Source: Candidatus Woesebacteria bacterium (lineage in GTDB: Bacteria > Patescibacteriota > Microgenomatia > UBA1400 > MFAQ01). Taken from it: a stretch of 64,000 nucleotides of DNA. A program made the translations under genes and the position numbers. Location: assembly GCA_035389185.1 (NCBI GenBank), contig DAOORK010000001.1, forward strand, positions 65,006 to 129,005. Reading direction: 5' to 3'. The notes beneath the pieces are model-generated. The model saw nothing but the letters and a program-made list of their open reading frames with translations, had not been told where the DNA came from and did not search any database. This document shows, in pieces, positions 1-64,000 of this stretch. Position 1 is the stretch's first letter. Every line of letters starts with the position of its first letter.

Positions 1-1
1 G

Positions 2-853
2 AAGAAACACCCAGCTGATTTTGTCCTTTGGTTTAAAAGGGTGGGTAAGTACAAGGATCACGTAATGCACTGGGCTAGCCCTTGGGGCGACGGGTTCCCC
101 GGATGGCATATAGAGTGTTCGACTATGAGTATGAAGTACTTGGGCGAACAGTTTGATATTCATACCGGCGGAGAGGATCATCTATCCATTCACCATCCAA
201 ACGAGATTGCCCAGAGTGAAGCGGGTACGGGCAAGAAGCCATTTGTGAAGTACTGGATCCACACCACTTTCCTGATGGTTGATGGGAAAAAGATGAGTAA
301 GAGTTTGGGGAACCTTTATAGACTCACGGATCTGGCCGAAAAAGGATTCTCTCCTTTGGCTCTACGCTACTATTTCTTGACGACTCACTACCGAAAGCAG
401 ATGAACTTTACCTGGGAAGGCCTGAATGGCGCCAAGACGGCTTTGACGAAGCTAAATAAAATGGTGATCGATTTACGAGATATCCCGGTAACTGCCGATG
501 GCTGGTCTGATGAAGGAAAGGCATATTACGAAAAGTTCGTGGCTGCCATGGAAGATGATTTGAATACGGCTTCTGCCTTATCTGTCGTTTGGGAGATGAT
601 GAAGAGTCCGATTTCCGACGAGGCCAAAAAGAACTTGATAAATGTGATGGACTCTGTTTTGGGGCTTAACTTGGGAACTGAAGAGGACAAAAACATTGGT
701 ATTCCGGAAGAGATTAAAGATCTTCTAGCAAAAAGAGAAGAAGCCCGGAAAACCAAAAACTGGGCTGAGTCGGACGCTATTCGAAACCAGATCACAGAAA
801 TGGGATACAAGGTAGAGGATTATGCAGATGGAGCCAGGGTGGAGAAAATCTGA
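2..853 (+). CDS. cysS: Cysteinyl-tRNA synthetase, C-terminal portion (5' end lies outside the window)
   Basis: The frame is open from position 2. It contains the WHIECS and KMSKSLGN class I aaRS motifs typical of CysS and the anticodon-binding C-terminal region. Stop is TGA at 851-853. Confidence 0.85.
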   Translation, partial: KKHPADFVLWFKRVGKYKDHVMHWASPWGDGFPGWHIECSTMSMKYLGEQFDIHTGGEDHLSIHHPNEIAQSEAGTGKKPFVKYWIHTTFLMVDGKKMSKSLGNLYRLTDLAEKGFSPLALRYYFLTTHYRKQMNFTWEGLNGAKTALTKLNKMVIDLRDIPVTADGWSDEGKAYYEKFVAAMEDDLNTASALSVVWEMMKSPISDEAKKNLINVMDSVLGLNLGTEEDKNIGIPEEIKDLLAKREEARKTKNWAESDAIRNQITEMGYKVEDYADGARVEKI

Positions 854-870
854 TTATGCTAGACTGAATT

Positions 871-1422
871 ATGAGAGTAAAAGGGATTTATATAGCCGTG
901 ATTTTGGGAGTTTTGACAGTATCTTTGGGAGCAGTGTTTGAAGTCTCTAAGTCCAGAAATGAAGAAAGGGTATTAGCGGCGACGACAACTAAGACTTTGG
1001 AAGAGAGAGTGGCTTCGTTGGAAAGCAGAGTTTATTTATTAGAAAAGAGTGCCGGTTTAATTGCTACCAAGACGAAGGCAAGTGAGACATTTGTGTCTCT
1101 TGTCGGTGGAGATATTAATAGTGCAGATTGGTCCAAGATTCCCGGAACAGACTTTACTTTGGACACTGCTCTATACGGAAAGACGGTCGAAGTATCATGG
1201 CAGGGCTGGTTCAAAGGAGTCGGATCAGTGAGACTATATGATTCGACAAATCATCGAGCAGTGGACTTTAGTGAGTTTTTATCGACGACAGATGGCAGTA
1301 AGAGTTTTTATAGCAAAGTAATGTCCATCTGGAGAGGACAGAACCAGTACTATATAGAAGGAAAAACAACAGATGGAACAGTGACTTTATCTTCACCACG
1401 GTTAAAGATTGTTGCAAAATGA
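871..1422 (+). CDS. Hypothetical membrane-anchored protein (single N-terminal TM helix)
   Basis: N-terminal hydrophobic segment IYIAVILGVLTVSLGAV. No recognisable catalytic motif. Overlaps the next gene by 4 nt (ATGA). Confidence 0.5.
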   Translation: MRVKGIYIAVILGVLTVSLGAVFEVSKSRNEERVLAATTTKTLEERVASLESRVYLLEKSAGLIATKTKASETFVSLVGGDINSADWSKIPGTDFTLDTALYGKTVEVSWQGWFKGVGSVRLYDSTNHRAVDFSEFLSTTDGSKSFYSKVMSIWRGQNQYYIEGKTTDGTVTLSSPRLKIVAK

Positions 1423-1658
1423 AGGATTGGTTTGTGTATATGGTGGAGTGCCGAGATGGATCTTATTACACAGGAATCACAGATGATTTGGATAGACGTA
1501 TTAAAACGCACAACGTAGGCAAAGGGGCAAAATACACCGCTGGGAGAGGGCCTGTAGTTTTGAGATACCAGGAAAAAGTGAAGAATAGAAGTGAGGCTTT
1601 AAAAAGAGAAGGGGAAATAAAAAAAATGAGTCGGGGAGAAAAGATTTCCTTGTGTTAG
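1419..1658 (+). CDS. GIY-YIG nuclease family protein (small, stand-alone)
   Basis: The motif YMVECRDGSYYTGITDDLDRRIKTHN matches the GIY-YIG / UPF0213 signature. 79 aa. Confidence 0.75.
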   Translation: MKDWFVYMVECRDGSYYTGITDDLDRRIKTHNVGKGAKYTAGRGPVVLRYQEKVKNRSEALKREGEIKKMSRGEKISLC

Positions 1659-1695
1659 AATCTTTTCAAGAACACCTTAACATAGGAGGCGAGCA

Positions 1696-2022
1696 ATGCA
1701 ACCAATTTTCATGACGAACGACTTAGGTGGGGTTGTTTTCCTCGGCAAAGACAAGATCGTTTTGAGATTTTCCAAAGGAGTAACACACACTGTTCGAGTG
1801 AATACTAAGGAAATTCTTGCACTTCTAAAAACTAGGTCCGAACAAGTTTGGAAAAACGAAAAGATTTTAATCGAGCCGATGTATTTAGAAATCATCGAAG
1901 GCAAAGTCAGATCTTTTACACAGATTACCTTTAAAAATACGCCAATCGATAGCGATATTGCGGATGTTTTTCAAACAGATTTAGAATCCGTTTTAGAAGA
2001 AATCGAAAGGGACTATTTGTGA
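1696..2022 (+). CDS. Hypothetical protein
   Basis: AGGAGG lies 7 nt upstream of the ATG. A rho-independent terminator hairpin follows at ~2026-2047. No recognisable motif. Confidence 0.5.
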   Translation: MQPIFMTNDLGGVVFLGKDKIVLRFSKGVTHTVRVNTKEILALLKTRSEQVWKNEKILIEPMYLEIIEGKVRSFTQITFKNTPIDSDIADVFQTDLESVLEEIERDYL

Positions 2023-2083
2023 TATCACCCCGTCTATATGGCGGGGTTTTTCTTGGTTTGAAGATAGAGATGTATGGTATATT

Positions 2084-3220
2084 TTGCGCATGCAGAGCAG
2101 TGTCGAACAAAGTGAGCGAATTACTATCCGGGCAACAGGCAAAGATTTGCTGGATCTTAATGTAATTAATGAAAAAAAGAGGGGGCTGGCTTTAGTGGAA
2201 CACAGAGATTTTGGAGGTGTGCCGGAGGAAGGGATGGGACTTTTGAGAACAGTAATGGTTGCTCACTTGATAGCACCATTCTTCCCAAAAATAATTGAGA
2301 CAAATTTTGGTGTTAGTGACAGTGTGTTTATAAATGAGCTATATAAGTTTTACGGATACAAGCCGCCCAGACTAGAAACTTTTGATGAAATTAATCCGAT
2401 TGGAAGTACTCAATCGTCAAAGGAGACAAAAATAATTGAAATTGCCAACGCACATTCTGGCGGATTAGATTCTGCCTTCCGAATGGCTAAATTAATGCAA
2501 GGGGGAAAGTCCGTCATGGGAATACATCTACGAAACCTTAACAACAAAGGAAACTTTGCTGAGTATATGGCCAGTAAACAACAGTGTGAAGAGTGGGGAG
2601 TGCCATTTGAAAATGTGAAACTTCGTAACAGTTCGATGAATAATGGTTTTGACACCATGAGAACCAGAGATTTTCTTTTGGCAATAGTGGCGGCAGTTAC
2701 AGCGTACCAAAGCGGTAGTAGTAAGGTATTAATCGAAGGAGATATGTTTGATGATCCGGAGAAGGGACACTTTAGTGAAAATACCGATGCTTGGATAATG
2801 TTTAATAAACTAATTAAGGATGCCAACTTGAAGTTGGAAGTGGAAGGAGTTGACCCGGGGGATGTGGAAACAGTTGGCGAGGTGATAAGGCTGGAAAAGA
2901 GTTTGGGAATTGAGATATTGCCATTGATACAAAACTGTTTTAGTGCCGTTTTTCAGCGACCAGGAATCAGAAGAAAATGGGAGAGAGTGACTCCTATAAT
3001 TGCGGCAAATAGCTCCAGAGAACACTGGTGTGGTAGCTGCGTGAAGTGCCGCAGAATGACGATGGGAAGGATTATTTATCAAGATCCGCGGTTTGCCGAT
3101 GTTCCCAGATCGGAAGTAGAGTATTTCGTAAAAGATACATATAGTTGGCTTAAGCTCTACAAACATAATGGAGACATGGTATCGGCCAGTTTCTTGAAAC
3201 ATCTGGCTAGTTTGTGCTAA
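2084..3220 (+). CDS. QueC-like PP-loop ATPase (7-cyano-7-deazaguanine synthase family) with a ~110-aa N-terminal extension
   Basis: SGGLDS PP-loop motif (AHSGGLDSAF). C-terminal Cys cluster CGSCVKCRRM as in QueC. Central region is collinear with QueC. The N-terminal 110 aa have no recognisable similarity. Confidence 0.6.
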   Translation: MRMQSSVEQSERITIRATGKDLLDLNVINEKKRGLALVEHRDFGGVPEEGMGLLRTVMVAHLIAPFFPKIIETNFGVSDSVFINELYKFYGYKPPRLETFDEINPIGSTQSSKETKIIEIANAHSGGLDSAFRMAKLMQGGKSVMGIHLRNLNNKGNFAEYMASKQQCEEWGVPFENVKLRNSSMNNGFDTMRTRDFLLAIVAAVTAYQSGSSKVLIEGDMFDDPEKGHFSENTDAWIMFNKLIKDANLKLEVEGVDPGDVETVGEVIRLEKSLGIEILPLIQNCFSAVFQRPGIRRKWERVTPIIAANSSREHWCGSCVKCRRMTMGRIIYQDPRFADVPRSEVEYFVKDTYSWLKLYKHNGDMVSASFLKHLASLC

Positions 3221-3267
3221 AATATCCCGCTATAGGACTTTAAAATCTATTACAGAAGAGGAGAGCG

Positions 3268-4074
3268 ATGAAGAAAAAAGATAATGAGATTAAGTACAAG
3301 TCTTTATTGCCTGAGGATCAGAATCCAATAACCAAACCCATTTTTAGCGGTGGCTTTTATACCCCGTGTCCACTTACTGAAGATCAGAAAAGACGATTTT
3401 TTTTGGGTTATCCTAATATCTCACTACCAAATGGACCGCGCCCGCACGTTCCACTATTTAGCGGAAAAGTAAAAATAATTTCCAGCAGGATTGCCTATTG
3501 CGGTAGGGTCATGAAGATGTTGGAGGTGACGGAGACACACACCAAATTTGACAGGGAGGAAAGCAGACCTTTTACGTGGTCGATGTTTCATCGAAAGGGT
3601 GGATCGGCCGTTTTGATCCATGACGTGATAAAAAATGAGGTTTTGTTGGTGGAGCAAATACGACCAGCAATACTGATTGAGTCTGTCGATGAAGAGAACG
3701 TAAACTTTGCCTTAGATAAAAACGGTCACATGATAGAGATTGTTGCTGGCGGATTTGGTAAAGACACTCCCGAGGTGTGTGCTATTCGAGAAGTTTTTGA
3801 AGAAACTGGTATCAAGATTAAACCAGATAATCTGCAAAACATCATGAATTTTTATCTATCTCCAGGTGGATCGACAGAGATAATCTGTTTGTATTATGCA
3901 CCGATAACCTCAAAGAAGACGAAAGGTAAGGGGGGAGGACTCTCTAAGGAAAATGAGGACATCAAATGTCATTGGGTGAGTCTTTATGACGCCAGTCTGA
4001 TGCTGAGCAATAACGAGATTAAAGACGCAAAAACGATTATTGCAATCCAGTGGCTTTTAGCTCAGAAAAGATAA
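3268..4074 (+). CDS. NUDIX hydrolase (ADP-ribose pyrophosphatase-like) with N-terminal extension
   Basis: Nudix box GGFGKDTPEVCAIREVFEETGI. GGAG RBS. Terminator hairpin at ~4086-4119 followed by a T-run. Confidence 0.7.
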   Translation: MKKKDNEIKYKSLLPEDQNPITKPIFSGGFYTPCPLTEDQKRRFFLGYPNISLPNGPRPHVPLFSGKVKIISSRIAYCGRVMKMLEVTETHTKFDREESRPFTWSMFHRKGGSAVLIHDVIKNEVLLVEQIRPAILIESVDEENVNFALDKNGHMIEIVAGGFGKDTPEVCAIREVFEETGIKIKPDNLQNIMNFYLSPGGSTEIICLYYAPITSKKTKGKGGGLSKENEDIKCHWVSLYDASLMLSNNEIKDAKTIIAIQWLLAQKR

Positions 4075-4085
4075 GCTTTTTGTAA

Positions 4086-4119
4086 CCAGGTTTGACTATC
4101 AAGTCGGCCTGGTTTTTTG
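4086..4119 (+). terminator. Rho-independent terminator for the Nudix gene
   Basis: Imperfect stem ccaggtttgact/agtcggcctgg followed by TTTTTT. Confidence 0.5.
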
Positions 4120-4129
4120 TTACAAAAAA

Positions 4130-4148
4130 CCCGCCCTTTTGGGGCGGG
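4130..4148 (-). terminator. Rho-independent terminator for minus-strand gene 4155-4538 (convergent with the previous one)
   Basis: Perfect hairpin cccgccc-tttt-ggggcggg. On the minus strand it is followed by TTTTTTGT. Confidence 0.6.
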
Positions 4149-4154
4149 AAGGTG

Positions 4155-4538
4155 TTAACGACGATTTTTTCTGAGTTTGTTTTTCAGCTTGTAGTTGGCA
4201 AACCAAATTGTGTTTTTGATGTTAACTATAATGTCTTCAATCCGATACCAGATCTTGCAGAAGAAAATTCTTATCTTAATCAGGTAAACCTTGAATGAAG
4301 GTTTAGCAGGGAGATTTTTCCCCGTGGGAGTCAGACCATTACCGTCATGACATGATAACTTTGTGCCATCGGTGCAGAGGGCTGAATAACCGGAGATTTC
4401 GTAGATGATTTTGGTTTCATCCCGTTGTGTCTTTGGAGTGCCAAAATCTTTCTGCAAAATGATCTCATCTCCTTTTTTGAGCCCAGCAACTACGTAGGCT
4501 CCCGGATTAATGAACGAACCACATCCACCACAACACAT
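4155..4538 (-). CDS. Hypothetical small protein
   Basis: AGGAG RBS 9 nt upstream of the ATG. Cys-rich N-terminus (MCCGGCGS). No recognisable domain. The C-terminal tail runs into the terminator region. Confidence 0.45.
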   Translation of the reverse strand: MCCGGCGSFINPGAYVVAGLKKGDEIILQKDFGTPKTQRDETKIIYEISGYSALCTDGTKLSCHDGNGLTPTGKNLPAKPSFKVYLIKIRIFFCKIWYRIEDIIVNIKNTIWFANYKLKNKLRKNRR

Positions 4539-4608
4539 AGAGATTCTCCTTTTGTTTTAGAGTACGATGGGGAAATTATATCCTGTAATAGAAAAAATTG
4601 CAACAAAA

Positions 4609-4629
4609 AACCCGCCTTGTAGGCGGGTT
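4609..4629 (-). terminator. Rho-independent terminator for gene 4638-5117
   Basis: Hairpin aacccgcc-ttgtag-gcgggtt. On the minus strand it is followed by a T-run. Confidence 0.6.
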
Positions 4630-4637
4630 GAGCGGTA

Positions 4638-5117
4638 TTAATCGCTGTAAATCTCGATAGGTTGATTACACTGCGGACAGCGATCAAGGTCTTGACTTAA
4701 TTGTTTGTTGCAGTTTGGACAACGCCAGTCTTTGGTGGACATCATTTTCTTATCGTAGCGAGAGCGGGGAGTGAAAGGTAAATCAGAAACTTTTATGTTT
4801 GTTTCGACTTTGCTTCCACATTTATTGCAGTATGGAGTGGTGGGTTTTTGACAACCCTTCGGACAATCGTAAGTGATTTCCAAATTGATGGGTATGGCCA
4901 AGACACCGTGGAGCTGAGAAGCGACAGAATCCAGGTTGGTGTTGTCGAACATACATAAGTTGGCGATGTATTTTGGGCCGAAGCCCTGTATCGGATTGCA
5001 ATCAATATCCCAGTCTTTTATGGTTATAATTTCGCCATTGGGTAATATGATCGGGTCATGAGAGGTTCGCTTTACGTGATAAGTAATGCGGTCCCAGACA
5101 AAAACGATATATGTCAT
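4638..5117 (-). CDS. Hypothetical zinc-ribbon protein (paralog of 5195-5560) with an extra C-terminal CxxC-x10-CxxC ribbon
   Basis: AAGGAGG RBS. Shares the PIILP...GVLAI.I...CP.GC...PYC.KCGSK.E core with the neighbouring gene. Second ribbon WRCPNCNK...CPQCNQ. Confidence 0.5.
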   Translation of the reverse strand: MTYIVFVWDRITYHVKRTSHDPIILPNGEIITIKDWDIDCNPIQGFGPKYIANLCMFDNTNLDSVASQLHGVLAIPINLEITYDCPKGCQKPTTPYCNKCGSKVETNIKVSDLPFTPRSRYDKKMMSTKDWRCPNCNKQLSQDLDRCPQCNQPIEIYSD

Positions 5118-5194
5118 TAAAGTGCCTCCTTTGTTTTAGGATGGTTGGATTATAGCATTTAAAGAAGAAAACCCTCCATTGCTGGCGGGCTGTT

Positions 5195-5560
5195 TTAGAT
5201 TTTTTTGAATTGGTCAGCAGGTTTGATTTTTAATGTTACCTCGGTTTTGGAACCGCATTTCTTACAGTAGGGATCTGTAGCTCTGGAACAACCATTGGGG
5301 CAAGTGACAGTTCTTTTGATGATAATCTCAATTGCAAGAACACCGCCAAGTTCTTTGGCAATTTGTTCTTGACTCATACTTATGTGATTAATTTTGAAGA
5401 GTAATTTGAGTTTTCCGGGATTTGGGGGAGAAGCTTCTTTTGCCCAACCATCGCCCTTAAGTACATAGCTGCTGTCTGGGAGAATGATGGGGTTGGCCGC
5501 TTTGGAGACGGTGTACTTCTTACCGTCGTACTCAAAGATGATTCTGTCTTTATCTTCCAC
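5195..5560 (-). CDS. Hypothetical zinc-ribbon protein (paralog of 4638-5117)
   Basis: AAGGAGG RBS. Motif ANPIILPD...GGVLAIEII...CPNGCSRATDPYCKKCGSKTE, collinear with the adjacent gene. Confidence 0.5.
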   Translation of the reverse strand: MEDKDRIIFEYDGKKYTVSKAANPIILPDSSYVLKGDGWAKEASPPNPGKLKLLFKINHISMSQEQIAKELGGVLAIEIIIKRTVTCPNGCSRATDPYCKKCGSKTEVTLKIKPADQFKKI

Positions 5561-5624
5561 TCTATAGCCTCCTTCGAGTTAAAGTGCTTGGAAAGATTAT
5601 ATATCGTCATGAGATAATAGAGCC

Positions 5625-6671
5625 ATGAGTCTTAAGGTTGGAATTGTTGGTTTACCAAACGTGGGGAAGTCCACGCTTTTTAACGCGCTTTTGAAGCGTC
5701 AACAGGCTTTAGTAGCCAATTATCCTTTTGCCACGATAGAACCGAATATAGGGGTAGTAGAGGTGCCTGACGAACGTTTAAAAATACTGGCCGAGATTTC
5801 TAATTCCGGAAGAATTGTGCCAGCCACAGTGGAGTTTGTAGATATTGCCGGATTGGTGGCTGGAGCGGCAACTGGCGCTGGCCTGGGAAACAAGTTTTTG
5901 ACCCACATTCGAGAGGTTGACGTGATTTTGCAGGTTATGCGGGACTTTAGTGACTCAGAAATTGTGAAAGAGGGTTCGGTTGACCCGGAAACGGATTATC
6001 AGGTGATTGAGACAGAGCTGATTCTGAAAGACTTGGAAACTATAACAAAAGTGAAAGATGGAAAAGATCTCCGAGTTAAAGGAATGGAGAAGAAAAAGGA
6101 AGTAGTAGAGAGACTATTTGCCGGTTTGAATGAAGGGAAATCAGCCAGAGATATTCTGAAAACTGAAGAAGATTGGGAATTGGCATATGACCTTTTTCTC
6201 CTAACAGCAAAAAAAGAAATTCGAGTTTATAACGTAAGTGAGGATGACTCACGCCTTAGAAAACCGATGGACGAGTGTCTTTATATTTGTGCCAAAGTAG
6301 AGTCGGAGTTATCGAGTTTGTCCGAGAATGATGCTAAGGCATATTTAATTGAACTGGGGATCAAAGAGTCAGGTTTGGACTTGCTAATTAAAAAGGCATA
6401 TGAGGCCTTGGGGCTGATATCGTTTCTCACTACCGGAGAGATGGAAAGCAGGGCCTGGACAACTAAGAAAGATTCAAAAGCCCCACAAGCCGCGGCCGTG
6501 ATTCATACGGATTTTGAAAAGAAGTTTATTAAAGCAAAGGTGTGTGATTATGATAAGTTTGTCGAGGCTGGCGGTTGGAAAGAAGCCTCAGACAAAGGCT
6601 GGGTAAGATTTGAGGGTTCTGAGTATCTGGTTAAAGATGGTGATGTAATCGAATTCATGATTGGAAGGTGA
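5625..6671 (+). CDS. ychF: Ribosome-binding ATPase YchF (Obg-like GTPase family)
   Basis: N-terminal GIVGLPNVGKSTLFNAL P-loop. Length ~350 aa. C-terminal TGS-like region. Confidence 0.85.
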   Translation: MSLKVGIVGLPNVGKSTLFNALLKRQQALVANYPFATIEPNIGVVEVPDERLKILAEISNSGRIVPATVEFVDIAGLVAGAATGAGLGNKFLTHIREVDVILQVMRDFSDSEIVKEGSVDPETDYQVIETELILKDLETITKVKDGKDLRVKGMEKKKEVVERLFAGLNEGKSARDILKTEEDWELAYDLFLLTAKKEIRVYNVSEDDSRLRKPMDECLYICAKVESELSSLSENDAKAYLIELGIKESGLDLLIKKAYEALGLISFLTTGEMESRAWTTKKDSKAPQAAAVIHTDFEKKFIKAKVCDYDKFVEAGGWKEASDKGWVRFEGSEYLVKDGDVIEFMIGR

Positions 6672-6737
6672 TCTAGTTTAGATACCATTTATGAGACTTT
6701 GTTATGGTAAAATAGCCTGTTATTATAAAAGCTAAAA

Positions 6738-7052
6738 ATGGCTAAAAAGACAACCGAAACCAAACCGTCCATGGGCTCAATGAATAAATATGAGCTCGTT
6801 GTCATTTATCCCGTCTCTGAGAATGAAATCGGAGCCGAGAAACAGATTGCTGATAAGTGCAAGAAACGCAACTTTAAAGTAGAGTCTGTTGATAAATGGG
6901 GAACGAAAACCATGGCTTACGAAATTAAAAAACAGAGCAGGGGATACTATCTCAAGCTTAACCTCGAAGGATTAACCACATCTGCCAGAGAGTTGGAGAG
7001 AGATTTGCAGATGGACGATAAACTGCTAAGATTTTTATTGATTAGGAATTAA
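6738..7052 (+). CDS. rpsF: 30S ribosomal protein S6 (possible true start at Met 6780, MNKYE...)
   Basis: S6-like N-terminus (YELVVIYP, WG.K.MAY.I). Conserved rpsF-ssb-rpsR gene order. Confidence 0.75.
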   Translation: MAKKTTETKPSMGSMNKYELVVIYPVSENEIGAEKQIADKCKKRNFKVESVDKWGTKTMAYEIKKQSRGYYLKLNLEGLTTSARELERDLQMDDKLLRFLLIRN

Positions 7053-7068
7053 CAAAAGAGGAGGAAAT

Positions 7069-7584
7069 ATGAGTACAAGAAGTTTGAACAAAGTAATGTT
7101 AATTGGAAATCTGACCCGTGACCCGGAGTTGAAATACACTCCTTCAGGAACCGGAGTCTGTACATTTGGTTTGGCAACAAACCGTGAATGGACTGATTCA
7201 TCTGGTCAAAAACAAGAAGGAGCTGAATTCCATCGTATTGTGGCTTGGGGAAAGTTGGGTGAACTATGTTCCCAGCTTTTAACTAAGGGTCGCAAAATCT
7301 ACGTAGAAGGCCGTTTACAAACCAGAGCTTGGAAGAGCCAAGATGGTGCCGATAGACAGGTGACCGAGGTGGTTATCGAAGAGATGATTCTTTTGGATTC
7401 TCCAAAAGGAGACAGAGATGGTGGATATGAACCACGCTACACTGCCGAAAGCAGCGTTTCTCCATTAGCTGACGTTAATCCAGCCGAAGAAGTATTCAAT
7501 CCGACTGCTGATGTTGAAGAAGAGAAGCCTGCTAAAAAAACAAAGAAAGAGGATAAAGCCGAAGAGGACGAAATTCCTTTCTAA
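7069..7584 (+). CDS. ssb: Single-stranded DNA-binding protein
   Basis: OB-fold N-terminus (MLIGNLTRDPELKYTPSG) and acidic C-terminal tail ending in DEIPF. AGGAGG RBS. Confidence 0.85.
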   Translation: MSTRSLNKVMLIGNLTRDPELKYTPSGTGVCTFGLATNREWTDSSGQKQEGAEFHRIVAWGKLGELCSQLLTKGRKIYVEGRLQTRAWKSQDGADRQVTEVVIEEMILLDSPKGDRDGGYEPRYTAESSVSPLADVNPAEEVFNPTADVEEEKPAKKTKKEDKAEEDEIPF

Positions 7585-7609
7585 ATATTATCTGAAGTAA
7601 AAATAAAAT

Positions 7610-7840
7610 ATGATTCAAAAAAAGAAAATCAGAAAATCAAGTAAACCTTGTCCTTTCTGTGTCAAAAAGGCCGAGCCAAATTATACAGATCTCGAGTCTT
7701 TGGCTATTGGAGTATCAGTTAAAAAGAGAATTGTGTCCAGATGGACGACAGGTGTTTGTGAAAAACATCAGCTCAGATTGGCTCGCGCCATCAAAAGAGC
7801 CCGTCATTTGGCTCTTCTTCCCATGACTGACCGAGCTTAA
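7610..7840 (+). CDS. rpsR: 30S ribosomal protein S18
   Basis: Motif CPFC...NYTDLESLAIGVSVKKRIVSRWTTGVCEKHQLRLARAIKRARHLALLP is typical of S18. Confidence 0.85.
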   Translation: MIQKKKIRKSSKPCPFCVKKAEPNYTDLESLAIGVSVKKRIVSRWTTGVCEKHQLRLARAIKRARHLALLPMTDRA

Positions 7841-7868
7841 TTAACAAATTACTATCCGTATTTGCCTC

Positions 7869-9077
7869 ATGAACCTAAAAAAGATTAGGAGAGTTTTGAT
7901 CGTTATATTGCTTGTTGGAGTTTGTGTTTACAGCGGATATAGATTAGGTGAATGGAAAGTAAATAAAGATTTAAGAGGCACTGGTATTGTTGATACTTCG
8001 TTGATGAACGAAGCGCTATCGCATTTAAAAGAAAGTTATCTTAAACCTGAAGACATTGACGCAACTAAACTGAAGTATGGTGCTGCTCAAGGGATGACGC
8101 AGGCCTTGGGAGACCCTTATACAAGTTTTTTTACCCCTGAAGAAAATAAGCGTTCAAATGATGACCTGGCAGGATTTTTTGGAGGTGTCGGAATTGAGTT
8201 GGGTTATATTGACAAGACACTGGCAGTTGTAGCTCCTATAAAGGATAGTCCCGCCGCAAAGGCAGGAATTACGGCAGGGGATCTTATTTTAAATATCAAA
8301 GATGAGGCAAATAACGTAAATAAAGATACGACAGGAATATCACTTGACGATGCGGTTAACTTGATAAGGGGACAAAAGGGGACGGCTGTCATTCTGACGA
8401 TTTATCATGAAAATGAGATAAAGTCGAGGGATGTGACACTAATTAGAGATACGATCAATGTACCCTCAACTGAGATTAATTGGATTGATTCCGGAAAGGT
8501 AGCTGTAGTTACCGTAAGTAAGTTTGGTGAACAAACACTTTCCGAGTGGAACAAGATTGTGACCGAAATTATTAGTAAAAAAGCAAGTGGGGTGATTTTG
8601 GATCTTCGCAATAATCCTGGCGGTTATTTACAGCGAGCAGTGGATTTGGGTAGTGAGTTTATTGCCGATGGAGTGATTGTGAAACAAAGAGAAAAATCCG
8701 GAACGCAAGTGATGAATGTGGATAGAAAAGGGAGGCTTGTGGGAATGCCTTTGGTAGTGTTGATTAACAAAGGTTCCGCTTCGGCTTCAGAGATTTTGGC
8801 CGGAGCGCTGCGTGAGCGAATTGGTGTCAAACTGGTAGGCGAGAATAGCTTTGGTAAGGGGACGGTTCAAGAAAAACAAGATTTTGCAGGTGGGGCAGGT
8901 ATACATGTGACAATAGCTGAGTGGCTGTTACCATCAGGAAAAAATATCCATGGCGAGGGTTTGGTGCCAGATGTATTGGTGGAGTATGTTTATGATGAAA
9001 AAAATCCTAAGGAAGACAATCAACTGAATAGAGCTTTGGAGGTTTTGCATCAAGTGGAGTTGGCGAGTAAGAAGTAA
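7869..9077 (+). CDS. ctpA: Carboxyl-terminal processing peptidase (S41 family, with PDZ domain)
   Basis: S41 motifs LDLRNNPGGYL and GSASASEILAGAL. PDZ-like region. N-terminal TM anchor. Confidence 0.8.
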   Translation: MNLKKIRRVLIVILLVGVCVYSGYRLGEWKVNKDLRGTGIVDTSLMNEALSHLKESYLKPEDIDATKLKYGAAQGMTQALGDPYTSFFTPEENKRSNDDLAGFFGGVGIELGYIDKTLAVVAPIKDSPAAKAGITAGDLILNIKDEANNVNKDTTGISLDDAVNLIRGQKGTAVILTIYHENEIKSRDVTLIRDTINVPSTEINWIDSGKVAVVTVSKFGEQTLSEWNKIVTEIISKKASGVILDLRNNPGGYLQRAVDLGSEFIADGVIVKQREKSGTQVMNVDRKGRLVGMPLVVLINKGSASASEILAGALRERIGVKLVGENSFGKGTVQEKQDFAGGAGIHVTIAEWLLPSGKNIHGEGLVPDVLVEYVYDEKNPKEDNQLNRALEVLHQVELASKK

Positions 9078-9079
9078 AA

Positions 9080-9099
9080 AACCCTCCTTAGGGAGGGTT
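9080..9099. terminator. Bidirectional rho-independent terminator hairpin
   Basis: Hairpin aaccctcc-ttag-ggagggtt flanked by an A-run upstream and a T-run downstream. Confidence 0.55.
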
Positions 9100-9103
9100 G
9101 TGT

Positions 9104-9382
9104 TCATTTTTGTTTAGGTATAATTTCGGCTTCGTCTTCTATATCGATAGAGTTAACATCAGTCGGTATACTTTTGTGGTTTTTGTACCAGTCTGCCAAG
9201 ATAAAAGTAAGAGCAGGGAGAAGTACTTCGTCGAGAAAGGGAATCGGATCGACGACAAAAAAATCGGTAATAGCCAAAACGGCAAAGATAATGATCAAGA
9301 CAATGATGGTACGATCTTTTTTGTCTATGGGAATACGGCCAAGAATTTTATTACCAAAAAAGGTAATCAAATCTTTTTTCAT
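9104..9382 (-). CDS. Hypothetical small membrane protein (possibly DUF1232-like)
   Basis: Two hydrophobic segments and a DPIPFLDE motif. Overlapping plus-strand ORFs are compositionally poorer. The strand choice is uncertain. Confidence 0.4.
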   Translation of the reverse strand: MKKDLITFFGNKILGRIPIDKKDRTIIVLIIIFAVLAITDFFVVDPIPFLDEVLLPALTFILADWYKNHKSIPTDVNSIDIEDEAEIIPKQK

Positions 9383-9433
9383 TAAACCTCCTGTGATTTA
9401 AGGTACGTGGAGATTTTATCGCAGAGAAAGGGT

Positions 9434-10357
9434 TTAGGCAAGTTTTTCAAATTCGGAAAGGGTGAACTCAAGAACATCAGCAAGTTTGCCCTCCATGACT
9501 TCTTTGAGATTGTGCCATGATTTGCTCAGGCGATGGTCTGTAAGACGATTCTGGGGGTAGTTGTAGGTCTTAATTTTCTCGGAGCGCATACCTCGGCCAA
9601 TGGCTTGAGATCGCTGGTCGGATAGAGCACCCAAACGCTTATCGTCTTCGATTTGCCAAAGTTTTGAACGGAGAAGGTTAAGAGCAATTTCTTTGTTACG
9701 AACTTGATAGCGTTCTTCACGAACAAAGATAACAAGACCGGTCGGCTTATGAGTAAGGCGAACGGCAGTGCTGACTTTATTTACGTTTTGGCCCCCTGGA
9801 CCACCAGCTCTAGTAAACTGCCAATCAAGGTCTGACTCGGCAATTTCTACCTGAGTGGGTTTGACTTCCGGAAGAACGGCAACGGTTGCTGTGGATGTTT
9901 GAATACGTCCCTGAGCTTCGGTAACAGGTACGCGCTGGACTCGATGAACACCTGACTCATACTGGAAGGTTTCGTAGGCCCCGTGATTCCAAAGAGTACG
10001 GTTTGGACGGGAAAACTTAACGACACCGTCATCGATTGTCTCAACAGTAAAGCCCATTTCTTCGGCAAAACGAGTATACATACGAAGTAAATCTTCGGCA
10101 AAAATTTTTGATTCATCACCGCCAGCGGCTCCGCGAATTTCGACGATGGCAGGGGAGTCATTAAAGCTTTCACCGTTTTCTTCATCTTTTTCTGTATCTA
10201 CCTGAGAAGATGATTGCAGTGACTCAAACTGCCTTTGCAGTTTTTCAATCTCAGCTTTGGCTAAAGTACCCAGATCCGGATCATTTATTAAAGCTTGATT
10301 GGCGGCAATTTCGTTTTCGATGCGCGAAATTTCGGCGTGAAGATACGGGTTATCCAT
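9434..10357 (-). CDS. prfA: Peptide chain release factor 1
   Basis: GGQ motif ([20 protein letters not shown]) and PxT tripeptide context ([14 protein letters not shown]), which indicates RF1 rather than RF2. Shortened N-terminus (307 aa). Confidence 0.8.
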
Positions 10358-10475
10358 AAAGACGTATAAAGTATTATGTATTAAGTATTATGTATTGAGT
10401 ACAAAGTATCAAGGGCCCGCAAAAGAATACCCAGCTGTGAGGGGAAAGCAGAATATATACGGGAAGAAACTTTAT

Positions 10476-10805
10476 CTATTCAGCGGATTTCTCTTCGGCT
10501 TTGGCTTCGGCCTTTTTCTTGGCATCAAGCATCTCTCTAAGAGTTTGAGGTGTTTCGTTGGACTCTTTTTTATCTTTGCCCCTTTTAACGTAACCTGAAG
10601 CGGCTTGGCGTTTAGCAATAAATTTGTCTACGCGACCCATGGCATCGATGAATCTTTGGGTGCCGGTGAAGAAGGGATGACACTTGTTGCAAACGTCAAC
10701 ATGAAGAGTGCTGACAGTCCCACCCACAGTAAAGGTATTCCCGCAAGCGCAGGTAATGGTGGTTTCCATGTATTCTGGATGTAGATTCTGTTTCATAGCC
10801 TTCAT
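10476..10805 (-). CDS. rpmE: 50S ribosomal protein L31 with C-terminal basic extension
   Basis: The stretch NLHPEY...CACGNTF...VCNKCHPFFTG matches the L31 zinc-ribbon signature. Confidence 0.8.
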   Translation of the reverse strand: MKAMKQNLHPEYMETTITCACGNTFTVGGTVSTLHVDVCNKCHPFFTGTQRFIDAMGRVDKFIAKRQAASGYVKRGKDKKESNETPQTLREMLDAKKKAEAKAEEKSAE

Positions 10806-10864
10806 ATTGTATCACATGAGGCTAACTTTGGTACAAAAAACCGCCTCGATTGAGACGGTATAGC

Positions 10865-11011
10865 TTAGTGCCTTTTGGCAAGTGGAATAACGATAATTTT
10901 TCGTTTGGCGATAGATACTTTTGGTTTGGGTAGAGGAAATACCTTGATTTTTCGATGGGTAACCGAGGCCTTATGATTTTTCGTTTTGATGAACATACGT
11001 ATGTTCTTCAT
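10865..11011 (-). CDS. Small basic protein, ribosomal-protein-like (48 aa, possibly L28 family). Not in the supplied ORF track.
   Basis: ATG at 11011 is preceded by GGAGG 5 nt upstream. Translation is MKNIRMFIKTKNHKASVTHRKIKVFPLPKPKVSIAKRKIIVIPLAKRH. It sits immediately upstream of rpmE. Confidence 0.35.
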   Translation of the reverse strand: MKNIRMFIKTKNHKASVTHRKIKVFPLPKPKVSIAKRKIIVIPLAKRH

Positions 11012-11070
11012 ACATCCTCCTTAATTTGAAAGAACTGTTGTTGGGGATATTGTAGCAAATATTGACAAAA

Positions 11071-11943
11071 CTATCGTTTTTCGGAGATATAGACACCGAC
11101 GATGATGATCAGAGTAGCAAGAACAGTAATGGCAGAAATTGATTCTTTTAGCCAGATTAGAGCCAAGGGAATGGCAAAAATTGGTTTGAGATAGCCAAAT
11201 ACGGCAGCTTCCGAAGCTTCAATCCGTTTTTGACCTTCTTGAAGAGCCCAGAAGGCAACAATTGAACCAAAAACAGCCATGTAGAATATTCCCGGAAGGG
11301 CATTTGCTGAAAGAAGAAAACTGTTTCCAAGTGATGAGTTTACGACGTAAAAGAAGGGAATACTGATAAGAAAAGAGTAAAAGGAGAGAAAAATCGGGTC
11401 GAGTTTAAGTTTTTTACTCAGAATGAGAAAGATACTCCAGATGAGACAGCTGAGAATAATGAGAAAGTTTCCTTCGACTGAAAGTTGGACATGATTGTGT
11501 CCGGTGATAAACGGCTCGATGGCCACAAAAAGTGTGCCCAGTAACGCCAAAATAGCTCCTTTACGCTCCCTAGAGGTAATGTGTTCTCTGAGAAAAAGAT
11601 ACCCGAGAAGAATGGTAATGACGGGGTTGGTGGCTTCAATAAGGGAAGCGTCGACAGATGAGGTTAGGTTAAGACCGTTAAAAGAAAGAATCAGACAGAC
11701 AGGAGTACCAAGAAGCGCAACAAATAAAGTGCCAAGGTGGTTGATTGGATGCCGACAACGAGAACGATAAATTAGAAAAATGGGTAAGAATAAAAGAGTG
11801 GCAAAAAGATAACGATAAAAGAGAAATAATGAGGGGGAGGTAAACTGAAAAGAGTACTTAATAATGGGTACGGCAAAGCCCCAGAGTGCGGTGTTGAGAA
11901 TGAGAAGAAGATAGGCGATTGTGCGGCTTTTCGCTTTGGGCAT
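11071..11943 (-). CDS. EamA/DMT-family transporter (10 predicted TM helices)
   Basis: Highly hydrophobic 290-aa protein with duplicated 5-TM halves typical of the drug/metabolite transporter superfamily. Confidence 0.65.
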   Translation of the reverse strand: MPKAKSRTIAYLLLILNTALWGFAVPIIKYSFQFTSPSLFLFYRYLFATLLFLPIFLIYRSRCRHPINHLGTLFVALLGTPVCLILSFNGLNLTSSVDASLIEATNPVITILLGYLFLREHITSRERKGAILALLGTLFVAIEPFITGHNHVQLSVEGNFLIILSCLIWSIFLILSKKLKLDPIFLSFYSFLISIPFFYVVNSSLGNSFLLSANALPGIFYMAVFGSIVAFWALQEGQKRIEASEAAVFGYLKPIFAIPLALIWLKESISAITVLATLIIIVGVYISEKR

Positions 11944-11962
11944 TAAGCTATTTTAGCCTACT

Positions 11963-12592
11963 TTAGAGGACTTTGGCACGAGAAATGGAGAGTTTTCCTT
12001 GGTATAGTTTGACGATACCGAGAATAGTTTGGTCGGCACTAAGGTCTTCGAGTTTTACGGTTGATTTTTTGGAAAGAGTGAGGGTTTGATCTGTACCATT
12101 AATGTTTAAAGTGATGATTTTCTTTTTGGTGTCGACAGCAGTGACTTTGGCGACGACAGCGGTGGTAATCACCTGGTCGGAAGTATCTTCCTTGATGACA
12201 GTCACTTTTTTGGCTTGAACAATATCGTCTTTGACCGATGTGCCGATAACGATGACTTGGTCTCCGATGGCTAGAGAGGTAAGTTTGACGGTGACACCAT
12301 TTTTGGTGTAAACAGTTTTGGCGTTACTGGATACTTGAAGCAAGATACCTTGGGTATCGACAGTGAGATTATCTGATCCGATTGTCTTGACAATGCCGAC
12401 ATAGCCTACAAGGGTCTGAAGATCAACTTTTTCTTTAAGTTTGGCCTCAGTAGTAGAGATATTTTCCTGAACAAGGGTTTTGATTTTGTCTTGCATATCT
12501 GAAGTGGCCGAAGAAGTAGAGTCGATGGCGTAAACGGAACCAGAGGCAAATGTAACGATGGTTAGAAGGGCGATAATTATTTGTTTTTTCAT
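11963..12592 (-). CDS. Hypothetical secreted protein (signal peptide MKKQIIIALLTIVTFASGSVYA)
   Basis: A start at Met 12592 abuts the stop of the upstream gene. Thr/Val-rich beta-rich composition. Confidence 0.5.
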   Translation of the reverse strand: MKKQIIIALLTIVTFASGSVYAIDSTSSATSDMQDKIKTLVQENISTTEAKLKEKVDLQTLVGYVGIVKTIGSDNLTVDTQGILLQVSSNAKTVYTKNGVTVKLTSLAIGDQVIVIGTSVKDDIVQAKKVTVIKEDTSDQVITTAVVAKVTAVDTKKKIITLNINGTDQTLTLSKKSTVKLEDLSADQTILGIVKLYQGKLSISRAKVL

Positions 12593-12593
12593 A

Positions 12594-13025
12594 CTATTCA
12601 GGTAGGGAGGTGGTACGAATAACGGTGATTGACGCCGAAGAAGTGGCCATTCCAGAATCAACGGTAGTGACAGTTATGGTGTTTTCCCCGTTGATAAGAT
12701 TGATGTTAGCCGTAAAACCGCCATTTTTGTCGGCAACAGTGAGGATGTCATCGCTCTCAGTAATAATGGCGATATTGACGTTAGGTTTGGTGCTACCTTT
12801 GAGGATGGTCTTATCTTCGGTTATGACAGCATGATCTTGAGGAGTGATAAACAAGATGTCGGTATTATTTGCGGGTGTAGGTGTGGGAGGGTTGGAGTCT
12901 TTTTCTTGAGTTTCACTGTCTCCAATCAGTTTACTGGCTGAGTTGTTGGCAAGATTAAGACCATAGAGAATGATTCCTCCAAGGATGACACCAATAATGA
13001 CGGCTAGAATTACTTCTTTGCGCAT
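12594..13025 (-). CDS. Hypothetical membrane-anchored extracytoplasmic protein
   Basis: N-terminal TM helix (ILAVIIGVILGGIILYGL). Thr-rich Ig-like C-terminus. Confidence 0.5.
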   Translation of the reverse strand: MRKEVILAVIIGVILGGIILYGLNLANNSASKLIGDSETQEKDSNPPTPTPANNTDILFITPQDHAVITEDKTILKGSTKPNVNIAIITESDDILTVADKNGGFTANINLINGENTITVTTVDSGMATSSASITVIRTTSLPE

Positions 13026-13096
13026 AGGCTTTCGACTGAAGAATATCAGTTTAACACCATATTTGCAAGTTTTTGCTGAAAAACCTGTGTTAAGAT

Positions 13097-13768
13097 TTGT
13101 TTATGGAAATTACATATCTTGGTCACTCTTGTTTCAAATTAAAAAGTAAAAGCGGCATGACTTTAGTCATGGATCCTTTTAAAACGGAGAATGTCGGTTT
13201 GCCTTTGGCAAAAGAAGTGGCGGATATTGTAACAATCTCACACAATCATGACGACCACAATGCGATAGAAGTGGTGACCGGGCCGGTAATGCGTCAAAGT
13301 ACTTTTGTGATTGATAAAGAAGGGGAGTACGAAATTGGCGGAGTAGAGATATCGGCGATAAAAACATATCATGATAAAACCGAAGGATCGGAACGGGGGA
13401 AGAACCTAATTTCTTTTGTGAGAATGGATGGGGTGAATTTGCTGCACTTGGGAGATCTTGGACATCAGTTATCTGAGCAACAGATTGAAAAAATTGGTTC
13501 AGTGGATGTTTTAATGGTAAATGTCGGCGGAGTGACTTCTTTGGAGATAGAAGATGTAATGAAATTGATTGGTGATATCCAGCCGTCGTATGTCATTCCA
13601 ATGCACTACAAAGTACCCGGGATGTTGGAGGCTTGGGCAGCAAAGCACACACTTCAGGACTTTTTGGACAAAAATAAATATGTTGTTGCCGGCGAACAAG
13701 TACACAAGATGAAAGTTGAACCAACCAGTCTGCCCGATGATACTCAAGTACTAATAATGAATGCCTAA
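13097..13768 (+). CDS. Metal-dependent hydrolase, metallo-beta-lactamase fold (UPF0173-like)
   Basis: Motifs MEITYLGHSCFKL and ISHNHDDHN are characteristic of UPF0173/MBL-fold hydrolases. Confidence 0.7.
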   Translation: MFMEITYLGHSCFKLKSKSGMTLVMDPFKTENVGLPLAKEVADIVTISHNHDDHNAIEVVTGPVMRQSTFVIDKEGEYEIGGVEISAIKTYHDKTEGSERGKNLISFVRMDGVNLLHLGDLGHQLSEQQIEKIGSVDVLMVNVGGVTSLEIEDVMKLIGDIQPSYVIPMHYKVPGMLEAWAAKHTLQDFLDKNKYVVAGEQVHKMKVEPTSLPDDTQVLIMNA

Positions 13769-15071
13769 CAGCAGAATTCCACCACATTCTGACGAAGCCG
13801 AAAAATCTATTTTGGGGGCCATCTTGATTGATAAAGACGCAATTGTGGATATTGCCACAGTATTGCGTCCGGAGATGTTTTATAACAATAATAATGGCTC
13901 GATTTACGACGCGATGGTGTCTCTCTATGAAAATCGTGATCCAATTGACGTTTTGACTGTTGCTGATTGGCTTAAGAAAGCAAAGTTGCTGGATAAAATA
14001 GGAGGCAGAAAATATTTATCTGAGTTGTCCAATGAAGTCCCCGTGGCTTCTCACGCTGATAAATATGCACAAATTGTAAGAGAGACTTATATCAAACGCC
14101 AGTTGATTAGTGCCGGAGCAACAATGGGGGAAATGGGTTTTGACGAAAGTAAACCTTTAATTGAGATTTTGGACAAAGCGGAGCAGGAAATATATGCTCT
14201 ATCACAGACAAATATTAGCCGGTCTTTTGTGCCGATTAAAGATGCTTTGGCGGAAAGTTTTGATCGCCTGGATTCGTTACAGAACTCGCCAGATGGTTTA
14301 CGCGGTTGTCCAACCGGATTTGGCGATCTGGATAAGATGCTGGCCGGAATGCAGGACTCCAACTTGCTGATACTGGCCGCTCGTCCTGGTATCGGTAAAA
14401 CGACCTTTGCTACTAATATTGCTCAGTATGTGGCGGTAGAAAAAAAGATGCCCGTAGGGTACTTTGCTTTGGAAATGAGTAATTTGGAAATGGTTGACCG
14501 TATGTTGGTGTCTCAAGCTAACATTGATGCTTGGAAACTGAAAACAGGAAACTTGAAAGATGATGACTTTGCCCGTTTGTCCGAGGGAATGGGAGTATTG
14601 GCGGAGTCACCTCTGTACATCGACGATACACCTGGCCAGTCTATTTTGGAACTTCGTACCAAGGCTCGACGTCTACACTCGCAAGTTGGTTTGAAGTTGC
14701 TTGTGGTGGACTATTTGCAGTTGTGTGTGGGAGATAAAAGTTATGAAAGTCGGGTACAGGAGGTTGGTGCAATTTCTCAGGGTCTCAAGAATCTGGCTCG
14801 TGAACTCAGAATACCCGTTCTGGCTCTTTCTCAGCTTAATCGTGGTGTGGAAAGTAGAAATGATAAGACACCAATGCTGGCTGATTTGCGTGAGTCGGGG
14901 AGTATCGAACAGGACGCAGATGTGGTTATGTTCTTATATCGTAATGATGATAATAATCTGGAAGACGTGAAGTTGGCTATTGCCAAACACCGCAATGGTG
15001 CTTTGGGAACAATGGATCTTAAGTTTAGAGGTGATAGGGTGAAGTTTTATGGAGTAGAGAAGGGGAGGTAA
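13761..15071 (+). CDS. dnaB: Replicative DNA helicase DnaB
   Basis: DnaB N-terminal domain PPHSDEAEKSILGAILID. Walker A ILAARPGIGKTTFATNIA. RecA-like C-terminal domain. Confidence 0.9.
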   Translation: MPNSRIPPHSDEAEKSILGAILIDKDAIVDIATVLRPEMFYNNNNGSIYDAMVSLYENRDPIDVLTVADWLKKAKLLDKIGGRKYLSELSNEVPVASHADKYAQIVRETYIKRQLISAGATMGEMGFDESKPLIEILDKAEQEIYALSQTNISRSFVPIKDALAESFDRLDSLQNSPDGLRGCPTGFGDLDKMLAGMQDSNLLILAARPGIGKTTFATNIAQYVAVEKKMPVGYFALEMSNLEMVDRMLVSQANIDAWKLKTGNLKDDDFARLSEGMGVLAESPLYIDDTPGQSILELRTKARRLHSQVGLKLLVVDYLQLCVGDKSYESRVQEVGAISQGLKNLARELRIPVLALSQLNRGVESRNDKTPMLADLRESGSIEQDADVVMFLYRNDDNNLEDVKLAIAKHRNGALGTMDLKFRGDRVKFYGVEKGR

Positions 15072-15107
15072 TGCACTCCGTTTGTTCGATCCCCAACAGA
15101 ATATTAA

Positions 15108-15132
15108 AAATCTCTCCACAAGGGAGAGATTT
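15108..15132. terminator. Bidirectional terminator hairpin (ACAAG loop) between dnaB and tRNA-Leu
   Basis: Hairpin aaatctctcc-acaag-ggagagattt with flanking A- and T-runs. Confidence 0.55.
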
Positions 15133-15138
15133 TAAATA

Positions 15139-15221
15139 GTGCCGAGAGAGGGGATCGAACCCTCACGGCCTTGCGACCACAGGTTTTTGAGACCTGAGCG
15201 TATACCATTCCGCCATCTCGG
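15139..15221 (-). tRNA. tRNA-Leu (anticodon CAA), type II with long variable arm
   Basis: Reverse complement folds as acceptor GCCGAGA/TCTCGGC, anticodon stem CAGGT/ACCTG with loop CTCAAAA, variable arm TGGTCGCAAGGCCG, T-arm GAGGG-TTCGATC-CCCTC, discriminator A. CCA is not encoded. Confidence 0.8.
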
Positions 15222-15243
15222 CATTACTTATATTGTTACCCAA

Positions 15244-15302
15244 GCACGGCCTTGCGACCACAGGTTTTTTAAACCTCCGCGTTCACCATTCCGCCATCTC
15301 GG
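15244..15302 (-). pseudogene. Truncated duplicate of the 5' ~59 nt of tRNA-Leu(CAA) (no T-arm or 3' acceptor strand), with altered anticodon loop
   Basis: The sequence GCCGAGATGGCGGAATGGT..ACGC.GAGGTTTAAAAAACCTGTGGTCGCAAGGCCGTG is collinear with the full tRNA 22 nt away but ends before the T-arm. Confidence 0.5.
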
Positions 15303-15358
15303 CAACAAGCATATATTATACCTTAGTAAAGAAAATCCACCCTCGCGGGTGGATATTT

Positions 15359-16012
15359 TTAGGTATCTAGCATTCGAGAAAGTTCGGCCATCGACCGAAG
15401 AAGATTCTGTCTGGCTTGTTCCCCGTATTTATTCTGGAAATACTTTGTTATGTAGAGACTGCGGCGATCTAAATATTTTTTCAGAATATTCATTCTGCCT
15501 TTGGCAAAGTCAGCGTTGCTTACCCAGCCATATTCTTCACGGATAAAGACCGAGTTTTGATCAAAGTCAATCTGTGGAAGACCGAGAGGGGAGAGATCGA
15601 TATCGCAAATCAACTGCGCATCAATGTCGAGCGGCTCTTCGATGTGCCTTGTCGCCAAGACAAGATCAGAAACTTTTTGGGAAAACCCGACTGACAGATG
15701 GGCAGTTCGACAAGTACTGAAGGCTAGATCGGCACACATTTCTTCAATACCATGAATCTTGGTGTCATAGATGGCGTCATGGAACCAGATGGCAAGCTCT
15801 AAAGCCTTAGGATTAATGGCAAGGTGTTTGACAGCGTCAAATTCTTTTAGGCAGTGCTGAATATGATTGTCGAGGTTGTGATATCCGCGTTGAGGATGTG
15901 AGTATAAATGTTCAAGATCTTTGAGGATTATTGCTCGACTCAGCTTAATGTCTCCGAATGGAAGAGAATTACATAGTTTAATCCAGTGTTGTTCTAAATA
16001 ACTATTGTCCAT
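15359..16012 (-). CDS. HD-domain protein (putative metal-dependent phosphohydrolase)
   Basis: ELAIWFHDAIYD H..HD motif. The preferred start is ATG at 16012, which has an AAAGGA RBS. The ORF-track start at 16039 is GTG. Confidence 0.5.
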   Translation of the reverse strand: MDNSYLEQHWIKLCNSLPFGDIKLSRAIILKDLEHLYSHPQRGYHNLDNHIQHCLKEFDAVKHLAINPKALELAIWFHDAIYDTKIHGIEEMCADLAFSTCRTAHLSVGFSQKVSDLVLATRHIEEPLDIDAQLICDIDLSPLGLPQIDFDQNSVFIREEYGWVSNADFAKGRMNILKKYLDRRSLYITKYFQNKYGEQARQNLLRSMAELSRMLDT

Positions 16013-16022
16013 ATTTTCCTTT

Positions 16023-16529
16023 CTACTGAATATTGGCACGATAGAGAGTCTTTAGTCTTTCAAGAACTGGAAGTGACACGTAGTTGGAGACCACTTCTTC
16101 CCAACCATCAGGCCCAACAAGTCCTTTGACCATGCTGGAGCTAACCTCGCGAAGTTCTCGCGGGGGCATGAGAAAAAGAGTAGTAATTTGGGGATCAAGA
16201 TCGGTGTTGATGTTACACATCTCCGCTTCATCCTCGTAGTCCTTGGATGATCTTAGACCGCGAATGATGGTTTGGGCTCCGACTGATTTGGCATACTTGA
16301 CGAGAAATTGGTACGAAAAGCTTCTGATGGATATGTTAGAAATGTTTTGAGTCGAAAGGTAAAGCATATCCAGTCTATCGTTTTCGGTAAACAGACACTG
16401 TTTTTTTGGATTGGTACCGATAGCTACGATGAGCTTATCGAATATCGAAGCAGCTCTCTCGATCATCCAGAGATGACCAAGGGTTGGCGGATCGAAAGAT
16501 CCGGCGTAGATTGCAATTTTTTCTGCCAT
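16023..16529 (-). CDS. coaD: Phosphopantetheine adenylyltransferase
   Basis: IAIYAGSFDPPTLGHLWMIERA (GSFDPxTxGH nucleotidyltransferase signature). ~165 aa. Confidence 0.85.
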   Translation of the reverse strand: MAEKIAIYAGSFDPPTLGHLWMIERAASIFDKLIVAIGTNPKKQCLFTENDRLDMLYLSTQNISNISIRSFSYQFLVKYAKSVGAQTIIRGLRSSKDYEDEAEMCNINTDLDPQITTLFLMPPRELREVSSSMVKGLVGPDGWEEVVSNYVSLPVLERLKTLYRANIQ

Positions 16530-16637
16530 TTTTCTCCTTTATATGGGAATGTGCAAACTTTCAGGGATATTATAGAGCCCATAGGACTTTTATGCCATGG
16601 CTGTATTAAATATGAGGTTAGGAGTAAAATATGCTTC

Positions 16638-17198
16638 ATGATTGATGTGAACAAACTAAAGGTGGGCGTGACTTTTTCTGAGGAAGGTCAGCCTTTTAGG
16701 GTAATGAAGTATGACTTTACTAAGATGGGTAGGGGAAACGCCACCATTAAAGTAAAGGCCAAGAATCTTTTTAATGGTTCGATTGTGACCAAGGGATTTA
16801 TTTCCGGCAATATGGTCGAGGACATTACTTTGGACAAGAAACATTTGCAGTATCTTTACAAAGATGACGACAAGGCTTACTTTATGGATCCGGTTTCTTT
16901 TGAACAGTACGAAATTCCCATGGCCGTTTTGGGTGATGACGTGAAGTTCTTGGTGGAAGGGGAGAAGGTCTGGGTACTTTTTTGGGATGAAAGAATTTTA
17001 GGTGTAGAGTTAGCTGCTTCGGTAGTAATGGAAATTGTAGAGTCAGAGCCGGGTGCAAGAGGAAACACCGTCAGTAACGTTCTCAAACCGGCAACAACTG
17101 CATCAGGGCTCGTAGTAATGGTGCCTTTGTTTATCGGAGTGGGCGACAAGATTAAAATAAATACCGAGACTGGGGAGTATACCGCCAGAGCGAATTAA
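16638..17198 (+). CDS. efp: Elongation factor P
   Basis: MIDVNKLKVGVTFSEEGQPFRVMKYDFTKMGRGNATIKVKAKNLFNGS is collinear with the EF-P KOW/OB domains. ATG at 16638 with GGAG upstream. The upstream part of the track ORF is antisense to coaD. Confidence 0.85.
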   Translation: MIDVNKLKVGVTFSEEGQPFRVMKYDFTKMGRGNATIKVKAKNLFNGSIVTKGFISGNMVEDITLDKKHLQYLYKDDDKAYFMDPVSFEQYEIPMAVLGDDVKFLVEGEKVWVLFWDERILGVELAASVVMEIVESEPGARGNTVSNVLKPATTASGLVVMVPLFIGVGDKIKINTETGEYTARAN

Positions 17199-17216
17199 GA
17201 TAACTTCATTAAAAAA

Positions 17217-17234
17217 GACCCCTAGGAAGGGGTC
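17217..17234. terminator. Bidirectional terminator hairpin
   Basis: Hairpin gacccct-agga-aggggtc, A-run upstream, overlaps the stop of the minus-strand gene. Confidence 0.5.
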
Positions 17235-17569
17235 TGTGTCTTGTATGGCTTTGATTCGTCAACAAGTATTCCAAAGATATATGTTTTACCCAAGAGAGGG
17301 TGTGGTCTTTCGATAAGGGTCGCTTGTATGCTGAGAGTAACATCAACTTGTCCGTTGGAGAGTTTCTCTTCGTGGAGTCCAATATATTTCGGAAGTTTAA
17401 TAGGCTTACTGCGGAGATCTACCGCTTTCTTTTGGGGTTTAACCTTCAGACGTTTGTTCCATGTGTCGCAGATAGCGGTCATCTCATATTTTTCGGCCAG
17501 TTGAGCCATTCTTTTGCGAATATCGTCTGTGGACATACTCTTTGAGGGAATATATATAACTACAGGCAT
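17222..17569 (-). CDS. Hypothetical protein
   Basis: 115-aa ORF of balanced composition with a terminator hairpin at its end. No recognisable motif. Confidence 0.45.
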   Translation of the reverse strand: MPVVIYIPSKSMSTDDIRKRMAQLAEKYEMTAICDTWNKRLKVKPQKKAVDLRSKPIKLPKYIGLHEEKLSNGQVDVTLSIQATLIERPHPLLGKTYIFGILVDESKPYKTQTPS

Positions 17570-17616
17570 TGCGTACCTCCTTTTTAAAGATGCGATGAGC
17601 TTGAGGGTATTCTACA

Positions 17617-18063
17617 CTATTTCAAGAGCAAGACAAGAAGAATGACCAAGACCTGGGGAAGCAGACCCCAGAGCTTGTTCGGGGTTGAACGATGAACCCA
17701 AGCGTGAAGTTTGGCAAACTGTCTGATGGGGGTAAATTTCATGTCTAGGAATAAATAGGGGAACTCAAGAAAGTCGGGCAAGAGACCCACAAACCAGCCA
17801 AGCCAGATGTGCCAGTTTAACGGATGTCCGTTTTGGAAGATGATGTACACAAGTGCAAAAGAGAGAGGAAAGTCAAAAAAAAGTTCTTGGAGGAAGGCCG
17901 CCTTACGGGATTTTTTCCAGCCGGAAAGCCCCTGCCCAACATCCCAGTGAGGGATTCGGTCTTCAATATAGTGAGAAAGAAGAACAAGGGGAATACTTAT
18001 TAATGGGTTAGGAATCTTTGAGGCTATAAAAGCGCCTGTTGTACCATGGGCAATAGAAAGCAT
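17617..18063 (-). CDS. Hypothetical integral membrane protein (possibly DUF457-type membrane hydrolase)
   Basis: 4-5 predicted TM helices. His-containing motif HWDVGQG. Confidence 0.4.
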   Translation of the reverse strand: MLSIAHGTTGAFIASKIPNPLISIPLVLLSHYIEDRIPHWDVGQGLSGWKKSRKAAFLQELFFDFPLSFALVYIIFQNGHPLNWHIWLGWFVGLLPDFLEFPYLFLDMKFTPIRQFAKLHAWVHRSTPNKLWGLLPQVLVILLVLLLK

Positions 18064-18085
18064 AGTGGTTTTTAGTATACAATAA

Positions 18086-18826
18086 TTGATGATGAATGAG
18101 GCACTGATACGTATCGGAGATATTCCTGTTTACGGCTATGGATTAATTGTAGTCTTTTCCATTTTGTGGGGGTCATTTGTGTTTTATAAAAAGGCTTCTG
18201 AGTCACACTTTGAAGACAAGACGATTTTGGATAGCGTTGTTTTGAGTGCCTTTTGGGCTTTCATTGTTGGTAGGGTACTTTATGCACTACTGCATTTTGG
18301 AACTTTTGCTAAACACTGGTCTCGACTGCTTTTGTTAACGAACTATCCCGGTCTAGATAGATGGGGAGTGATTGCCGGTATTGCACTGGGTTTGTGGCTT
18401 TGTATTCGAAAAATTAAGGTAAAGTTTTTGGATTGGTTTGACCTGGTATCTCTTGGCATCACTGCTGGGTCTGCTATTTTGATGGGTGGTATAGCGGCCA
18501 TGACAGCAATGTGGCAGTACGCTGTTTTGGCGGTTTTGTATTTAGGCTTTTTTGTGTATTTTTGGAGAACCGAAAAGACTTACCGTGTTCTTGATTGGTA
18601 TCGAAACAACAAGACATCGGCAAGGTCAGGATACATAACCGGCTTGTCGATTACGGTTTGGGGGTTGTTGTATTTGGCAGAGACAATGTTAACCAAGACT
18701 TTTGTTTGGTCGAGTGGCGTTTTGGCGAGTGTGTTGTTTGTGGGAGGGTTGGTTTTAGTGTATATTAGGTCTGGCAGGACATTGGTAGAAGATATAAAAA
18801 CAATTTTAAAACATGGTAAAAAGTAA
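18086..18826 (+). CDS. Lgt-like membrane protein (putative prolipoprotein diacylglyceryl transferase, divergent)
   Basis: N-terminal IRIGDIPVYGYGLIVVFSILWG and FIVGRVLYALL resemble the Lgt N-terminus. Its position near lspA supports the call, but the canonical GN..N.E signature is not evident. Confidence 0.4.
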   Translation: MMMNEALIRIGDIPVYGYGLIVVFSILWGSFVFYKKASESHFEDKTILDSVVLSAFWAFIVGRVLYALLHFGTFAKHWSRLLLLTNYPGLDRWGVIAGIALGLWLCIRKIKVKFLDWFDLVSLGITAGSAILMGGIAAMTAMWQYAVLAVLYLGFFVYFWRTEKTYRVLDWYRNNKTSARSGYITGLSITVWGLLYLAETMLTKTFVWSSGVLASVLFVGGLVLVYIRSGRTLVEDIKTILKHGKK

Positions 18827-19187
18827 AAAACAGGGATTCCCAGCTCAAGTGTTAAAGCCGGTGGAGAAGTATCTAAAAGATGAGGAGAAAAAACTAAAAG
18901 TGTCAAAAAAAGAGCTGAAAGATGTTGATCCTTTTGTGATTGGAAATCGTGACGGCGATAACTCTGTGGATTCGGATGTGGCCGAGAACGTAGAACATGA
19001 TCGAGCTTTTGCAATGAGAATGTCAGTTTCAAAATCGTTAGTTGCGGTTAGAAAAGCATTGACAAGAATTAAGTTGGGGAAGTATGGCATTTGCTTGGGT
19101 TGCGGTAAGATGATAGATACGGATAGACTAGCGGTAACTCCAACTACGGAGTATTGTTTAGAATGCGCCAAGAAAGCCGAAAAATAA
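18813..19187 (+). CDS. DksA/TraR-family C4 zinc-finger protein
   Basis: C-terminal CLGCGKMIDTDRLAVTPTTEYCLECAKKAE matches the DksA/TraR C4 finger. Confidence 0.6.
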   Translation: MVKSKKQGFPAQVLKPVEKYLKDEEKKLKVSKKELKDVDPFVIGNRDGDNSVDSDVAENVEHDRAFAMRMSVSKSLVAVRKALTRIKLGKYGICLGCGKMIDTDRLAVTPTTEYCLECAKKAEK

Positions 19188-19606
19188 TTTGGGTGATTGG
19201 AATTGCGGCATTAGTGACAGTTTTGATTGATTTGTTTTGGCAGTTTTATTTTCGTTTACATTCTTTGGGAGTAGAAAACTTCGGAGTATCATTTGGACTG
19301 GGTAAGGAGTGGGGGAGAGTGTTGTCTTTAATTGCTTATGGATTTTTTGTTGTTTGGTATCTATGGGGAAGATATAGAGGAGATAGAAGAACGTGGCCGA
19401 TTTTGCTGGTGGCTTTGGGTGGATTGGGAAATCTGATCTGTCGTTTGGTGTGGGGTAGTGTATGGGATTACATTTGTTTTTCTTGGTTACCGTTTTGTTT
19501 TAATTTGGCCGACTTACTGATTTCCGTTGGAGCGATCTCGTATATACTTGGTGTTGATGGATATTCAAGTGTTGTACGAAGACAAAGAAACTCTGGTAAT
19601 AAATAA
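19154..19606 (+). CDS. lspA: Lipoprotein signal peptidase (signal peptidase II)
   Basis: GGLGNLICRL...WDYICF...LPFCFNLADLLISVGA matches the LspA conserved boxes (GNxxDR and FNxAD). Confidence 0.7.
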   Translation: MFRMRQESRKIIWVIGIAALVTVLIDLFWQFYFRLHSLGVENFGVSFGLGKEWGRVLSLIAYGFFVVWYLWGRYRGDRRTWPILLVALGGLGNLICRLVWGSVWDYICFSWLPFCFNLADLLISVGAISYILGVDGYSSVVRRQRNSGNK

Positions 19607-20285
19607 GCCGGTCGGATTGGTGGTTAATCGCTCGGAGTCGGTGTCCGGAAAAACTGTTCAAGATTGGATTGAAGAAAGGTTGGGTGATGAGTTGTTTAAA
19701 TATGAAGACAAAGTCTTTCGCCAAAGAAGCGGTTTTTGTCACCGTTTGGATAAAGAAACAAGTGGCTGTTTGGTGATCGCAAAAAACCCCGACGCCTTAA
19801 AATATTATTTGAAGCTGTTTAAAGACCGAAAACTAATAAAACAGTATGTAGCTTTGGTCCACGGCAGAGTCGAACCAAGTGAGGGTACCGTGGTCTTGCC
19901 ACTAAAAAGAAGTTTGTTTGATCGGGAAAAATGGCAAGTACATTATGAAGGTAAAAAAGCGATTACGGAATGGAGCGTAGTCGGAAGATTTAAATATGAG
20001 CAAAGTGAACACTGGAAAAACTCTTTGAGCTTATTGAAATTAAATTTGAAAACGGGGAGAACTCACCAGATAAGAGTACACTTATCATTTTTGGGCTGGC
20101 CAATTTTTGCTGACGAAAAATACTTAAATAAAGAACTGGCTGTGCGAGATAGACTTTTTTTGAGCCATCATTTTCTTCACGCGCAGTGGATGGAGTTTAA
20201 AACATACTCAGGCAATGAGATTAAAGTAGAAGCGCCTTTGCCTGATGATTGTATGATATTGCTTAAGAGACTGGTCGTAGATTAG
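19527..20285 (+). CDS. RluA-family pseudouridine synthase (RluD-like, no S4 domain). Likely start at Met 19557.
   Basis: Catalytic motif HRLDKETSGCLVIAKN. lspA-rluD adjacency is conserved in many bacteria. Confidence 0.8.
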   Translation: MERSRIYLVLMDIQVLYEDKETLVINKPVGLVVNRSESVSGKTVQDWIEERLGDELFKYEDKVFRQRSGFCHRLDKETSGCLVIAKNPDALKYYLKLFKDRKLIKQYVALVHGRVEPSEGTVVLPLKRSLFDREKWQVHYEGKKAITEWSVVGRFKYEQSEHWKNSLSLLKLNLKTGRTHQIRVHLSFLGWPIFADEKYLNKELAVRDRLFLSHHFLHAQWMEFKTYSGNEIKVEAPLPDDCMILLKRLVVD

Positions 20286-20291
20286 AATGGA

Positions 20292-21974
20292 TTGATGGAT
20301 GCATTTTTGATTGAAATTGTGGCGGTATTTGTGGTTGCCGTTTTAGTAGGAATTTTATTTCGTTATTTTGGTTTGCCTTCAATTATTGGTCATGTGTTGG
20401 CAGGATTTGGTTTAGGTTTTTCCGGATTGATTAGTGTATCGGGGGCTTCTACAATGGAGAGTTTAGGTTCGATTGGAGTGACTCTCTTACTATTTTTAGT
20501 GGGTTTGGAGCTTGACTGGAATGAGATCAAAAAGGTAGGTAAAGAGGCACTCTTGATATTTTTTGGCCAAACGATATTGTTGGTCGGAGTATATGTTTTC
20601 TTTGGTTTGTTTGCCTTGCGTTTTTCGGCAATGGCGGCAGTATTATTCGCGATAGCCATGACTTTTAGCAGTACTATCGTGGTGGTCAAGGTTTTGTCCG
20701 AGAAAAAAGAAATTAATGATTATTCCGGTCGTTTGTCTCTGGGAATATTACTTCTTCAGGATTTGCTGGCTATTGCCTTGTTAGTGTTTATCCCCAGTGT
20801 TCAATCAGGTTTTGTGATTTCGGATTTGGGAATCTTGATGGCAAAATTATTGGTGATTATTTTGCTGGTTAATATTTTGGGAAATGTGGCTATTTCCAAG
20901 TTAATGAAGCAGGTGATAAAGACAGCTGAAGATCTGGTTCTTTTGAGTTTAGTCTGGTTTGCGGCAGTGATCTATCTGTCCGTCAAAGTTTTGGGTTTGT
21001 CTCCGGAGATCGGTGGTTTGCTGGCAGGCCTGTCGCTATCTAGAAGTTGGGGTCACTTTCAGATTGTGAGTAAAGTAAGAATCCTGCGAGATGTCTTTCT
21101 AACAATGTTTTTTGTAGTTTTGGGTTTTGAAGTTGGGATGGGTGGAGTAAACTGGCCTTTGGTACTGACGTTGATTGTGATGATTCTGGTGGTGAAGTTT
21201 CTTGTTACCCACATGATGGCGAGATTTGTGGGTCTTAATGGAAGGACAGCAATTATTTTGGGAATTAACATGACACAAGTGTCTGAGTTTTCTTTGGTAG
21301 TGATGTCTGCCGGATTGATGTACGGAGTGTGGTCACAAGGCATTGTAAGGGCGGTGACAATGGCTACGTTGGTATCAATGACCTTGTCAACCATACTGAT
21401 GAGTAAGTCGGGAAAACTGAGTCTGCGATTAAAAAAGTTATCAAACTTGTTGTTTGATTTCCATGGAAAGGATAGGCAAAAAAAATTAGAAAACAAGAAT
21501 CATATTGTTTTGTTTGGGGGAGACAGAACGGGGAAAAGCATCTTGGCTTATTTAAATAAAAATGGGGAAAAGACAGTCGTGGTTGATTACAATCCGCAAA
21601 TAACTACTGAGCTTATTAGTAAGGGCGAGACGGTGATATTTGCTGATGCCTCCGATCCTGATGTTTTGGAGTTAGCGAATGTGAAGGACGCAAAACTGGT
21701 TATTTCTACCATGAAAAATATAAATGATTCGTTATCCCTACTGGAAGAGATAAAAGACGGGAAAATAGACGTACCGGTTATTGCCGACGCAGAGAGCCTT
21801 GAACAGGCAAAGCAGTTGTATGCGGCAGGAGCGGCATATGTAATACTCCCACATTTTGTGAGTGGTTGGCATATGGGTCAACTATCAAAAAAGTATGGGA
21901 AAGACAAAACGGTGTTGGAGAAATACCGTAAGAGACAGGATGGAGTGTTAAAGAAAACTTATGGTGAGTATTAA
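20292..21974 (+). CDS. Kef-type monovalent cation:proton antiporter (CPA2) with C-terminal RCK/TrkA-N domain
   Basis: ~12 TM N-terminal domain. Rossmann motif IVLFGGDRTGKSILAYL in the C-terminal domain. Confidence 0.75.
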   Translation: MMDAFLIEIVAVFVVAVLVGILFRYFGLPSIIGHVLAGFGLGFSGLISVSGASTMESLGSIGVTLLLFLVGLELDWNEIKKVGKEALLIFFGQTILLVGVYVFFGLFALRFSAMAAVLFAIAMTFSSTIVVVKVLSEKKEINDYSGRLSLGILLLQDLLAIALLVFIPSVQSGFVISDLGILMAKLLVIILLVNILGNVAISKLMKQVIKTAEDLVLLSLVWFAAVIYLSVKVLGLSPEIGGLLAGLSLSRSWGHFQIVSKVRILRDVFLTMFFVVLGFEVGMGGVNWPLVLTLIVMILVVKFLVTHMMARFVGLNGRTAIILGINMTQVSEFSLVVMSAGLMYGVWSQGIVRAVTMATLVSMTLSTILMSKSGKLSLRLKKLSNLLFDFHGKDRQKKLENKNHIVLFGGDRTGKSILAYLNKNGEKTVVVDYNPQITTELISKGETVIFADASDPDVLELANVKDAKLVISTMKNINDSLSLLEEIKDGKIDVPVIADAESLEQAKQLYAAGAAYVILPHFVSGWHMGQLSKKYGKDKTVLEKYRKRQDGVLKKTYGEY

Positions 21975-22845
21975 TAAAAAGTACCAGTATATTTTGGGAG
22001 TTTCTTTTTTGGCGATTCTGTTGTCTATTTTAATCATTAATTTGACACGAAGGGGGATTTTTAATAAAAATATTGGTTTTAATATTGTCGTGGTAGGGGA
22101 GAGGGAAATTAGTTTGCTTTTACTGCGTCCCGATGAAGAGATGGTTAGCTGGATAGAACTACCATCGGACGTGAAAGTGAAGATTTACAATTCTTCTGCA
22201 AGCTATCCAATTGCTTCATTATGGAGTTATGGATTGGGGGAAAGAAATCTGTTTGAAGTGGTGGAAAAATCGCTTGGTCAATCTATGGGAGTAATCGTAG
22301 CTCGGACAATTAAGATTGATAAAACGAAGGCTGAAGTTGAAGATGTATTGGGTGCACTGCTGTCGCTTAGAACTAAGACAGATTTAAGTGTGAGAGACAG
22401 GATGCTGATGAGAAAGTTTCTGGGTGAGATCGTGAAGTCAAAGAAAGTCCTGGAGCTTAGTTTACCCAACAATGCCGTTGATAAGGTGGTTGAGCCGGAT
22501 GGCAGAGAGTTTTCTGTTTTTAACACAACTACTTCAGTGTGGACAAAAAATAAGTTTGTTTTGGAACCTATTCTGGATGAAAACATTGATGTATCAGTAA
22601 ATAATGCTTCGGATGTTCAAGGATGGGGATTAATATTAGCTCATCAGCTTGAGTCTTCTGGAGTTCATGTGGTGGAGATAAAAGTAGACAAACTCGAAGA
22701 TATTCATGCAGATGGGTGTTTTTATGCGACAGAAGCGAGTTTTGAGATGACAGAGTCATTACTTAGAGATCAACTAGGCTGTAAAAAAATAAGTCGAAAA
22801 AATAGTGAGCTGTCTCAACCAAGAATGAATGTGTGGATAAAGTGA
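21961..22845 (+). CDS. LytR-CpsA-Psr (LCP)-like cell-envelope protein
   Basis: N-terminal TM anchor. NIVVVGERE...LLLLRPDEEMVSWIELPSDVKV resembles the LCP domain core. Confidence 0.4.
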   Translation: MVSINKKYQYILGVSFLAILLSILIINLTRRGIFNKNIGFNIVVVGEREISLLLLRPDEEMVSWIELPSDVKVKIYNSSASYPIASLWSYGLGERNLFEVVEKSLGQSMGVIVARTIKIDKTKAEVEDVLGALLSLRTKTDLSVRDRMLMRKFLGEIVKSKKVLELSLPNNAVDKVVEPDGREFSVFNTTTSVWTKNKFVLEPILDENIDVSVNNASDVQGWGLILAHQLESSGVHVVEIKVDKLEDIHADGCFYATEASFEMTESLLRDQLGCKKISRKNSELSQPRMNVWIK

Positions 22846-22846
22846 C

Positions 22847-23554
22847 TTAGGCTTCTTCGCTCATCAGAGGGTCATAAATCTCAAGTGGTGGAATCTCACT
22901 TGATTCGCCAGCCGAGAGGGAAGGAAGGAGTTCATTTTCATCCAGCGGGAAAGAGGGGATTCCCTTAAGACGTTTGGTGATGTGTATTTCTTGTATAAAT
23001 ACCTGAGGTGTTTTGGAGTTGACGGATTTCATGACCGTTTTGTATTTGTAGCCGGCTTTGAGTAAATGTAAAAGACGATGTGAGATGTTGTCGGGAAGGT
23101 AGCCAATAAAGATATTTTTTTGATCGGAAACTTTTACTTTATGTTTGCAACTGGATAGCTCAACTGGTTCACCAATATTGAGGGTAGAAAATATCTTTGG
23201 TTCAGCTTGGCTAACGAGAGGGATTACTTTTGATTTGCCCGGTTCTTCAATAAAGCTTACAGTTTGGATAAAGGGATTGATAAGGCCTGAAGACTTGTTT
23301 GATTTTAGACGCTGAATGTTGTTTTTGGCGATTGGGTTGTGTGGGTCAATTTTGATTACTTTTTCAAAATTATTTTGAGCTTTTTTGTTTTTGCCAACCA
23401 TGGAATAGGCAGTGCCGAGACGATTGAGAGTGGAGATGTCTTCCGGATAGGTCTCCAAAATTTTTTCATTGAGTTTGATGGCCTCGGCCCAGTTTTTACT
23501 GACGGAGGCTTTTATCGCTTCTTGTTGTAAATCGTGCGTTGAATCATTATTCAT
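22847..23554 (-). CDS. TPR-repeat protein
   Basis: The N-terminal ~100 aa form TPR-like helical repeats (AIKLNEKILETYPEDISTLNRLGTAYSMVGKNKKAQNNFEKVIKIDPHN). Confidence 0.5.
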   Translation of the reverse strand: MNNDSTHDLQQEAIKASVSKNWAEAIKLNEKILETYPEDISTLNRLGTAYSMVGKNKKAQNNFEKVIKIDPHNPIAKNNIQRLKSNKSSGLINPFIQTVSFIEEPGKSKVIPLVSQAEPKIFSTLNIGEPVELSSCKHKVKVSDQKNIFIGYLPDNISHRLLHLLKAGYKYKTVMKSVNSKTPQVFIQEIHITKRLKGIPSFPLDENELLPSLSAGESSEIPPLEIYDPLMSEEA

Positions 23555-23622
23555 GCTGAAGGAAATGATAGTGAGATTTTAGTGATATGTCAAGCCGTAA
23601 ATTGTTTGGTAGAATTGGTTAT

Positions 23623-24147
23623 ATGTCAGGTCACTCAAAATGGTCCACCATTAAACATCAAAAAGCGATTGAAGACAACAAGCGTGGTGCCGTGTTTACC
23701 AAAATTGCAAAAAAGATCCATATAGCGGTTAAAAAGGGTGGTTCGGGTGACGTTAATGTGAACCCTTTCTTAAGAGAATGCATTGAGGAGGCTCGGCAGG
23801 TTAATATGCCCACCGAAAATATAAAGAGAGCAATAGATAAGGCTTCGGGTGTTGGAGGAGCTGATGTGACAGAAGAGGTGGTATATGAGGCATATAGTAC
23901 CGAGGGCGTGGGAATATTAATTACGGCAGTTACGGACAACCGTAACCGAACAGCATCTGAAATTAATTCAGTATTAAATAAGCACAGTGCAAAGTTGGGT
24001 GGTCCGGGTTCAGTTTCTTATATGAAGTCGATTTCACCAGTACCAATGATTAGCTTGGGTGAGGAACAAAAACTAAAAGTTGAGGAATTACTTGAAGCAT
24101 TGTCCGATCTTGACGATACGGTTGATGTTTGGTCAAACTTAGATTAA
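23623..24147 (+). CDS. YebC/PmpR-family DNA-binding regulator (short form)
   Basis: MSGHSKWSTIKHQKAIEDNKRGAVFTKIAKKI is the canonical YebC N-terminus. Start chosen at Met 23623. Confidence 0.75.
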   Translation: MSGHSKWSTIKHQKAIEDNKRGAVFTKIAKKIHIAVKKGGSGDVNVNPFLRECIEEARQVNMPTENIKRAIDKASGVGGADVTEEVVYEAYSTEGVGILITAVTDNRNRTASEINSVLNKHSAKLGGPGSVSYMKSISPVPMISLGEEQKLKVEELLEALSDLDDTVDVWSNLD

Positions 24148-24150
24148 AAG

Positions 24151-24975
24151 ATGTCAAAAAGAACAAGATTCGTTTTGGTGAGCATTTTAATTGCTTTTTT
24201 GCTGTGGCTGACGTCACTAGCTCAAGTTGATTACCGATTTGGTTTTGTGATGGCAGTGGCGGCGGCTTCGTACATATTGTCGGCTTGGGTGCTGTTTGAC
24301 GATTTAAAGGGTATTGAGTGGATTACCTTACTGGTATTGCCTTTGATGTTTACTTTGGGGAGTGGATTGTTTTCTAACTTTTTACCGACAGCCTTTCCGG
24401 GGATGTTGGGAGTAACTTTTTCGACAGAGACGTCGCAGTTATTGGCTGGAATTTTTAAGGTGTTTTACTTTGTACTGGTAGCCATGGGCTTGTACGGGAT
24501 CCTTTTGATCGAGAATATCTTTTCGGTAGCCTCGATTAGAACCATACAGCTGTTTCGAGCTGCAAGGTCGGTAAATTTTATTTTGACTTTGGTGACTTCG
24601 TTGTTTTTCTTTACGGTCGCTTTGAGTTTGAAATTAGCTTTTTGGTGGGTGATGCCAATTTCTTTTATAACGTCTTTCTTGTTGGCCTATCCAAGTTTGT
24701 GGAGCGTCGACCTAAAGAACGATTTTGGTCCGGAAGTGTTTCGGTATGCGGTGTCATCAAGTTGGATAATCGCTCTAATGTCGGGAGTTCTATGTTTTTG
24801 GCCAGTTAAGCCATTCATGGGAGGTTTGATACTTACATCCGGGCTTTACGTCTTGTTTGGTATCCTTGAGCAGAAATTATCAAGTAGGGTATACCTCGAA
24901 AGTCTTTGGGAGTATGGTCTAACGATATTTATTATTTTAGCTGTTGGTTTTTTGACAACATCTTGGGTAGGATAA
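24151..24975 (+). CDS. Hypothetical polytopic membrane protein
   Basis: ~7 TM helices. No motif. Confidence 0.5.
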   Translation: MSKRTRFVLVSILIAFLLWLTSLAQVDYRFGFVMAVAAASYILSAWVLFDDLKGIEWITLLVLPLMFTLGSGLFSNFLPTAFPGMLGVTFSTETSQLLAGIFKVFYFVLVAMGLYGILLIENIFSVASIRTIQLFRAARSVNFILTLVTSLFFFTVALSLKLAFWWVMPISFITSFLLAYPSLWSVDLKNDFGPEVFRYAVSSSWIIALMSGVLCFWPVKPFMGGLILTSGLYVLFGILEQKLSSRVYLESLWEYGLTIFIILAVGFLTTSWVG

Positions 24976-26072
24976 ATACAGAAATACGTATTAAGTATTA
25001 TGTATTAAGTATTATGTATGGGAGAAGATAGGTATTAATTATTTCATTACGTAAGAAAAAAATTCGATGGCTGGTCAAAAAGGGGAGAGACCCTATAATA
25101 TAACACCCTATAATAAATATCCTATAACTAACATCCTATAATACTTTTCACAAAACAGCGAAGTTTTCACGAAATTTAGCAGACATGTGGATAACTTGCT
25201 AGGTGAGTGGGTTTGATATAGTTGGGGAAAGAATCAATGTAATTGAATTATGACTGTCGGGAGGTAGAGGTAAAACAATGATTATTTAATAATATATTTA
25301 ATTACACTAAATAATTTGATGACGGATATCTTTGAGAGAAGTGAAAGTGTTATTCTTCTGCACTTCCCTGTTTATCAGAACTATGCCCTAGGGAAGAATG
25401 CTTTATGATACGTCGCACAATAATACTTTTGCGACGTATTCCCAAATGTTGTGCACGAAACGTAACTGATTCGCCTTCTTAATATATTTGTATAAAATCC
25501 CGAAAACTTTTCGGTTTATGCTCCCCTTTGTTCATTTGTACTTGATTATTTGCTGTTTGTGCCTAGCTAGGCTCATTTTAGGTTTAACCATATAAAAACC
25601 CGAAAACCTGAGGCTAAAGTGGCATGATTAACTACTCACAAAAAGTTCCAGAAGCCGTTTTAGGGGCATTCTACGACCTCGGTTTTTAGGACTATTTTAG
25701 GTCTGTTTGGTAGTCTCTTTAATTAAGTAAAGAGACTAAAATGTTGTCTGTCTATTCTTGAATGAGTTCGATAAATCAAATTGATGTATTGAATTGAGAT
25801 TAATTTATCTATGGTAAAGAAAATATTACTTTATTTATTTCTCTAAAATATTTTTACTGGTTTTTAAATGAATTTTTATTTTTTTTGTAAATAATTTTTT
25901 TTATGATTTATTACCGCAAAGAATCTCTAGTTTTTGATTGTGGATAACTTTAGGATAACGTTTATTAAAAATTCTTTTCGGTCTCCCCTATTTATTACTC
26001 CCCTACTTTTCATGTTGTGAAAAAAATCTGATGTTTGCTAATTATGTCGCACAATATTTGCTATGATGAATT
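24976..26072. other. 1.1 kb AT-rich ORF-free region with DnaA boxes, tandem CCTATAAT repeats and multiple perfect hairpins (candidate origin or att/iteron region)
   Basis: No ORF of 60 aa or longer. TGTGGATAA at 25186-25194 and 25939-25947. CCTATAA(T/C) x4 at 25092-25142 with a 14-15 nt period. Hairpins at 25408-25439 and 25711-25738. Very AT-rich stretch at 25840-25915. Confidence 0.4.
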
Positions 26073-27020
26073 GTGGCTAAGAAAAAACCAGAAGACCTGA
26101 CTCTAAGAAGATTGATTCGTAGGTATTTAAGTTTTATTGAGGTGGAAAAAAACTATAGTAAGTTCACTATTCGGAACTACTCCCACTATCTTAAGATGTT
26201 TAGTGATTGGTTTGAGAAACATTATGAGCAAGAATATATTGAGAAGCTGACTGATGACATGGTACGTAGATACAGATTATTTTTAACCCACTTTGAAGAT
26301 GTCCACGGCAAGCGACTCTCCCCTACTACACAAAGTTATTATGTGATTGCCTTGCGAGCATTTCTGAAGTATTGTGCTCGAAAAGGCATAAAAACACTTT
26401 CACCGGAAAAAGTGGATTTACCAAAAAGCGAAAACCACAATATAAAGTTTTTGGAAAGAGAACAGGTTGAGAGACTGCTGATGGCCCCAGATACATCGAC
26501 GATGTCTGGGTTACGAGATAGAACTATTTTGGAAGTGTTATTTTCTACAGGTCTTCGTGTTTCTGAGTTAGCGAAACTTGATATAGATAAAATTGATCTT
26601 AAAGCTCGTGAGTTTGGTATTATCGGAAAAGGTCGTCGGGCACGGGTTGTATTTCTTACTGATAGAGCTGCCGGCTGGTTGGATAAATGGCTTTCTACCA
26701 GATCGGATCCCTTTAGAGCTTTGTGGATTAGGATACCAAAAAACGGAGAGTGGGATCCGGCTATGGGAGGTGAAAAAGCTCGCTTGTCTATTCGTGGAGT
26801 TCAAAGAATTGTGGAGAGATACAGAAGAGCTGCTGGTATATCTATGAGTGTAAGCCCTCATACTCTTAGACACTCGTTTGCTACAACCTTACTTCAGCAA
26901 GGTGCGGACTTGAGAAGTGTTCAAGAAATGCTGGGACATAAGAATGTGGCGACAACCCAGATATATACTCATGTGACGAATCCTCAACTAAAACAGATTC
27001 ACGATAAATATCTGAAATAA
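26073..27020 (+). CDS. Tyrosine site-specific recombinase, XerC/XerD-like
   Basis: C-terminal catalytic box HTLRHSFATTLLQQGADLRSVQEMLGHKNVATTQIYTHV. Core-binding N-terminal domain. GTG start. Confidence 0.85.
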   Translation: MAKKKPEDLTLRRLIRRYLSFIEVEKNYSKFTIRNYSHYLKMFSDWFEKHYEQEYIEKLTDDMVRRYRLFLTHFEDVHGKRLSPTTQSYYVIALRAFLKYCARKGIKTLSPEKVDLPKSENHNIKFLEREQVERLLMAPDTSTMSGLRDRTILEVLFSTGLRVSELAKLDIDKIDLKAREFGIIGKGRRARVVFLTDRAAGWLDKWLSTRSDPFRALWIRIPKNGEWDPAMGGEKARLSIRGVQRIVERYRRAAGISMSVSPHTLRHSFATTLLQQGADLRSVQEMLGHKNVATTQIYTHVTNPQLKQIHDKYLK

Positions 27021-27024
27021 AAAA

Positions 27025-27041
27025 AGCCCGCTATTGCGGGC
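27025..27041 (+). terminator. Rho-independent terminator after the recombinase gene
   Basis: Hairpin agcccgc-tatt-gcgggct followed by a T-rich tract. Confidence 0.55.
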
Positions 27042-27306
27042 TAAGGGTTTTGTATTCCCAGATGATGGTCATACAATTAACTGACGGACGGTGATTCCCA
27101 ACAGCTGGTGTTTGGTGAATTTGATGGCTGATTATCCTTTTGTTTGGGTTTTCATTGGCCCATCGATTTATACAGTGGGCAAGAAGAATAAAATTGTCTT
27201 CTACCCCACCTGACTTACCGCCATCTTTGGTAAGTTTTATCAGAACTAGAAACCCATTTCCTATATACTCGATTTCGTCTTCATGGTTTTTTGCTTTTGG
27301 AGACAA
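27031..27306 (-). CDS. Hypothetical small protein (TTG start)
   Basis: GGGAGG lies 7 nt upstream of the TTG start codon. 91 aa. No motif. Confidence 0.4.
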   Translation of the reverse strand: MSPKAKNHEDEIEYIGNGFLVLIKLTKDGGKSGGVEDNFILLAHCINRWANENPNKRIISHQIHQTPAVGNHRPSVNCMTIIWEYKTLSPQ

Positions 27307-27428
27307 CTTCGACCTCCCGTGTTCGAATTTTATGGTTCTTGCTATTATACTATATATAATATAGGATAGTCAAGGATTGACGATGTGATATAATATAAGT
27401 CTAAACAGCATTTTAACAAGGAGGCCTC

Positions 27429-27914
27429 GTGCAAATTACTGGAAAGAATTTTGGAACTATAAGGCCAGGTGAAGAGATTAAAGTTTCTGAGGCAAACGGC
27501 AGTACCATAAAGGGAATTGTTGCCTGTCGCAATGTTTTAGAAAATTCTTTGATCATGGCAGGCGGATTGGCAATTATTTCAAGTTTGGCTGTGGAAAGAA
27601 CCGGTAAGAGCTTTTCTGAGTTTTCTGTTTTTCCTCAGTTTTATTCTTATCTGGTACAAAATAAAATGCTTGTTACCAGGATGAACGAGATTCGTGTTGG
27701 TGATTGCATTTTAGTGTCGAGTGATGGGTTCAAGACGGTACGGGTGTTAACGATAGCTGTCTATGACCCAGATCGAGATATCGCTTTTGATACAGGTGGC
27801 ATGCCGATCGACATCAACAAAATGAAGATTGCTAAGACTGGTTTTCAAGAAGACACAGCGATGATTTTGATGAAGGGCAACCATTTATTATGCGATTGTG
27901 TAGTTTCCGAATAA
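27429..27914 (+). CDS. Hypothetical protein
   Basis: GTG start with AAGGAGG 7 nt upstream. Extended -10 promoter TGaTATAAT at ~27388-27396. Terminator hairpin at 27921-27937. Confidence 0.5.
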   Translation: MQITGKNFGTIRPGEEIKVSEANGSTIKGIVACRNVLENSLIMAGGLAIISSLAVERTGKSFSEFSVFPQFYSYLVQNKMLVTRMNEIRVGDCILVSSDGFKTVRVLTIAVYDPDRDIAFDTGGMPIDINKMKIAKTGFQEDTAMILMKGNHLLCDCVVSE

Positions 27915-27955
27915 TTTTAGACCCGGCTAAGGCCGGGTATTTTTGTGCAAAAAAA

Positions 27956-27975
27956 AGGCTCGCTTACGCGAGCCT
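27956..27975 (-). terminator. Terminator hairpin for minus gene 27964-28437 (convergent with the 27921-27937 plus-strand terminator)
   Basis: Hairpin aggctcgc-ttac-gcgagcct. On the minus strand it is followed by a T-run. Confidence 0.55.
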
Positions 27976-28437
27976 AAGGCTATTTCTTTCTCCAGTACCT
28001 TCGGGGCGCCACTCGGAGAGGTCTTCACCGTTGATAAAGGCTTTCTCAATTTCGCCAATCTCAATTTCGTTGAGCGAATCAAAATAGTTTTCCCACCAGG
28101 TGTACCACAAGTGATACTCTTTTGTGTATGTAAGAGTAGTCTCTGCTTTATTAAATCGGTAGGGGTCCAAGATATGAAGGCGACTAAGGTCGCTTGCTAC
28201 GACATCTTTTTGGGCAGTACCCTTTGAGATGTTCTCTAACAAAGAAGATTTGAGAGCACCATCCTTGACGGTTTCTAGTTTACATTTTGCAAGAATGATT
28301 GCCTGGGTGAGTTTTTGCAGACATAAAAATATCTCAATTTCCGTATTAGGGAAATAGTTTGTGGTAAGGACAAGATTAATTTGCACGATTCCTCCTTCTG
28401 GAATGTACGATTGAAAAGAACAACTTGGATTATACAA
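27964..28437 (-). CDS. Hypothetical protein
   Basis: 157-aa ORF upstream of gyrA. No motif. Confidence 0.45.
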   Translation of the reverse strand: MYNPSCSFQSYIPEGGIVQINLVLTTNYFPNTEIEIFLCLQKLTQAIILAKCKLETVKDGALKSSLLENISKGTAQKDVVASDLSRLHILDPYRFNKAETTLTYTKEYHLWYTWWENYFDSLNEIEIGEIEKAFINGEDLSEWRPEGTGERNSLRLA

Positions 28438-28440
28438 CAG

Positions 28441-31077
28441 CTATTCTTCTTCAGAGTCAGAGACAGTTGTGACAGCAGCGACGGAGTCATCTGTTTTTGC
28501 AAAGCGCATCAGAATAACTCCTTGAGTGGCTCTTCCAAGACGTGGAATATTTTTGATCGGGAGTTTGATGGCCTGACCTTGGGAAGTAGTAATCAGAAGG
28601 ACCTCCGAAGTCTGATCAACAAGAAGAGCACCAGATAGCTTACCTGTTTTATCAGTGGTTTCGCAGACTTTTAAGCCTTGGCCTGATCTATTTTGGACTG
28701 GATATTCAGGAAGCGGAGTACGTTTGCCCATACCTTTTTCGGTGACTATCAATAGATCTCTAAAAAGTTTGACTCGTTTGTCGGTAGATACCGGTTCGGT
28801 GGGGCCAAAAACATCCATGGAGATAACAAAGTCGGTTCCTTTGAGTAAAATCCCGCGAACTCCTTGGGTATCACGATCGGTTGGGCGAACGTCTGTTTCT
28901 TTGAAACGAATTGATTTACCCTCTTTAGAAACTAGAAGAATGTGATCTTCACCGGAGGTTTTATTGACCCAGACAAGACTATCAGCCCCTTGAAGTTTGA
29001 TGGCAATAAGACCATTACTCTTGATGTTCTCGTACTTTGAAAGAGCGGTTCGTTTGACGACACCGGCTTTGGTGGTAAAGAAAAGATAAGAACTTTTTTC
29101 TACTTGTTTGGGAAGAGGCAAAATACTCTGAATTGACTCGTCACTGTCGATGTTGATGAGGTTGATAATGGCTTGGCCCTTACTGATACGACTTCCTTCG
29201 GGAAGCTCCCAGACTTTAAGCGAGAAGACTTTACCCTTGCTGGTAAAAACCAGAAGACGGTCGTGGGTATTGGCATTTGTAAGAAGACGAATTTCGTCGG
29301 TATCTTTGATGGTCATACCTGAAACTCCCTTCCCTCCCCTTTTCTGAGTTCTGAAGGTGGAAAGCGGCATGCGTTTGATATAACCGGATTTGGTGAGAGT
29401 GACCAAAGTTTCTTCGGATGGAATAAGATCCTCTTCAGAAAGGGTGCCCGGAGCGGCGGCGACGATTTGGGTTCTTCTCTTTTCGGGATAAGCCACAGCA
29501 AGCTGATTGAGTTCGTCTTTGATAATCTGGAAGACTTTTTTGGGATCTTTGAGAGTAATAATTAGTTGCTCAATTTGTTTCATGAGCTCTTGATACTCTG
29601 CTTCAATCTTTTGACGTTCGAGAGCGGCTAAACGACGAAGCTGCATTTCCAAGATAGCATTAGCTTGGATTTCGTCTAGACCAAACTTCTGACAAAGATT
29701 GGTACGGGCGGTATCGGCGTCGGGACTCTTTTTGATGGTTTCGATGACTTCATCAATGTTGGCAAGTGCTTTAAGCAGTCCCTCTAAAATGTGGGCTCTA
29801 TCCTTGGCAGTCTTTAGTTCAAATTGGGATCGACGAACAACAACCATTTGGCGATGAGCGGTAAACTCCATGAGAATCTGTTTGAGGTTAAGCAGATGTG
29901 GCGTTCCGTCTGAGGCCAGAGCAACTACGTTGGCAGGGAAGTTAGTTTGTAGTTCGGTGTATTTATAGAGATTGTTAAGAACACTCTTGGGTTTGGCGTC
30001 TTTTTTCAGATCGACAGCAACAGTGAGGCCTTTTCGGTCTGACTCATCTCGGAGATCAGCAATGCCATCAATTTTTTTCTTTTTGACCAACTCGGCAATG
30101 TCGGTGATGAGTTTGGCTTTGTTAACTTGATAAGGGAGTTCGGAAATTAAAATTTGGTAGCGACCATTTTTTCTTTCAACAATTTCGGCTACACCGCGCA
30201 TGATAATACTCGCCTTACCGGTGGCATACATCTTTTTGATTTCGTTGGTGTCATAGATGATACCCGAAGTGGGAAAATCAGGGCCCTTAATATGTTCACA
30301 AAGTTCGTCAATTTCGATGTCTGACTCCAGGTTACCAATAAGATTTTTATAATCGGTACTGTGTAATTCTTCATCGGGAACGGTAATGTTTGTTGTGGCT
30401 TTGCTTTTGTTGACCAAAGCTTCGATGGCTTTGACTACCTCAACTAAGTTGTGGGTTGGGATTTTGGTGGCCATACCGACAGCGATTCCTTCGGATCCCA
30501 TTAACAACAAATTAGGTAATTTTGCGGGAAGAACGAGAGGTTCTTGTTGGGAACCATCGAAGTTGTCAGCGAAATCGACAGTATTTTTGTCGATGTCTTC
30601 AAGCATTTCACTAGCAATTTTAGATAGGCGCGCCTCGGTGTAACGCATAGCAGCAGCCGAGTCACCATCGATGGATCCAAAGTTTCCCTGTCCATCTATT
30701 AACGGATAGCGCATCGAAAAGTCCTGGGCCAAACGAACCATGGTCATGTAAACTGCGGTGTCACCATGGGGATGGTATTTACCCAAAACTTCACCAACGA
30801 TTCTGGCTGATTTTTTGTAGGCACTTTTGTGAGTAATGCCCATGTCTTTCATGGCATATAGAACGCGACGATGAACAGGCTTTAGACCATCACGAACGTC
30901 AGGTAAGGCACGGGAAACAATGACCGACATGGCATAGTCGAGATAGCTTTTTTCCATCTCTTCAACGATGGGGGCCTGTCTGATTATTCCCCACTCTGAC
31001 TTAGCCTCTTGAGGAGTGACAGTTGCTGTGTCGGTAACAGGAAATTGGTTTTGGTTTTCTTCGTTTTGGTCTTCCAT
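28441..31077 (-). CDS. gyrA: DNA gyrase subunit A
   Basis: N-terminal [28 protein letters not shown]. Active-site region [11 protein letters not shown]-terminal beta-pinwheel repeats. 878 aa. Confidence 0.95.
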
Positions 31078-31081
31078 ATTT

Positions 31082-31618
31082 TTATTTATTGAAATATTGA
31101 TGGTAACGAGAAACGGCTTCGTCTAGTTTATTTTTGGCATCCGAAACGGATTGATAACCGTTGATGTCGACCCATTTTCCGGGCTCATTAATTTTGTAGT
31201 TTTTGTAAAAATAGTCGATATTGTCAAGAGTTTGTTTGTCGAGTGTTTGGGCATCTTTGATGTTGGCAAAAAGAGGATCTTTCTCGGACACTGGGACGGT
31301 AATAAGTTTTGAGTCGACACCGGATTGGTCTGTTGTTTCGAGAAGACCGATAACCCGTGTTTTAACAATTGTACCGGTAGGAAAAGTTTGAGAACTAAGA
31401 ACCATGACATCGAGAGGGTCATTGTCGGAACTCCAAGTTTCCGGGACAAATCCGTAGTTAAAGGGATAGGAAAGATTGGAAGTTAGAACTCGATTGATAA
31501 CAAATTTTTCTTGGTCCTTGTCATACTCCATTTTATCCATTGATCCATTGGGAATTTCAATGATGGCATGGACATTAAGGTCTTCGTCGAACGCTTTAAT
31601 TGAGTGAAGTAGGTTCAT
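31082..31618 (-). CDS. ppa: Inorganic pyrophosphatase (family I)
   Basis: DPLDVMVL and other family I PPase acidic motifs. 178 aa. Confidence 0.85.
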
Positions 31619-31629
31619 TAATAGTGTGA

Positions 31630-33621
<1,992 letters not shown>

Positions 33622-33642
33622 TTAGCTTTCGGCTTCATTGTA

Positions 33643-34320
33643 ATGGCTAAATGCCTCCACTTCAAGTGCGAATCCTTGTACAATAGCCCTATGTTACCAA
33701 AGATTATTGTAACGGGTATCGGCGAGAGAGATATTTTGCTGAAGGGATTGAAACTATCCCCTTCTCTGGTAATTGGTTATGAGGGTAAAGAAGGTAAGGT
33801 GGACGATTTAAGACACTGGATAAACTTTGGCGTAAACACAGTATCTAGCTCTCCGGAAATGATATTGATTGTGTGGGATGCTGATAGACTAAGTCCCGAG
33901 TGCCAAGCAATTCTTTTGAAACCTCTTGAAGAAACCGGAGATCGGGTAAAACTGTTTTTATTTGTATCAAATGAAAACGGATTGTTACCAACAGTATTGT
34001 CCAGATGTCTGGTGGAGAGCTTAGAAGAAATCGGAGGAGATGAAAATAATTATTGGCGGGAGGCAATGAAGTGTTTGATTAATGGTCCGGCGGAGTCAAT
34101 AGATTTATCTGAGAGATTAACGAAAGAAGAAATGGAAAGATCTTTAGTGGAACTGATAAAAAAATTGCAGTCGGGTTTGATTAAGGAAGTAAATAAAAAT
34201 CGGTTGAAGGTATTAAAAAAAGCGATTGATTGTTTGGCGAAATTGAGATTTACCAATGTGAATGCCAAACTGGCGTTCAGCAATTTTCTTATAAGCTCTT
34301 GGAAGCTTATTAGAGCTTGA
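33643..34320 (+). CDS. DNA polymerase III delta-prime-like clamp-loader subunit (degenerate, no Walker A). Alternative start at Met 33691.
   Basis: DADRLSPECQAILLKPLEE...LFLFVSNENGLLPTVLSRC matches the clamp-loader sensor/SRC motif region. Confidence 0.5.
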   Translation: MAKCLHFKCESLYNSPMLPKIIVTGIGERDILLKGLKLSPSLVIGYEGKEGKVDDLRHWINFGVNTVSSSPEMILIVWDADRLSPECQAILLKPLEETGDRVKLFLFVSNENGLLPTVLSRCLVESLEEIGGDENNYWREAMKCLINGPAESIDLSERLTKEEMERSLVELIKKLQSGLIKEVNKNRLKVLKKAIDCLAKLRFTNVNAKLAFSNFLISSWKLIRA

Positions 34321-34351
34321 TATTTCGGTAAAAATTTGCCATATTGAAGGT

Positions 34352-36112
34352 ATGGATTATCAGGAGAAAGCTTTGCTTGACTATTTGATATCCTCCGCAA
34401 GATTAACGGAGGATCAGATTAATAGTCTTAAGATAGAAGCGGCTACTTCCGGAAAATCACTAACTGAGACACTTTTAGAAAAAAGATTGATTAGCGAGAC
34501 TGATTTGGCAAAAGCAAAAGCAACAGTGTTGAACATCCCCTATTTTTCGGATACCAAAGTTTCGGTTGATCCCGAACTTTTGAACCTGATAACGGTAGAT
34601 TTGGCTAAAAATTATCAAGTGTTACCGATATCTCTTGATCGAACAAAAAAAGAATTGAGTTTGGTAATGGTGAAACCGGAAGACTTGTCGACGGTCGATT
34701 TTTTTCAGAAACGAACCGGATTCCAGGTAAAGTCTTACCTTACAACAAAACAAAACTATGATGAGTTGGTAGCTAATGTATATAGCCAAAACTTGACCGG
34801 TGAGATCTCCGGTGTTCTGGAAAGAGGAAAAGAAGCAAGCGAAGAGGAAGGGGTAAGATTGGTCACTGCAGATACGATTTCACAGATAATAAAAGAGCCG
34901 AAAATAGTAGAAATCGTGAGGAAGATTTTGGAACATGCTATCCGTCTGAGAGCTTCAGACGTACACATTGAACCAATGGAAAACATTACCAGAGTCCGCT
35001 ATCGTGTTGATGGTATTTTGGAGGAAAAGTTGACTTTGGACAAGGATTATCACGCAGCTTTGGTTTCTCGCATCAAGATATTGGCCGGCATGAAGATCGA
35101 TGAAAAAAGAGTGCCTCAGGATGGACGGTTTAATTTTCAATCTGAGTGGGGTGAGGTTGATCTACGTATTTCTTCTCTACCGACAGTCAATGGAGAGAAG
35201 ATCGTGATGCGTCTTCTTAAAAAAACGGACAAAGTGCCAACTTTGTCGGAGCTGGGACTTAGAGGAAAAGCGCTAATGACACTGGAAGAAGCCATTCGTA
35301 TCCCCCACGGAATTATTTTGGCAACCGGTCCAACGGGTTCAGGTAAAACAACGACACTTTACTCTATTTTAGAGATGGTTAACTCTCCAAAGGTAAATAT
35401 TGTTGCTTTGGAGGACCCTGTTGAGTATCAGATCGGTGGAGTGAATCAGGTACAAGTTAATCCTCAGGCCGGGTTAACATTTGCTTCGGGACTGCGTTCT
35501 TTTTTACGCCAAGATCCAAATGTCATTATGGTTGGAGAAATCCGTGACGAGGAAACGGCACAACTGGCTGTTCAAGCTTCGCTAACCGGACACTTGGTGT
35601 TTTCAACGGTTCACACGAACTCAGCTGCCGGTGCACTTCCTCGTTTATTGGATATGGGAGCAGAGCCTTTTTTACTTTCTTCTTCAATGACAGCGGTTAT
35701 TGGTCAGCGTGTTTTACGTCGAATCTGTGATAAGTGTCGAGCCGCATATGTTCCGGAACAAAATGTGATTGAAGATATTAACTCCGTTTTGGGAAAGCTG
35801 GTTGATGGTTGGGTTAAGTCAAACCCAGCCAGAATCGCCGAGGCCCAAAAAAACAATGTCCCCTTTATGCTTTACAAAGGCGCCGGCTGTGACAAGTGCG
35901 GCGGTTCCGGGTATTACGGACGTATTGGTATTTACGAGGTGTTAAGGGTAACCGATAAAATCGCCAGATTGATCATGGAGCGTGCTGATGCGGACACGGT
36001 AGAAGAGGCGGCAAAAGCCGACGGCATGATTATTATGAAGCAGGATGGATATCTGAAAGCGCTTGAAGGTGTAACAACTCTGGAAGAGGTTATTAGAGTA
36101 GCTCAAGTTTAA
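34352..36112 (+). CDS. pilB: Type IV pilus assembly ATPase PilB (GspE family)
   Basis: N-terminal GspII_E-N domain. Walker A ATGPTGSGKTTTLYS. Tetracysteine motif CDKC...CDKCGGSGYYGR. Confidence 0.9.
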   Translation: MDYQEKALLDYLISSARLTEDQINSLKIEAATSGKSLTETLLEKRLISETDLAKAKATVLNIPYFSDTKVSVDPELLNLITVDLAKNYQVLPISLDRTKKELSLVMVKPEDLSTVDFFQKRTGFQVKSYLTTKQNYDELVANVYSQNLTGEISGVLERGKEASEEEGVRLVTADTISQIIKEPKIVEIVRKILEHAIRLRASDVHIEPMENITRVRYRVDGILEEKLTLDKDYHAALVSRIKILAGMKIDEKRVPQDGRFNFQSEWGEVDLRISSLPTVNGEKIVMRLLKKTDKVPTLSELGLRGKALMTLEEAIRIPHGIILATGPTGSGKTTTLYSILEMVNSPKVNIVALEDPVEYQIGGVNQVQVNPQAGLTFASGLRSFLRQDPNVIMVGEIRDEETAQLAVQASLTGHLVFSTVHTNSAAGALPRLLDMGAEPFLLSSSMTAVIGQRVLRRICDKCRAAYVPEQNVIEDINSVLGKLVDGWVKSNPARIAEAQKNNVPFMLYKGAGCDKCGGSGYYGRIGIYEVLRVTDKIARLIMERADADTVEEAAKADGMIIMKQDGYLKALEGVTTLEEVIRVAQV

Positions 36113-37182
36113 TGGAAAAAGGAACTAATTTTATTGAGGGTTTGTTATCTTTGGCGGCTGAAAAAGGAGCTTCTGATCTGCATTTGTTGGCGAATACTTT
36201 TCCTGTTTTTAGATTGATTGGAAAGTTGGTATTTTATGAACAGGGTGGTTTGATAAGCAGTACTGCCCTACTGGGGTACATCACCAGTTTGATGTCTGCG
36301 GCACAAAAAGAAGTATTTCTGCGAGATTTGGAACTGGACTTTTCGGTGACTGTAGGAAAGAATCGCTTTAGAGCCAATGCATATTTTCAAAGGGGAACTC
36401 CGGCTATTTCCTTACGTTTTATTCCCAACGAAATTCCAAACATTGATAGTTTGGGTCTGCCAGAGATCTGCCATGCTTTTGCAAAATTAAAACAGGGTTT
36501 TGTTCTTGTTACCGGTCCAACCGGATCGGGAAAATCTACCTCAGTCGCGGCGATACTGGATGAGATTAACAGTAACCGTACGGAGCATATCGTATCTATT
36601 GAGGACCCGGTGGAGTTTATTCACGAAAATAAAAAATCAATTGTTAGTCAGCGAGAGTTAGGCGGAGATACAAAGAGTTGGGACAATGCTTTAAAGTCTG
36701 TTCTGCGTGAAGACCCCAACGTTGTTTATATCGGAGAGATGAGAGATCCGGAGACAATTGCGGCGGCAATGACAGTGGCTGAAACAGGACATTTGGTTTT
36801 TGCCACACTGCATACTAACTCTGCAGCACAAACGATTGACCGTATCGTAGACAGTTTCCCGGAAGATCAGCAAAGCCAGATTGTTTTACAGTTGTCGACG
36901 GTTTTAGAAGCGGTACTATCGCAGAGATTGATTCCCTCACTGGATGGTAAAAGAAAAGTGGCTACCGAAATTATGGTAGCAACACCTGCTGTTCGCAATA
37001 ATATTCGTGAAGGTAAAACTTTTCAAATTGATAATGTGATTCAAACAAGCGGTAATTTGGGAATGAGACTGTTGGAGCAGAGTATGGCAGATTTGGTAAA
37101 CAAAAATGTTGTTGATCGGAATGTAGCAATGGAGTACTCAATTAGACCGTCTGTGTTAGATAAAATGATTAACGTTAGATGA
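36112..37182 (+). CDS. pilT: Twitching-motility retraction ATPase PilT
   Basis: Walker A VTGPTGSGKSTSVAAIL. ~356 aa, PilT-sized, with no N-terminal GspE domain. Confidence 0.9.
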   Translation: MEKGTNFIEGLLSLAAEKGASDLHLLANTFPVFRLIGKLVFYEQGGLISSTALLGYITSLMSAAQKEVFLRDLELDFSVTVGKNRFRANAYFQRGTPAISLRFIPNEIPNIDSLGLPEICHAFAKLKQGFVLVTGPTGSGKSTSVAAILDEINSNRTEHIVSIEDPVEFIHENKKSIVSQRELGGDTKSWDNALKSVLREDPNVVYIGEMRDPETIAAAMTVAETGHLVFATLHTNSAAQTIDRIVDSFPEDQQSQIVLQLSTVLEAVLSQRLIPSLDGKRKVATEIMVATPAVRNNIREGKTFQIDNVIQTSGNLGMRLLEQSMADLVNKNVVDRNVAMEYSIRPSVLDKMINVR

Positions 37183-38381
37183 AGTCATACCGCTATAAAG
37201 TAATCGACAAGGACGGAAATTCCTCGAGTGGTGTGATGGAAGCAACGGATGAAAAACAGGTAGCCAATGTGTTACGAAGTAAGGGATTACATATTACCGG
37301 TTTGGCATCTGATGAGGGGTTTTCTACTGATTCGCTGTTTGGGAGGTTTTCTAAACCCAAGGCCGACGACATTACCAGTTTTACTCGACAGTTGGCAACC
37401 ATGGTCGGAGCTGGACTCCCTTTGGTCAGCGCCTTAAGAATCTTAAAAAACCAGTCGACAGCGGTGATGAAAGTTGTGATTGAAAAAATACTGACGGAGG
37501 TCGAAGGTGGTTCGACGATGTCCGATTCTTTGGAACAATCAGGTGGTGGTTTTTCTTCTGTTTATATTGCTTTAGTTCGTGCCGGTGAGTCGGCAGGAGT
37601 TTTGGATCGAGTGTTGGTCAAGTTAGCTGACACTTTAGATAAGCAAAGAGAGTTCAAAAGCAAAACAAAAGGAGCGATGGTTTATCCGGTGATTGTTATG
37701 GTGGCGATGGTGGTGATTGTGGCCATAATGATGATTTTTGTAGTGCCCAAAATTACGGCTATGTATAAAGATTTTGGAGCTGACTTACCGGGAACAACAA
37801 AGATATTAATCGGTGTTTCTAACTTTATGGCTAAGTTTTGGTACTTGGCTCTGGCAGTTTTTGGTGTTGCCGGAGTGTTAGTAAATAATTGGAAAAAAAC
37901 CGAGGTGGGTTCTTTGGTTGCGGAGCAAATTACTTTTAAGATCCCGGTTTGGGGAAATTTAAAAAAAGACACCATACTGACTGAGTTTGCCAGAACAATT
38001 AGTGTCTTACTCGGTGCCGGTATTCCGATACTGGACGCTTTGCAGATTGTAGCTGATACACTGGGAAGTAAGGTTTATGGTGCAGCAGTAAAACAGATCG
38101 CCACGATGGTGGAAAAAGGAATTAGTTTATCCGAAGGCATCGAAAGACTGGACATATTTCCTCCTATTTTGGGACAGATGATAGCTGTGGGAGAAGAAAC
38201 CGGAAAACTAGACGAAGTACTAGCAAAATTAGCCACTTTTTATGAAAGTGAGAGTGAAATTAAGATTAAAGCCCTGACAACGGCGATTGAGCCGTTAATT
38301 ATGGTATTTCTGGGGGTAGCCGTCGGTTTTATCGTGATTGCGGTGATTATGCCTATATACAACTTGACAAGTCAGTTCTAA
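37179..38381 (+). CDS. pilC: Type IV pilus inner-membrane platform protein PilC (GspF family)
   Basis: Two GspF-type repeats and 3 TM segments. 400 aa. Confidence 0.9.
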   Translation: MKSYRYKVIDKDGNSSSGVMEATDEKQVANVLRSKGLHITGLASDEGFSTDSLFGRFSKPKADDITSFTRQLATMVGAGLPLVSALRILKNQSTAVMKVVIEKILTEVEGGSTMSDSLEQSGGGFSSVYIALVRAGESAGVLDRVLVKLADTLDKQREFKSKTKGAMVYPVIVMVAMVVIVAIMMIFVVPKITAMYKDFGADLPGTTKILIGVSNFMAKFWYLALAVFGVAGVLVNNWKKTEVGSLVAEQITFKIPVWGNLKKDTILTEFARTISVLLGAGIPILDALQIVADTLGSKVYGAAVKQIATMVEKGISLSEGIERLDIFPPILGQMIAVGEETGKLDEVLAKLATFYESESEIKIKALTTAIEPLIMVFLGVAVGFIVIAVIMPIYNLTSQF

Positions 38382-38415
38382 TCGTTCATATTTGATATTA
38401 ACTGAATTATAAAAA

Positions 38416-39015
38416 ATGACAAATAAAATGAGACGATCTAGTGGGGGTTTTACCTTGATGGAGCTCTTGATTGTTATCGGTGTTCTGGGAATCTTGGCTG
38501 TTGGACTCTTAGCGGCAATTGATCCATTTGAGCAGTTAAAAAAAGCAAGAGATACTAATTATCGCAGTGCTTTACTAGAGTTCTTGTCGGCTAACCAAAG
38601 ATATTACGCTAATCACGGTTATTTCCCATGGAGAAATTCGGCTGAGGTTGCAGAAGGGACTTGTACTTACGATAACTCAGTTGCTTTGGGAGTTGATGAT
38701 ACTTCTACGACGGCTTCATTGTCGGCTGCTTTAGTTAAAGTGGGTGTAGATCAAGATGCAACATTTGATCCCTGTATTGATGTACTGATGAACGATGGAG
38801 AGCTAAAAAGCACTTTCAAACAAGGTTTGGGTAAGACTTTATATCTAAGCTCATGGGGAAAAACAGTTCTTAGAGTTTGTTACTCTCCTGAGAGTAAGAG
38901 TAACTTGAATGACTTAGCCACTGCTTTCCATGTAAATACAGACACAAACAACGTTGAGATGGGCTGTTCTGCGGCTCAGAAGTCTGCAGGAACTTGTTTG
39001 CAGTGTTTCCAGTAA
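38416..39015 (+). CDS. Type IV pilin (candidate major pilin)
   Basis: Class III signal peptide G|FTLMELLIVIGVLGILA. Cys pair near the C-terminus. Confidence 0.75.
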   Translation: MTNKMRRSSGGFTLMELLIVIGVLGILAVGLLAAIDPFEQLKKARDTNYRSALLEFLSANQRYYANHGYFPWRNSAEVAEGTCTYDNSVALGVDDTSTTASLSAALVKVGVDQDATFDPCIDVLMNDGELKSTFKQGLGKTLYLSSWGKTVLRVCYSPESKSNLNDLATAFHVNTDTNNVEMGCSAAQKSAGTCLQCFQ

Positions 39016-39090
39016 GGATTTAGATTTATTAGACAAAGATGAGGGGAGGTATCCCCTCTTTTTGTATCGAAGAAAGTGATACCATAAGTT

Positions 39091-39906
39091 ATGCTTTTTG
39101 TGACGCTGTTTATATTTGTCCTGGGACTAGTTTGGGGATCTTTTCTAAATGTGGTTATTTTTCGAACTTCTCATGGTAGCTCTCCCCTATCCGGTCGTTC
39201 AGTTTGTCCCAAATGTAAACATAAATTGGCGTGGTATTACAATATTCCCATAATTTCTTTTCTTTGGCTGAGAGGCCGTTGTGCATACTGTCAAAGGAAA
39301 ATCTCGATACGTTACCCAATTATTGAACTGTTGACAGGGATTTTATTTGTGTGGTGGTTTGTGGTGGGCTTTAACTTTTTTAAGTTAGTTGGCTCTCCTT
39401 GGAGCTTTATTCAACCAGTATTTTGGCTAACGGTGGGAATGGTTTTACTTTCGATATTTATGACGGACCTTCTATACATGGTGATTCCTTTTAGTTTGAA
39501 TCTGCTTTTATTTTCTTTGTCCCTTATTTACCGGGTTGGTTTGGTAGGTTTTGGGATCATGAGGGCCACGGATTTTTGGTTAGCTCTTTTATCCGGATTA
39601 GGGGTGTGTCTTATTTTTATTTCTCTTCAGTATCTGACTAAAAAAATTAAAAAGGTTGATGGTATCGGTTTGGGAGACGTTTTTTTGGTGCCATCTTTAG
39701 GATTGTTACTCGGATGGCCAAAAATTGTACCGGGAGTATTTATTTCTTTTGTTTCCGGGGCTTTGGTGGGAATTGTTTTAATGGTGATGAAAAAAAAGAA
39801 AATGAGTCAGTATTTACCGCTTGGTCCATTTTTAATATTGGGGACAGTAATTGGCCTGCTTTGGGGTGGTCAGATTTGGGAGTGGTATTTAGGTTTACTG
39901 GTTTGA
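39091..39906 (+). CDS. pilD: Prepilin peptidase PilD (A24 family)
   Basis: N-terminal zinc-finger CPKC...CAYC. Polytopic membrane domain with conserved Asp-containing boxes (GLGDVFL). Confidence 0.85.
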   Translation: MLFVTLFIFVLGLVWGSFLNVVIFRTSHGSSPLSGRSVCPKCKHKLAWYYNIPIISFLWLRGRCAYCQRKISIRYPIIELLTGILFVWWFVVGFNFFKLVGSPWSFIQPVFWLTVGMVLLSIFMTDLLYMVIPFSLNLLLFSLSLIYRVGLVGFGIMRATDFWLALLSGLGVCLIFISLQYLTKKIKKVDGIGLGDVFLVPSLGLLLGWPKIVPGVFISFVSGALVGIVLMVMKKKKMSQYLPLGPFLILGTVIGLLWGGQIWEWYLGLLV

Positions 39907-39937
39907 CTTTTACACTGGATTAAAGCACAATGAATTT

Positions 39938-40450
39938 GTGATGAGAAGAAACGGTTTTACTTTGATTGAATTGATTTTAGTGATGGCTATTGTGGGAATT
40001 TTGGCGATTATCGGTATTGGTTCTTATACTCAGGCAACGTTAAAAGGAAGAGACACCCAAAGGAAAAATGACCTGAATCAAATTGCAAAGGCCTTTGAAA
40101 TGTTTAATAACGATGTTGGAAGATACCCAAAGTCTAACAACGGTGCAGTTCTTTGTTTGATGATTGACGGTACTGATGGTGACTGCTCGTCAAAGATTTA
40201 TGCCTATACAAGTAACGGTGACCAAGTCATCTACATGCAGGAGGTGCCAACCGATCCAGATATCGATAGAAGTTATTATTATGAATACGGAACTGATGGC
40301 GGTTTTGCTATTTATACTGCTTTGGAAAATATTGAAGATAGAGACGTGGTTGTGGATAGCGAAGGGGCTAAGTCGGATTGGAATTTGTCTTGCGGAACGG
40401 CAATGTGCAATTATAAATTAACTGAGTTAGGACTAGTAAGAGTAAAGTAA
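39938..40450 (+). CDS. Pilin-like protein (type IV pilin/pseudopilin)
   Basis: N-terminus MMRRNGFTLIELILVMAIVGILAI (G-F-T-L-I-E prepilin motif). Confidence 0.7.
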   Translation: MMRRNGFTLIELILVMAIVGILAIIGIGSYTQATLKGRDTQRKNDLNQIAKAFEMFNNDVGRYPKSNNGAVLCLMIDGTDGDCSSKIYAYTSNGDQVIYMQEVPTDPDIDRSYYYEYGTDGGFAIYTALENIEDRDVVVDSEGAKSDWNLSCGTAMCNYKLTELGLVRVK

Positions 40451-40452
40451 AA

Positions 40453-40941
40453 ATGAAACAAAAAGGATTTACCTTAATCGAGTTATTAGTGACAATGGGG
40501 ATCATCGCGGTTTTAACAGGCTTGGCGGTGTTTAATTTTAACCAAGCTAGAGTTAGAGCTCGTGATGTTCAGAGAAAGAGTGATCTGAGTCAGTTGGCAA
40601 AAGCTTTTGAGTTGTACAAGAATGACAATAACGGGCAATATATTCTGACTGAAGGTACAGGTTCAGACAAGAGCGTTTTTATGGCTACATTGATCGAAGA
40701 CCAATATACCAAAACGACTTTTGTTGATCCCAAGGGAAGTAGCTGGAGCAGTTATGAATATATCTGTACAGATGCTAAGACGTATTATTTGATGACTTGT
40801 TTGGAAAATGTGGCTGATACATCTAAAGCATCAGCTGATAAGTGTGCTTTATTCCAGCCCAACGGAGTTAATCCGAGCGGTGTTGATTGTGCCTGTGGTG
40901 AGTCTTATAAAGGAGTCATGTACATTACTACAAATCCATAA
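40453..40941 (+). CDS. Pilin-like protein
   Basis: MKQKGFTLIELLVTMGIIAVLTGLA prepilin motif. Confidence 0.7.
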   Translation: MKQKGFTLIELLVTMGIIAVLTGLAVFNFNQARVRARDVQRKSDLSQLAKAFELYKNDNNGQYILTEGTGSDKSVFMATLIEDQYTKTTFVDPKGSSWSSYEYICTDAKTYYLMTCLENVADTSKASADKCALFQPNGVNPSGVDCACGESYKGVMYITTNP

Positions 40942-40943
40942 CT

Positions 40944-41357
40944 ATGAAAAAAAATGCCTTTACCCTACTCGAGTTATTAGTAGTCATTGGTATTATCGGA
41001 ATACTAGTAGCTTTGGCGACAGTGTCGTATAGTGCAACCCAATCATCCGGTCGTGATTCAAGACGGAAACAGGACTTGGTCTCGATTCAGAATGCCCTCG
41101 AACAGTATTACTCGGAAAATCAGTTTTCTTACCCTGACAATGCTTGTACATCTAGTAATACTTTATTGACAAAGTATCTTAAGAGTTCATGGCCGGTTGA
41201 TCCGCAAACAAACACAACCTATACGGCTTCTACCTGTGAGACAACGGGGTACTGTGTTTGTGCAACAATGGAGAAAAGCGGTTCAGGAAATTCGGGTGCC
41301 AGTTGTGATTGGAATAACGAGACTAAGGGATATTATTGTGTGGCAAACTTACAATGA
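40944..41357 (+). CDS. Pilin-like protein
   Basis: MKKNAFTLLELLVVIGIIGILVALA prepilin motif. Confidence 0.7.
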   Translation: MKKNAFTLLELLVVIGIIGILVALATVSYSATQSSGRDSRRKQDLVSIQNALEQYYSENQFSYPDNACTSSNTLLTKYLKSSWPVDPQTNTTYTASTCETTGYCVCATMEKSGSGNSGASCDWNNETKGYYCVANLQ

Positions 41358-41755
41358 AAAAACGCAATGGTTTTACTTTTGTTGAACTTCTAGTCGTTAT
41401 TACGATAATTGCCGTTATTTTCGCGGCCGGTGTGGTGTCCTACTCCGCGATTGCCAAGAACTCCAGAGATGCAAGAAGAAGGGCGGATTTGGAGGCCATT
41501 AGACAAGCCTTGGAGATGTGTCGTTCTATTGCCGGTGAGTATCCGCTACTGATTTATCAAAGTGGTAGTACAGGCACAATAACCTGTTCCGATTCAAATG
41601 CTACCGTTACGATGTCCTCTACCCCTGTTGATCCAAGACCTTGCGACGCTGCTACGGACGGAAAATATGCATATACAACAGATGGAAGCAGTTATACATT
41701 GACCGCGACTTGTATGGAAGACACCTCTTTGACTAAAACGGTGACAAATCCATGA
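41354..41755 (+). CDS. Pilin-like protein
   Basis: MKKRNGFTFVELLVVITIIAVIFAA. Overlaps the previous gene by 4 nt (ATGA). Confidence 0.7.
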   Translation: MKKRNGFTFVELLVVITIIAVIFAAGVVSYSAIAKNSRDARRRADLEAIRQALEMCRSIAGEYPLLIYQSGSTGTITCSDSNATVTMSSTPVDPRPCDAATDGKYAYTTDGSSYTLTATCMEDTSLTKTVTNP

Positions 41756-42258
41756 AAAAAAAAGAGTTGATACTGGGCGCTTTTTCGCTAATTGAGCTGA
41801 TGGTTACGATCTCAATTATTATTGTTTTGTCGGGGACGGTAATTGCGGGATATTTTCGATTTTCCCAAAGACAGGCGGCAATGAATGATGCCAGAAGTTT
41901 GATGAGCCAGATGAAGAAGATCCAGTCTCTAGCTCAAAACTTGGTTTATCCTGACGGTTGTGGAGGTCTGCAAAATTATAAACTTTCTCCTGTCTGTACT
42001 GGAGTTGACTGTCGTTCTGTAAGGGTTGTGGCAACTTGTGTGAGCGGGGGGGACGCTAACGGAGAAATTGTAATTACGGAAAGTGAGGAAGTTCTGGGAA
42101 AGGCCTATTTTACTGATCAGACAGGAACTTATACTTTTTCTGCGGGAACGGGGGTAATCTCTCCGGTGGGTTCTTTGGAAATATCCTATTTGAATAGCCC
42201 CTATCAGTTTGGCGTGGAGATATACGAAAACGGTAATATTGCTGTAGTTGAAAAATGA
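41752..42258 (+). CDS. Minor pilin-like protein
   Basis: GAFSLIELMVTISIIIVLSG prepilin-like N-terminus. 4-nt overlaps with both neighbours. Confidence 0.6.
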   Translation: MKKKELILGAFSLIELMVTISIIIVLSGTVIAGYFRFSQRQAAMNDARSLMSQMKKIQSLAQNLVYPDGCGGLQNYKLSPVCTGVDCRSVRVVATCVSGGDANGEIVITESEEVLGKAYFTDQTGTYTFSAGTGVISPVGSLEISYLNSPYQFGVEIYENGNIAVVEK

Positions 42259-42686
42259 AAATAAAAACGATTAACCATGGACAAACATTAATTGAGATTG
42301 TAGTGGCTGTCGGAATTATCTCTCTTGTCTTAGTAGGAGTATCAGACATCGTGTCTCGGTCTTTGAGTATGTTGAGTTACCAAAAAGATAGAAGCGGGGC
42401 GGTTAACCTAGCTCAAAAACAGATTAATTATTATCGCGGAGAGCGAGATAAAGCACCAATAACTTTTTTTAATAATCTAGATAGTTTTCAAGTATGTCAG
42501 GGCACGATTGACGAAGATGGAAAATTTGACGGAAAATATAACTGTGTTATTTCCTATCATGATTTGGGAGATGTAGTGGATATGACGGTGACGGTAATCT
42601 GGAACGGGGGTAAAAAGGATGCAGATGGTCAGGAGGTGACAATGAAAGTCGAGTTATCACAAGACTTAGCAAAACCCACAAGATGA
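42255..42686 (+). CDS. Minor pilin-like protein
   Basis: GQTLIEIVVAVGIISLVLVG prepilin-like N-terminus. Confidence 0.6.
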   Translation: MKIKTINHGQTLIEIVVAVGIISLVLVGVSDIVSRSLSMLSYQKDRSGAVNLAQKQINYYRGERDKAPITFFNNLDSFQVCQGTIDEDGKFDGKYNCVISYHDLGDVVDMTVTVIWNGGKKDADGQEVTMKVELSQDLAKPTR

Positions 42687-43225
42687 AACAACACAAAGGA
42701 TACACACTTTTTGAGTTGGTAGTAACGGTTTCTCTTCTAGTAATCGTTTTATTGGGAGGAACAACAATTTTCTTCAGAAGCTTTCGATCAAGCGGTGTCA
42801 GTGACATTCAATCAACAGTAAATAGCGGTTTGCGTGCGGTGGCAGAAATGATTGAAAGAACATTGCGTTACGGCACGGTGATGAGAGTCATTGATAGTGA
42901 TGGTGTACAAAAAACCAGAGAAGACTGTATCTTGGCTGCAAAGAACAATGAAGGTGTAGTTGGCTATTCTTTAGTTGTAAAGGACAGTGTTGGAGGTACG
43001 GCAATATATTCTTTATCTGATGGTGTAGTGTCTTCAAATTCCGGAGTAGTAATCAGCAGTCCGGATGTTTACGTCACAAAGATGCAGTTTACCTGGTACT
43101 GTCGTTCTGGGGTAAATGATAGAATTAATTTGCTTGTTGAAGCTACTTCGAGTGCCACGTCTGGTGAGGGGTATTCCGGAGAGCTGGCAAGAGACATTAA
43201 TTTATTGAATAGCGGTATTTATTGA
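42683..43225 (+). CDS. Minor pilin-like protein
   Basis: KGYTLFELVVTVSLLVIVLLGG prepilin-like N-terminus. Confidence 0.6.
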   Translation: MKQHKGYTLFELVVTVSLLVIVLLGGTTIFFRSFRSSGVSDIQSTVNSGLRAVAEMIERTLRYGTVMRVIDSDGVQKTREDCILAAKNNEGVVGYSLVVKDSVGGTAIYSLSDGVVSSNSGVVISSPDVYVTKMQFTWYCRSGVNDRINLLVEATSSATSGEGYSGELARDINLLNSGIY

Positions 43226-44016
43226 TGAAGTATCGAGCACAAAAGGGTATCCATCGTGGTCAGGTTGCTTTGGTGATGGTTTTGATTATGACAGTTCTTA
43301 GTGCTTTGGCTGTGTCGTTGGCTTCAAGGTCCACCATCGATACAAGAGTTCAGCAAACCGAAACTGAGAGTGTACAGGCATTAATTGCGGCTCAAACTGG
43401 ACTGGAACAGCTTATTATGTCTACCGACACAAATGTTTCGACGGATACTTATGTGGCAAACAAAACTACTTCTGGTTCGGAAAGTTTGGACATTGGTCGA
43501 GTTGAGTCGGGCGGTACGGTTGAACTCAGTTTGGCTGATGCTGATTTTAGTACCTTGACCGGATTTGCAGTTTACTGGAGTCCTGAAAAAAGTGATCCTT
43601 CAGGAACACCTTCTGTTTTTATTTCGGTTGTTCGTAATAATAGCGGTACTGTGTCATTGAGTGATTATGCTTATGCTTACACAGAAGAAAATGGGTTTAC
43701 ACTAGCTCAGAGCGGTTCTGAGGAGGGTTACGATAAGAGATCCGGGGATGTTTCATCGGACACGATTGCGGTCAACAGTAGCGTGGTCGGAATTCGAATT
43801 ACCGTTTATGGCAGTCCGGCTTTAGTGAAAGTTTTCCCTCGTGGTTCTGATGGAGCAGAGTTTCCTCCTCAACTCAAGTCGATAAGGTCGGTCGGATCAA
43901 TTGAGTCCGGTGATAAAACAGTAAAATATGGTCTTCAATATGAAGAGTCCGAAAATGATACGGTCCCAGGTATATTCGATTATGTTTTGTTTTCCGGAGG
44001 GTCGTTGATACAGTAG
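43222..44016 (+). CDS. PilX-like minor pilus component
   Basis: N-terminus KGIHRGQVALVMVLIMTVLSALAVSLAS resembles the PilX_N domain. Confidence 0.55.
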   Translation: MMKYRAQKGIHRGQVALVMVLIMTVLSALAVSLASRSTIDTRVQQTETESVQALIAAQTGLEQLIMSTDTNVSTDTYVANKTTSGSESLDIGRVESGGTVELSLADADFSTLTGFAVYWSPEKSDPSGTPSVFISVVRNNSGTVSLSDYAYAYTEENGFTLAQSGSEEGYDKRSGDVSSDTIAVNSSVVGIRITVYGSPALVKVFPRGSDGAEFPPQLKSIRSVGSIESGDKTVKYGLQYEESENDTVPGIFDYVLFSGGSLIQ

Positions 44017-44027
44017 ATATCTGTATT

Positions 44028-45074
44028 TTGGGTATGGAGATGAGTTATACTGAAATAAGTATGGCTGCCCATTTTGGTTTGGATATTGGATCCACAAGTA
44101 TTAAGATTTTGAAATCTGACGGAAAGAAAATTTCTGGTGTTTCTATTGTCCAGAATAATGCCGGAAAAAGTTTGTTGGCAATGTCAAATGCCGAAAAGAT
44201 AGCTTTGGTAGATCAAATAAAGACATTGGTCAAGTCATCGGGTATTCGAGGTCGTCAAGTGGTAGCATCGATTCCTGAGTCGTTAGTTTACTCAAAAGTC
44301 ATGCAGTTTCCGATCATGTCGACTCCTGAGTTGGCAACAGCAATTAAATGGGAGCTTGATCAGTCGGTCCCCTTTCCCCCAAATGAGGTAGAAATGTCTT
44401 GGGTCGTGTTGGATAGACCGGATAAAGTACGCGGTGATGAAAAGATTTTGGTTTACGTTGTGGCTGTACCTACAAACGTGTCTGATGCCTACGTACAACT
44501 TTTGGAGCTTATTGGACTTGAGCCGTTGAGACTAGAAAATGAAACACCGTCATTATTAAGAGCATTCGCTTCTTCTTTAAACGACGCTACTCCTTCAATG
44601 ATTGTGGATATGGGTGCCAGTGGAACAGGTATTATTTTGGCAGGTAAAGAAAAAATCTTTAGTAACTTCTATTTACCTTTTGGCGGTGAAGTAATGACTA
44701 AGCTTATTTCCGACGCTTTCGGTATGCCGATTGATCAGGCGGAAACCTATAAACGAACCTATGGAATCGATCAGAACCAGCTAGAAGGAAAGGTTTTTAA
44801 AGTCTTAAAACCAGCGATTGATAATATTGTCGGTGAGATAAAAAAGATGGCCGTTTCTTATCAAAATGATCATTCCGGATCGATTGTTTCTCGGGTGATA
44901 CTGACGGGAGGAGGAGCTTATCTTTTGGGATTATTGCCGTATTTGTCGGCTTCTTTAGAGGGGTTTGAAGTGGTGATTGGCGATACTTTTTCAGGGTTAA
45001 ACGTTGAACAAAAATATAAAACCCTTGGCCCGATATTTGCAATCGCCTATGGATTATCGAGTGACCTGTCATGA
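44028..45074 (+). CDS. pilM: Type IV pilus assembly protein PilM (actin-like ATPase)
   Basis: FGLDIGSTSIKIL phosphate-1 motif of the actin/FtsA fold. 348 aa. Confidence 0.8.
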   Translation: MGMEMSYTEISMAAHFGLDIGSTSIKILKSDGKKISGVSIVQNNAGKSLLAMSNAEKIALVDQIKTLVKSSGIRGRQVVASIPESLVYSKVMQFPIMSTPELATAIKWELDQSVPFPPNEVEMSWVVLDRPDKVRGDEKILVYVVAVPTNVSDAYVQLLELIGLEPLRLENETPSLLRAFASSLNDATPSMIVDMGASGTGIILAGKEKIFSNFYLPFGGEVMTKLISDAFGMPIDQAETYKRTYGIDQNQLEGKVFKVLKPAIDNIVGEIKKMAVSYQNDHSGSIVSRVILTGGGAYLLGLLPYLSASLEGFEVVIGDTFSGLNVEQKYKTLGPIFAIAYGLSSDLS

Positions 45075-45634
45075 TTAAAGTAAATCTTATTAGTAAGAAA
45101 AGACGCTCTCTTAAAGGTGAGAACTGGACACGTTTGATCGTGAATATCCTGTTTGGTTTGTTTTCGGCGTATTTTTTGGGGATTACTCTATATGTGGTGA
45201 TTTCGATGTTGGTTTTGAACAACAAGATTAAAAATACTCAAAATGAGGCACAAGAAATCTCATCGATGATGCTGAAGAATAACGAAAAATTAAGTCGCTT
45301 TGTGCTGACAAAACTGATTCTGACTCAGATTGAGAGTTCAAACAAGGGACGTTTTAAGTATAAAGAGTATCTTGATGGAGCGTCAGCATTATTGCCGGTA
45401 AACGCGTCGATATCAGGTGTTGATTTTTCCGTTAAAGGTTGGATGTCTGTTGCTGTGACTTCAAAAGATGTTTTGCTACTTAGATCTTTGGAAAATGTGT
45501 TGATTAACGAAGGCACTTGGAAAGATAATCGGTATTTTTCAAGTGCTTATGTTGAAAGTGTTACTCGAGATAAAAGCGGTGTGTATTACGCAAGATTACA
45601 ACTTGAACTAAAACAGATAAATGGCACAAAATAA
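45071..45634 (+). CDS. PilN-like bitopic membrane protein
   Basis: MIKVNLISKKRR N-terminus followed by a single TM helix. Follows pilM with a 4-nt overlap. Confidence 0.6.
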   Translation: MIKVNLISKKRRSLKGENWTRLIVNILFGLFSAYFLGITLYVVISMLVLNNKIKNTQNEAQEISSMMLKNNEKLSRFVLTKLILTQIESSNKGRFKYKEYLDGASALLPVNASISGVDFSVKGWMSVAVTSKDVLLLRSLENVLINEGTWKDNRYFSSAYVESVTRDKSGVYYARLQLELKQINGTK

Positions 45635-46415
45635 AATAGTTGGCTATAAAAATATTTTTGGATTCGTTTTGCCCGACTGGGTAGATGAGTCTCTGATTAG
45701 AATGATCGTAACGGTACTGATGTTGAGTGTGGTGATGCTTTTTGTTTTGTTTTTTGTAGTATGGCCAAAACTGGATAGTGTTGAAGAACTAAGGTCCACT
45801 TTAAAAGAGGAAACAGCTAGTTTGAGCTTATTAAAGAGTTCACAAGAAGGATTTAATAAACTAAACGAACAGATACCGGAGAATCTACAAGAAATGGTGT
45901 TGTCAGCTATTCCGCAAACATATTCACCTGAGAAAGCCATTTTTCTTTTAAGACGGATTGCAAATGATACGGGAGTTTCGATTACTTCGTATAAGTTACC
46001 GTCAGGGGTGGTTTTTAGCACTGACGAATCTAAACAAGGTACCGGAGGAGAAACTATGGTCGATTTTGCCAATTTCCCAATCAGAATTTCCGTTTCTGCC
46101 CCGGTAAACTCTTTACTTTTGTTTATTGACAAAATTGAAAGTTCTTTGCCATATGGGGTTGTTTCCGATCTTAATATGCAGGAGGTGACAAAGTTGGTTA
46201 GAACATCAGCCGGATCGGTTAATATGGATCTGGAAATAAAGTATTTCCAGTCAACCTTAAAAAAGGTTGATATTACAAAAATTGGCTCATTTACGGGAAC
46301 GGACTTAGATATGGTAAAACAGATGGCTACCTTTTCCCGATACAATCTTGATTCTGACTTAGGGAACATGGGACAAGGGTCGGTAACCACGACGACAAAT
46401 ATCTTCGGCTTTTAA
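45621..46415 (+). CDS. PilO-like bitopic membrane protein
   Basis: Single TM helix followed by coiled-coil and a periplasmic-type domain. Last gene of the pilus locus. Terminator at 46423-46437. Confidence 0.5.
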   Translation: MAQNKIVGYKNIFGFVLPDWVDESLIRMIVTVLMLSVVMLFVLFFVVWPKLDSVEELRSTLKEETASLSLLKSSQEGFNKLNEQIPENLQEMVLSAIPQTYSPEKAIFLLRRIANDTGVSITSYKLPSGVVFSTDESKQGTGGETMVDFANFPIRISVSAPVNSLLLFIDKIESSLPYGVVSDLNMQEVTKLVRTSAGSVNMDLEIKYFQSTLKKVDITKIGSFTGTDLDMVKQMATFSRYNLDSDLGNMGQGSVTTTTNIFGF

Positions 46416-46422
46416 CAAAAAA

Positions 46423-46437
46423 CCCTCTAATTGAGGG
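46423..46437. terminator. Bidirectional terminator hairpin
   Basis: Hairpin ccctc-taatt-gaggg followed by CTTTTTGTTTG. Confidence 0.55.
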
Positions 46438-46462
46438 CTTTTTGTTTGTTATTTTGCATTCT

Positions 46463-46870
46463 TTATTCTGCTTCCTCGTCTTTCTTTTCTTCAGCCAATT
46501 CTTCAGTTTCCTTTACTGGCTCTTCTTCTTTGGCTTCTTCGACGACTTCGGCAACTTCTTCCAAAGCCTCTTCTTTTTCTTCGACCAAATCTTCAGTTTC
46601 CTTTACTGGCTCTTCTTCTTTGGCTTCGATTCCATCTTCCAGAAGATCAACGATGGCTCGAGTGCCCTTTTGGATGGCGGCAATTCGAACTATTTGACGA
46701 ATAGATTTTATGACCTTGCCTTGTTTTCCAATGACACGTCCGACATCTTCAGGATCTACCTTAATAAGGTACTTGGTAGCTTCTTTGTCTTCGGTTTGCT
46801 CTTCTGAAATAACGACACTTTCAGGGTGGTTAACGATGTTGCTAACGATGTACTCGATTAGTTGTTTCAT
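46463..46870 (-). CDS. KH-domain RNA-binding protein (UPF0109/YlqC-like) with repetitive acidic C-terminal tail
   Basis: KH core VGRVIGKQGKVIKSIRQI. Located next to rpsP as in many bacteria. The tail (EEEPVKETEEL...) is encoded by a ~45-nt direct repeat. Confidence 0.65.
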   Translation of the reverse strand: MKQLIEYIVSNIVNHPESVVISEEQTEDKEATKYLIKVDPEDVGRVIGKQGKVIKSIRQIVRIAAIQKGTRAIVDLLEDGIEAKEEEPVKETEDLVEEKEEALEEVAEVVEEAKEEEPVKETEELAEEKKDEEAE

Positions 46871-46871
46871 T

Positions 46872-47096
46872 TTATTTAACTAATTTTCTAATGGTGTCTG
46901 TTGGCTGAGCTCCTTTAGTTAGCCATAATTGATAATTTTCTTTATTTATTTCTAATTTGTTTTCCGGATCGTGAGGATTGTAAGTACCCAAGGTATCAAT
47001 TACCTTTCCGGTGAGTTTGGATTTCTCTTCAGCGACGACAATACGATAGAATCGTTGGTGTTTTTTACCAGTCGGTTGTAGTTTGATTTTTAGCAT
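46872..47096 (-). CDS. rpsP: 30S ribosomal protein S16
   Basis: MLKIKLQPTGKKHQRFYRIVVAEEKSKLTGKVIDTLGTYNP matches the S16 N-terminal signature. Confidence 0.85.
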   Translation of the reverse strand: MLKIKLQPTGKKHQRFYRIVVAEEKSKLTGKVIDTLGTYNPHDPENKLEINKENYQLWLTKGAQPTDTIRKLVK

Positions 47097-47103
47097 AGCG
47101 ATA

Positions 47104-47787
47104 TTATATCAGTTCCAGGGCTCTTTTAGCAGCGTTCTGCTCGGCCTCCTGTTTGTTTTTACCTACTCCCGTGGCCGTTTCTTTGTTGTTAATATTGACG
47201 GTTACTTCAAATGTTTTGTCATGATCTGGGCCAATTTCGTTGATCGTCCGATATGATGGAGAGGTAAAACCAAGACCTTGAACTTTTTCTTGGAGCAGAG
47301 ATTTAGCATCTTTGAGTTGGTCTTCGGAGATGATTTCCTTGACGTTGGGAATAATAAATTTTTCGAAAAATAATTTAGCAATTTCTATTCCCCCGTCACA
47401 GAAGAGGGCACCAATTAGACTTTCAATCACATCTTCTAGAATAGAGTTGTTTTGTCTTCCTCCAGTGGCCTCTTCGCCTTTACTCATAATGATGTATTCG
47501 TTGATGCCGTTCTCGATATTGATTCGAGAGAGAGACTCGGTACGAACACTGGCTGATCTAGCAGCTGTAAGATACCCTTCTTGTTTGTCAGGGTATTTGT
47601 TGTAAAGGTAGACGGAGATAAGCATTTCCAGAACGGCATCACCTAGGAATTCGAGTCTTTCATAACTTTCGGAGATTCCTGGTTCGTTTAGACACGAACG
47701 ATGAGTTAAGGCAGCAATCAAAAATGATTCATTTTTGAAGGAGTAACCTATTTTTTCTTGGAGAGGTTTAAGATTTGGGAGTTTCAT
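47104..47787 (-). CDS. rnc: Ribonuclease III
   Basis: RNase III signature ERLEFLGDAVL. C-terminal dsRBD. Confidence 0.9.
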   Translation of the reverse strand: MKLPNLKPLQEKIGYSFKNESFLIAALTHRSCLNEPGISESYERLEFLGDAVLEMLISVYLYNKYPDKQEGYLTAARSASVRTESLSRINIENGINEYIIMSKGEEATGGRQNNSILEDVIESLIGALFCDGGIEIAKLFFEKFIIPNVKEIISEDQLKDAKSLLQEKVQGLGFTSPSYRTINEIGPDHDKTFEVTVNINNKETATGVGKNKQEAEQNAAKRALELI

Positions 47788-48157
47788 TTTCGGTGTCTGG
47801 TCTTCCGGAGAGCTTGATGGCCGATGCTAAGGCGCCGTTAACGAAACTAGAGCTCGTTTTACCTCCATAACGTTTAGCGATTTCGACAGCTTCATCAATA
47901 ATGACTTTGGTAGGTGTTTCTGTCTTGTATATAAGTTCGTAAACAGCCTGTCGGAGAACTGCGAGGTCAACACGATTTATTTGAGAAATTGGCCACTCCG
48001 GAGCACATTTTTGGACAATGTCATCAATTTTTTCGATGTTGGCCAAAACTTTGTCTACTCTTGAAGGTCGTTCCTCTTGAGGAGTGAACATTCCGGCAAA
48101 AAGAGACTTAAAAACAGCAATTCTTTTTAAGTGTCTTGGATCTTGGGCAGATTTCAC
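47768..48157 (-). CDS. NusB-like transcription antitermination factor
   Basis: All-helical 129-aa protein with an RHLKRIAVFKSLF N-terminal region resembling NusB. Confidence 0.5.
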   Translation of the reverse strand: MKSAQDPRHLKRIAVFKSLFAGMFTPQEERPSRVDKVLANIEKIDDIVQKCAPEWPISQINRVDLAVLRQAVYELIYKTETPTKVIIDEAVEIAKRYGGKTSSSFVNGALASAIKLSGRPDTENETPKS

Positions 48158-48163
48158 GGTTTT

Positions 48164-48316
48164 TTATTTTGCTTTACAAATTGGACAGGCAAAGTGAGAT
48201 TTTTTGAGGTTGCCACACTTTTTGCAGGTGATCATTTTGGGTTCAATCAAGTGGATCTGAGAACGTCTAGCTCCTTGTCTTCTTGTTGAATGTTTTCTTT
48301 TGGGTGTTGCGGCCAT
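48164..48316 (-). CDS. rpmF: 50S ribosomal protein L32 (50 aa). Not in the supplied ORF track.
   Basis: Translation MAATPKRKHSTRRQGARRSQIHLIEPKMITCKKCGNLKKSHFACPICKAK. It has the basic N-terminus and CxxC...CxxC ribbon typical of L32. Confidence 0.7.
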   Translation of the reverse strand: MAATPKRKHSTRRQGARRSQIHLIEPKMITCKKCGNLKKSHFACPICKAK

Positions 48317-48349
48317 GATGTATTAGTTTTAATGGATAACAAGTGTATT

Positions 48350-50338
48350 TTAGCAAGTACTCAGTTTAGTAGCAATCTCTTCTGCCTGAGCAATGTTGGA
48401 TTTGACGAGAGATGAGGCTAGTTTCTTGGCTTCAAGAAATAGTTTTTTGGACCAAAAATATTTTAAACTGGTGGGAAGAGATCCGTGTTGCTTAAAACCA
48501 AAGACTTCCCCTGCACCCCTGAGGCGAAGATCTTTTTGGGCAAGAGTGAGACCGGAATGATATTTTTGGAGCAGTTGGAGGCGTTCGGTTTCTTCCTCGT
48601 CATCGGTACTGGGTACTAGGAAACAAAACCCTTGACCTTCTCCCCTACCGACACGTCCTCGAAGCTGATGAAGAGTAGCCAAACCAAATCTTTCTGCCGA
48701 ATGGACAATCATAACGTTAGCGTTCGGGATATCGATACCGACTTCAATTAAAGTGGTGGCAACAAGAACCCCCTTTTCGGAGTTTTTAAAATCGGCCAGT
48801 ACTTTGTTTTGATCGTTGACCTTCATTTTGCCGTGAACAACATAGACCGGATACTGAGGTGGAGTGATACGACGATAAAAAGCAGATATTTTTTCAACCG
48901 AAGCTGTATTGGTATCGTGTTCGGTGATGTTGGGACAAACTACAAATATTTGATTGCCTTCGTTTAGTTTTTGGGCTAACCATTCGGGACTTTTTTTAAA
49001 GTGTGTCGGCGTGGTGACAAATGTTTTTGTAGGCAGGCGATTTAGGGGTTTGTGGATGATACTACTGATTTCGATGTCTCCCAGTAAACCTAAGGCTACA
49101 GTACGAGGTATGGGCGTGGCGGATAGATTGACAAGATGTGGAACAGGAGTGCGCCTCAATAGCTCATCTCTTTGTTTGACACCAAATTTATGCTGCTCGT
49201 CAATGGCCACAAAAGCGAGAGGTGTCTTTAGTGTGGCTGGAATAGCGGAGATTAGGGCGTGTGTACCGATATAAATTGATGGTTTTGAGATATCGATTTT
49301 GTTTCCTGAACTGCCGGTGATTAATTGAATATTGTCGGGAAAGAGTGAGTATTTTTTAAAAGTTTGGTAGTGTTGATTGGCAAGAATTTCGGTCGGAGCC
49401 ATAATGGCACAGCTTTTGTTTTGGGCGATACACTGATTGGCCGCAAATAGTAAGGTGGCAGTTTTTCCCGAACCGGTATCACCTTGAATAAGCCGATGAG
49501 TAAAAGTATCCTGACGAAGATCATGATAGAGTGAGGTGATGGTTTTTTCTTGATCTTTGGTTAGAGTAAACGGTAAACAGGACGAAGTTTCTTGAGTTAT
49601 TTTTGATGAGATACAAAGAGAAACGGATTTTCCAAGATTGTGAAGTTCCAACTGATTTTTAATATTTATCGAGAGATGTTCATTAAAAGAGAGTCTTTTG
49701 TCGGCAAGAAGCTGGTTGTTTTTTGATTTGGGAAAATGGATTTCTTGATATGCCTGATATAGATCTATAAGATCCAGACGTTGAATCAGATCTTGATCTA
49801 GAGGATCGTTGAGGGAGAGAGATGGTAGTATTTCGTAGATTTTTGATCTTAACCATCGTGATGTAATGCCCGCAGTTTGAGGAAATACCGGTACAAGCCC
49901 TCTGGTGTTAATGGAGGGTTTGTGGCCAGACTCAACTACGGGAGAAATAATTGTTTTTCCCTGAGCCCCCCAAAACGAAGTTTTTCCGGCGATGGTGTAG
50001 ATATCCCCACCTTTGATCACACGTTTGATGTATGGGTTGTTGAACCAGGTAAGGACAATTTTCCCCGAACTATCCTCGGCTGTTGATTGACAGATAAGCC
50101 GGCCATTTTTGGTATAGAAAACTTTTGGTTCAGTAAGCTTGGCCGTAAAAGTCTGAGTCTGCCCAATTCTAAGTTCATTAATCGGTACGGGATTGGAAAA
50201 ATCTAGATAGCGACTGGGAAAATGATGAAGAAGATCTCGGATTGTCTCAATACCCAGTTTGTTGAGTTTGGCGGAGATGGAAGGTCCTATTCCCCTGACT
50301 GCGGTGATTGGGTCGTCTGGGAAGTAGGCAGTGCTCAT
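48350..50338 (-). CDS. recG: ATP-dependent DNA helicase RecG
   Basis: Wedge domain. Helicase motifs DTGSGKT and DEQHKFG. Start chosen at Met 50338 (MSTAYFPDDPITAVRGIG). The track ORF extends further into the divergent promoter region. Confidence 0.85.
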   Translation of the reverse strand: MSTAYFPDDPITAVRGIGPSISAKLNKLGIETIRDLLHHFPSRYLDFSNPVPINELRIGQTQTFTAKLTEPKVFYTKNGRLICQSTAEDSSGKIVLTWFNNPYIKRVIKGGDIYTIAGKTSFWGAQGKTIISPVVESGHKPSINTRGLVPVFPQTAGITSRWLRSKIYEILPSLSLNDPLDQDLIQRLDLIDLYQAYQEIHFPKSKNNQLLADKRLSFNEHLSINIKNQLELHNLGKSVSLCISSKITQETSSCLPFTLTKDQEKTITSLYHDLRQDTFTHRLIQGDTGSGKTATLLFAANQCIAQNKSCAIMAPTEILANQHYQTFKKYSLFPDNIQLITGSSGNKIDISKPSIYIGTHALISAIPATLKTPLAFVAIDEQHKFGVKQRDELLRRTPVPHLVNLSATPIPRTVALGLLGDIEISSIIHKPLNRLPTKTFVTTPTHFKKSPEWLAQKLNEGNQIFVVCPNITEHDTNTASVEKISAFYRRITPPQYPVYVVHGKMKVNDQNKVLADFKNSEKGVLVATTLIEVGIDIPNANVMIVHSAERFGLATLHQLRGRVGRGEGQGFCFLVPSTDDEEETERLQLLQKYHSGLTLAQKDLRLRGAGEVFGFKQHGSLPTSLKYFWSKKLFLEAKKLASSLVKSNIAQAEEIATKLSTC

Positions 50339-50482
50339 ATGTAGAAGAATATGGAGGCGAAAGTGGTTAGAACAAGAACGAGTGAGCCTGCGAAAATGAT
50401 CATGGTGTAGATTTTCTTTTGTCTTTTGGTCATAGTTTGTTTGTGCGTATACGTTTATTATATTATTATTAGAGGAGAACAT

Positions 50483-53011
50483 ATGTATAGAAGAAGAAAA
50501 AGAATAACTATTGGTGGGCTAAATAACCTTTTTGGGGGGAAGCTGTCTGAAATGAATTGGGGAAAGATTATTTTCTTTAGCCTTATCGGACTTTCCTTAT
50601 TGGTTATTGTTTTATTTCTTTGGTACTCTCGCGGACTGCCGGATCCTGGAAAGATTCAACGCCGTACTGGTTACTCTACCCAAATCCTGGACAGAACCGG
50701 AAAAACGGTTTTGTATGATGTTTATTCCGACCAGGATCGTCGCTTCACTCCCCTATCCGATGTGCCCCAGTATTTAAAAGATGCCACGATTTCGATTGAA
50801 GACAAAGACTTTTACAAACATAAAGGCTTTGACCCCCTTACTCCTCTGCGTATTGCAAAAAATATTTTAGTTAACCACCGACTTGTCGGAGGTTCAACTC
50901 TGACCCAACAGTTGGTAAAAACGGTTTTGCTGACAAATGAAAGAAAGATATCCAGAAAGATACGAGAGTTTGTTTTGGCGGTAAAAATAGAAAAAACATA
51001 TAGTAAGGATGAGATTTTGCAAATGTATTTAAATGAAGTTCCCTACGGAGGCGGCACTGCAGGTGTAGCGGCAGCGGCACAACAGTATTTTGGCAAAGAA
51101 GTGAAAGATCTTAATCTAACCGAGTGTGTTATTTTGGCAGGATTACCCCAGTCTCCTTCTCGATACTCTCCTTACATTGGAGAGTCACTAGCTTATGTTC
51201 CTCGGGCAAAGGATGTGGTACGAAGAATGAGAGAAGATGGCAAAGTGACTAAAGAACAAGAAGAACAGGTTGTGGCAGAACTGGATAAAGTTGTTTTTAA
51301 AGGGGTAGGATCCAAGATTAAAGCACCTCACTTCGTAATGTATGTTAAACAGTTGCTTGAGGATGAGTACGGATCGGATATCTTAGAAGCAGGCGGACTG
51401 AAGGTGACCACAAGTTTAAACTGGGAACTGCAAGACAAAGCGGAGACAATCGTGAAAGAGGAAATTGACAAAGTGAGTACGAGTTTAAATATTGGAAATG
51501 GAGCTTCGATTATTTTGGATACCAATACGGGTGAGATTCTGAGTATGGTTGGGTCTAAAGACTACTTTGACTCTTCAATCGATGGTGAGGTAAATGTAAC
51601 AACTCGTAACAGACAACCCGGATCTTCAATAAAACCTTTGGTTTATGCAGTAGGTTTTATGGAAGGATACTCTCCCGCGTCGGTATTGGCGGACATGGTG
51701 ACAGAGTTCCCCGGTAAGGATGAAAATACTCCCTATATTCCCAAGAATTACGATGGCAAAGAACATGGACTGTTGCACTTGCGCGAAGCTCTAGCTAGTT
51801 CAATCAATATCCCGGCTGTGAAGCTGTTGGCTCGTGTTGGGGTGAGTGACGTTTTGGCTCAGGGCTATAAAATGGGTTTTACAACCCTTGAACCAACAAA
51901 AGAAACCTTAAGCCGCGTTGGTTTATCAATGGCTTTGGGTGGTGCCGAGATAAAACTGATTGATATGGTGTCGGCATATAGCACTTTTGCGAATGGCGGT
52001 TATAAAGTTGAACCGGTAGCAATTTTAAGGATTGAAGACAGCTCAGGAAAAGTAATTTACGAAAACAAATCGGTAAAACATGAGCGGGTTCTCGACGACA
52101 AAGTTGGTTTTTTAATTAACTCCGTGTTGTCAGACAACAATGCTCGTTTGCTAACATTCGGTGTTAACTCGTATCTTAATATGGGAAGCAGAGCCGTGGC
52201 AGTAAAAACAGGTACTACTAACGATCTTCGGGACAACTGGACAGTGGGCTGGTCGAAAGACACGATCGTGGGAGTCTGGGTTGGAAACAATGATAATGAC
52301 AAAATGAAGAACGTGGCTTCGGGTGTCTCTGGCGCCGCTCCTATCTGGCGACGAGAAATGCTTAATGTCTTGTCCATAAAGCCGGACAGCCCCTTTACGG
52401 TCCCTCAGGGGGTCTCACAAGTTGAAGTTGATAGGGTGTCAGGTTATCCGGCCCATGATGGATTCGCAAGCTATAAAGAATGGTTTATAAACGGTACCGT
52501 TCCTTCCGATCCAGACCCGATTCACACAAAATTAAAAATATGTAAGGGTGACTCAAATAGATTGGCCGATCAAGTGTCGGTATCTCAGGGAAATTACGAC
52601 GAAAAAGAGTACATTGTGATTAAGGAAACGGATCCGTTAACAGCAAAGAATCTATGGCAAAAAGGGATTGACCAGTGGATTGTGAAACAAACCGACTCAA
52701 TTTATAAACCGCCAACTGAGACATGCGGCGCTTCAACCTCAACCGATATTCAGATTGTTTCACCCACAAACCATAGTCGAGTAAACGGTGAAACGGTGTC
52801 GATAAAGTTTACAGTTGTTAGCTCGAAGTCAATCGTTGAGGTAAAGCTCTATGTTGACGGTACTTTGGAACAATCGTTTACTGAAGGGCCTTATGTTAAG
52901 GAAATCAAACTGACAAACGGTAAACACTCAATCCAAGTTGTGGCAAAGGATAATGAGAGTAAAGAGGAACAGAAAACTCACGAGTTTTCAATGAATGAAG
53001 ATTGGGAATAA
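50483..53011 (+). CDS. Class A penicillin-binding protein (bifunctional glycosyltransferase/transpeptidase) with C-terminal Ig-like extension
   Basis: GT51 motif GGSTLTQQLVK. Transpeptidase motifs SSIKP and KTGTTND. N-terminal TM anchor. Start at ATG 50483 with AGAGGAG RBS. Confidence 0.9.
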   Translation: MYRRRKRITIGGLNNLFGGKLSEMNWGKIIFFSLIGLSLLVIVLFLWYSRGLPDPGKIQRRTGYSTQILDRTGKTVLYDVYSDQDRRFTPLSDVPQYLKDATISIEDKDFYKHKGFDPLTPLRIAKNILVNHRLVGGSTLTQQLVKTVLLTNERKISRKIREFVLAVKIEKTYSKDEILQMYLNEVPYGGGTAGVAAAAQQYFGKEVKDLNLTECVILAGLPQSPSRYSPYIGESLAYVPRAKDVVRRMREDGKVTKEQEEQVVAELDKVVFKGVGSKIKAPHFVMYVKQLLEDEYGSDILEAGGLKVTTSLNWELQDKAETIVKEEIDKVSTSLNIGNGASIILDTNTGEILSMVGSKDYFDSSIDGEVNVTTRNRQPGSSIKPLVYAVGFMEGYSPASVLADMVTEFPGKDENTPYIPKNYDGKEHGLLHLREALASSINIPAVKLLARVGVSDVLAQGYKMGFTTLEPTKETLSRVGLSMALGGAEIKLIDMVSAYSTFANGGYKVEPVAILRIEDSSGKVIYENKSVKHERVLDDKVGFLINSVLSDNNARLLTFGVNSYLNMGSRAVAVKTGTTNDLRDNWTVGWSKDTIVGVWVGNNDNDKMKNVASGVSGAAPIWRREMLNVLSIKPDSPFTVPQGVSQVEVDRVSGYPAHDGFASYKEWFINGTVPSDPDPIHTKLKICKGDSNRLADQVSVSQGNYDEKEYIVIKETDPLTAKNLWQKGIDQWIVKQTDSIYKPPTETCGASTSTDIQIVSPTNHSRVNGETVSIKFTVVSSKSIVEVKLYVDGTLEQSFTEGPYVKEIKLTNGKHSIQVVAKDNESKEEQKTHEFSMNEDWE

Positions 53012-53019
53012 CAGTTTAA

Positions 53020-55005
53020 TTAAACAAAGAGAGAAGAGATCTCTTCCTTTATACCAGCAATTTCTTTTTGAGATAAATTGTTGAGGAGGGATGAGAAAAT
53101 TATTCTAAATGAGTGTTTATTTTGGTACGAAGTAAGATATTGAACGTCTTTTACAAGATGGCTGACAGAAGTTATTTTGGCAATAATTTCGCCGACTTTT
53201 TCCGTAGATTCGATGGTCATGTCTTCTAGTAGCTCAGGAAATTCGGAGATGGGTGTGTAGATTTTGTTTGGTGAACGAAGGTCGGATAGTGTTTGAGTAT
53301 CTATTTCGACTATGACCGGATTTGAAGTAATGCCAATTTCTCTGAGGATAGATGGTTTGATGTGACCGAGGAAGCCAAGAGTGTGGCCTTGGTGTTTAAT
53401 GACAGAGGTATGTTCGGGAAGAAAGTAAGGAGGTAAATCGGTAACTGAGATATATCGATACTTGGTGACGTTTAAGTTTTTTAATAAAAGCTCTACGTAC
53501 CCTTTGGTATCTAGAATATCGACGGTTGTGGCGATAGCCAGTTTTGATAGTTCGTTGGCTAATTTGTCAGAGTTTTTTTGGTAAACATTTGATAGTTCGT
53601 AGATGAAGAATGGTTCTTCAGATTTACCTTGATTGTTTTTAATGTTTTGCAGAAGTGAAGGAACCAGTGAAGTCCGAAGGAACTGAAGGTCAGTCGACAA
53701 GGCGTTGATCAGCTTAAGATGGTCATTTTTATCAAGTTCTGTCTTGGAGATGAGGCTTTCCGATACTAACGAGTGATTAAAGATTTCGTTGAAACCACGA
53801 TGAGAAAGGAAGGTTTTGATATCAGTTTCTGTTTTTAACAAGGGTTCTTTTGGCTCAGGAGCTAGATTTACCTGAGGTAAAACAGAAGGTAACTTTGAGT
53901 AGCCATAAACTCTGGCAACTTCTTCAACCAAGTCTTCTTGAATATTGATGTCGTATTTTCTCCAACTGGGTACGGTACAAAGTATGCCTTGTGAGGATTT
54001 GTTTTTAATACTAAAACCTAAGTTTTTAAGGATAGAGACATAATTATCTACGGGAATGTTTTGACCAATAAGACGATTAGCCCATTCGGTATCTAGTTCA
54101 ATTGTTTTTGCTGGGGCAATGGACGGAGAACTATCGAACACTGATGAACTAACGTGTGCTTTAGCTCTTTCTTGAAAAAGTTTGATCGCTTGAGTGAGGA
54201 CCGGCAGACAAAGTTCGGTGTCTGGTTGTTTTTCGTATATCTGTGAGGCAAGGGTACGTTTTTGAAGACGAAGTGAGGTTTTTCTAATATTTACCGGGTG
54301 GTAAACAGGAACAATCAAAAGAATGTTTTTGGTATGTTTATCGGTTTCGGCAACTGAACCTCCCATAATGCCACATAGGTCTACCAGTCTGCCGGCACCA
54401 TCTTCGATAACAATGTCTCCTTCTTTGAGATCGTTTGTCTGACCATCTAAGGTGGTAATTTTTTCGCCGGAACGACTTTGGCGAATGATTAATTTTTGAG
54501 CACCCAGTTTGTCGAGATCAAAAATATGACAGGGCATCCCGTAGAGCAAAGTGAGTTCATTAGTAATGTCCACGATGTTATTTATGGGCCTTTCTCCACA
54601 GGCAGTAAGCAAGTCTTGAGTGCTTTTGGGAGAGTCTTTTACCTCAATATTCTCAAGAGAGATAGCGGTGAAACGAGGTACGATCTCTTGGTCGGCAATA
54701 TCGAAATGGAATGTGTGGGGCAAATGGGTATAGAGTTCAATCTTTTCTTGATAGGGGTCATTTTTTAGTTCTGCTTTTATCCCCTGTTGCTTAAGGATGG
54801 CGACGGAATCACGGGCTACTCCTTGTGCACTGGCAGTGTCAATGCGATTGGTAATAACCTCAATCTCGTAGAGATAATCATCATCTAGCTGATGAAGACG
54901 ATCAAAGGTAGGTCCACAGAGACTAATTGTTTGGGCAAGATCTACCGGTTTTATCGGAGAGTCTAAAAAGAAACGAAGTGCTTTGTCGGTAATTTTTATA
55001 TCCAT
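53020..55005 (-). CDS. pheT: Phenylalanyl-tRNA synthetase beta subunit (short form lacking N-terminal tRNA-binding domain)
   Basis: B3/B4 and B5 domain-like regions and a C-terminal catalytic-like domain. Immediately downstream of pheS. 661 aa. Confidence 0.8.
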   Translation of the reverse strand: MDIKITDKALRFFLDSPIKPVDLAQTISLCGPTFDRLHQLDDDYLYEIEVITNRIDTASAQGVARDSVAILKQQGIKAELKNDPYQEKIELYTHLPHTFHFDIADQEIVPRFTAISLENIEVKDSPKSTQDLLTACGERPINNIVDITNELTLLYGMPCHIFDLDKLGAQKLIIRQSRSGEKITTLDGQTNDLKEGDIVIEDGAGRLVDLCGIMGGSVAETDKHTKNILLIVPVYHPVNIRKTSLRLQKRTLASQIYEKQPDTELCLPVLTQAIKLFQERAKAHVSSSVFDSSPSIAPAKTIELDTEWANRLIGQNIPVDNYVSILKNLGFSIKNKSSQGILCTVPSWRKYDINIQEDLVEEVARVYGYSKLPSVLPQVNLAPEPKEPLLKTETDIKTFLSHRGFNEIFNHSLVSESLISKTELDKNDHLKLINALSTDLQFLRTSLVPSLLQNIKNNQGKSEEPFFIYELSNVYQKNSDKLANELSKLAIATTVDILDTKGYVELLLKNLNVTKYRYISVTDLPPYFLPEHTSVIKHQGHTLGFLGHIKPSILREIGITSNPVIVEIDTQTLSDLRSPNKIYTPISEFPELLEDMTIESTEKVGEIIAKITSVSHLVKDVQYLTSYQNKHSFRIIFSSLLNNLSQKEIAGIKEEISSLFV

Positions 55006-55007
55006 GT

Positions 55008-56054
55008 TTAGAATTGTTTTAAAAAGCGTAAATCATCAGTGTAGAGCAAGCGTAAGTCCGGTAAGTTTAATCCTGATTTCATCATAAGGACTCTTTCTAC
55101 TCCCCAACCGAAGGCAAACCCGGAGTAGATCTTCGGATCTAAGCCACCATTTTTAAGAACAGTGGGGTGAACCATACCTGCTCCCCCGAGTTCCAACCAG
55201 CCAGATTTACAAACTTTACATGGTTTTTCGTTGAGAATGCCGGTTCCATGACAAAGTCCGCAACTAATGTCTATTTCAAAACTTGGTTCCGTAAACTGAA
55301 AGTGATGTGGTCTTAGGCGAATGGTACGGTCTTGACCAAAGTAGGCTTTTACAAAGTAGTCCATGACACCAATGAGATTAGTGATGTTGATGTTTTTATC
55401 TACGAGAAGGCCTTCGAACTGGTGAAAGACAGCGTTGTGTGAGGCGTCTGCTTGACGACGATAGGTTTTACCGATGTTGATCATCTTGATGGGAGGAGTC
55501 TTGACCCTCTCCATTTCCCGTAATTGACCATTACTGGTATGCGCCGTTAGAACAACATCGTCGGAAAGATAAAAGGTCTCTTGATCGTCTCTGGCGGGGT
55601 GATCTTTGGGGATGTTGAGTCCTTCGGCGTAGTACCAGTCACTTTCAACTTCGCGGTAGCGTCTTCTGGTAAAGCCTAGTTTGTCGAATATGGTTTCTAT
55701 GTCGCTAATTGCTTGAGAAATAAGGTGGAGACTACCGGCAGGTAAACGATTACCCGGAATGGTGACATCAAAAGAATCTTGAGATGGCTGATTCAATAAA
55801 TGGGTGATCATTTCCGAAATTAGTTTCGAACAGATATTTTTAAGTTCGTTAATTTCTTTACCGATGAGGGGGTTTTCTTTTATTGGGAGAGATTTAAATA
55901 ATTTATTTACCTCCCCTTGTCTTCCGAGATATTTGATATCTAAAAGCTCCAGTTCTTTGACCGTACTGCACTTTGAAATATCCTCTATAAGATTGGATTT
56001 TACTTTTTCAATAGTTTCTTTGTAATCGTTGGCCATCTTTGTTAATGATAACAA
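55008..56054 (-). CDS. pheS: Phenylalanyl-tRNA synthetase alpha subunit
   Basis: Class II aaRS motifs including HPARDDQETFY and FQFTEPSFEID. Confidence 0.9.
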   Translation of the reverse strand: MLSLTKMANDYKETIEKVKSNLIEDISKCSTVKELELLDIKYLGRQGEVNKLFKSLPIKENPLIGKEINELKNICSKLISEMITHLLNQPSQDSFDVTIPGNRLPAGSLHLISQAISDIETIFDKLGFTRRRYREVESDWYYAEGLNIPKDHPARDDQETFYLSDDVVLTAHTSNGQLREMERVKTPPIKMINIGKTYRRQADASHNAVFHQFEGLLVDKNINITNLIGVMDYFVKAYFGQDRTIRLRPHHFQFTEPSFEIDISCGLCHGTGILNEKPCKVCKSGWLELGGAGMVHPTVLKNGGLDPKIYSGFAFGWGVERVLMMKSGLNLPDLRLLYTDDLRFLKQF

Positions 56055-56057
56055 AAA

Positions 56058-56074
56058 CTCCCCTATTCGGGGAG
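56058..56074 (-). terminator. Terminator/attenuator-like hairpin between rplT and pheS
   Basis: Hairpin ctcccc-tatt-cggggag. On the minus strand it is followed by TTTTTGTT. Confidence 0.5.
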
Positions 56075-56102
56075 CTTTAATTCAATAATTAGTTCCCCGG
56101 AA

Positions 56103-56456
56103 TTATTTGGTGCTAAAGGAAACGAGATTTTTGAAGGCTTCGGGAAGATTAACTGCAAGTTGAGCCATGGATTTGCGGTTTAATTTGATTTTTTTATCAG
56201 AAAGCTTCTTGATAAAGACAGAGTACTTTGGAGCTCCGATTATTTCCGATAGAGCGGCATTAATACGAGAAATCCAGGTAATTCTCATTTGCTGTTTACG
56301 TTCCTTGCGGCCGTTGTAAGCATACTGTCCGGCGTGTAGTGAGGCTTCTGAGGCGACTTTGTACAGCCTATTTCTGGTCATCCGAAAACCCTTAACGAGT
56401 TTAAAGACTTTTTTGTGGCTCTTTCTACGGGCGATTCCTGTTTTAGTTCTTGGCAT
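56103..56456 (-). CDS. rplT: 50S ribosomal protein L20
   Basis: MPRTKTGIARRKSHKKVFKLVKGFR is the canonical L20 N-terminus. Confidence 0.9.
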   Translation of the reverse strand: MPRTKTGIARRKSHKKVFKLVKGFRMTRNRLYKVASEASLHAGQYAYNGRKERKQQMRITWISRINAALSEIIGAPKYSVFIKKLSDKKIKLNRKSMAQLAVNLPEAFKNLVSFSTK

Positions 56457-56471
56457 GTTAGTTAAATACGA

Positions 56472-56672
56472 TTAATTATGGAGCATTTGTTTAATTTTGG
56501 TGGCGATTCTACCAGTGACTTCTTGGTAGTGTCGATAGCGCCTGATGAGCTTTTTGCTTTTTTTGCGGCGAAGGTGGCGCATGTAAGGACTGCGACGTAA
56601 GACTTTACCTGTTCCGGTAATCTTAAATCGTTTCATGACAATTTTTCTGGTCTTTTGTTTAGTTTTAGTCAT
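56472..56672 (-). CDS. rpmI: 50S ribosomal protein L35
   Basis: MTKTKQKTRKIVMKRFKITGTGKV. Sits in the conserved infC-rpmI-rplT order. Confidence 0.85.
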   Translation of the reverse strand: MTKTKQKTRKIVMKRFKITGTGKVLRRSPYMRHLRRKKSKKLIRRYRHYQEVTGRIATKIKQMLHN

Positions 56673-56681
56673 AGACTTTGA

Positions 56682-57188
56682 TTATTTTTTGGGTTTCACT
56701 TGAGCGATGAGAAGTTTACCTAGATACTTTGGCTCTTCTACAACCGTGGAGACTTCGGTCAAACCGTTGAGGGCTTGGTTCATAACTTTTTCTCCGAATT
56801 CCTTCTTGGTGATTTCCCTGCCACGGAATTTTACCACTAACTTGACTCTATCGCCATCCTTTAAAAATTTTTCAGCCTGTCTTACCTTAACACCAAGATC
56901 ATTTTCGGCCATAAAGGGAGTTAGTCTAACCTCTTTTGTTTCTTGGCCACCTTTATTGGTACCGGCTTTTTCCTTTTTGTCCTCTTGATATTTGAATTTT
57001 TGAAAATCAATGATTTTAACAATTGGAGGTTTTGCTTTTTCGGTTATTTCGACCAAATCCAGTCCTAAATTAGCTGCCCTTGTAAGAGCTTCCTGTGTCG
57101 ACATGATACCAAGCTGTTTGTTTTCTTGGTCTATGACCCGAACTTCGGGATATCGAATGTTTTGATTGATACGATAGTATTTGTTCAC
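56682..57188 (-). CDS. infC: Translation initiation factor IF-3
   Basis: IRYPEVRVIDQENKQLGIMSTQEALTRAANLGLDLVEI matches the IF-3 N-domain. 168 aa. Confidence 0.85.
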   Translation of the reverse strand: MNKYYRINQNIRYPEVRVIDQENKQLGIMSTQEALTRAANLGLDLVEITEKAKPPIVKIIDFQKFKYQEDKKEKAGTNKGGQETKEVRLTPFMAENDLGVKVRQAEKFLKDGDRVKLVVKFRGREITKKEFGEKVMNQALNGLTEVSTVVEEPKYLGKLLIAQVKPKK

Positions 57189-57234
57189 TTGGTTGTATTT
57201 TACTATATTTTAGGTTTGATTTATGAAGTAAAAA

Positions 57235-57256
57235 AATCTCTCCCTTTGGGGAGAGA
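57235..57256. terminator. Bidirectional terminator hairpin (stem identical to the 15108 hairpin)
   Basis: Hairpin atctctcc-ctttgg-ggagagat with A-run and T-run flanks. Confidence 0.55.
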
Positions 57257-57265
57257 TTTTTGTAG

Positions 57266-57339
57266 TGGGCCCGACTGGACTCGAACCAGTGACCTCTGCA
57301 ATGTCAATGCAGCGCTCTAGCCAGCTGAGCTACGAGCCC
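57266..57339 (-). tRNA. tRNA-Val (anticodon GAC)
   Basis: Reverse complement is GGGCTCGTAGCTCAGCTGGCTAGAGCGCTGCATTGACATTGCAGAGGTCACTGGTTCGAGTCCAGTCGGGCCCA. Anticodon loop TTGACAT. CCA not encoded. Confidence 0.8.
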
Positions 57340-57360
57340 GACGAGTGATATTTTAGCATA

Positions 57361-57918
57361 TTAGCCTACAGAAGTGGCGATGCTACGCTCATTATTCTGG
57401 GTATACGATGACCCCTTTTTGTTGGCCATATTCCAGTAAGCACCCATTTTTTTGGAGCGGCTATTATAGATTTCCAGCCAACTATTAGCCTTTCTCATGT
57501 TTAATCCAAAATTGCGAATCATTTCTTTGATGTGTTCAAGAAAGTTTATTTGGTACTCACCATACTCGACAACCGGCACCTCGATGGCTTTTTTGAGATT
57601 GATATCTAGTCTTTTCACCTGTTTGCTCATCTCTTTGAGCTGGACTCTTATTTCTTCGATTCTTTTTTCTGTTTGAGTTTCTTTAAAAGAGAAAACCCTG
57701 TTCCATTCTTCGTTTCGATGTGAGTAAAATTGCTCGACGCGTTTTTTTTCGATCTCTTTTTTTGCTTGAATTTCGGCAAAGATATTTTTCCCTGGTAGTT
57801 TTTCTGGACCATCTGAATTACCGGAAGCTTTCGATTGTGAACTACGAAGAGCCTCCAAAAAGTTTTGGATTTTTATGTTACCTGAGTTTGATGGTTGCCC
57901 TGTCCAGTTATTACTCAT
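57361..57918 (-). CDS. Hypothetical coiled-coil protein
   Basis: 185 aa, Lys/Glu-rich central region. No motif. Confidence 0.45.
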   Translation of the reverse strand: MSNNWTGQPSNSGNIKIQNFLEALRSSQSKASGNSDGPEKLPGKNIFAEIQAKKEIEKKRVEQFYSHRNEEWNRVFSFKETQTEKRIEEIRVQLKEMSKQVKRLDINLKKAIEVPVVEYGEYQINFLEHIKEMIRNFGLNMRKANSWLEIYNSRSKKMGAYWNMANKKGSSYTQNNERSIATSVG

Positions 57919-57928
57919 TTATCTAAAC

Positions 57929-58723
57929 TTAACAAAGTTTTATAAGTAATTCAACAGTTTTGCGTCGGTCCATGATGGATTTTAGCTGACCAAGTTGTGT
58001 CTCAGGAACGCCGCCAACCTCAGCTAGCTTTTTGAGTTCTTTAATATCGGTGTCGATTTTTTCTATTTTGGCAATTTCGAGAAGAATTAGATCAAGTTTG
58101 ATTGATTCTTCGGCCTTTTTGGCATACTCGGTTTTTATCTCATCCAAGGTCTTGTTGACTGCTTTGAAGTAATTTTCCAAGGTAAGATTAAGACTTTTTG
58201 CTTGACTGGCGATTCTTTCCAAGCTGTAGTTAACTTCTTCATCAATTACCGGTTTGGGAACGTCTACTTGAATACTTTTTAACAGATTGTCGTAGATTTT
58301 TTCTATCTTTTTTTCCTCGGTATCTTTTTTATCTACCTTGGTGGCGGAAACAATTTTTGAATAGTCTTGAATTTTTATTTCAGGATATAAAGGGAGGGAG
58401 ATGGTAATTTTCCAACCAGTGGTTGATTTGGAGTCAATGTTTTCTAAAACTGGTCTACCTAGAAGCCTGTATTTATTCTCCTTGATAGAAATGTCGATGA
58501 TTTCATTGAGAATATGACCAAGGATATGATTGCTTAGCTTGTCTGGGTCGACATGTTCAGCGGCAATTGATCGAGGAGCTTTTCCTTGTCGGAAACCTTT
58601 GACGGTAACGTCTTTAATTAGTTCATCAATAGCATGTTCTTTTTGGGCGTCAACTTCTTTTGAGTTAAGGATTGCCTCAACTTGAGCGGTGTTGTTTTTG
58701 ATTTTTTTGACGGTTAGTTTCAT
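57929..58723 (-). CDS. Trigger factor-like chaperone (short form, N-terminal ribosome-binding domain, no PPIase domain evident)
   Basis: MKLTVKK...VEAIL...VKGFRQGKAPRSIAAEH contains the GFRxGxxP trigger-factor signature. Only 264 aa. Confidence 0.55.
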   Translation of the reverse strand: MKLTVKKIKNNTAQVEAILNSKEVDAQKEHAIDELIKDVTVKGFRQGKAPRSIAAEHVDPDKLSNHILGHILNEIIDISIKENKYRLLGRPVLENIDSKSTTGWKITISLPLYPEIKIQDYSKIVSATKVDKKDTEEKKIEKIYDNLLKSIQVDVPKPVIDEEVNYSLERIASQAKSLNLTLENYFKAVNKTLDEIKTEYAKKAEESIKLDLILLEIAKIEKIDTDIKELKKLAEVGGVPETQLGQLKSIMDRRKTVELLIKLC

Positions 58724-58893
58724 ATTTGATTGACATTTCTAGCTGCTAATTTTAGCATATCGTAGTTTATAAATCCTTTTTTTTTTGAACTAAATATTTT
58801 ATGATTGTTGCGATAATCTGAATTGTCAAAGGATCAATCGGATGGATACATTTAAGATTTGACATTAAAACTACCGAAGTTATAATTGCGAGA

Positions 58894-59361
58894 ATGAACG
58901 AATTTGAAAGAAATAACATTGAAAAAAGTGAGGAAGAGGCCTTAGTCTTAGAGAAGGCTGACATTTTTGTGTTGTGGCAATACGAGCTTGATAGAAAAAG
59001 TGAAAACTTTGACCCAGATGTAGCAATGGTGGGATTTGTGGCCACGGTCGAATCAAAAGATGTTACTGTTGAAGGTATTCTTTCGAGAAAAGACAATGTC
59101 TTGGTTGCTTACACTTCGTATTCTGAATTTCTCAATATTCTAAAAAATCCAAAAGTTTTAAGAATTGAGATGTGCTGGGATATAGAACTTCTTCTCTCAA
59201 ACACATCAGATGAAATAGTGATTACCGTTCCTAGTCCGGGGCCGGTAGACGATGAATGGGATAGTCCAAGTTATGATAGTTTTTGGAGTCCTGTTGAAAA
59301 CGAACTCCAAAGAAAGATTAAACGACTCGAAAGTGTCGGAAAGAAGGTAATAATTTTATAA
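58894..59361 (+). CDS. Hypothetical protein
   Basis: Balanced composition. TATAAT lies just upstream of the ATG. The overlapping minus-strand ORF is Ser-rich low complexity. Confidence 0.4.
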   Translation: MNEFERNNIEKSEEEALVLEKADIFVLWQYELDRKSENFDPDVAMVGFVATVESKDVTVEGILSRKDNVLVAYTSYSEFLNILKNPKVLRIEMCWDIELLLSNTSDEIVITVPSPGPVDDEWDSPSYDSFWSPVENELQRKIKRLESVGKKVIIL

Positions 59362-59369
59362 CGAATTTG

Positions 59370-59544
59370 TGCCGAGAAGAGGGGTTGGTCACTCTAGCTA
59401 ATTTCATTAGGACTTGCCTCTCGATAAATTTCTGCTGAAATTTCCTCAAGGCGGGCCTCAGCGCCAGTCGCGCTTCCGGCTCTTCAAGTCCTCTTTACAA
59501 AGTCAAAATAAATATCATGCCACAAGGGCATGATATTAATTTAG
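59370..59544 (-). repeat. tRNA-associated hairpin-rich element A. It lies downstream of tRNA-Leu(TAG) and is bounded by a 14-nt direct repeat of the tRNA 3' end.
   Basis: Direct repeat gtgccgagaagagg at 59370-59383 and 59544-59557. Outer stem aggacttg/caagtcct (59409-16 / 59485-92). Hairpins AAATTTC-TGCT-GAAATTT (59426-43) and GGCG-N8-CGCC (59450-65). Terminator-like hairpin with ACAAG loop at 59514-34. Confidence 0.5.
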
Positions 59545-59625
59545 TGCCGAGAAGAGGACTTGAACCTCCATGGGTTTCCCCGCTAGCTCCTAAAGCTAGT
59601 GCGTCTACCATTTCGCCATCTCGGC
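59545..59625 (-). tRNA. tRNA-Leu (anticodon TAG), type II
   Basis: Reverse complement is GCCGAGATGGCGAAATGGTAGACGCACTAGCTTTAGGAGCTAGCGGGGAAACCCATGGAGGTTCAAGTCCTCTTCTCGGCA. Anticodon loop TTTAGGA. Confidence 0.8.
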
Positions 59626-59658
59626 AGGCATTACGATCTGGGATATTTTACCATTAAG

Positions 59659-60273
59659 CTAGTCGAGCTGGTCGAAGAAAGTGGAAACACCGTTTGCCCA
59701 CGAGCCGTCGGAAGGAGGTGTGTAGGTTCTCATAACTTCCATGGGATTTTTGTAGTGTTTTCCATCTAAAAATATTTTGGTGAACTGAGGAGCAATTCTT
59801 CTTAAAGCGTCTTCATAACTACTGAATCGGGTTACCTTGTCGCCGTATATCCCCCACCCCCAACAATTAAAGGAGTTATCGGGAATATGTTTACAAAGAC
59901 TTGATTCTTGTTGGGCTATGGCTACTAACCAACGATAGTCAAAGTTGTATTGATCTGAGAGTTCCACAATTAGACCGGAGTATGGTTCTAGAGGTGATGT
60001 GTATTGATGAAGATATTGACGAATAATTTCCGGACGAGCGTCGGCTGTCTTGATAGAGGTTTTGATTTGCTGGTCAAAGGAAGGTAAGGCGGCAAAAACA
60101 ACAGGTTCTTCGGCGTTTGAGGCGAGATAGTTTTCTTGATTTGTGTGTACTCCAAGAATAAGCTCCTGTTTACCCTGGGAGATATCGAGTAAGTTGGTGC
60201 TTAAAGATAGGGTGACTTTGGAAAGTACCAAAAATAAAGGCAACAAAATCAGACATCTTTTTACTTTGGTCAC
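59659..60273 (-). CDS. Secreted protein with lysozyme-like/peptidoglycan hydrolase-like region (tentative)
   Basis: Signal peptide. LVAIAQQESSL...NCWGWG resembles glucosaminidase/lytic-transglycosylase catalytic motifs. Confidence 0.4.
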   Translation of the reverse strand: MTKVKRCLILLPLFLVLSKVTLSLSTNLLDISQGKQELILGVHTNQENYLASNAEEPVVFAALPSFDQQIKTSIKTADARPEIIRQYLHQYTSPLEPYSGLIVELSDQYNFDYRWLVAIAQQESSLCKHIPDNSFNCWGWGIYGDKVTRFSSYEDALRRIAPQFTKIFLDGKHYKNPMEVMRTYTPPSDGSWANGVSTFFDQLD

Positions 60274-60310
60274 AAAATAATCGTGTCAGAACTGGAGAGA
60301 GATGTCAAGT

Positions 60311-60460
60311 TTTGTGCTCCAAGAGGGATTTGCCTCTCGATAAAACTCTGCTGAGTTTTTCTCAAGGCGGGGCTCGACGCCAGTCGCGTCTGTGCCTTTC
60401 AAATCCCTCACAATAACAAATTTAGGATATTCAACCGCAAGGGTTGGAATATCCTATTTG
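60311..60460 (-). repeat. tRNA-associated hairpin-rich element B. It lies downstream of tRNA-Arg, is bounded by a 22-nt direct repeat of the tRNA 3' end, and is homologous to element A.
   Basis: Direct repeat tttgtgctccaagagggatttg at 60311-32 and 60457-78. Outer stem gagggattt/aaatccctc. Core shares CTCTCGATAAA..CTGCTGA..CTCAAGGCGGG..CGCCAGTCGCG with element A, with compensatory changes in the helices. Hairpin with GCAAG loop at 60424-55. Confidence 0.5.
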
Positions 60461-60534
60461 TGCTCCAAGAGGGATTTGAACCCCCAACCTGCGGCTTCGA
60501 AGGCCGACGCTCTATCCAGTTGAGCTATTGGAGC
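60461..60534 (-). tRNA. tRNA-Arg (anticodon TCG)
   Basis: Reverse complement is GCTCCAATAGCTCAACTGGATAGAGCGTCGGCCTTCGAAGCCGCAGGTTGGGGGTTCAAATCCCTCTTGGAGCA. Anticodon loop CTTCGAA. There is one U-C mismatch at the top of the anticodon stem. Confidence 0.75.
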
Positions 60535-60587
60535 AATGCCTATATTTTAGCTCATTTGTGCGTTTAAATGGTAAAATACTCATGTTC

Positions 60588-60661
60588 GGGTCAGTAGCTC
60601 AGTCGGTTAGAGCACCTGCCTCTTAAGCAGGGTGTCGCGGGTTCGAGTCCCGCCTGACCCA
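60588..60661 (+). tRNA. tRNA-Lys (anticodon CTT)
   Basis: GGGTCAGTAGCTCAGTCGGTTAGAGCACCTGCCTCTTAAGCAGGGTGTCGCGGGTTCGAGTCCCGCCTGACCCA. Anticodon loop CTCTTAA. Confidence 0.85.
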
Positions 60662-60691
60662 CAAATAGATATCGTATATATTAAAGATATA

Positions 60692-61921
60692 GTGAAAAGA
60701 CTGTTAGTTTTTACATATGCACCGGCCGGACTAGGTCACCTAAGAGTAACCGATGCTCTTGTGGATAGCAGACCTAAAGATCTTTCCTATTTGATGCTTG
60801 GTTCTTATGATCGATTCATTACCAGTTTTCATCGTTTTTTTAGTGTAAATCCGATTGGGAAGTTTATTTTTACATTGAATCAGTACGGTTTCCTTGAAGA
60901 TATTGTGACGGCAATTTATAGAAGGATTCTCATTATGACAAGTGGGCAAATGTATCGACAGATGAAAAGCATTGTTCAGTCAAAACAAGACATTGATGAA
61001 ATATGGGTAATTGCAACTCATTTTGGTATGGCCCATCAGCTTGGAGCGGTAAAAGATCGTTTGGCAAAAGATACAGGAAAGAAAATTAAACTTATTGTCC
61101 AGGTGACGGATGACACCACCCAGCACATTTGGTGTATTCGAGGGGCTGACCTGACGTTTGTCCCGAGCTTACTGACAAAAGAAAAATTGTTAAAGTACGC
61201 AAGTCGTCACAAAATTGATTCGAAATATGAGGTAATCCCCTATCCTCTATGCCCGATATTGACTGCAAAACTTGACGTGAGTAAAGGACGTGACCAGGCT
61301 TTAGGGAAAAGTAAACAAAAAATCAATGTGGCTGTACCGATTTCTGGGGCATCCGTAGGTTTGAATTACGCAACGAAATTAATAACTGAGCTTTGTAAAA
61401 AGAGTGACCGATTTAAGTTTTGGGTTTTGGTAAAAAAATCAGTGTATACGGATCACTTTATAAATGAACTATCTAAACTTACCGGAGTGAGTTTGATTAC
61501 CGGAAGAAATGATAATGAGATGATTAGTCTTTACGAGTTGTTGTATCAGGAAAACTTGATCCACTTGGAAATAACGAAACCGAGTGAACAGTCTTTTAAG
61601 GCAATTTTGCCTCCTGCCTGCGTGGGAGGATCTATTTTACTTTTTACTGCACCCGTAGGTCGTCAGGAATATGAGAACATGGAGTTTCTTAAAAGGCACG
61701 GGCTGATGCCTGGTTATCTGGACACAACTCCAAGAGCGATAAGCTTGCCGGAAAATCCTTTGAAAGCGGCCGATTTTGTGATTCAGAGTTTAGAGACAGG
61801 GTTATTTTTAAGAATGAGTTTACCTTCCTTCCAATTTTCTGAGGCTTCAATGAAGTCAGGTGAGGTTGGTTCTTCGGGGTCAGAAGATTTTTGGAAAAAG
61901 GTTGAGAGTCTTCTCGGTTGA
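60692..61921 (+). CDS. GT-B glycosyltransferase, MGDG-synthase/UgtP-like (GT28 family)
   Basis: N-terminal KRLLVFTYAPAGLGHLRVTDALVD resembles the MGDG_synth/MurG N-domain. C-terminal GGSILLFTAPVGRQEYENMEFL is a GT-B C-domain. GTG start at 60692 is chosen because the upstream part of the track ORF overlaps tRNA-Lys. Confidence 0.55.
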   Translation: MKRLLVFTYAPAGLGHLRVTDALVDSRPKDLSYLMLGSYDRFITSFHRFFSVNPIGKFIFTLNQYGFLEDIVTAIYRRILIMTSGQMYRQMKSIVQSKQDIDEIWVIATHFGMAHQLGAVKDRLAKDTGKKIKLIVQVTDDTTQHIWCIRGADLTFVPSLLTKEKLLKYASRHKIDSKYEVIPYPLCPILTAKLDVSKGRDQALGKSKQKINVAVPISGASVGLNYATKLITELCKKSDRFKFWVLVKKSVYTDHFINELSKLTGVSLITGRNDNEMISLYELLYQENLIHLEITKPSEQSFKAILPPACVGGSILLFTAPVGRQEYENMEFLKRHGLMPGYLDTTPRAISLPENPLKAADFVIQSLETGLFLRMSLPSFQFSEASMKSGEVGSSGSEDFWKKVESLLG

Positions 61922-61952
61922 AGTTTTTGATTATCGGTGTTAACGTTAGTGT

Positions 61953-62636
61953 GTGGCAGACACTAAAGAATCATATGATGTAAGTAAATTCGAACATCCT
62001 TCGGTAACGGTTGATGTTCTTTTTTTTACGATTAAAGACGATAAGCTTCAAGTTTTACTTATAAAAAGAGCTCAATGGCCTTATGAAGGTTCGTGGGCAA
62101 TACCGGGAGGTTTTGTAAAAATGGAAGAAGACCTGGATACTGCGGCCAGGAGAGAGATATCCGAGGAGTGCGGTGTAGATATCCCCTATTTGGAACAGCT
62201 GTACACTTTTGGTGACCCAAAGCGAGATCCTAGAACTCGCGTAATTACTGTTGCCTACTACGCACTGGCTCCTTATAAGGAAATAAAAAACATACAGTCT
62301 GATGAAGTTGTCGAGGCGAAGTTTTTTCCTGTTGAAAGCTTACCCAAAATGGCCTTTGATCATAAACACATTATTGAAGTCGGTTTTGGCAGATTACGGA
62401 AGAAAATTGGATATAGCAATATTGCTTTCGGATTACTGCCGGAGTATTTTTCTCTTTCCGATATTCAAAAAACTTATGAAGTTATTAATGGTCGATCTCT
62501 GGATAAACGTAACTTTAGGAAATGGATGCTGGGTTCTGGTTTGCTTGAATCTACCTCAAAAAAATCAGTTGGGGTGGCACACCGACCAGCGATGCTTTAT
62601 CGATTTGCAAAGAGAGACGTAGTATTTTTGAACTAA
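61953..62636 (+). CDS. NUDIX hydrolase with C-terminal winged-helix-like domain (NrtR-like)
   Basis: Nudix box GGFVKMEEDLDTAARREISEECGV. ~90-aa C-terminal extension. GTG start. Terminator at 62641-62656. Confidence 0.65.
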   Translation: MADTKESYDVSKFEHPSVTVDVLFFTIKDDKLQVLLIKRAQWPYEGSWAIPGGFVKMEEDLDTAARREISEECGVDIPYLEQLYTFGDPKRDPRTRVITVAYYALAPYKEIKNIQSDEVVEAKFFPVESLPKMAFDHKHIIEVGFGRLRKKIGYSNIAFGLLPEYFSLSDIQKTYEVINGRSLDKRNFRKWMLGSGLLESTSKKSVGVAHRPAMLYRFAKRDVVFLN

Positions 62637-62640
62637 AAAA

Positions 62641-62656
62641 GTTACCCGAAGGTAAC
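62641..62656. terminator. Bidirectional terminator hairpin
   Basis: Hairpin gttacc-cgaa-ggtaac flanked by an A-run and TTTTAAG. Confidence 0.55.
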
Positions 62657-62678
62657 TTTTAAGTTGTATGTTATCGAC

Positions 62679-63137
62679 TCAATTCAGCTGAGGCGACGAG
62701 GCGTAGGCTCGGGCTGCAAACTGAATTGTAAAGAAGAACTGACCGTCTTGTTCGACAATGAATTCATCGTTGAGCAAGTTATTAAACGGGAAGAAAGAGC
62801 GATTGCGGGCCTTCAGGTTAAAGACGTCAATTTCGTCTTTATTGAAGGGTAGCCAGCCCTTTCCTCGTTCTTGACAAAAACGTACAAGAACGTTTGCCGA
62901 TGCTTCAGTTTCAGAATTACCAAAAGCGTCAAAAAAGTGCATTGAGGTGTCGATATCTTCAGGTTTAATGGGACATCTGACTTGATCATTGATGATATCT
63001 GTCACAAGATCCTCCTTAGAAATATGTTGTAGCCGAATTGTAGCATTAAAAGACAGAAAAGTCAAGCTATAGGATAATATAGATGACGAAGTCCGCCTCT
63101 CGTATTTCGTTTTTTGTCTTAAATAAAAACTCTCCAT
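62679..63137 (-). CDS. Hypothetical protein (start uncertain; alternative Met at 62942)
   Basis: ORF without a convincing RBS at either candidate start. No motif. Confidence 0.3.
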   Translation of the reverse strand: MESFYLRQKTKYERRTSSSILSYSLTFLSFNATIRLQHISKEDLVTDIINDQVRCPIKPEDIDTSMHFFDAFGNSETEASANVLVRFCQERGKGWLPFNKDEIDVFNLKARNRSFFPFNNLLNDEFIVEQDGQFFFTIQFAARAYASSPQLN

Positions 63138-63159
63138 GAAGAAAAGATTTTTAGATTTA

Positions 63160-63313
63160 GGGTGGATGACGGGATTCGGTCACCGATATTTGCTTCGCAA
63201 ATTCGTCGACCCCGGCGTTTGCCGCACGTTACGTGCCGCAAGCCGCCATCCGAGTCCCATTTATTTGTCTCAATAAAACAAAACGCACCACAAGGGTGCA
63301 TTTTATTCTATTG
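63160..63313 (-). repeat. tRNA-associated hairpin-rich element C. It lies downstream of tRNA-His and is bounded by a 19-nt direct repeat of the tRNA 3' end.
   Basis: Direct repeat gggtggatgacgggattcg at 63160-78 and 63313-31. Outer stem gggattcgg/ccgagtccc (63171-79 / 63250-58). CGATA followed by hairpin ATTTGC-TTC-GCAAAT (63187-201). Further hairpins cggc-gttt-gccg and gcacg-tta-cgtgc. ACAAG-loop hairpin at 63285-99. Confidence 0.45.
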
Positions 63314-63388
63314 GGTGGATGACGGGATTCGAACCCGCGATCTCCTCCTCCACAGGGAGGCGCTTTAGCCAGCTAAGCTACATCCACC
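63314..63388 (-). tRNA. tRNA-His (anticodon GTG) with encoded G-1
   Basis: Reverse complement is G-GTGGATGTAGCTTAGCTGGCTAAAGCGCCTCCCTGTGGAGGAGGAGATCGCGGGTTCGAATCCCGTCATCCACC-C. Anticodon loop CTGTGGA. G-1 pairs with C73. Confidence 0.8.
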
Positions 63389-63438
63389 ATATAATTTCGA
63401 ACTTATATATTTTATCATTTGAGGTAAAATATAACCAT

Positions 63439-63512
63439 CGGGGTGTAGCTCAGATGGCTAGAGTACTGCGTTTGGGACGCAGGGGTCGTGAGTTCGAGTC
63501 TCACCACCCCGA
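63439..63512 (+). tRNA. tRNA-Pro (anticodon TGG)
   Basis: CGGGGTGTAGCTCAGATGGCTAGAGTACTGCGTTTGGGACGCAGGGGTCGTGAGTTCGAGTCTCACCACCCCGA. Anticodon loop TTTGGGA. Confidence 0.8.
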
Positions 63513-63519
63513 CAAAAAA

Positions 63520-64000
63520 ATGAAAGACGTTCGATTAATTTCATATCAAAAGAAGTTCAACTATTCGTATTCGTTGGGCGTCTTTCCGACGATTGAGTTG
63601 ATGGAAAATAGACCAGAGAAGGTTATCAAAATTATCTTTCATCCAAAAGGAAAAGAGAACAAGGGGGTCAAAAAACTAATTTCTTTTGCCACAAGTAAAG
63701 GTGTTCGTACAGAGTGGAGTGAGGGTTTGATCAAAAAAATAGGCGGAAATGACAATACCTATGCTGTTGGAGTGTTTAATAAGTATCAAGAAGAGGTTGA
63801 ACCGAGAGTGAATCACCTGGTGCTGGCAAATCCCGAAGATGGTGGCAATTTGGGCACGATGATAAGAACTGCCTTGGCATTTGGAATCAAGGATATTGCC
63901 GTGATTCGACCCGCAGTAGATATTTTTGATCCAAAGGTGGTCAGAGCCTCGATGGGATCGATTTTTAAGGTCAATATTGAGTATTTTGATGATTTTACGG
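63520..64000 (+). CDS. SpoU/TrmH-class RNA 2'-O-methyltransferase (3' end outside the window). Not in the supplied ORF track.
   Basis: ATG at 63520. Frame is open to the window end. HLVLANPEDGGNLGTMIRTALAFGIKDIAVI matches the SPOUT class IV methyltransferase motifs. Confidence 0.7.
   Translation, partial: MKDVRLISYQKKFNYSYSLGVFPTIELMENRPEKVIKIIFHPKGKENKGVKKLISFATSKGVRTEWSEGLIKKIGGNDNTYAVGVFNKYQEEVEPRVNHLVLANPEDGGNLGTMIRTALAFGIKDIAVIRPAVDIFDPKVVRASMGSIFKVNIEYFDDFT

Follow-up and report, generated by a model that had tools for sequence, protein, structure and literature searches.

In single-recombinase Xer systems, including the difSL-xerS module of streptococci and lactococci, the XerH/difH system and the archaeal XerA/dif system, the dimer-resolution site is a near-palindrome composed of two inverted arms around a 6-8-bp centre and lies upstream of the recombinase gene, and autoregulation was proposed for XerS (PMC1914069, PMC2958812). 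In the unidirectionally replicating chromids of Pseudoalteromonas, which are plasmid-derived replicons with RepA and a tus gene, GC skew is monotonic and dif2, a canonical XerCD site, lies 4-27 kb from ori2 instead of opposite it; unidirectionality was shown there by read depth (PMC7858055). The oriC of E. coli combines AT-rich 13-mer repeats next to DnaA box R1 with weaker boxes, whereas the DnaA-regulatory loci DARS and datA carry a small cluster of about three DnaA boxes in a fixed arrangement away from dnaA, in cores of about 50-100 bp (DARS) or about 1 kb (datA), and are not known to carry AT-rich unwinding-like tracts or recombinase sites. Mobile replicons also carry recombinase core sites near their packaging or replication regions to circularise or resolve multimers, as in loxP near pac of phage P1, which encodes its own Cre, and the Xer-dependent cer/psi sites of plasmids. 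Closed genomes of Collierbacteria, Beckwithbacteria and Chazhemtobacterium (order UBA1400) have a monotonic cumulative skew, with one G-rich strand all the way round; the authors proposed an adjacent origin and terminus or unidirectional theta replication, but did not locate them (PMC7143001). Here, we analysed a 64,000-nucleotide stretch (the window) from a Candidatus Collierbacteria genome (CPR, order UBA1400), in which a 1.1-kb gene-free region combines DnaA boxes, AT-rich tracts and a dif-like palindrome beside a xer gene. We consider it the best candidate for this unlocated joint start and end point of replication.

Composition and motifs of the gene-free region

An earlier note, made from the sequence alone, had described the region at 24976-26072 as AT-rich and free of ORFs, with DnaA boxes, tandem repeats, hairpins and an unwinding-like tract, and these observations were confirmed almost in full. 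No ORF longer than 41 aa lies in the region, and its GC content is 31% against about 41% in the flanks. The perfect DnaA box TGTGGATAA occurs twice, in both cases extended to the same 12-mer TGTGGATAACTT, whereas the weaker TTAGGATAA lies 2 nt to the left of where the note had placed it. Inverted-repeat analysis resolved the hairpin at 25408-25439, ATACGTCGCACAA / TTTTGCGACGTAT, into 13-nt arms, 92% complementary, separated by 6 nt, and a direct repeat, TATAAAAWCCCGAAAAC, was located at 25491 and 25591. The note had listed the first of the two hairpins only as such, without its recombinase core-site architecture, and had not noticed the relaxed DnaA boxes TTTTCAC(A/G) and TGTGAAAAA or the copy of the palindrome arm in the xer promoter. 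The features are collected in Table 1.

Table 1. Features of the gene-free region and the adjacent recombinase gene, in window coordinates.
Position	Strand	Feature	Supporting observations
25082..25089	+	GGGGAGAG box marking the left edge of the conserved element; inverted partner TCTCCCC at 25982-25989	Inverted repeat of 12 nt, 92% complementary, 893 nt apart; present 316-460 nt upstream of the palindrome in most lineages
25092..25143	+	Four tandem AT-rich 14-15-mers, each carrying CCTATAA(T/C) (25092, 25107, 25121, 25135), abutting the first relaxed DnaA box; candidate unwinding element or protein-binding array	Tandem Repeats Finder: period 14, 3.6 copies; conserved as 3-4 copies in Collierbacteria and as the palindrome CCTATAATTATAGG in deeper lineages
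25145..25171	+	Two relaxed DnaA boxes, TTTTCACA (25145-25152) and TTTTCACG (25164-25171), matching positions 2-9 of TTWTNCACA and pointing in the same direction	Pairs 19-23 bp apart in almost every lineage; the 8-mer is 5.7-fold enriched over the flanks
25186..25194	-	Perfect DnaA box (TTATCCACA on the minus strand)	Inside the invariant block ATGTGGATAACTTGCTAGGTGAGTGGGTTTGATATAGTTG
25410..25437	.	dif-like core site ACGTCGCACAA, TAATAC, TTTTGCGACGT: two 11-bp inverted arms (10 of 11 symmetric) around a 6-bp AT-rich centre	Exact match in at least 119 metagenome contigs in conserved synteny
25492..25607	+	Two copies of ATAAWCCCGAAAAC, 100 nt apart; the first forms a weak terminator-like hairpin at 25500-25514	Conserved within Collierbacteria
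25637..25675	+	Family-level invariant block CACAAAAAGTTCCAGAAGCCGTTTTAGGGGCATT	96% identical even in the most distant Collierbacteria locus (L019)
25711..25738	.	Near-perfect hairpin, 14-nt arms, 93% complementary	Some relatives (loci L019, L130, L085) have a G+C-rich terminator-like hairpin at the same position
25776..25935	.	AT-rich tract, 80-86% A+T	Composition but not sequence conserved in relatives, as in an unwinding element; degenerate 22-nt tandem repeat
25939..25958	-	Second perfect DnaA box (25939-25947) and a weak box 11 bp further on (25950-25958), directly right of the AT-rich tract, the same geometry as the E. coli DUE and R1 box	Conserved in the close Collierbacteria clade only
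25982..26024	.	Right-edge motifs: CTCCCCTA twice (25983 and 25998) and TTTTCATGTTGTGAAAAA, which contains the relaxed DnaA box TGTGAAAAA (26016-26024)	These motifs stay with the element when xer is elsewhere
26043..26072	+	Putative xer promoter/operator: copy of the palindrome arm (TATGTCGCACAATA, 26043-26056) and an extended -10 (TGCTATGAT, 26059-26067), 5 nt before the GTG start at 26073; xer start predicted to be leaderless	The half-site GTCGCACAAT lies next to -35/-10-like hexamers upstream of xer in nearly all lineages; retained where xer is separated from the element
26073..27020	+	Xer-family tyrosine recombinase (315 aa), proposed partner of the palindrome	Pfam; NCBIfam XerC/XerD/XerA below the equivalog cut-offs; best PDB match XerD; intein in three lineages

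Subsequently, to assess whether the boxes could have arisen by chance, we counted them in this contig and in related loci. Only three perfect DnaA boxes occur in 82 kb of this contig, two of which are in the region, where base composition predicts about 0.012 in 1.1 kb, and no other DnaA-box cluster was found in the 82 kb. Across 48 related loci, perfect boxes reached 0.54/kb in this intergenic region against 0.008/kb in 354 kb of flanks, an approximately 64-fold enrichment, with all 43 in one orientation; two relaxed boxes about 22 bp apart accompany the perfect box. In contrast, boxes with one mismatch to the strict consensus were not enriched (0.35 against 0.34/kb), and the cluster is small, comprising about 3-5 boxes. 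Inspection by eye of the sequence between 25900 and 25939, and of its consensus in relatives, revealed no run of TAG/CTA-type trinucleotides that would represent a DnaA-trio.

The minimum of cumulative GC skew had been put forward beforehand as the decisive test for an origin. The skew is positive on both sides of the region, GC3 skew on the plus strand is +0.2 to +0.4 for genes of both orientations on both sides and likewise in related loci, and no skew switch was observed at the element in any lineage. We initially considered this uniformity as proof that neither an origin nor a terminus is located here; however, closed genomes of this order show no sign change anywhere (PMC7143001), and a missing sign change therefore cannot refute an origin. 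CP011212 (family PJMF01) has normal skew. Searches by tblastn with an approximate B. subtilis DnaA query, for which the positive control worked on Firmicute loci, found no dnaA in the window, in the 82-kb extension or in the flanks of any related locus, and no dnaN lies within 82 kb here or within the flanks of any related locus. Other replication genes surround the locus, with dnaX-ybaB-recR, rpsF-ssb-rpsR and dnaB upstream and gyrA, gyrB and holB downstream.

Conservation of the element and its linkage to xer

The element is about 70% identical at the nucleotide level over about 1 kb among Collierbacteria. The synteny TPR-yebC-DUF5656-[element]-xer holds in 101 of 119 metagenome contigs, including loci in which DUF5656 is about 30% and Xer about 50% identical. 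Deep-lineage loci were too divergent for a global MAFFT alignment to be of use and were instead compared by motif anchoring, which showed that motif order is shuffled between lineages. The recombinase is 80-88% identical across Collierbacteria, as conserved as GyrA (79-88%), and keeps its position, whereas only the three small ORFs between xer and gyrA (27031-28437) are variable. The recombinase gene starts 636 bp downstream of the palindrome and is adjacent in 64 of 119 contigs with enough flank.

The palindrome occurs once per locus in 137 loci and once in the 64-kb window. A comparison with an approximate E. coli dif sequence gave identity at 13 of 28 positions, similar to the 14 of 28 reported for archaeal dif (PMC2958812). 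The constancy of the 6-bp centre among chromosomal hits is partly imposed by our search pattern. Furthermore, the same arms with other 6-bp spacers, of the TATRYA type, occur in 98 viral contigs, against about 3-4 expected; these sites are mostly intergenic and have no recombinase of their own nearby, and no viral contig carries the chromosomal spacer. In 13 of the 98 the palindrome also sits beside DnaA boxes, and in one of them (L206) two boxes 22 bp apart lie 17 and 39 bp from it. In phages, the palindrome lies upstream of terL in 12 of 13 directly comparable cases.

In the closed 1.09-Mb Collierbacteria contig the element sits at 0.509 of the length and xer is 250 kb away; if that record starts at a dnaA-linked origin, the locus would instead be a classical terminus. 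In the clade where xer has moved away, the element keeps its DnaA boxes and AT-rich tract, and xer keeps its half-site.

Interpretation of the locus

Our preferred reading, to which we assign a probability of about 0.45, is that the region is an ancient, vertically inherited chromosome-maintenance locus of Collierbacteria and related ultra-small bacteria, with two functions. In this view, the 28-bp palindrome is the recombination (dif-like) site of the neighbouring single Xer recombinase, which would also bind the arm copy in its own promoter and so control its own level, and the perfect and relaxed DnaA boxes, together with the AT-rich 14-mer array and the AT-rich tract, would form a DnaA-dependent replication origin. 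With one G-rich strand all the way round, origin and terminus would lie side by side; replication would start at this locus, run in one direction (left to right in the window, towards xer and gyrA) and end here, where Xer would resolve dimers on the spot. Our analysis demonstrates the conservation, the architecture, the motif enrichment, the linkage to xer and the absence of island and RNA signatures, whereas binding and recombination by Xer, DnaA binding, unwinding, origin firing and unidirectionality are inferred from sequence alone. The replication genes around the locus and the DnaA boxes beside the palindrome in phage contigs also favour this reading. The absence of dnaA linkage and of a DnaA-trio visible by eye, the small number of boxes, the lack of enrichment of one-mismatch boxes, the match to E. 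coli dif at only 13 of 28 positions, the position of the element in the closed 1.09-Mb contig and its separation from xer there, and, in deep lineages, the position of the palindrome between the boxes and the AT-rich repeats, which is odd for an origin, weigh against this reading. The interpretation offered by the earlier note was only partly supported: its oriC reading remains possible, though not for the reasons given there, whereas its island, attP/attL and theta-replicon readings were refuted and the dif-like core tied to xer was missed.

Among the alternatives, a dif/Xer module alone is less likely but is the main rival; here the palindrome would be the dimer-resolution site, the surrounding motifs, including the DnaA boxes, would be accessory or regulatory sequences tying xer expression or recombination to the replication cycle, like those of cer/psi, and the origin would be elsewhere. 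It shares all the dif-type evidence and is favoured by the typical occurrence of only one perfect box per locus, the lack of excess one-mismatch boxes, the absence of dnaA nearby and the position at 50.9% of the closed contig, where a terminus would be if that record starts at the origin. Nevertheless, without a skew switch a classical terminus position is not supported either, although skew is uninformative in this lineage, with monotonic skew the terminus must be next to the origin anyway (PMC7143001), and the retention of the boxes where xer has moved away indicates that they are not simply xer regulators. A DnaA-regulatory or transcription-control hub, acting like DARS/datA or repressing neighbouring promoters, with the palindrome as the operator of an unidentified dimeric DNA-binding protein that also controls xer and phage late (terminase) operons, is unlikely. 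It is consistent with the small, fixed arrangement of three boxes (two forward, one reverse), the half-site at -35 or in the spacer of xer promoters and the position upstream of terL, but arms of 11-13 bp around a 6-bp AT-rich centre that varies between replicons are the hallmark of tyrosine-recombinase core sites rather than typical operators, about 1 kb of conserved DNA with AT-rich tracts would have no reason, and no candidate regulator gene travels with the element, YebC here being a short TACO1-family protein.

A large structured non-coding RNA of about 600-950 nt, with the palindrome as a hairpin with a conserved loop, is very unlikely. It was suggested by islands of extreme conservation separated by variable stretches, by G-rich and C-rich boxes that could pair (GGGGAGAG with CTCCCC), by a few compensatory-looking changes and by G+C-rich terminator hairpins at the right edge in some relatives. 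However, Rfam searches at the gathering threshold and at E<=10 of the window and 12 loci returned only tRNAs, with no Rfam hit in the window or in 10 related loci supporting an RNA gene; ARAGORN found no tmRNA; RNAalifold on 25 sequences found only 33 pairs in 837 columns, with a covariation term of -0.72; and a duplex-energy test on 91 non-redundant flanks, on both strands, showed that pairing between the pyrimidine-rich and purine-rich flanks of the palindrome is no better than in shuffles (z = -0.05), the helices seen by eye being explained by this composition. A promoter scan gave no excess over shuffles, and shuffled motif order is tolerated by binding sites but not by RNA helices. An integrated small replicon or island between yebC and gyrA, with iterons or arm-type sites and its own integrase, draws on the variable segment between xer and gyrA and on extra DNA between the element and xer in three related loci (L009, L017 and L019), but is refuted by the synteny: the element and xer are at the same place in all close relatives and in deep lineages, Xer is as conserved as GyrA and carries an intein in three lineages, and we found no rep gene or Rep domain, no flanking repeats, no empty site and no second att-like copy in 137 loci. 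The lack of a second site in 137 loci and the absence of the chromosomal spacer from viral contigs also argue against IMEX-type integration. Resemblances of TTTTCACG to a parS half-site and of the palindrome loop to the rolling-circle nonanucleotide NANTATTAC are not supported by any ParB or Rep context.

A bolder and unlikely possibility is that the sole chromosome of Collierbacteria and related UBA1400 lineages fires from this locus in one direction only, from a captured origin of phage or plasmid type comprising DnaA boxes plus a Xer-type resolution site, the same module seen next to terminase genes in uncultured phages. It would have replaced the ancestral dnaA-linked bidirectional oriC, which would explain the monotonic GC skew of the whole order.

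Comparison with described systems

That origin and terminus are neighbours in these genomes, or that a main bacterial chromosome replicates in one direction only, has been implied since 2020, but the point has not been located; the locus provides a concrete, sequence-defined candidate, with DnaA boxes, AT-rich tracts and a dif-like site within 1 kb, conserved across the clade. It also defines a new putative Xer target sequence for a large part of the candidate phyla radiation, and the same arms in uncultured phages offer a handle for linking phages to CPR hosts. Compared with the viral and plasmid sites, the viral contigs likewise carry the arms upstream of terL, sometimes beside DnaA boxes, but in contrast to P1 they show no recombinase near the site and would depend on a host enzyme. 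DARS and datA share the small fixed box cluster away from dnaA, but are not known to have the AT-rich tracts or the recombinase-type site. E. coli-type oriC shares AT-rich short tandem repeats directly abutting DnaA boxes, a perfect TGTGGATAA directly right of an AT-rich tract and a mix of strong and relaxed boxes, whereas the present locus has fewer boxes, no dnaA linkage, no skew minimum (not expected in this lineage) and a recombination-type palindrome inside the region. The adjacency of site and recombinase gene mirrors the difSL-xerS module (PMC1914069); however, the recombinase here is closer to XerC/XerD/XerA than to XerS, the site sequence is unrelated to difSL, and the full site is 0.4-2.7 kb from xer with a separate half-site in the promoter, is not at a skew switch and is embedded in a DnaA-box and AT-rich context. 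In the Pseudoalteromonas chromids the dimer-resolution site lies next to the origin of a replicon with monotonic skew (PMC7858055), as is proposed here, whereas in the present case the replicon would be the sole chromosome, with DnaA boxes and a non-canonical palindromic site within about 250-500 bp of them.

Integrity and genomic context of the non-coding element

The window lies in contig JAKQJP010000175.1 (538 kb; assembly GCA_029561095.1), and its GyrA relatives place it in Candidatus Collierbacteria, within the Microgenomates group of the candidate phyla radiation. We first examined whether the sequence features listed in the earlier note were present, and found that they all were. The region contained no ORF above 41 aa, and its GC content was 31% against about 41% in the flanks. 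Two perfect DnaA boxes (TGTGGATAA), four CCTATAA(T/C) units spaced 14-15 nt apart, two hairpins, a direct repeat and an AT-rich tract were confirmed, and only the position given for the weak box TTAGGATAA was off by 2 nt. Of three perfect DnaA boxes in 82 kb of this contig, two were located here. The note's description of the sequence was thus accurate, whereas its interpretation was supported only in part, as an integrated island could be rejected while an origin remained possible.

Seventeen Collierbacteria genomes carried a Xer-family recombinase 80-88% identical to that in the window, comparable to the 79-88% identity of GyrA in the same genomes. Where yebC and DUF5656 were on the same contig, DUF5656 was separated from xer by a gap of about 1.0-1.2 kb, longer where DNA was inserted, that was about 70% identical in nucleotides over about 1 kb. 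In contrast, the stretch between xer and gyrA was hypervariable among Collierbacteria: its three small ORFs, which had no family match, were absent in the related locus L007, where the slot was empty, and were replaced elsewhere by up to 3 kb of other DNA. In three lineages (loci L004, L040 and L090), xer was interrupted in frame by an insertion of about 415 aa, which starts with Cys, ends with His-Asn followed by Ser and carries LAGLIDADG-like motifs; this is an intein, placed right after the catalytic HxLRH motif. Inteins typically sit in essential housekeeping genes. Moreover, neither a rep gene among the neighbours nor, in 137 loci, a second att-like copy was found.

To assess deeper conservation, we searched metagenomes with an exact 22-base pattern from the first hairpin and obtained at least 119 contigs. 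In 101 of these, homologues of the window's neighbours were recognisable in the same order (TPR protein, yebC, DUF5656, element, xer, often gyrA), even where DUF5656 was about 30%, YebC about 45%, Xer about 50% and GyrA about 55% identical. The non-coding element is therefore far better conserved than the genes around it. G+C-rich terminator-like hairpins (CCCCGC...GCGGGG or CCCCGCC...GGCGGGG) appeared in some relatives, either at the right border of the element (L004, L009, L017 and L046) or in place of the AT-rich hairpin of the window (L019, L130 and L085).

Coordinates of features in the window and in related loci
Feature	Location	Strand	Remarks
YebC/TACO1-family gene	window 23587-24147		Only 186 aa; matches the N-terminal domain and just the first third of the second/third-domain model; short form conserved in relatives
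Perfect 14-bp tandem duplication	window 24988-25019		GTATTAAGTATTAT, 2.3 copies, right after the DUF5656 stop codon; an independent short-read assembly (L002) breaks here
Shared 11-mer	window 25138-25148 and 25420-25430		ATAATACTTTT; junction of the last CCTATAAT unit with the first relaxed DnaA box, and centre plus right arm of the palindrome; relatives have G instead of C at the first place, so may be coincidence
Perfect DnaA boxes	window 25186 and 25939		TGTGGATAA
Family-level conserved blocks	window 25361-25370, 25492-25607 and 25637-25675
AT-rich hairpin	window 25711-25738		Replaced by a G+C-rich hairpin in some relatives
Palindrome arm copy and extended -10 of xer	window 26043-26067
Extended -10 and xer start	window 26059-26075		TGCTATGAT ends 5 nt before the GTG start codon; no Shine-Dalgarno sequence visible; xer mRNA may be leaderless
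Three small ORFs	window 27031-28437		Between xer and gyrA
Intein-interrupted xer	L004:13970-15216	minus	Also in L040 and L090
Element and xer-gyrA-gyrB in the closed Collierbacteria genome	L109 (Ga0208373_1000003), about 554.7 kb of 1,089,561 bp; L015 (MFAS01000001), 795-818 kb		Element almost exactly at mid-contig; xer-gyrA-gyrB about 250 kb away

A recombinase-type palindrome beside xer and in viral contigs

The first hairpin corresponds to ACGTCGCACAA|TAATAC|TTTTGCGACGT, for which a repeat finder reported 13-nt arms, 92% complementary, with 6 nt between them, an architecture shared with dif, difSL and lox-type sites. The palindrome occurred once per locus in 137 loci and once in the window. 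Its arm, GTCGCACAAT, recurred just upstream of xer in nearly every lineage, where it abuts a TTGACA-like -35, lies in the promoter spacer or, in Collierbacteria, lies upstream of an extended -10. In the Collierbacteria clade in which xer-gyrA has moved away from the element, and in which the right side of the element is a rearrangement breakpoint, xer retained this 40-bp promoter with the half-site while the element retained its palindrome. The recombinase scored as XerC/XerD/XerA-like below the equivalog cut-offs, and its best solved relative was XerD.

Subsequently, we searched for the palindrome in IMG/VR. The chromosomal version was absent, whereas the pattern GTCGCACAA-N6-TTKTGCGAC occurred in 98 viral contigs (L155-L252), against about 3-4 expected by our calculation. 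The outer two bases were palindromic as well, giving 11-bp arms, and the centres were mostly TATGTA, TATACA, TCTACA, CATATA and TGTATA. Of the 98 sites, 70 were intergenic, and 48 had a large terminase gene within 3 kb as judged by single-linkage clustering; in 12 of 13 directly comparable cases the site was upstream of terL. This terminase was only about 25% identical to that of any cultured phage, and no recombinase family was among the commonly associated proteins. Thirteen of the 98 sites had a perfect DnaA box within 700 bp, about ten times the chance expectation, and in viral contig L206 two boxes 22 bp apart lay 17 and 39 bp from the palindrome. The site sometimes fell inside long repeat-rich non-coding regions with DnaA boxes, for example in L206, L196, L198 and L202. 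The 98 viral contigs may be CPR phages. The palindrome is thus a self-contained recognition site, as inferred from sequence, that mobile replicons also use; their differing centres would keep them from recombining with the chromosome, which makes sense for a recombinase site and less sense for an operator.

DnaA boxes, RNA structure and GC skew

In 48 loci with a complete DUF5656-xer intergenic region, perfect DnaA boxes numbered 43 in 79 kb, all in the same orientation, whereas the 354 kb of flanks held 3. Boxes with one mismatch were not enriched. TTTTCAC(A/G) matches positions 2-9 of the relaxed consensus TTWTNCACA, and two such boxes, 19-23 bp apart and pointing opposite to the perfect box, were found in almost every lineage. 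The order of the modules, namely GGGGAGAG, CCTATAAT(TATAGG), the box pair, TGATATAGTT twice and the perfect box, differed between lineages, as one expects of protein-binding DNA and not of an RNA. In the window, the four AT-rich 14-mers abut the first box, and the second perfect box lies directly right of the 160-bp AT-rich tract.

Readings of the element as a structured RNA failed. Rfam searches returned no match to the element, and RNAalifold on 25 sequences predicted 33 pairs in 837 columns with almost no covariation. Furthermore, the apparent helix between the pyrimidine-rich stretch upstream and the purine-rich stretch downstream of the palindrome was no stronger than in composition-preserving shuffles.

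Plus-strand GC skew was positive throughout the window, and GC3 skew was +0.2 to +0.4 for genes of both orientations on both sides of the element, as also in related loci. Taken alone, this would appear to exclude both an origin and a terminus, and the earlier note had named a skew minimum elsewhere as part of what would refute an origin. However, Kadnikov et al. (PMC7143001) showed that several closed genomes have a near-linear cumulative skew over the entire chromosome, namely Ca. Chazhemtobacterium, Ca. Collierbacteria RIFOXYD2_FULL_45_13 (MFAS01000001, our locus L015 and probably L109) and Ca. Beckwithbacteria, and proposed that origin and terminus are adjacent or that replication is unidirectional, without locating either. 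In such genomes every locus looks like the one here, so this criterion is void.

A candidate origin-plus-dif locus and its closest parallels

A lineage that needs origin and terminus side by side has, as far as we could see, exactly one deeply conserved non-coding locus that joins DnaA boxes, AT-rich tracts and a dif-like site. Replication genes surround it: replication and recombination genes are concentrated upstream, with dnaX-ybaB-recR, rpsF-ssb-rpsR and dnaB (window 1-24000 plus L254, the 9 kb upstream of the window), and xer, gyrA-ppa-gyrB and holB lie downstream. We therefore favour, tentatively and with a probability of about 0.45, a combined origin-plus-dif locus, in which forks would leave towards xer, because the plus strand is the G-rich strand, and return from the DUF5656 side. 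The conservation, the architecture, the box enrichment and the linkage to xer are shown by the sequence comparisons, while binding by Xer and DnaA, recombination, origin firing and unidirectional replication are inferred from them. The parts of this reading differ in strength: that the element is not an island is close to certain and that it is not a structured RNA is likely, whereas a role as the Xer target is somewhat more probable than not and origin function is no firmer than the reading as a whole.

Several findings argue against this reading. dnaA is not nearby, the box cluster is small, and in deep lineages the palindrome lies between the boxes and the AT-rich repeats. In the closed 1.09-Mb contig the element lies at 50.9% of the length; if that record begins at a dnaA-linked origin, this would point to a classical terminus, although the monotonic skew would then be left unexplained. 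Several family-level conserved blocks also have no explanation.

Among known systems, the parallel with the difSL-xerS module is close, as difSL was found as a conserved sequence in front of xerS and autoregulation was suggested (PMC1914069). The placement of the AT-rich 14-mers and of the AT-rich tract directly beside DnaA boxes recalls the E. coli DUE and R1 box, and the replication genes surrounding the locus are origin-proximal in Firmicutes. The known precedent for the monotonic skew pattern is the unidirectionally replicating Pseudoalteromonas chromids, which have dif 4-27 kb from the origin (PMC7858055).

Follow-up and report, generated by a model that had tools for sequence, protein, structure and literature searches.

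Two tRNA genes in the window (the whole 64,000-nt stretch of DNA that was analyzed) are each followed by a hairpin-rich segment that ends in a second copy of the tRNA 3' end, which raises the question of whether such segments are marks left by an integrase or parts of a structured RNA made together with the tRNAs. Both possibilities had been put forward in a sequence-only reading of this DNA, which described the elements 3' of tRNA-Leu(tag) and tRNA-Arg(tcg) as homologous, each ending in a direct copy of the 3' part of its own tRNA. That description held: the two cores aligned over 84 nt with 77% identity, and the sequence blocks common to them were found in the window only at these two loci (chance expectation 0). 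A covariance model (R1) detected exactly three copies in the window (Leu, Arg and His), including the third, divergent copy suspected at tRNA-His, which is a true family member (63167-63261, minus strand; 29.4 bits, E 7e-7).

The copies have the layout gene[..a] - x - a' - C - a, where a repeats the 3' end of the host gene directly and a' in inverted orientation, x stands for a hairpin that often resembles a terminator, and C is a conserved part of ~68-75 nt with two hairpins (P2 and P3) on the sense strand of the gene. Pairing of a' with a forms a further helix, P1, which closes a three-way junction and whose sequence is not conserved. The folded element measures ~90 nt and the whole element ~120-175 bp. 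At tRNA genes, a spans T-loop position ~54-57 to the discriminator plus 1-6 nt. In P2, a 3-bp helix leads through a GNA/GA internal loop into a variable hairpin. In P3, a lower stem that contains a conserved G·U is followed by a bulged A and then by the upper stem, whose loop is usually AGCA.

All features of the three window loci lie on the minus strand. The host gene tRNA-Arg(tcg) occupies 60460..60534 (ARAGORN; Rfam tRNA, 70.1 bits), and its proximal repeat a, obtained by repeat search, comprises the last 19 nt of the tRNA and 3 flanking nt (60457-60478). Hairpin x (AGGATATTCCAACC-CTTGC-GGTTGAATATCCT; 60424..60455) is terminator-like by sequence and fold, with a weakly T-rich tail, and received no call in the terminator scan. 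It is followed by a' (GAGGGATTTG; 60400..60409), the 5' strand of P1 and an exact inverted copy of tRNA positions ~56-65 (CAAATCCCTC). The conserved core (60333..60399), delimited by a covariance model match at 60321-60410 (82.6 bits) and by covariation, contains a junction AAA, P2 (60371-60396; GNA/GA internal loop, GACUG loop) and P3 (from 60368; tandem G·A, bulged A, AGCA loop). The distal direct repeat (CAAATCCCTCTTGGAGCACAAA; 60311..60332) supplies the 3' strand of P1 and a copy of the acceptor 3' strand; it is identical to 60457-60478 at 22/22 positions, as the sequence-only reading had stated, and alignment with empty sites placed the insertion point exactly on it.

At the second locus, tRNA-Leu(tag) lies at 59544..59625 (ARAGORN, Rfam) with its proximal a at 59544-59562, followed by an intrinsic-terminator-like hairpin x with a T-rich tail (59511..59537; terminator scan) and by a' (AGAGGACTTG; 59485..59494; sequence, fold and covariance model), an inverted copy of tRNA-Leu CAAGTCCTCT. 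The core (59417..59484; model match 59405-59495, 74 bits) holds the junction, P2 (59455-59480) and P3. On the distal side, the 3' strand of P1 (a1, CAAGTCCT; 59409..59416) is separated from the exact copy of the tRNA-Leu acceptor 3' strand (CCTCTTCTCGGCAC; 59369..59382) by a spacer (59383..59408) which may tentatively be taken for a remnant of an older tandem copy, since it holds GTGACC, the usual 3' end of the core in the family. The 14-nt repeat reported here was indeed exact, but had been placed one base off; its correct position is 59369-59382, matching 59544-59557 (GTGCCGAGAAGAGG). The third element (63160..63299; fold z-score -3.3), downstream of tRNA-His (63313..63387; tRNA call), consists of hairpin x (63285-63299), a' (63250-63258), a core with a longer P2 and a GAA loop on P3 (63179-63249), and a distal repeat (CGAATCCCGTCATCCACCC; 63160-63178). 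The direct repeats thus measure 22 nt at Arg, 14(+8) nt at Leu and 19 nt at His, and the terminator scan found x to fit an intrinsic terminator at Leu and His. All three tRNAs are complete upstream of the element, and the element is therefore not a T-loop tRNA intron, which would interrupt a tRNA gene and need removal; cores fused to a tRNA 5' part were found only in pseudogene cases in Saccharimonadales.

Minus-strand folding, which had been proposed as a check, gave the three-way junction, with z-scores of -5.1 for Arg and -1.8 for Leu, the latter for a folded segment that took in extra 3' flank. Three covarying helices had been reported, and two of them stood, namely the outer stem (P1) and the AAAxxTC-loop-GAxxTTT hairpin (upper P3). 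The third, GGCG-N8-CGCC, did not: it showed no double changes in the family, and two of its four pairs were unpaired in most members. The actual third helix is the P2 hairpin through CGCGACTGGCG, which had been given merely as a shared block. Moreover, the strands of the outer stem are a copy and an inverted copy of the T-loop and T-stem 3' strand, and because both derive from the adjacent tRNA, their apparent compensation is not independent evidence of selection. Among 88 distinct members, pairing cells amounted to 84% (65% in shuffles), double-change cells to 529 (192 ± 12 in shuffles), and the covariation score to 0.483 (at most 0.163 for slid partners). These values carry the caveat that the search pattern partly constrained the stem pairs of P2b and the two loops, and that alignment A4 is fitted to the model. 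Covariation was strong in both P2 and P3, the conserved G·U at columns 47-75 appeared as GU in 52 and as UG in 11 of the 88 members, and wobbles in P3 were asymmetric (G·U 96 vs. A·C 20). The proposal of a selected secondary structure was therefore borne out, by compensatory covariation above controls together with strand-specific wobbles. Covariation plus the conserved G·U assign the fold to the tRNA-sense strand, and from these patterns the structure would best be read as an RNA on that strand; the conserved part acts as a strand-specific fold rather than as duplex protein-binding arms. In the minimum free energy structure of the whole Arg precursor, the tRNA body pairs with the distal copy and a' with the proximal one. 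The acceptor-strand part of the repeat takes no part in the fold and is often lost.

No described family was found to cover these elements. An Rfam 15 E-value scan of 56500-64000 returned only tRNAs and sub-threshold chance matches, none of them over the elements, and a gathering-threshold scan of 15 element-bearing loci returned only tRNA, tmRNA and LSU rRNA. To our knowledge, the conserved nucleotides do not fit a hammerhead, a K-turn or group II domain V, and we know of no described counterpart to a closing helix built from a copy and an inverted copy of the 3' end of the host gene. Literature searches found no account of the element family; group I introns at anticodon position 35/36 (bioRxiv, 10.1101/2025.07.03.662931) are a different element. 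The family is apparently uncatalogued.

The search of related genomes for the core, another of the checks proposed, yielded 123 further copies with model R1 in 99 loci of Patescibacteria MAGs, belonging by title to many different candidate groups. A relaxed degenerate P2/P3 core pattern matched 117 loci in one-genome-per-species contigs; ~26 of these matches were GC-rich coding chance matches in non-CPR genomes and were discarded, and the real ones again bore titles from many Patescibacteria groups. An over-strict core pattern (CCGCCTTGAG..TTATCGAGAGGCAA) had no matches in genome contigs or viral contigs, and a type-B core pattern had none in viral contigs. In total, 100 of the 126 copies lay at most 300 nt downstream of a tRNA or tmRNA on the same strand (expected 3.7%), the host genes of these copies covering 17 amino-acid specificities and 5 tmRNA genes, while a few copies were located 3' of rplL or rplK stop codons. 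Density reached 6 copies in 8 kb, and orientation was always sense, at the 3' ends of highly expressed genes. The family is one of small elements free of protein genes, Patescibacteria-wide, sense-oriented directly 3' of highly expressed stable-RNA genes (tRNA, tmRNA, rarely rplL/rplK). Very high conservation across CPR groups would be equally expected of an RNA that benefits its host.

The variable flanks of the conserved part derive from the host gene. Of 100 elements, 57 had a distal copy that matched the tail of its own tRNA over at least 12 nt, and 47 one that did so over at least 17 nt, a level reached by non-cognate tails in 0.2% of comparisons; likewise, a' matched its own tail over at least 8 nt in 57% of copies and non-cognate tails in 7%. 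The exact repeat ranged from ~7 to 61 nt across copies, and its right-hand boundary varied, including a alone, a+x, or a+x+a'. Repeat length was of no use as an age marker, showing no correlation with similarity to the consensus, and post-transcriptional CCA, considered as a possible trace of mature tRNA serving as intermediate, was uninformative (agreement between the proximal and distal copies in 44 of 46 cases). An origin of a' as a copy of the T-stem 5' strand and T-loop was ruled out, since non-palindromic T-loops (TTCAAAT, TTCAAGT, TTCGAGT and TTCGACT) showed the complement and not a copy. In L035, the proximal end of rplL (AAAATTGAACTAAAATAG) pairs perfectly with a', and the distal copy (AAAGTGGAGTTGAAATAA) departs from it by synonymous or conservative changes only. 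Where the proximal and distal copies differed, a' fitted the proximal one better in 11 cases and the distal one in 4, with 16 ties; [a-x-a'-C] appears to move as one unit.

Empty sites, predicted by the sequence-only reading, were found in relatives. In L007, L010 and L015, tRNA-Arg directly joins C(A/C)AAACTTGACA, the sequence that lies 3' of the distal repeat in the window, and in L007, L010, L013 and L015, sites without the element at tRNA-Arg and tRNA-Leu share the flank seen in the window. The tRNA-His of L007 carries a decayed element remnant, and this relative has no intact copies at 6 tRNAs, compared to 3 of 7 in the window. Relatives also contain copies that have decayed or lost internal sequence, as well as tandem arrays: the close relatives L085 and L097 have 1 and 2 tandem units, respectively, and L045 has 3.4. 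The tRNA-Arg and tRNA-Leu elements are orthologous between the window and L062 and share site-specific P2 signatures, so that at least these copies are old and vertically inherited. Different core subtypes were observed at the same tRNA in sister genomes (window Leu vs. L001 Leu), and near-identical cores at different tRNAs in L011, which can be explained by gene conversion. Precise presence or absence at orthologous sites can result from loss via repeat recombination as well as from gain, and no gain was observed at the level of strains.

The explanation that we favor, with slightly more confidence than doubt, is that the window elements are members of a Patescibacteria-wide family of folded, RNA-like, non-autonomous hitch-hikers of the insertion type, made in the tRNA 3' trailer. 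The covarying sense-strand fold and the lack of matching Rfam families support the earlier suggestion of a previously undescribed structured RNA co-transcribed with the tRNAs. The element would be transcribed within the 3' trailer by read-through of x, its expression and RNA ends being presumptive, and would behave as a non-autonomous passenger whose transferred unit [a-x-a'-C] enters in front of the resident a; with the unit placed ahead of the resident a, the host gene would stay intact. The most economical route would be recombination, with the conserved tRNA gene and the ~20-nt copy serving as homology arms, in a Campbell-type or double-crossover event after DNA uptake; alternatively, a hypothetical trans-acting enzyme might read the RNA fold. 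Spread by recombination alone gives no drive and leaves the origin of a' at new targets (e.g. rplL) unexplained.

A somewhat unlikely alternative is a 3'-trailer RNA that serves the host, with C acting in cis within the transcription units of tRNAs, tmRNA and r-proteins, either in their processing, stability or termination or as a regulatory switch. Duplication of a would then have a function, a' being able to pair with the 3' end of the gene itself or with the distal copy, and core folding would be coupled to the folding or release of the upstream RNA. Such a role agrees with the strong conservation of sequence and structure across CPR groups, with the invariable sense placement at the 3' ends of highly expressed genes, with the energetic interchangeability of the two a' pairings in the Arg precursor, and with the persistence of orthologous copies in diverged genomes (window vs. 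L062); it sits poorly with the patchy occupancy in close relatives (L007 vs. the window), the decayed and internally deleted copies and tandem arrays, the often lost acceptor-strand part outside the fold, and the differing core subtypes at tRNA-Leu in the window and L001.

Only tentatively can a new class of protein-less mobile element be proposed, or as a variant a switch coupling upstream tRNA maturation to some signal. As a mobile class, a ~70-nt RNA fold, possibly catalytic or recognised by some CPR enzyme, would home to the 3' ends of tRNAs, tmRNA and abundant mRNAs. The closing helix would be built from the target, the inverted copy acting as a guide-like strand and the direct copy remaining as a footprint, so that retargeting would proceed by copying of the target and not by protein specificity.

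It is distinctly unlikely that the trailer is a SINE-like retro-element, in which an x-a'-C-a RNA freed from the tRNA precursor would be copied by a reverse transcriptase encoded elsewhere. Its 3' tail a would anneal to the nicked tRNA gene, staggered nicks would produce a 9-23-nt duplication, and snap-back of the free 3' end of the target would make a' at new targets. Target duplications that vary in length and an RNA-sense fold would be accommodated, as would the long palindromes that take in the gene 3' end, with perfect stems of 27-30 bp in L105, L048, L027 and L022 and, in L082, a near-perfect one that measures about 36 bp and carries a 2-nt indel. In L025, a pre-existing TTAC/GTAA fold-back is prolonged by new bases (CCTTTG) in exactly the way expected of templated snap-back synthesis. 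However, no reverse transcriptase was found near any copy, in flanks of up to 10 kb, and the neighbors of the window copies lack a Pfam reverse transcriptase domain. Furthermore, in most tRNA copies a' covers the T-loop/T-stem part only, without the acceptor strand, which would not be predicted from simple snap-back, and repeat boundaries sometimes take in x and a'.

A folded single-stranded DNA recombination site of the integron attC or CTX-phage type is very unlikely. There, the a'/a stem would mimic the duplex tRNA-gene target for a host Xer-like tyrosine recombinase, and C would be a structured loop. Judging from the layout, a dumbbell circle that underwent single-strand exchange with a chromosomal a would leave the order gene[a]-x-a'-C-a; folding is strand-specific, and a Xer-like recombinase is present in the window. 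Nevertheless, the targets (tRNA T-arms, rplL/rplK ends and trailer hairpins) are unrelated and therefore offer no common core recombination site, a conserved wobble, like the tandem G·A motifs, is typically a feature of RNA, and the repeat boundaries vary. The recombinase itself (26073-27020) is an ordinary tyrosine recombinase ~33 kb from the elements; the one other Pfam result among the window neighbors was a NUDIX/NrtR regulator.

The int-less CIME reading, in which a tRNA-targeting integrase would have left the ~150 nt behind as attL/attR arms, fails and is highly improbable. For one integrase class, the classical sublocation extends from the T-loop to the 3' end of the tRNA, and the direct repeats do cover this stretch, as attB-core repeats would. 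Yet a single core family occupies unrelated hosts at 17 tRNA specificities, tmRNA and rplL/rplK rather than a few sites, and its fold, strand-specific and containing G·U pairs, is of the RNA type. No integrase was found within 1.5 kb of the tested copies, nor did clustering of ORFs over that distance reveal any other recurrent protein family (the largest cluster, 4 loci, consisted of housekeeping genes), and 2.9 M viral contigs contained no real matches to the core. A phage origin was likewise rejected, the single viral-contig match being a chance match in a 68% GC coding region. A MITE was discarded because family-wide terminal inverted repeats are absent (the sole inverted repeat, a'/a, differs per locus and matches the local host gene) and exact repeats of ~7 to 61 nt with variable boundaries are not short target duplications of fixed length, an ordinary intrinsic terminator region because the ~70-nt core beyond x is conserved and covaries across the phylum, and a retron ncRNA because no adjacent reverse transcriptase was found.

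Patescibacteria account for a large part of bacterial diversity, and very little of their repertoire of non-coding RNAs has been charted. The family described here is an apparently abundant structured element in many of their candidate groups that is absent from Rfam. If mobile, it would be a minimal element that spreads without an enzyme of its own; if functional, it would represent a CPR-specific layer of tRNA/tmRNA 3'-end biology. In practice, duplicated tRNA ends of this kind can be misread as att sites of integrases or as borders of genomic islands, and the covariance model offers a ready marker for CPR contigs.

Among known systems, bacterial class C group II introns are also structured RNA elements placed directly after terminator hairpins; the present element shows neither domain V nor any other intron signature by Rfam, has about a tenth of their size and duplicates its target. 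Retron msr-msd ncRNAs are structured as well, with 5'/3' inverted repeats closing the fold, whereas the present element has a far shorter core, no reverse transcriptase beside it and closing repeats that copy the neighboring gene. CTX-phage attP(+) and integron attC share with it two inverted target-like sequences around a ~90-nt spacer, and the integrated order target, cargo, inverted site, spacer, target, but here the targets have no recombinase core sequence in common, there is essentially no cargo, and the conserved G·U and tandem G·A are motifs of the RNA type. MITE-like repeats (REP/BIME, ERIC, RUP, Correia and Rickettsia palindromic elements) are similarly non-autonomous, reach many copies per genome, are patchy among relatives, and are co-transcribed in 3' regions with folding of the RNA, which is presumed here; unlike them, the present element has ends derived from its target in place of family-wide terminal inverted repeats or a short fixed target duplication, is strictly tied to and co-oriented with the 3' ends of stable-RNA genes, and is kept across many groups of a phylum rather than within one genus. 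Finally, tRNA-targeting integrative elements, CIMEs and satellite islands likewise carry a repeat of the tRNA 3' part from the T-loop, keep the gene intact by supplying a copy of its 3' end, and have empty sites in relatives. In contrast to tRNA-targeting integrative elements and CIMEs, the element described here is only ~120-175 bp long with no integrase nearby, and combines a strand-specific covarying fold and an inverted target copy with one conserved core for about 20 different targets.

Seven tRNA genes were predicted in the window by ARAGORN. A covariance model built from 88 distinct members of the element family detected exactly three copies there, associated with tRNA-Arg(tcg) (60460-60534; 82.6 bits), tRNA-Leu(tag) (59544-59625; 74 bits) and tRNA-His (63313-63387; 29.4 bits, E 7e-7), all on the minus strand. 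The two homologous elements proposed by a sequence-only reading were recovered with a repeat finder at 59410-59493 and 60326-60409 (84 nt, 77% identity), and the core blocks common to both occurred at these two sites only in the 64 kb, with none expected from shuffles. The direct repeat of the tRNA-Arg end was perfect over 22 nt (60311-60332 and 60457-60478, repeat finder), while that of tRNA-Leu was an exact 14-mer as claimed, located at 59369-59382 and 59544-59557, one base from the position proposed. The third copy suspected at tRNA-His had a 19-nt repeat behind the tRNA. At each locus, the order on the tRNA strand was the same: tRNA, a hairpin (x; terminator-like at Leu and His), a short exact complement of the 3' half of the T-loop and the 3' strand of the T-stem (a'), a core of ~70 nt, and a distal, direct copy (a) of the tRNA end, beginning near position 56 and reaching slightly beyond the discriminator. 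Single-sequence folds gave a three-way junction (z of -5.1 for Arg, -1.8 for Leu, with extra flank included, and -3.3 for His), in which a' and a form the closing helix P1, and the core forms hairpins P2 (P2a, P2b) and P3.

A 204-aa ORF, with homologues annotated as Candidatus Collierbacteria / Microgenomates, was located between the Leu and Arg elements. Directly past the Leu and His elements, beyond their distal repeats, were ORFs of 155 aa (58894-59361, plus strand) and 152 aa (62679-63137, minus strand), without Pfam match and without counterpart at that position in the fetched relatives; these ORFs are variable DNA adjoining tRNA 3' ends. The 26 nt (59383-59408) between the Leu segment a1 and the 14-nt acceptor-strand copy contained GTGACC, the usual 3' end of the core, and might be left over from an older copy, tandem or nested. 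A sub-threshold Rfam match to HPnc0260 (57168-57301, plus strand; 43 bits vs. a gathering score of 59), overlapping the tRNA-Val terminator region and the start of infC, is probably due to chance.

Two over-strict core patterns gave no matches; a stem-tolerant pattern matched 117 loci in a one-genome-per-species collection, and once chance matches in GC-rich coding sequence were removed, the remaining records were Patescibacteria, with titles (some unreliable) including Collier-, Roizman-, Taylor-, Nomura-, Adler-, Kaiser- and Berkelbacteria, WWE3, Paceibacteria and Saccharimonadales. Beyond the window, the covariance model found 123 copies in 99 loci, as many as six of them within 8 kb. For 100 of the 126 copies, a tRNA or tmRNA gene lay on the same strand within 300 nt upstream (3.7% expected); the host tRNAs represented 17 amino-acid specificities, and five hosts were tmRNA genes. 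A few copies followed the stop codons of rplL (L025:4480-4568 and L035:3194-3282, each locus in its own coordinates) or rplK (L051:2135-2223); here insertion was 0-1 nt past the stop codon, the terminal 15-18 nt of the ORF were duplicated, and the stop codon fell within, or at the edge of, the a/a' hairpin loop. No family in Rfam 15 matched the element, and no description was found in Rfam or the searchable literature; one elsewhere is possible.

Five loci from the GTDB collection (L041, L062, L104, L108 and L114) carried this CPR element under the titles 'uncultured Pseudomonadales', 'Gammaproteobacteria' or 'Pacearchaeota archaeon', which look unreliable; L041 and L062 were syntenic with Collierbacteria. 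In a Saccharimonadales variant (L098:7624-7712, L081:177-265, L021, L127 and L053), UGAGA, an extra hairpin and CGCAAG preceded the core, which was fused to the 5' part of a tRNA pseudogene (up to the 5' strand of the T-stem). An intact tRNA followed closely downstream, which in L098 was of the same kind (tRNA-Glu). This layout resembles a T-loop insertion.

The fold was conserved, strand-specific and covarying. When scored on an 88-sequence alignment, in which the loops and part of P2b were preset by the search pattern, 84% of cells were paired (65% in shuffles), 529 cells were double changes (192 ± 12 in shuffles, none of 500 reaching 529), and the covariation score was 0.483 (≤0.163 for slid partners). 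The paired fraction was 96.6% for P2a, 99.3% for P2b and 88.5% for P3. A model-fitted alignment of 118 distinct copies, which leans towards the structure, gave 90% paired and 810 double-change cells. Conserved unpaired positions comprised an AAA(G) junction, a GNA/GA internal loop in P2, a GGG junction, a bulged A and, usually, an AGCA loop; in divergent copies, such as that of tRNA-His in the window, P2b and loops can be swapped. A G·U (or U·G) pair was conserved in lower P3 in 63 of the 88 members, and P3 wobbles were G·U in 96 cases vs. A·C in 20, indicating that the fold belongs to the tRNA-sense strand, as would be expected of an RNA produced along with the tRNA.

The flanks of the element derive from the host gene. 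All nine pairs of P1 varied, since each of its strands is copied from the adjacent gene. Of 100 distal copies, 57 matched their own tRNA tail over 12 nt or more and 47 over 17 nt or more, a match reached by non-cognate tails in 0.2% of comparisons; complementarity of a' to its own tail extended over 8 nt or more in 57% of copies vs. 7% for non-cognate tails. An origin of a' as a copy of the 5' half of the T-arm was rejected, as non-palindromic T-loops showed a' to be the loop complement. Where proximal and distal copies differed, a' fitted the proximal better in 11 cases and the distal in four, with 16 ties. The compensation in P1 read from sequence is thus a by-product of its origin and no proof of selection. 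Of the selected structure proposed there, the conserved covarying fold was upheld; the third helix (GGCG-N8-CGCC) was without support. Proximal and distal copies are predicted to be energetically interchangeable, and in the MFE structure of the whole Arg precursor the distal copy was the partner of the tRNA body and the proximal copy that of a'.

Just upstream of some cores were palindromes with 3-4-nt loops, in which the final ~10 nt of the tRNA or tmRNA and the terminator hairpin were joined to their inverted copy, with perfect stems of 27-30 bp in L105, L048, L027 and L022, and a near-perfect one of about 36 bp (2-nt indel) in L082. Stems this close to perfect suggest synthesis of DNA from a template and not selection for pairing in RNA.

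Presence and absence of the element were precise among syntenic loci fetched from relatives, and both decay and amplification were observed. Empty tRNA-Arg sites were sought and found in L007, L010 and L015, where the tRNA was directly followed by C(A/C)AAACTTGACA...TTCTGACACGATTA. The same flank followed the distal repeat in the window and L062; therefore, the alignment defines a clean indel of exactly x-a'-core-a. The tRNA-Leu site was also empty in L007, L010 and L013. The element was present at tRNA-Arg in L004-L006 and at tRNA-Lys and tRNA-Leu in L001 and L003, and an internally deleted remnant was found at tRNA-His in L007. Some copies are old: site-specific P2 signatures were common to the window and L062 at both Arg and Leu. 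Further patterns, beyond the empty and decayed sites, also speak for insertion. Tandem units numbered one vs. two in the close relatives L085 and L097, and 3.4 units of a-x-a'-core were found in L045. The repeated segment varied (a, a+x or a+x+a'), its right end falling 1-6 nt beyond the discriminator and including CCA whenever gene-encoded. The two rplL ends of L035, proximal and distal, differed by synonymous or conservative changes only, with a' matching the proximal perfectly, as would be expected if a-x-a'-core had come as one piece from another lineage, displacing the resident end. Gene conversion may account for the near identity of the L011 cores at Lys and Arg.

Collierbacteria loci of otherwise conserved synteny differed in the orientation of individual tRNA genes (Arg, Leu(tag), Val), each inverted together with its own -10 box (L001:4250-4324, L004:5614-5695, L015:6624-6705 and L007:7156-7230, against window 57265-60534); in L001 a short remnant ending in CCCCGCA was left adjoining the CAAAACTTGACA flank. 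In L011 (5230-5340), a 5' fragment of tRNA-Lys, truncated and interrupted, was located just upstream of the intact tRNA-Lys, which is also inverted there relative to the relatives. The 3' CCA was encoded in orthologous tRNA genes of some Collierbacteria and absent in others (L010:5881-5957, L011:6609-6694 and L015:5759-5835 vs. the window tRNAs).

We infer that the element is transcribed as a tRNA trailer and propagates as a non-autonomous insertion unit, the host gene being preserved through the copy of its 3' end that the unit brings. Homologous or homology-facilitated recombination would be the simplest route, its arms being the tRNA gene, which is conserved, and the ~20-nt copy; this would also account for the variable repeat boundaries. 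An RNA-dependent route, through reverse transcription with snap-back, is a live alternative, favoured by the long perfect palindromes taking in the gene's 3' end and by a templated-looking CCTTTG in L025. The fold may also have a host function. No gene was linked to the element among the neighbours of the copies, no real copy was found in viral contigs, and the earlier suggestion of an integrase-mobilized element of the CIME type was excluded.

We rate it as a small structured non-autonomous element, with a real, if minor, chance that it is categorically new. The tRNA-end repeat is a trait it has in common with integrative elements, as are its small size and co-transcription with REP/MITE-like repeats and its end-closing inverted repeats with retron RNAs, yet it lacks a defining feature of each.

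Follow-up and report, generated by a model that had tools for sequence, protein, structure and literature searches.

The intact tRNA-His(GTG) gene of the 64-kb window (the whole stretch of DNA analysed here) is located at positions 63313-63387 on the minus strand, where it was recognized by ARAGORN and scored 69.5 bits with the Rfam tRNA model. As originally predicted, the 19-nt sequence GGGTGGATGACGGGATTCG is present at 63160-63178 and again at 63313-63331, the second copy being, in reverse complement, the 3' end of tRNA-His. On the tRNA strand, this 19-mer extends from C56 in the T-loop to C74, the base after the discriminator. Both copies, the tRNA-proximal one (63313-63331, the last 19 nt of the tRNA) and the distal one (63160-63178), were delimited on the minus strand by repeat comparison. 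The tRNA-proximal copy is followed by AATAGAATAAAATG.. and the distal copy by TAAATCTAAAAATC.., with the latter trailer running into the ATG of the ORF at 62679-63137.

When the window was shuffled 50 times with its dinucleotide content preserved, a 19-mer never recurred within 200 nt. The real window has such repeats at four loci only: in coding sequence at 46.5 kb, at a partial copy of a tRNA-Leu at 15.2 kb, and at two of the elements described below (B and C). A tandem duplication of the whole tRNA was not seen, since C56 to the 3' end alone is copied; a tandem tRNA gene duplication or pseudogene was likewise rejected, the copy being limited to nucleotides 56-74. The partial tRNA-Leu copy (15240-15305) covers approximately nucleotides 1-52, differs in its anticodon region and lies directly upstream of an intact tRNA-Leu(CAA) at 15139-15222 on the minus strand, and the coding repeat (46500-46609) is a direct repeat with a 90-nt period within a KH-domain (KhpA/B-like) ORF at 46463-46870, also on the minus strand. 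The window further carries, at 34.3-45 kb, a type IV pilus/competence-like cluster with two T2SSE ATPases, T2SSF, a prepilin peptidase, several N-methyl pilins and PilM.

The interval between the two copies at tRNA-His, hereafter element C, consists of 134 nt of hairpins without a credible ORF. Read on the tRNA strand, the order is tRNA, terminator hairpin, the stretch GGGACTCGG, hairpin P2, hairpin P3 and the 19-nt copy. Sequence and fold place the trailer and a long terminator-type hairpin at 63271-63313 (minus strand); its G+C core at 63285-63299 encloses the loop CTTGT (ACAAG on the plus strand), and a minus-strand T-run comes after it. Next comes the 5' strand of P1, or anti-seg (GGGACTCGG, 63250-63260, minus strand, from pairing and fold), which complements nucleotides 56-64 of tRNA-His, i.e., the T-loop and the 3' strand of the T-stem, with one C.A mismatch. 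P1 pairs at 8 of 10 positions with the distal copy, which is 19 nt long and begins at C56, and an alternative pairing that overlaps P1 joins GGATGGCGG (63242-63250) with CCGTCATCC. P2 (63214-63247, minus strand, from fold and family alignment) has a CGTAACG-type loop. P3 (63178-63211, minus strand, from fold and the covariance model R2 introduced below) contains a conserved UAUCG and a bulged A, and its closing pair takes C56 from the distal copy.

The structures first described on the plus strand were all recovered: the outer stem in which gggattcgg (63171-63179) pairs with ccgagtccc (63250-63258), CGATA at 63184-63188, the hairpin ATTTGC-TTC-GCAAAT (63188-63202) and the hairpin with the ACAAG loop (63285-63299). 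The two additional small perfect hairpins are present too, not as separate hairpins but as parts of the single hairpin P2. The description also needed to be moved from the plus to the minus strand, on which the tRNA lies and the family reads naturally.

The sequence of element C was identical in an independent assembly (Logan SRR4244858, L002), and it is therefore not an assembly artefact. Two mechanical ORFs (63119-63301 and 63162-63368) cross element C and tRNA-His, and the SpoU gene call begins inside tRNA-His; in a related locus (L021), the gene call at 1832-2854 likewise crosses an element. These ORFs and gene calls over elements and tRNAs probably reflect annotation errors to which the elements give rise; gene callers place false ORFs over them (for instance, L021 1832-2854 and window 63119-63301).

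A structured family downstream of tRNA genes in CPR genomes

Element A is found at tRNA-Leu(TAG) (59366-59562, core 59386-59495, minus strand) and element B at tRNA-Arg(TCG) (60311-60478, minus strand), the latter comprising a 146-nt inserted block (60333-60478) and a 22-nt distal copy (60311-60332). Both were delimited by their repeats and share the order of parts of element C, including equivalent terminator-type hairpins (59511-59537 in A, and also in B). They have a common 84-nt core with 77% identity and compensatory changes in the P3 stem. A fourth copy, element D, is located at tRNA-Gly(TCC), just past the window.

The family was first searched for with a 32-nt degenerate pattern derived from P3, and a metagenome scan added sites. 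In CPR genomes (Paceibacterota, Collierbacteria and mislabelled MAGs), this pattern retrieved 14 true sites, each of them downstream of a tRNA or tmRNA; four chance matches all fell in an AraC-like gene of Desulfobacula. The core pattern had no match in 2.9 million viral contigs. With a covariance model, the count came to at least 55 copies, spread over about 25 loci of Woesebacteria, Paceibacterota and Collierbacteria. Nearly all of them are situated shortly after a tRNA or tmRNA gene, and for 45 of the 55 a tRNA or tmRNA on the same strand lies no more than 350 nt upstream. The copies measure 110-175 nt, and a core of approximately 85 nt recurs at more than 40 sites and at more than 15 different tRNAs. 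Their layout is the tRNA, a terminator hairpin, a stretch complementary to the T-loop and T-stem, P2, P3 and a copy of C56 to the 3' end. The junction is fixed: the shared segment usually begins at C56, in some copies at nucleotide 57, and the preceding motif is mostly GTTC, with GTCC in tRNA-Gly and GCTC in one tmRNA. Elements of the family positioned at the 3' end of tmRNA (ssrA) genes were observed in L012 (4775-4882), L014 (214-323), L004 (4118-4227) and L046 (813-919).

Model R2, built exclusively from copies in other genomes and excluding window and C-type sequences, scored element B with 96 bits, element A with 92 bits and element C with 21.7 bits (E 4e-5), and nothing further in the 64-kb window. 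This agrees with the proposal that element C has the architecture of A and B with a diverged sequence, and supports the classification of element C as a real, statistically supported and divergent member of the family holding A and B. The same layout was seen at tRNA loci of relatives and, within the window, at no tRNA beyond those of A, B and C. The CGTAACG-type P2 loop defines a C subtype common to elements C and D and to copies in L018, L021, L036 and L043; in the last of these, a related genome, the copy at tRNA-Lys(CTT) (52-165) has a P3 identical to that of element C.

In P2 and P3, compensatory double changes were present at 15 of 18 pairs, and on the tRNA strand 29 G.T cells were counted versus 13 A.C cells. 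The unpaired nucleotides conserved in the core are a GA/GA internal loop, UAUCGA and an AGCA loop. Terminator and spacer sequences vary among copies with nearly identical cores. A terminator precedes most copies, and the spacer showed no promoter-like site; the copies in L010 and L003 lie between tRNAs, inside operons without a terminator, and must therefore be co-transcribed. A search of positions 56000-64000 against Rfam 15 with E values up to 10 matched tRNAs alone and left the elements unmatched. Readings as a hammerhead, a K-turn/box C/D or a group I intron, judged by eye, were rejected because core motifs were misplaced, the element was too short or it lay outside the tRNA.

A second, unrelated family of mini-elements was observed around tRNA-Arg(TCT), both in the same genome (L001 16125-16770, about 4-5 kb beyond the window end) and in L026 (6845-7030). 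It has the motif ACAGCTTGCTCC...CCGCTTCCTGTTAT and a junction in the D-loop, and is flanked either by copies of the tRNA 5' part upstream or by copies of the D-loop-to-3' part downstream. In the relative L024 it is missing, and just 4 nt separate tRNA-Leu(TAA) from tRNA-Arg(TCT). The main family has apparently not been described before, and such mini-inserts are common at CPR tRNA genes.

Empty sites, filled sites and arrays

Presence of the elements is polymorphic at orthologous tRNA genes. At tRNA-Gly(TCC), the site is empty in L023, reading ..CACCCGCTCAC ATATGCATTATTG, and filled in L021, L043 and the window genome. In the filled sites of L021 and L043, the far copy goes on with CAC ATATGCGTTACT, and the copy in the live tRNA goes on with CCA and then the terminator; the far-copy trailer (ACATATGC..) agrees with the empty site. 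Similarly, at tRNA-Arg(TCG) the empty site of L024 reads ..TTGGAGCAC AAAACTTGACAG, and in the window, filled by element B, that trailer stands after the far copy (distal trailer AAAACTTGACA). The window has no element at tRNA-Lys(CTT), a site that holds C-subtype copies in L043. Since the empty sites of relatives carry the far-copy trailer, the far copy and its trailer are ancestral, and these comparisons set the limits of the inserted block: it begins at C56 of the live tRNA, continues with the terminator and the complementary stretch, and ends with P2 and P3. As the empty sites for siblings B and D show, the inserted block thus supplies a matching tRNA 3' end and displaces the ancestral one. 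The original prediction that each element picks up or duplicates the 3' end of its own target tRNA is borne out insofar as that end is carried, in about 45 copies at more than 15 tRNAs and tmRNA, but acquisition after arrival is contradicted by the empty sites.

By analogy with the empty and filled sites of its siblings, the inserted block of element C would be 153 nt long (63179-63331, minus strand), with edges that may slide anywhere inside the 19-nt repeat. It holds the replacement tRNA 3' end, the terminator hairpin, the anti-tRNA stretch, P2 and P3. No empty tRNA-His site was found among the homologues of the neighbouring 152-aa ORF, which came only from the same genome and from an unrelated small-gene cluster, and the history of element C therefore rests on its sibling loci; by these, its distal copy is presumably the displaced ancestral 3' end of tRNA-His. 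A primer-binding site was rejected as an explanation of the copies, since they continue into genomic trailers (GCACAAA in B, CCACCCT in C) and not into CCA.

Several copies are arranged in arrays. In L020 (2561-2861), a perfect tandem array with a 112-nt unit, 2.7 copies and 100% identity begins at C56 of tRNA-Ser(CGA), with its last unit broken off after P2; further arrays are present in L032, L043, L044, L017 and L006. Truncated units were also found in L043, L006 and L018, one truncation being at a 5-nt microhomology. At its far end (59366-59404), element A retains what erosion has left of an earlier C-subtype element (..GAGTGAC immediately followed by CAACCCCTCTTCTCGGCAC), which argues for repeated integrations at tRNA-Leu(TAG). 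A relative (L030) has three nested eroded remnants, pushed outward as at element A. In two loci, a gene stands between two element copies, or between a partial and a full copy, at one tRNA: a DUF1749 gene in L021 (1813-3101) and an unannotated 214-aa membrane-like ORF in L018 (6764-7650). These genes may represent cargo capture.

The stretch complementary to the tRNA varies along with it. The best helix formed by the 5' strand of the outer stem had a mean length of 9.2 nt with the cognate tRNA versus 6.1 nt with non-cognate ones, and in the well-preserved copies of L006, L019 and L036 the complement reaches 17-20 nt, from the T-loop to the discriminator. It fits the proximal copy better than the distal copy, as neutral decay of the distal copy would likewise predict, with the perhaps exceptional case of L036, in which the match is perfect to the live tRNA but not to the far copy. 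In older copies, the complement has decayed without strand bias (18 G.T versus 33 A.C cells), so that its pairing is not maintained after insertion. Furthermore, it is short where no terminator stands between it and the tRNA (L010, L020), and a long complement would be harmful to the tRNA if co-transcribed. We therefore take the complementary stretch to be a DNA-level feature, probably of importance when the element moves.

Candidate modes of movement

The elements are non-autonomous. No ORF was found inside them and no recurrent protein beside them, where housekeeping genes alone recur. In 345 kb of element-bearing loci, no tyrosine-recombinase homologue was detected except a Xer-type gene of the window (26073-27020, plus strand). 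This is the sole recombinase found in the window plus 10 kb; its best matches are XerC and XerD, with scores under the equivalog cutoffs and also under the integron-integrase cutoff. An IS200-like or other HUH gene was found neither in the window nor in L001 (74 kb of this genome) nor in the 345 kb of loci, a weak negative for IS200-like genes. A TnpB/IscB guide RNA was also considered, given an omega-RNA-like layout of a scaffold and a flank-derived 3' tail; it was rejected, as the live tRNA would be self-targeted and no tnpB lies nearby.

When folded as single-stranded DNA, the block of element C is predicted to form three consecutive hairpins (-36.9 kcal/mol, z -5.8), as is that of element B (z -7.4), and in the predicted folds both ends of the two inserted blocks fall at hairpin feet. 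Our preferred reading of element C, which we hold to be probable rather than assured, is a miniature integrative element, gene-less and non-autonomous, that inserted site-specifically in the T-loop of tRNA-His. Insertion would have occurred between T55 and C56 of the gene, plus or minus one nucleotide. The 153-nt block would have brought its own version of the tRNA segment between C56 and the 3' end, leaving the gene intact, together with the terminator hairpin, a stretch complementary to the same tRNA segment, P2 and P3. The original 3' end would have been moved 153 nt downstream, where it would pair with the complementary stretch and close a three-way junction.

We infer that the block moves as a unit bounded by hairpin feet, and that the moving form is probably a folded single strand or a small circle in which P3 is joined to the element's own tRNA-like segment. 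In this folded form, the tRNA-like end would pair with the complement and mimic the double-stranded target, and exchange of the block with the tRNA gene, at the T-loop, would be carried out by a recombinase provided in trans. The enzyme class that we prefer for this role is a tyrosine recombinase acting on a folded site, like the attC integrases or XerCD on the CTX-phi hairpin; the window does encode an Xer-type enzyme. For tRNA-His, the model predicts an empty site reading ..CATCCACCC and then TAAATCTAAAAATC. Arrays that end in a truncated unit (L020, L043, L006), and not in P3 and the host copy, run counter to simple repeated integration, and the model gives no account of how a single family comes by segments, both replacement and complementary, that fit more than 15 tRNAs. 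The bias-free decay of the complement in old copies and the differing terminators and spacers of copies with nearly identical cores likewise count against it, and copies inside tRNA operons may have an RNA role.

The conserved fold and the matched complement of the target point to recombination of a folded single strand that might be retargetable; in phage Ms6, an attP core matched to another T-loop can retarget the integrase (PMC1762012). More speculatively, and with a rather low probability in our judgement, the family may constitute a new class of structured integrative elements without genes in which base-pairing chooses the target. The replacement tRNA end and its inverted complement would form a duplex mimic in a folded single-stranded circle of about 110-170 nt, and a host recombinase would exchange this mimic with the T-loop of any tRNA that it matches. 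If this were true, the elements would be a naturally reprogrammable insertion module that could flank, and perhaps capture, genes, as considered for L018 and L021.

The same object could instead be moved by an HUH enzyme (IS200/IS605 TnpA-like or IS91-like), through peel-and-paste or rolling-circle transposition, which we regard as rather unlikely, though a serious rival. The target would then be the GTTC of the T-loop, the enzyme would cut where the left and right hairpins have their feet, and the tRNA 3' copy would serve only to keep the gene alive. IS91 inserts at GTTC or CTTG, and IS200/IS605 elements insert 3' of a 4-5-nt motif. In favour of this are a block made up nearly entirely of hairpins and ending exactly at their feet, and the strand-specific folding of P2 and P3. 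The junction fixed beside GTTC in most tRNAs and the identity from nucleotide 57 in several copies fit cleavage after GTTC, and the 3'-truncated arrays look like one-ended products of rolling-circle transposition. However, the gene search described above, weak for IS200-like genes, returned no such enzyme, the motif before the junction departs to GTCC in tRNA-Gly and GCTC in one tmRNA, and a long identity block together with tandem arrays is the classical signature of a tyrosine integrase (PMC4383910).

It is more doubtful still that the elements are structured non-coding RNA genes or cis-elements of tRNA transcription units, acting for example in tRNA 3'-end metabolism or as protein-binding RNA, with a functional tail and mobility as a side effect of duplication. 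The strong covariation of P2 and P3, the conserved unpaired nucleotides and the excess of G.U over A.C on the tRNA-sense strand would suit an RNA, as would the necessary co-transcription of the copies in L010 and L003. Nevertheless, most copies lie behind a terminator with no promoter-like site in the spacer, and Rfam offered no match. Presence differs among close relatives at the same tRNA, and copies decay, truncate and pile up in tandem. A perfect tRNA complement of 17-20 nt would be harmful in a transcript and, in agreement with this, the complement is short where the terminator is missing.

We consider it very improbable that the two repeats are the att sites of a larger prophage or genomic island left as a scar after deletion of its cargo. 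A direct repeat of a tRNA 3' end is indeed the expected residue of island excision or decay (PMC4383910), and a gene is located between two element copies at L018 and L021. Against this, independent deletions would not converge on one structure, that is, on the core of about 85 nt at more than 40 sites and more than 15 tRNAs, always within elements of 110-175 nt; arrays of identical units were found, and the 2.9 million viral contigs gave no match. Finally, the readings as a repeat due to chance or as a tRNA gene duplicated partially in tandem can be dismissed as already refuted by the shuffles, by the restriction of the copy to nucleotides 56-74 and by the R2-detected family member between the copies.

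Should the preferred reading of a miniature integrative element be true, these would be the smallest known elements to integrate into a tRNA and rebuild the gene, at many CPR tRNA genes. They would rewrite tRNA 3' ends, some with an encoded CCA, and the terminators that they add would alter what lies downstream of tRNA genes.

Comparison with known systems

MITEs, REP/BIME, Correia and RPE repeats are comparable with the present elements in size, copy number, hairpin potential and lack of autonomy. Unlike them, the elements are strictly specific for the T-loop of tRNA or tmRNA, restore the target gene and generate no short target-site duplication. The flanking repeat is direct, 19-22 nt long and part of the tRNA, and no parent IS was found.

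PATEs (derived from IS200/IS605) and IS91-type elements are small and non-coding, with subterminal hairpins and a fixed short motif (GTTC for IS91). The elements resemble them in having subterminal hairpins at both ends, and no usual terminal inverted repeats; the short motif next to the insertion is GTTC in most cases but GTCC or GCTC in some. However, PATEs and IS91 neither duplicate nor replace 19-22 nt of the target, and no HUH transposase was found near the elements.

Our literature search returned no description of such elements. The nearest are the tRNA introns of Patescibacteria, which are group I introns of the anticodon loop and whose survey contains nothing like these elements (PMC13011429), whereas element C lies outside the tRNA and is too short to be one.

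CIMEs, known from the literature on Streptococcus ICESt, are decayed ICEs of kilobase size without a conserved fold. They share with the elements the att bounds, the lack of their own recombination genes, a presumed mobilisation in trans and tandem accretion; in the elements, by contrast, the non-coding structure is the conserved part.

Integron attC sites and the attP(+) of CTX-phi, used by XerCD, are folded single-strand recombination sites. The likeness extends to an imperfect hairpin that is strand-specific, measures about 60-150 nt and contains bulged bases, to structure conserved over sequence, to a stem that reproduces a double-stranded target and to a crossover fixed at the stem edge. 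Nevertheless, the elements are without RYYYAAC/GTTRRRY boxes, intI and attI, and their target is the tRNA T-loop and not dif or attI. Their outer stem changes with each tRNA, and no R''/R' boxes were present in the sequences read.

In islands at tRNA genes (tDNA islands), the insert regenerates the tDNA and a displaced fragment marks the far end, and the Islander definition requires an integrase inside the interval (PMC4383910). An intact tRNA with a displaced cognate 3' fragment in direct orientation is found at element C and in approximately 45 family copies, and the comparison with empty sites identifies the far fragment as ancestral at siblings B and D, but the interval of element C contains no integrase gene. 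Island-finding software would therefore miss the elements (PMC4383910). They are like the tDNA islands and prophages that tyrosine integrases insert, in their site, the 3' part of a tRNA or tmRNA, in gene restoration, in the displaced 3' fragment as a direct repeat, in the start of the identity block at the T-loop and in tandem arrays at one tRNA. In contrast, tDNA islands measure kilobases, whereas the elements comprise 110-175 nt with no integrase and no gene; one conserved core serves more than 15 tRNAs, and the elements have a conserved fold of three hairpins and bear the target segment a further time in inverted orientation. They follow the principle of tDNA islands, and it is the miniature, structured and gene-less form that differs.
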